DNA of 10,108 nucleotides from contig NW_021827761.1 in assembly GCF_006345805.1 (NCBI RefSeq), positions 1 through 10,108 on the forward strand, in the 5' to 3' direction. Positions within the stretch are counted from its first letter, which is position 1. Every line of letters begins with the position of its first letter. The DNA comes from Octopus sinensis. Its lineage: Eukaryota. Of this stretch, positions 1 to 10,108 are shown piece after piece. Under the pieces are notes generated by a model, which searched no databases, was not told the DNA's origin, and worked only from the letters and a program-made list of their open reading frames with translations. Position numbers and translations under genes: made by a program.

Positions 1-7156: not shown

Positions 7157-7270
7157 TTTAAAAATGAATCAAAAATAGAAATGGACTGGCTATTGCAACG
7201 GTTCTCGAACGCCGTTATCCGGGGGAACAGTTTGGCGATTCGCCAGGCCTCTAGCCTTCCCTTTGATTAA
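7157..7270 (+). mobile_element. Second CRE-type non-LTR retrotransposon 3' coding fragment
   Basis: Reads FKNESKIEMDWLLQRFSNAVIRGNSLAIRQASSLPFD*, the same QRxSxAxxRGN terminal motif as 3324-3428 but a divergent family. It forms a GC-rich island in AT-rich DNA. Confidence 0.65.
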
Positions 7271-7701
7271 TCGATATTAATTGATAGACAACTGATATAA
7301 TGTTAAGTTAAAAAAATTGATATTAACTTTAAATTTTATAATTTACCAATTAACAACTTCGAAGTATTTTTTGTGACCGGTTTTTGAGCGGACCAGGTGC
7401 CTATATTAAAATTCAAAATGGATAAACTAATTTATTTGGTTTAATGGATAAACTAAAATAAAAATTTGTTTTATTTTTTATTTTTTTGCAGAAAATTAAA
7501 AAAATCAAAGAGTTTAGGGGAGGCATTTATTCAAAAAAACATTTGCTCACTCAGATTTTTTTGTATAGAACGATAAAATCAGAAACAGCTAAAGAAATTA
7601 TTTAAACATTGACTAATTTATTGTATAAAACTAATATGCTCAACATAAAGAAATACTGCAGATTTTGTGTTACTATTTAATAAACAATTACTATTTAACT
7701 T

Positions 7702-7917
7702 TTATATTTCAAGTAAAAAACTTCCGCTATACCGTCTTTTTGTTATACTGGCAATGATTTTGACTTTTTCGGAAAGATTTTCGTACTCACCCAAAGAAAG
7801 AGTTTGCCGCGCATCGCAGCGAAATTGTTTTGGTTGGGGATGCACATTGATCAATATCCCATATGCTCCAACAAAAACCGCTGCTTTTGAAAGTGCTGGA
7901 ATAATATCTTCATTTCT
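7702..7917 (-). pseudogene. C-terminal fragment of a class I-beta DAHP synthase (3-deoxy-7-phosphoheptulonate synthase; KDO8P-synthase fold family)
   Basis: The stop-free minus frame reads RNEDIIPALSKAAVFVGAYGILINVHPQPKQFRCDARQTLSLGEYENLSEKVKIIAS...* and matches the I-beta terminal motif (..AA.A.GADG++IEVHP.P..A.SD..Q.L...EF..L). The metal-ligand E of IEVHP is replaced by N. The N-terminal ~200 aa are absent. Confidence 0.8.
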
Positions 7918-8850
7918 CTAATTTTGGGTCTTCTTTATTGAGGATTGCATCCGTAAAGGTCCTCGCTTTTCTAAAATGAGACGTCCTTCTACTGACTCAA
8001 CATGGGAAATTTAAGGCAGCTGTTTCCGTAGTCAATAGGTGAACACATTGAATTATGCTGAACTTCTACAATTGGCTGAACTTCTACAATAATTGTCTCA
8101 TCTTTGAGCAATTCACGTAAACTCCGAATTGTGATTCCATATTGGAATCCTTTAAGAGGAGGAACAATGATGCGATCGCAATAACTGAGGAGAATATTGG
8201 CAGCGCTTGCTTCAACGATCTGTCCTTCCAGATTGGTCATAAAAACTTCATCAAATTTTGACTGAATGGTATTTTTTGTCACCAAAGCCGACTTTAAGTA
8301 ACAGCCTCCAGTTTTTGTTGTAATAGCGTCCTTCGCAATCTTCTTCCATGGTGAGATCTTTATTAAGTCCTTTTTCCTGGTCCAAAAGAGGTGAACAAGC
8401 CACCATGTAAATTTATAGATGGAATGTTAATTTGTTATAGTTGAGTTGTAACATTGGAAAAACAAACTAGCAGATGTAGAAATCACCTGTTCGTTGATTC
8501 CGAATAATCAAATCTTGTAGTTTCTTTTTTGAAATCTTTGAAAAAATTTTCAAAATTCCAACTCATGATCTGTAATAAAACGCATGAGCCTTTAATATGG
8601 TCTTTTAAGCAAAAGATACATCATCTCGAATATGGCCACGTAATCCTGCGTAAAAGTAAGTTTAAAATAAAACGTAAAACGTTTGATAAATGAATCCAAA
8701 CAAAATTAACGAAACCAAAAGAGATAGTTAAATGGTTAAATGTGTTTAGTTAAATGGGAAAAGTAACCCCATCACCTTAAAAAGGCCTGCTTTTTAATTT
8801 AAAATCTTTGTTATTAAGTTTATACTCTTTCTTCAAGTAATCGAATTACG
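7910..8850 (-). pseudogene. ilvE: Prokaryote-type branched-chain amino acid aminotransferase (class IV PLP-dependent) pseudogene
   Basis: Across stops and frameshifts the order is LN*KAGLF(E)G|LRG ... DHIK(R)LM ... IIRNQRTGDFYI ... KISPWKKIAKDAITTKTGGCYLKSALV (catalytic K) ... DEVFMTNLEGQIVEASAANIL ... VPPLKGFQYGIT ... TETAA ... VESVEG ... RGP ... FTDAILNKEDPKLEK*. This is colinear with E. coli-type IlvE. Confidence 0.88.
8646..8775 (-). other. Putative 130-nt GT-AG spliceosomal intron in the ilvE pseudogene
   Basis: On the minus strand, G|GTGATG...CTTACTTTTACGCAG|GA TTA CGT splits the Gly codon of the conserved FEG(I/L)R motif. It has a pyrimidine-rich 3' end, and removing it restores colinearity. 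Confidence 0.6.
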
Positions 8851-8852
8851 TA

Positions 8853-8878
8853 CAGTAGACTGTCGACAAATTGATAGC
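8853..8878. mobile_element. Orphan Tc1/mariner (pogo-like) TIR that truncates the 5' end of ilvE
   Basis: TA (8851-8852) is followed by CAGTAGACTGTCGACAAATTGATA, which resembles CAGT-starting pogo TIRs. IlvE similarity stops at this point. No partner TIR was found in the window. Confidence 0.5.
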
Positions 8879-9115
8879 CAGGCCGCCTTTAATCACCTCA
8901 ATTGTTTAAATCCCAATTCTTTTATTTTGCATCACCAGTGTCAAACCTGTTTTCTACTTTGAGCGCATCCAAATTTTTCTTGAAGAATTTTGATACAATT
9001 GTGTCATGGTGTATCTCCACGGACAGCTTATTGTTGAGGCAATTCCTAAAATAAACATAGAATATCTATTGACTGTTCCTGTAAAAATGATTTGGGTTTT
9101 TGAGTCATTGGGAGA

Positions 9116-9900
9116 AATATCTATTCAAAATACTTTCTTAACTTACGATTGAAAAATGATCAGAGACATCCAAAACCAAATTTCGCCAAAAATGACTTTA
9201 CTGCGAAGCAATTGTCTATGATAAATCAACAAACCAAAAAATACCCAGAATTTATGTCTGGATTTATCAGAGACCCGTCCGATGTCACGCCATCTGAACT
9301 ATATACTCAATTAAATGTGTTATAACCAATAATTCAAAAACACGATAATAAAACTCGGTCAATACACACTACGAAACCGTATTATGTGCGTAGTGAGTGA
9401 ACATTTTGTCATAAAGTGCACCAAAAGAGTTATAAGGCTTATTCAAAGATTTATCAATTTTTATCTAACAAAGAACAGTGAAAAAAATCCGTTAAAACAT
9501 TTATCGGAATGCATCGATCTCATATCTTAAGTCGTTTTACTTAAAATATAAAAGTGAAAAAAACCGTTAGGAGGAACCACTGAAAGTAATCTTAGAAATA
9601 TGAAGAAAATTGCTTGACAAACACGCACCTACGAGAAACCATTGTTGCTATAAAGATTAGCACGACTCTTTGTTTGAATTTCATAAAATAGAGAATAACT
9701 GGAAATAGTACCATTGGGCAGTTTACACAATAACGCAAGTAAACATGATTAACGGACGAGTCATAAATGACGTTAAAATCAGCCAGAAATTTTTGTAAAT
9801 AGCTATTTAATATGCAAATTTCAACACATTGAAGAGGCATTTGATTAGTTCTGGAAGTACTAATTTAAGATTTCTAAACTTTGTCAAATCATTGGAATGA
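9116..9900 (+). pseudogene. Possible heavily decayed long ORF (perhaps a MULE-like transposase)
   Basis: Long stretches stay in one frame with sparse stops. The segment NFNTLKRHLISSGSTNLRFLNFVKSL loosely recalls the MULE 'LK..L....N.R...+V..L' region. The identification is weak. Confidence 0.2.
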
Positions 9901-10108
9901 CGATAGTCCAAACAATATTGACAATAAGACTACACTAGGTGCAATAAAAACCGTTTTTTTTAATACGGCATATTTTGCAAAGATAACCGTGATTTTTCTT
10001 TGTCGATATGGAAAGGGATCATTAAATTACCCCCAAATCAATTTTGTTATATTTTTTTTGTATTGTGTTATATGTCTAAATTAAAAATTTTAATTACACG
10101 AGCGCAAT

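What the first reader, a model, noticed from the sequence alone, without database searches (positions are those of the whole stretch)
7702..7930. Hidden class I-beta DAHP synthase C-terminus joined to the end of ilvE
This 72-codon stop-free frame is absent from the ORF track, which lists only its antisense. It matches the first enzyme of the shikimate pathway in its bacterial/archaeal I-beta form; fungi use I-alpha, plants type II, and animals generally lack the pathway. It begins where IlvE homology ends (~7910-7917), on the same strand, with its N-terminal part missing. IlvE can catalyse the final Phe/Tyr transamination, so the pair may be the collapsed remnant of a transferred aromatic amino-acid operon or of an ilvE-aro fusion gene. 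KDO8P synthase is the alternative identity, but the CD..Q.L pattern favours DAHP synthase.
Basis: partly seen in the sequence, partly recalled or inferred. Interest (0 to 1): 0.78.

Follow-up and report, generated by a model that had tools for sequence, protein, structure and literature searches.

The report
Relics of two bacterial-type genes
Two short, broken pieces of bacterial-type amino-acid-synthesis genes (the tail of a DAHP synthase and the middle of an IlvE transaminase) lie side by side next to an ordinary eukaryotic gene. The matches are real, but the pieces look like dead remnants of foreign DNA, not a working gene, fusion or operon.

Summary
The core observation holds. The minus-strand frame 7705..7917 (71 codons, TAA at 7702-7704) encodes the last ~61 residues of a class I-beta DAHP synthase (NCBIfam 4e-13, Pfam above gathering score, T. 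maritima DAHPS 7e-8). It fits DAHPS better than KDO8P synthase. No other DAHPS piece exists in the window.

About 160 nt upstream, in a different frame, lies the middle third of a prokaryotic-type IlvE (profile 141-241 of 307; 8070..8363). DAHPS is therefore not joined to the end of ilvE: both genes are truncated, and the metal-ligand Glu of DAHPS is Asn.

The host is a eukaryote I could not identify. It has PGM3 with tiny introns, a pogo transposase and 32% GC.

Neither fragment has a close relative among billions of proteins (at most 51% identity for the DAHPS piece). None of 81 bacterial DAHPS loci has ilvE within 6 kb, and real aro operons use a class I/II aminotransferase.

Best reading: a non-functional mosaic relic of bacterial-derived DNA in a nuclear genome. 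The operon or fusion idea is unsupported. Interest is modest.

The parts
7729..7911 (-). C-terminal ~61 residues of a class I-beta DAHP synthase (profile positions 275-335 of 336). The metal-ligand Asp and the conserved H, G and Q are kept. The metal-ligand Glu is Asn, and GADG is GAYG.
7702..7917 (-). The stop-free frame holding the DAHPS piece: 71 codons plus TAA. The last ~8 codons and the first 2 lie outside the homology.
7918..7920 (-). In-frame TAG that closes the DAHPS frame upstream. The 30 codons above it in the same frame show no DAHPS signal.
7912..8069 (-). Unassignable spacer between the two homologies. It contains the end of the IlvE frame (stop at 7989-7991).
8058..8093 (-). 18-nt in-frame tandem duplication (15 nt exact; peptide VEVQPI/VEVQ) at the 3' edge of the IlvE homology. 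It is a post-origin slippage mutation.
   Evidence: read directly
8070..8363 (-). Middle third of a prokaryotic-type (type I) branched-chain aminotransferase IlvE, profile 141-241 of 307. The Schiff-base Lys motif (TTKTGGCYLKS) is kept, while EGxGEN is degraded to EASAAN.
7992..8426 (-). 145-codon stop-free frame that contains the IlvE piece. It is longer than chance gives (0.06 such runs expected per shuffled window).
7694..7718 (+). Left arm of a 25-nt inverted repeat (23/25 with 9535-9559). It overlaps the last codons and stop of the DAHPS frame. Its relation to the relic is unproven.
9535..9559 (-). Right arm of the same inverted repeat. The pair brackets a 1.87-kb segment holding both gene pieces.

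Best explanation
The region 7.7-8.4 kb holds a non-functional mosaic relic of prokaryote-derived DNA in the nuclear genome of an AT-rich eukaryote. It has two short same-strand pieces: the middle third of a type I ilvE and the last fifth of a class I-beta DAHP synthase gene.

Shown: both homologies; both truncations; different reading frames with stops between; replacement of the catalytic metal-ligand Glu; eukaryotic flanks; base composition close to host coding DNA.

Inferred: the pieces came in by horizontal transfer. The donor is either an unsampled or fast-evolving bacterium, or a once-functional host-adapted transferred gene. They were brought together either at integration (end-joining of non-contiguous donor fragments, as in organellar and endosymbiont DNA inserts) or by later deletions. 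They need not have been neighbours in a donor operon. Nothing is made from them now.
For: DAHPS and IlvE matches are significant at profile level. Only 61 of 336 DAHPS positions and about 100 of 307 IlvE positions are present. No further piece of either gene or of other aro genes is in the window.

The pieces are in different frames with stops at 7918-7920 and 7989-7991. A column that is Glu in at least 90% of relatives, and aligns with E298 of T. maritima DAHPS, is Asn. The GADG Asp is Tyr.

The flank is a eukaryotic PGM3 with short introns, and a pogo DDE transposase lies on the same 10-kb window.

GC of the pieces is 0.38-0.40 with GC3 0.30-0.36. Host exons are 0.32-0.38 with GC3 0.25-0.31, so the pieces are ameliorated or AT-rich from the start.

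All relatives found are prokaryotic-type. For the DAHPS piece none exceeds about 51% identity. There is no ilvE-aroF synteny in 81 loci.
Against: The DAHPS piece is not clearly degenerate. It scores 76 bits on a C-terminal HMM against a median of 79 for 80 bacterial enzymes, though that HMM and those loci were selected by similarity to it. It has no internal stop or frameshift.

The 145-codon IlvE frame is longer than chance. So decay is young, or some constraint persists.

No donor lineage can be named. No reads, transcripts or sister genomes were available, so contiguity, silence and age are all untested. The apparent homopolymer frameshift in PGM3 hints that the assembly may contain indel errors.
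Confidence: 0.6

Rival explanations
1. Collapsed remnant of a transferred aromatic amino-acid operon, or of an ilvE-aroF fusion gene. In this reading ilvE and the DAHPS gene were neighbours or fused in the donor, and one deletion removed the 3' end of ilvE and the 5' four-fifths of the DAHPS gene.
For: Same strand, 160 nt apart, in the order ilvE then DAHPS. From general knowledge of E. coli, IlvE can transaminate phenylpyruvate.
Against: 0 of 81 I-beta DAHPS loci (80 bacterial genomes plus 1 metagenomic contig) have an IlvE homologue within 6 kb, using E. coli IlvE verified against PDB 1I1K. In the contexts of the closest relatives aroF is the first gene of aroF-aroB-aroA-aroC. In the context that also has CM, PDT and PDH, the aminotransferase is class I/II. 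No aroB, aroA, aroC, CM or PDT remnant lies downstream. The frames differ, and IlvE also lacks its N-terminal 140 positions.
Confidence: 0.1
2. Cargo of a mobile element: the 25-nt inverted repeat at 7694-7718 / 9535-9559 marks the ends of a 1.87-kb non-autonomous DNA transposon or foldback element. Such an element would carry captured gene fragments and insert them next to PGM3. This is compatible with the best explanation as the route of arrival.
For: The pair matches at 23/25. Only 1 of 30 Markov shuffles of the window gives any such pair, and 0 of 200 shuffles match the arm. The left arm abuts the end of the DAHPS homology. A pogo transposase is 3 kb away.
Against: There is no target-site duplication (TA or other) at the ends. 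The arms are short and AT-rich. No other copy is available, and no transposase lies inside. A partial direct copy at 9459-9487 suggests a dispersed short motif instead.
Confidence: 0.12
3. Assembly artefact: bacterial contaminant reads were joined to host sequence.
For: Bacterial-type sequence sits inside a eukaryotic contig. A homopolymer frameshift in PGM3 suggests imperfect consensus.
Against: The pieces are only ~180 and ~290 nt and are broken. They are flanked on both sides by AT-rich host-like DNA and have host-like GC3. A contaminant would give intact ORFs and usually close database relatives. Here the best identity is about 51% among 1.8 billion representatives for the DAHPS piece, and no word-sharing relative exists for either piece.
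Confidence: 0.08
4. Still in use: one or both frames are exons of a host transcript, either a new chimeric protein or a regulatory RNA. The TAG just upstream of the DAHPS frame would then be part of a 3' splice site (aaaatTAG|AGA), like the PGM3 acceptors.
For: The DAHPS piece is well preserved. The IlvE frame is unusually long. The sequence around 7918-7920 is acceptor-like.
Against: Neither piece can fold as its parent enzyme: the barrel and three of the four metal ligands are missing or replaced, and the IlvE domains are incomplete. No start codon or compatible donor site gives the DAHPS frame within the intron sizes seen in PGM3 (about 24-45 nt). No expression data exist.
Confidence: 0.07

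Closest known systems
Class I-beta DAHP synthase (AroF/AroG type; Thermotoga maritima 1RZM, Pyrococcus furiosus 1ZCO, Aeropyrum pernix 1VS1)
   Same: The last ~61 residues align without gaps...AAxAxGAxGxxxExHPxPxxAxxDxxQxL... The metal-ligand Asp and conserved His, Gly and Gln are kept. The fragment scores like real enzymes over this stretch.
   Different: Only the final beta-alpha unit is present; positions 1-274 are absent. The Glu ligand is Asn and the GADG Asp is Tyr. There is no start codon. At most 51% identity to any known sequence.
KDO8P synthase (KdsA), the sister I-beta family
   Same: Shares the C-terminal motif; matches at 3e-9.
   Different: 13 bits weaker than DAHPS. All 59 nearest relatives are DAHPS by NCBIfam.
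Type I branched-chain aminotransferase IlvE (fold-type IV PLP enzymes; PDB 5CE8, 4WHX; E. coli 1I1K)
   Same: Profile positions 141-241, including the Schiff-base Lys motif and the following strand-loop.
   Different: The N-terminal 140 and C-terminal ~65 positions are undetectable. The piece is about half as well conserved per residue as a true member. It is too diverged for pairwise BLAST with E. coli IlvE. PabC and D-amino-acid aminotransferase models score far lower.
Nuclear insertions of bacterial DNA and decayed horizontally transferred genes in eukaryotes (for example Wolbachia inserts in insects and nematodes, and foreign pseudogenes near transposons in bdelloid rotifers; from general knowledge)
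   Same: Fragmentary prokaryote-type coding sequence, non-contiguous pieces juxtaposed, next to host genes and transposons, with composition approaching the host's.
   Different: The donor is unidentifiable, the host is unidentified, and only ~0.5 kb is recognisable.
Reported shikimate-pathway genes of microbial origin in animal genome assemblies (Nematostella; discussed in PMC4237138)
   Same: A bacterial-type first-pathway-step gene found in a eukaryotic assembly.
   Different: Here it is a 61-residue dead fragment, not an intact gene, and the host may not be an animal.

Membership tests
Class I-beta DAHP synthase (PF00793 / NF006421) | Significant match to the family profile | tested here: met
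   4e-13 NCBIfam. Pfam 27.9 bits against GA 25.5 for the peptide alone, and 23.4 bits in the whole-frame scan. 63 bits with my own HMM. This is far below the full-length cut-off (335 bits) because only a fifth of the protein is there.
Class I-beta DAHP synthase (PF00793 / NF006421) | Complete (beta/alpha)8 barrel of about 260-340 residues in one ORF | tested here: not met
   Only HMM positions 275-335/336 are found in any of six frames of the 10-kb window. The 30 codons upstream in frame are no better than shuffles.
Class I-beta DAHP synthase (PF00793 / NF006421) | Four metal ligands Cys/His/Glu/Asp (T. maritima C102, H272, E298, D309; residue roles recalled from the 1RZM literature, numbering checked) | tested here: not met
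   Asp is present. Glu is replaced by Asn at a column that is Glu in at least 90% of relatives. The Cys and His regions are absent.
Class I-beta DAHP synthase (PF00793 / NF006421) | Closer to DAHPS than to KDO8P synthase | tested here: met
   49.3 against 36.4 bits. 59 of 59 nearest relatives score best as DAHPS.
Type I IlvE (fold-type IV aminotransferase, PF01063 / NF005146) | Significant match to the family profile, better than to PabC or DAAT | tested here: met
   PRK06606 3.3e-12, 46 bits. pabC 23.5 bits, ilvE_II 21.5 bits. Pfam 43.6 bits against GA 28.5.
Type I IlvE (fold-type IV aminotransferase, PF01063 / NF005146) | Schiff-base lysine | tested here: met
   TTKTGGCYLKS aligns with vmaKatGiYlnS of PDB 5CE8.
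Type I IlvE (fold-type IV aminotransferase, PF01063 / NF005146) | Both domains, about 300 residues, in one ORF | tested here: not met
   Only profile 141-241/307 is present. Candidate upstream pieces gave no hit even at E<=10, and joining them added no score.
Bacterial aro operon or ilvE-aroF fusion | ilvE next to an I-beta DAHPS gene in prokaryotic genomes | tested here: not met
   0 of 81 loci within 6 kb. The contexts of the best relatives lack it.
Bacterial aro operon or ilvE-aroF fusion | Other aro/phe/tyr genes adjacent, or one continuous reading frame | tested here: not met
   No other family appears in six frames of 6880-10108. Operon proteins give no tblastn hit. The frames differ and stops lie between them.
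Horizontally acquired pseudogene in a eukaryotic nuclear genome | Prokaryote-type sequence physically linked to genuine eukaryotic genes | tested here: met
   PGM3 with spliceosomal-type introns ends 830 nt away, and a pogo DDE_1 transposase is on the same window. Linkage rests on the assembly only.
Horizontally acquired pseudogene in a eukaryotic nuclear genome | Read-level proof of the junctions; presence or absence in sister species | not testable with these tools
   The window's ORFs are not on record in the assembly collection. No reads were available.
Horizontally acquired pseudogene in a eukaryotic nuclear genome | Phylogenetic nesting inside a donor clade | tested here: inconclusive
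   All relatives are prokaryotic. The top genome hits lean to Clostridia-type Firmicutes, but identities are flat at 45-50% across phyla and 61 residues cannot resolve a donor.

The most novel reading that the evidence does not exclude
The relic is the last visible trace of a once-working, host-adapted bacterial-type amino-acid biosynthesis module (shikimate entry step plus branched-chain or aromatic transamination) in an unsampled, fast-evolving eukaryotic lineage, possibly an animal. It may have arrived inside the inverted-repeat-bounded element. Intact paralogues or further aro/ilv genes would then exist elsewhere in that genome.
Probability: 0.08. Interest if true: 0.65.

Novelty: new member of a known kind. 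Interest (0 to 1): 0.3.

Why it matters
Taken at face value this is one more example of prokaryotic DNA debris in a eukaryotic genome. It is useful mainly as an annotation note: do not call a gene here.

It would matter more under three conditions:
- The host proves to be an animal.
- Intact shikimate or ilv genes of the same origin exist elsewhere in its genome, because animals are thought to lack this pathway.
- The inverted-repeat-bounded segment turns out to be a mobile carrier of foreign gene fragments.

The good preservation of the DAHPS tail, combined with the absence of any close relative among billions of proteins, is the one mildly puzzling feature.

Tried and rejected
1. Word-indexed homologue searches with each fragment found nothing usable. 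The exhaustive phmmer search gave only distant DAHPS. Its top hit, P0001, is a repeat-protein artefact.

2. I thought the DAHPS homology continued upstream across the TAG ('LILEKRG' resembling 'ILCERG', and in another frame 'RTFTD...EDP' resembling 'RTFE...DPSH'). The HMM score is -2.5 and 1585 of 2000 shuffles do as well. Rejected.

3. I thought IlvE N-terminal pieces lay at 8486-8705 in other frames ('IFCLKDH', 'DYVAIFEMM'). They gave no profile hit alone or concatenated. Rejected.

4. A tblastn hit of P0013 at 1026-1109 (E=8e-4) was not seen by the DAHPS HMM. Treated as chance.

5. Host identification failed. Three window ORFs are not on record. PGM3 is 38-43% identical to animals, fungi and plants alike. 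A literature search on the palindrome in the transposase gave nothing.

6. Metagenome and viral scans gave one distant bacterial DAHPS locus (L001) and no viral match.

7. A ciliate-type stop reassignment was considered. PGM3 exons contain no in-frame TAA or TAG and use CAA/CAG, so the standard code was kept.

8. A NeuB/sialic-acid synthase identity was considered. No NeuB hit was found for the peptide.

9. Literature confirmation of the metal-ligand numbering was not found in the library. It rests on my recollection plus the alignment numbering.

Full report
**What is in the sequence**

On the minus strand a frame is open from 7917 down to 7705 (71 codons). It is closed by TAA at 7704-7702 and bounded upstream by TAG at 7920-7918. 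The ORF lister shows it only as a 50-aa TTG-started ORF, next to an 84-aa antisense ORF.

An open run of this length is not remarkable in this AT-rich window: about 10 runs of 71 or more codons are expected per shuffled window and 21 are seen. The case therefore rests on homology.

**The DAHPS match is sound**

- NCBIfam places residues 3-62 on positions 277-336 of the 338-position class I-beta DAHP synthase model PRK08673, at E=4e-13 and 49.3 bits. The best KDO8P synthase model reaches 3e-9 and 36.4 bits.
- Pfam DAHP_synth_1 scores 27.9 bits, above its gathering score of 25.5.
- The best solved structures are the Thermotoga maritima enzyme (1RZM/3PG8/1VR6, about 7e-8) and the Aeropyrum pernix enzyme 1VS1.
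- An exhaustive phmmer scan of 1.8 billion representatives gave 114 hits at E<=1e-3, none below 1e-10, with 31-52% identity. The top hit is a repeat artefact.
- All 59 next-best relatives score best as DAHPS rather than KDO8P synthase.
- An HMM I built from 17 full-length relatives finds exactly one domain in the six-frame translation of the whole window: positions 275-335 of 336 at 7911..7729, 63 bits.

So the fragment is the last fifth of a class I-beta DAHP synthase and nothing more. My impression that the homology continued upstream across the TAG was tested and rejected.

**The neighbour**

A 145-codon open frame (8426..7992), in a different phase, contains a class IV aminotransferase match.

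- Pfam Aminotran_4 gives 43.6 bits against a gathering score of 28.5.
- NCBIfam PRK06606 (IlvE) gives 3.3e-12, covering profile positions 141-241 of 307, that is about 8363..8070.
- PabC and ilvE_II models score about half as much.
- The best structures are prokaryotic BCATs (5CE8, 2.4e-5), and the Schiff-base lysine motif is kept.
- Candidate N-terminal pieces in other frames gave no profile signal alone or joined. The C-terminal ~65 positions are also undetectable.
- An 18-nt in-frame tandem duplication sits at the 3' edge of the homology (8058-8093).

Supported IlvE homology stops near 8070, its frame closes at 7991-7989, and about 160 nt of unassignable sequence separate it from the DAHPS piece. 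This is the middle of IlvE, not its end.

Six-frame Pfam and NCBIfam scans of 6880-10108 find only these two families. Proteins of real aro operons find nothing else in the window.

**Setting**

The window is eukaryotic.

- A PGM3 gene lies at 5187-6874 on the plus strand. It aligns to PGM3 of animals, fungi and plants through frame changes and short inserts that behave as introns of roughly 24-45 nt.
- A pogo/Tigger transposase (DDE_1 plus HTH_Tnp_Tc5) occupies 3934-4980.
- PGM3 is only 38-43% identical to any sequence, equally for animals, fungi and plants.
- The window's ORFs are not on record in the assembly collection.

The host lineage therefore cannot be named, and whether it is an animal is unknown.

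**State of the fragments**

The DAHPS piece keeps the invariant Gly, His, Asp and Gln of its relatives. It has Asn where at least 90% of relatives have Glu, and Tyr in the GADG motif. By the numbering, the Asn aligns with E298 of the T. maritima enzyme and the kept Asp with D309. From my recollection of the structural literature these are two of the four metal ligands (I could not find a paper in the library). The other two ligands lie in the missing part.

Apart from this the piece is not obviously decayed. On a C-terminal HMM it scores 76 bits, against a median of 79 for 80 bacterial enzymes. That comparison is biased, because the model and the loci were chosen by similarity to it.

The IlvE piece is weaker, at about half the bits per residue of a true member, and is invisible to pairwise BLAST with E. 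coli IlvE.

GC is 0.38-0.40 in the pieces (GC3 0.30-0.36), 0.32-0.38 in PGM3 exons (GC3 0.25-0.31), and 0.29-0.32 in the flanks. The pieces are thus compositionally close to host coding DNA.

**Origin and the operon idea**

I fetched 80 bacterial loci encoding I-beta DAHPS, with 6 kb on each side, plus one metagenomic locus. The best identities to the fragment are 45-50% and are spread over Firmicutes/Clostridia, Gracilibacteria, Bacteroidota, Calditrichota and Acidobacteriota. No donor can be named.

None of the 81 loci contains an IlvE homologue by tblastn with E. coli IlvE.

The genomic contexts of the best relatives are instructive:
- P0004 heads aroF-aroB-aroA-aroC in a spore-forming Firmicute.
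- P0002 heads aroF-CM-PDT-PDH-aminotransferase-aroB-aroA-aroK-aroC, where the aminotransferase is class I/II, not class IV.
- P0003 is a truncated DAHPS tail in a bacterial contig.

The proposed 'collapsed aromatic operon' or 'ilvE-aro fusion' therefore has no support from synteny, from reading frames or from neighbouring remnants.

**Best explanation**

This is a dead mosaic relic of prokaryote-derived DNA. Two non-contiguous gene pieces were brought together either at integration or by later deletions, and both now lack most of their parent proteins.

Its relative youth, or residual constraint, together with the lack of any close relative, suggests one of two sources: an unsampled fast-evolving donor, or a transferred gene that lived for a time in the host lineage before being lost.

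The rivals are the collapsed operon, cargo of a transposon, an assembly chimera and exonisation. They are listed with their tests; none is excluded outright without reads, transcripts or sister genomes.

**An unexplained detail**

A 25-nt inverted repeat (7694-7718 / 9535-9559, 23 of 25) brackets a 1.87-kb segment that holds both pieces. Such a pair arose in only 1 of 30 Markov shuffles, and the arm matched in none of 200 shuffles. It has no target-site duplication, and I could not search for other copies.

**Verdict**

It is a new instance of a known kind of thing, of modest interest unless the host genome turns out to hold intact relatives.

Noticed in passing
window 5187-6874 (+): PGM3 (phosphoacetylglucosamine mutase) gene with very short introns (about 24-45 nt, e.g. 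6146-6169). It is only 38-43% identical to any PGM3 in animals, fungi or plants, so the host is a divergent or unsampled eukaryote.
   Followed up: partly
window 5297-5300: A run of 4 A where 5 would keep the PGM3 frame: YGTAGYRGCADTLK | TTFFKVGLFA aligns without gap to other PGM3. This is either a homopolymer error of the assembly or a frameshifted PGM3.
   Followed up: partly
window 3934-4980 (+): Pogo/Tigger-type transposase ORF (DDE_1 3.8e-31, HTH_Tnp_Tc5 1e-6). A perfect GC-rich palindrome (about 4692-4720, catgcggcccgcgggccgcatg) lies inside its C-terminal part. 27-nt direct repeats at 3466-3492 and 5052-5078 (96%) flank it.
   Followed up: partly
window 1500-2160 (+): Degenerate frames with a pogo-like 'NGxLYRFKK' motif suggest a second, decayed pogo-type element. 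Only a weak Myb_DNA-bind_5 hit (0.003) was obtained.
   Followed up: partly
window 7694-7718 and 9535-9559: 25-nt inverted repeat (23/25), statistically unusual for the window, bracketing the two gene relics. There is no target-site duplication. A partial direct copy lies at 9459-9487.
   Followed up: partly
window 7036-7108 (+): GC-richer stretch with tRNA-like D- and T-arm motifs (…TCTAGTGGTATGATTC…GGTCCCGGTTTCAATTCCCGG…). ARAGORN and Rfam (E<=1) find nothing. It is perhaps a decayed tRNA gene or SINE head.
   Followed up: partly
window 8058-8093: 18-nt tandem duplication (15 nt exact), in frame, inside the IlvE relic.
   Followed up: yes
L083 5013-5255: A bacterial contig carries an 80-aa ORF that is also just the C-terminal tail of an I-beta DAHPS behind an unrelated N-terminus. 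Truncated tails of this gene therefore also occur in bacteria.
   Followed up: no

Follow-up and report, generated by a model that had tools for sequence, protein, structure and literature searches.

Nuclear insertions of Wolbachia DNA in arthropods and nematodes ('nuwts') are raw endosymbiont DNA carried in a host chromosome and are non-functional, and the genes of chlamydial origin in plants and algae are ancient, functional and expressed nuclear genes. The 10,108 bp stretch of DNA analyzed here (the window) contains a 943 bp segment of bacterial-derived DNA, at positions 7723–8665 on the minus strand. Like the nuwts, it is multi-gene bacterial genomic DNA in a host, is non-functional and interrupted by frameshifts and stops, and is a record of an association; however, its donor is a chlamydia (Simkaniaceae) and not an alphaproteobacterium, one 943 bp piece is seen, and its host is not an arthropod or nematode (it is probably a dicyemid). 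With the plant and algal genes it shares Chlamydiae as the donors of DNA to eukaryotes, but the fragment is dead and comparatively recent. Insertion of symbiont DNA into a host is an already known phenomenon of which this fragment is a fresh example, made more interesting by its uncommon donor, its probable host and its very clean signal of neutral decay.

The bacterial counterparts are a gene pair in two Simkania-like sequences: the 53 kb JGI metagenome contig Ga0180434_10000586 (here L086) and the chromosome of 'Simkania sp.' (NZ_OZ244056.1; here L023). The order and orientation of the two genes are the same as in the fossil, with 86–87% nucleotide identity (L086), and several motifs are common to all (KISPWKKIA, GGCYL, EASAAN and VEVQPI; DIIPALSKAAV...VHPQPKQ). 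Whereas the bacterial copies are intact and under purifying selection, the fossil is truncated, deleted, frameshifted and AT-shifted. At the level of protein families the larger part of the fossil resembles type I IlvE (TIGR01122/NF005146; PDB 1i1k and 5ce8) in belonging to the class IV fold family and in having the K-x-G-G-x-Y and E-x-x-x-x-N motifs; unlike type I IlvE, the intact donor genes miss the equivalog cut-offs and lie in an aromatic cluster, and the copy in the window cannot make a protein.

A blastn comparison of the window with L086 (80.7% identity over 796 columns, E=0) shows a match far beyond chance, and pairwise alignment refines it to two blocks. The first, window 8665–7911 against L086 4093–4887, is identical at 87.2% of 745 ungapped bases, and the second, window 7909–7723 against L086 5750–5937, at 86.1% of 187 ungapped bases. 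The fragment thus corresponds to L086 4093–5937 (1,845 bp), less an 862 bp internal deletion and small indels. Homology starts 92 bases inside the aminotransferase gene and ends 4 bases beyond the DAHP synthase stop codon, and the alignments to L086 cannot be extended past 7723 or 8665 in either direction. Searches by tblastn with the L023 neighbour proteins (tyrA, membrane protein, FXD ORF, PDT and aroB) found no match in the window, and tblastx with all of L086, chorismate mutase included, found nothing outside 7723–8665. An initial annotation of this DNA had placed an aminotransferase fossil at 7910–8850; remnants are indeed there, although 8666–8850 is not homologous and the segment runs further in the other direction. 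A reading of the N-terminus as 'HLTISFG' (~8716–8800) is ruled out, as homology begins at 8665. The GC content of the fragment is 36.8%, that of the two flanks 28.8% and 31.1%, and that of the donor genes 43–46%.

The class IV (IlvE type I-like) aminotransferase fossil occupies 7911–8665 (minus strand) and covers donor codons 32–296 of 317, so that codons 1–31 and the last 21 are absent. Read in the donor frame it has 75.7% amino acid identity to the L086 protein and 71% to that of Simkania sp. (L023). The longest open stretch is 128 codons (7992–8375, minus strand) and contains ISPW, KTGGCY, EASAAN and IIVPPL; in translation of 7700–9100, a single minus-strand frame reads KISPWKKIAKDAITTKTGGCYLKSALV...EGQIVEASAANILL...IIVPPL. 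This stretch has 68% amino acid identity to Simkania sp. over 100 residues, matches Pfam Aminotran_4 (PF01063; E=4e-11, 43.7 bits against a cut-off of 28.5), and matches branched-chain aminotransferases in the PDB with E values down to 3e-5, in agreement with the earlier recognition of an IlvE-like fossil from ISPW, KTGGCYLKS and EASAAN. Both the PLP-binding lysine site (K-x-G-G-x-Y) and the E-x-x-x-x-N motif are present, with KTGGCY and EASAAN aligning with KAGGCY and with EASVAN or EASAAN of the relatives; there is a 2-residue deletion just upstream of the PLP-binding lysine, and three frame switches in the C-terminal part. Against NCBIfam models, which are described as built for bacterial and archaeal annotation, the frame-joined translation (a first hand-made join, the C-terminal end of which was later revised) scored 63 bits with NF005146 and 55 bits with TIGR01122, but 22 bits with the type II model PRK13357, in a listing from which TIGR01123 (ilvE_II) is absent. 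The type II family is the one that we take to cover the eukaryotic branched-chain aminotransferases (BCAT), and the prokaryote-type character proposed from the motifs is borne out. The fossil itself is below the IlvE equivalog cut-off (63 versus 279), and no intact protein is possible from it because codons 1–31 are absent and there are ten frameshifting indels and five stops.

A second gene, overlooked in the initial annotation, follows the aminotransferase. At 7723–7909 (minus strand) is the 3′ end of a Thermotoga-type (I-beta) DAHP synthase gene, consisting of the last 61 of 337 codons, the original TAG and 4 further bases, with 77% amino acid and 86.1% nucleotide identity to the donor; the complete catalytic barrel is therefore absent. 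A six-frame Pfam scan of 6901–10108 matched just the two fossil genes, the DAHP synthase part through PF00793 (DAHP_synth_1; 1.4e-6, 27.9 bits against 25.5), and its best solved relatives in the PDB are the T. maritima DAHP synthase structures 3pg8 and 1rzm (~7e-8). The deletion junction is at 7909–7911 (minus strand), where aminotransferase codon 296 (L086 4887) abuts DAHP synthase codon 278 (L086 5750); 862 bp of donor DNA are missing, fusing the two genes. A 1-nt deletion near the end of the DAHP synthase fragment shifts the old TAG stop out of frame.

The best open reading frame of the fossil retrieved no relative at E≤0.001 from 5.8 billion proteins in a word-indexed search, and a HMMER scan of 1.84 billion representatives returned only 39 matches, all of them IlvE type I-like, most under the NCBI cut-offs, and the best with 40–44% identity. 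One relative is on a metagenome-assembled contig with RhoGEF, BTB and DUF2709 neighbours, a neighbourhood that we take to suggest Chlamydiae. A motif scan (TKAKAGGC, SSWRKF) of 185,579 prokaryote genomes, one per species, shows nearly all members of the subfamily to be chlamydial (Parachlamydiaceae, Simkania and unclassified Chlamydiae), together with a more distant thaumarchaeal group. When these loci were re-scored with the window translation, L023 had 54.8% identity over 261 residues and the other chlamydial loci 29–37%; at the DNA level the fossil and L023 are 66.7% identical. In a neighbor-joining tree (229 columns), an analysis that the initial annotation had proposed, the fossil pairs with Simkania sp. 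with 100% bootstrap support inside a clade of chlamydial homologues that is itself supported at 100%. L086 was then recovered by scanning metagenomes with the Simkania protein, and its aminotransferase homologue is 85% identical to that of L023. These sequence comparisons assign the donor to the Simkania-like bacteria (family Simkaniaceae, phylum Chlamydiota).

Gene order in the two bacteria matches that of the fossil. In L086 the 317-codon aminotransferase gene (4001–4954) overlaps a complete 337-codon DAHP synthase gene (4920–5933; NF006421, 469 bits), followed by genes for chorismate mutase, prephenate dehydratase and 3-dehydroquinate synthase, and on the other strand before the aminotransferase are a prephenate dehydrogenase gene and an aroD-aroE fusion. 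In L023 the ORF directly after the aminotransferase gene encodes a DAHP synthase ferredoxin-like (FXD) domain. L086 and L023 have in common the order tyrA, homologous membrane protein, aminotransferase, DAHP synthase FXD domain, PDT and aroB, and the succession of aminotransferase and DAHP synthase is retained in the fossil. The intact donor proteins score just under the IlvE cut-offs (262 and 269 versus 279; 233 and 240 versus 245.55). Because of these scores and the shikimate/Phe/Tyr cluster, 'ilvE' is best regarded as a family label, and it seems at least as likely that the bacterial enzyme acts on aromatic substrates or prephenate as on branched-chain ones. The earlier description as 'E. 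coli-type IlvE' stands as to the type I-like character, but is too general for a gene of a Simkania-like chlamydia with sub-cut-off scores in such a cluster.

Read in the donor frame, the two fossil genes contain 17 small indels, eleven of them frameshifting, and five in-frame stops, so that the many stops and frameshifts seen at first inspection are real features of the locus. Sixteen of the indels (ten frameshifting) are in the aminotransferase part and a single frameshifting deletion is in the DAHP synthase part. The stops, all on the minus strand, are TAA at 8662–8664 (donor codon 32, TCA in the donor), TAA at 8592–8594 (codon 57, CAA), TAG at 8467–8469 (codon 98, CCG, the proline of a conserved YIRPF), TAA at 8413–8415 (codon 119, GGG) and TAA at 8011–8013 (codon 255, CAA). 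Identity of the fossil to L086 is nearly the same at codon positions 1, 2 and 3 (88.4%, 87.9% and 85.5%), while to the more distant L023 it is 79%, 85% and 49%. In a three-way comparison the changes unique to the fossil number 30, 36 and 25 at the three positions (91 in total, ~12%), those unique to L086 5, 0 and 6 (11 in total, ~1.5%), and those unique to L023 28, 9 and 104 (141 in total). These counts indicate that the bacterial branches are under purifying selection and that the fossil's own branch is not. Among the fossil-unique substitutions 64 are GC-to-AT and 13 AT-to-GC, and the GC content has moved from that of the donor towards the 29–31% of the flanks, as the host-like AT content noted previously would have it. 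The flat distribution over codon positions together with the GC-to-AT bias shows that the fragment has decayed neutrally since its split from the donor lineage. Combined with the lack of a start and the continuation into a neighbouring gene, the flat decay argues that the fragment was probably never functional in the host and arrived as raw genomic DNA, a conclusion that is well constrained by the sequence. With change of only ~1.5% in the donor lineage, little time has passed by the bacterial clock, and the ~12% neutral change in the fossil suggests a fast host mutation rate.

We considered whether the interruptions might be read through in other ways. Introns within the fossil (GT-AG candidates of 16, 22 and 70 nt) are ruled out by the donor alignment, which shows plain small indels, and at none of the frameshifts inspected (three directly, the rest as short alignment gaps) could an intron be accommodated. 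Other genetic codes (ciliate TAA/TAG=Gln, TGA=Trp, and Condylostoma-type) were considered because several of the fossil stops are TAA or TAG and there is a TGA in the frame of the mutase gene described below. These too are ruled out: the long ORFs of the host follow the standard code, with TAA as their stop, the mutase TGA is within a 24-nt GT-AG intron, and the fossil frameshifts abut without intron room. A frameshift in a homopolymer of the mutase gene suggests that the assembly may contain erroneous indels, and for that reason a small number of the single-base indels in the fossil could be artefacts; the stops, the 862 bp deletion and the multi-base indels could not be.

The 10 kb in which the fossil sits are AT-rich and uniform in composition. 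On its low-coordinate side is an AGM1-type phosphoacetylglucosamine mutase gene (5187–6874, plus strand), identified by Pfam AMG1_II and AMG1_III and by tblastn to insect PAGM. Its conserved blocks are intact, and its three interruptions coincide exactly with GT-AG segments, giving introns of 24 nt (6146–6169), 41 nt (6396–6436) and 43 nt (6598–6640) on the plus strand, as read from the sequence; a -1 frameshift in a T7 run (~5297–5303) may be a sequencing error. The best database identity of the mutase protein is 35–39% (with insects and fungi on top), and the Octopus bimaculoides enzyme is 34% identical. The mutase gene ends 849 bp from the fossil, and between them, 468 bp from the fossil, is a transposon-derived peptide remnant (7178–7255, plus strand) with 61.5% identity by tblastx over 26 amino acids to positions 16338–16415 of the contig L084, inside an ORF in a retrotransposon-rich region. 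Another L084 ORF is matched at 81% nucleotide identity by 1112–1401, and by eye this ORF looks like the C-terminal portion of a reverse transcriptase from a LINE. A pogo/Tigger DNA transposon copy is at 3849–5091 (ORF 3937–4983, plus strand; Pfam DDE_1 and HTH_Tnp_Tc5); the element is 96.6–97.3% identical in nucleotide sequence to an unplaced 92.8 kb contig of the Octopus sinensis assembly (VCDQ01007429.1), and its transposase cluster in the protein database has a single member from a single contig. A six-frame Pfam scan of 1–4000 found nothing, tRNA and Rfam scans were negative, and exact-protein look-ups of four window ORFs found none on record. No recognizable feature is present in the high-coordinate flank (8666–10108) in six-frame Pfam and homology searches; the transposon end that had been reported at the 5′ side of the fossil is thus not there, and the recognizable remnant is on the other side, at 7178–7255. 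Eukaryotic linkage, through the mutase gene and the animal-type transposon remnants on the same contig in the assembly, is therefore on one side only.

As to the host, we somewhat favour a dicyemid mesozoan, a parasite of octopuses, and the reduced parasite suggested initially may be right. The genome of Dicyema japonicum, collected from O. sinensis and assembled from Illumina and PacBio reads, has a mean intron length of 38 bp, a GC content of 36.7% and 49% repeats (PMC6736024). Microsporidian, nematode, rotifer, Entamoeba and Trichomonas hosts were considered, but the database search yielded no close relative of the mutase (best 39%), and most of these hosts are also disfavoured by the three ultra-short introns. 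If the window is dicyemid, the octopus-labelled contig with the pogo element would represent either dicyemid contamination or transposon exchange. A fuller scenario, which we offer only tentatively and think doubtful as a whole, is that the window is dicyemid, that Simkaniaceae infected the germ line of these ~30-cell parasites of the octopus kidney, and that the pogo similarity reflects very recent transposon exchange or contamination of the octopus assembly. If true, this would be one parasite nested inside another in a cephalopod, with the donor lineage still alive and almost unchanged (~1.5% versus 12% in the fossil). The word "horizontal" is absent from the dicyemid genome paper (PMC6736024), and literature searches yielded no information on Simkaniaceae in cephalopods or dicyemids, nor on the MAG accession or the JGI sample.

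We consider it highly probable that a Simkania-like genomic fragment integrated into the AT-rich, short-intron nuclear genome of a eukaryote and then decayed neutrally to a molecular fossil. The bacterium would presumably have lived inside cells of the host, or of an organism that the host inhabits, and a piece of its DNA spanning two adjacent, slightly overlapping genes of the aromatic amino acid cluster would have entered the nuclear genome, perhaps by accidental end-joining. Truncation at the 5′ end, leaving no start codon, and the 862 bp deletion that fuses the genes would have occurred at some stage, followed by drift under the GC-to-AT bias of the host to give ~12% substitutions, 17 small indels and five stops. 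That the gene instead worked in the host for a time and was lost later, perhaps with an intact paralog elsewhere, is improbable, even though the catalytic-site motifs are legible, a 128-codon stretch is open, and reduced parasites often patch their metabolism with foreign genes. The changes in the fossil are flat (30/36/25) where those on a bacterial branch show the pattern of selection (28/9/104), codons 1–31 are absent, and the sequence continues into the next bacterial gene, as expected of raw genomic DNA rather than of a domesticated gene; moreover there is no intron, no in-frame upstream ATG, and no relative at E≤0.001 among the 5.8 billion proteins. A brief period of function before the 5′ truncation is conceivable, but hardly fits substitutions spread so evenly over the codon positions, and the suggestion that an intact paralog supplies amino acid metabolism finds no footing in a gene that is 5′-truncated and deletion-fused.

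A pseudogene of a vertically inherited eukaryotic branched-chain aminotransferase has the same fold superfamily in its favour and nothing more, and is already refuted by the 87% nucleotide identity to a chlamydial contig, the 100% bootstrap support with Simkania, the lower type II score (22 bits with PRK13357 versus 63 for type I) and the attached bacterial neighbour gene. Misassembly, in which a bacterial piece, maybe from a pseudogene-rich symbiont, was joined to eukaryotic sequence, is hardly more credible than a gene once functional in the host, and only marginally so. The high-coordinate flank lacks a diagnostic feature, and a chimeric join on the 8666–10108 side may be compatible with the sequence; should the window come from the hybrid Illumina/PacBio assembly of the dicyemid, that assembly was decontaminated against octopus reads only (PMC6736024). 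However, bacterial homology is nil outside 7723–8665, a mere 943 bp inside 10 kb of uniformly AT-rich sequence, and ~12% neutral, AT-biased decay with 17 indels is at odds with a live contaminant. Closest to the fossil on the same contig are a remnant of a eukaryotic transposon and a gene with introns, and transfer is the best reading of this linkage, in keeping with the initial view of a decayed fossil acquired by horizontal transfer.

Integration of chlamydial DNA followed by neutral decay has several implications. Because the starting sequence is known and has drifted free of selection, the fragment records the mutation spectrum of the host, with a strong GC-to-AT bias and frequent small deletions. 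It also calls for caution in scans for horizontally transferred genes: a bacterial enzyme gene that can still be read next to genes of the host does not show that a metabolic capacity was acquired, and in this case comparison with the living donor by codon position points to a fragment that was probably dead on arrival. The fragment is a datable footprint of an association between a chlamydia and a eukaryote, in a lineage for which we found none reported, and the donor lineage is extant in public data, so that the bacterial partner can be sought directly.

The window contains a pogo/Tigger transposon copy (3849-5091, together with 3251-3311 and 3466-3506) whose counterpart lies at 8298-10804 in VCDQ01007429.1 (L084), an unplaced contig labelled as Octopus sinensis. 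The two copies share 96.6-97.3% DNA identity, but ~780 bp that separates the left end from the transposase in L084 is missing from the window copy. The next best named match to the element is in the microsporidian Dictyocoela muelleri (51% amino acid identity). Two readings fit the close match between the window and L084 copies: DNA of one organism has contaminated the assembly of the other, or the transposon passed very recently between a host and its parasite, here the octopus and the suspected dicyemid source of the window. There is a 27-nt direct repeat (96%) close to each end of the window copy (3466-3492 and 5052-5078); the same pair of 27-mers is present in L084 at 8338-8378 and 10764-10790, and the repeat therefore belongs to the pogo element itself.

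Other repeat-like stretches are at lower coordinates. One example is window 1112-1401, which has 81% DNA identity to L084 8439-8716, within an L084 open reading frame (8429-9052) that we read as a putative C-terminal portion of the reverse transcriptase of a LINE. This LINE-like fragment is a second repeat family common to the window and the octopus-labelled contig. A second example is the presence of short open reading frames in window 1497-2100 (e.g. LNQSEKIRICKNIQSG... and ...FNG*LYRFKKQFEIKFRILNGESRSAD), which read by eye like a candidate degenerate second pogo copy, corresponding to the N-terminal DNA-binding part; searching all six reading frames across this interval against Pfam gave no match.

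Three ultra-short GT-AG introns (24, 41 and 43 nt) interrupt the phosphoacetylglucosamine mutase gene (5187-6874), which also carries a -1 frameshift inside a run of seven T residues (~5297-5303). An eighth T would regain ADTLKLLFFKVGLFASVRS; either the homopolymer was misread in sequencing or the gene is broken. In window 7038-7110, motifs of a D-arm and a T-arm give a tRNA-like stretch (GGCTCGGTGTTCTAGTGGTATGATTCG...GGTCCCGGTTTCAATTCCCGGCCGACCC), which may be a tRNA pseudogene or the head of a SINE; neither ARAGORN nor Rfam made a call there.

The decayed Simkania-like fossil (7723-8665, minus strand) lies between the arms of a 25-nt inverted repeat (7694-7718 and 9535-9559; 23/25 matching), with the left arm stopping 4 bases short of the fossil boundary at 7723. 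The repeat could have arisen by chance in AT-rich DNA, or could represent the ends of a small element carrying the fragment; no target-site duplication is evident. Within the fossil is a near-tandem repeat at 8064-8099 (GTAGAAGTTCAGCCAATT / GTAGAAGTTCAGCATAAT; VEVQPI/VEVQHN) where the donor has ...CCAATCGACCGGAGCATGATTC; it resembles the product of slippage, or of a short duplication, while the fragment was decaying.

Comparison of the Simkania sp. chromosome NZ_OZ244056.1 (L023, 3740-4165) with the Simkania-like donor match Ga0180434_10000586 (L086, 4920-6216) shows that the Simkania sp. DAHP synthase is down to a 90-codon ORF for the ferredoxin-like domain. Compared with L086, this L023 stretch has lost the catalytic domain of DAHP synthase as well as the gene for chorismate mutase, and the aromatic cluster therefore appears to be eroding in Simkania sp.
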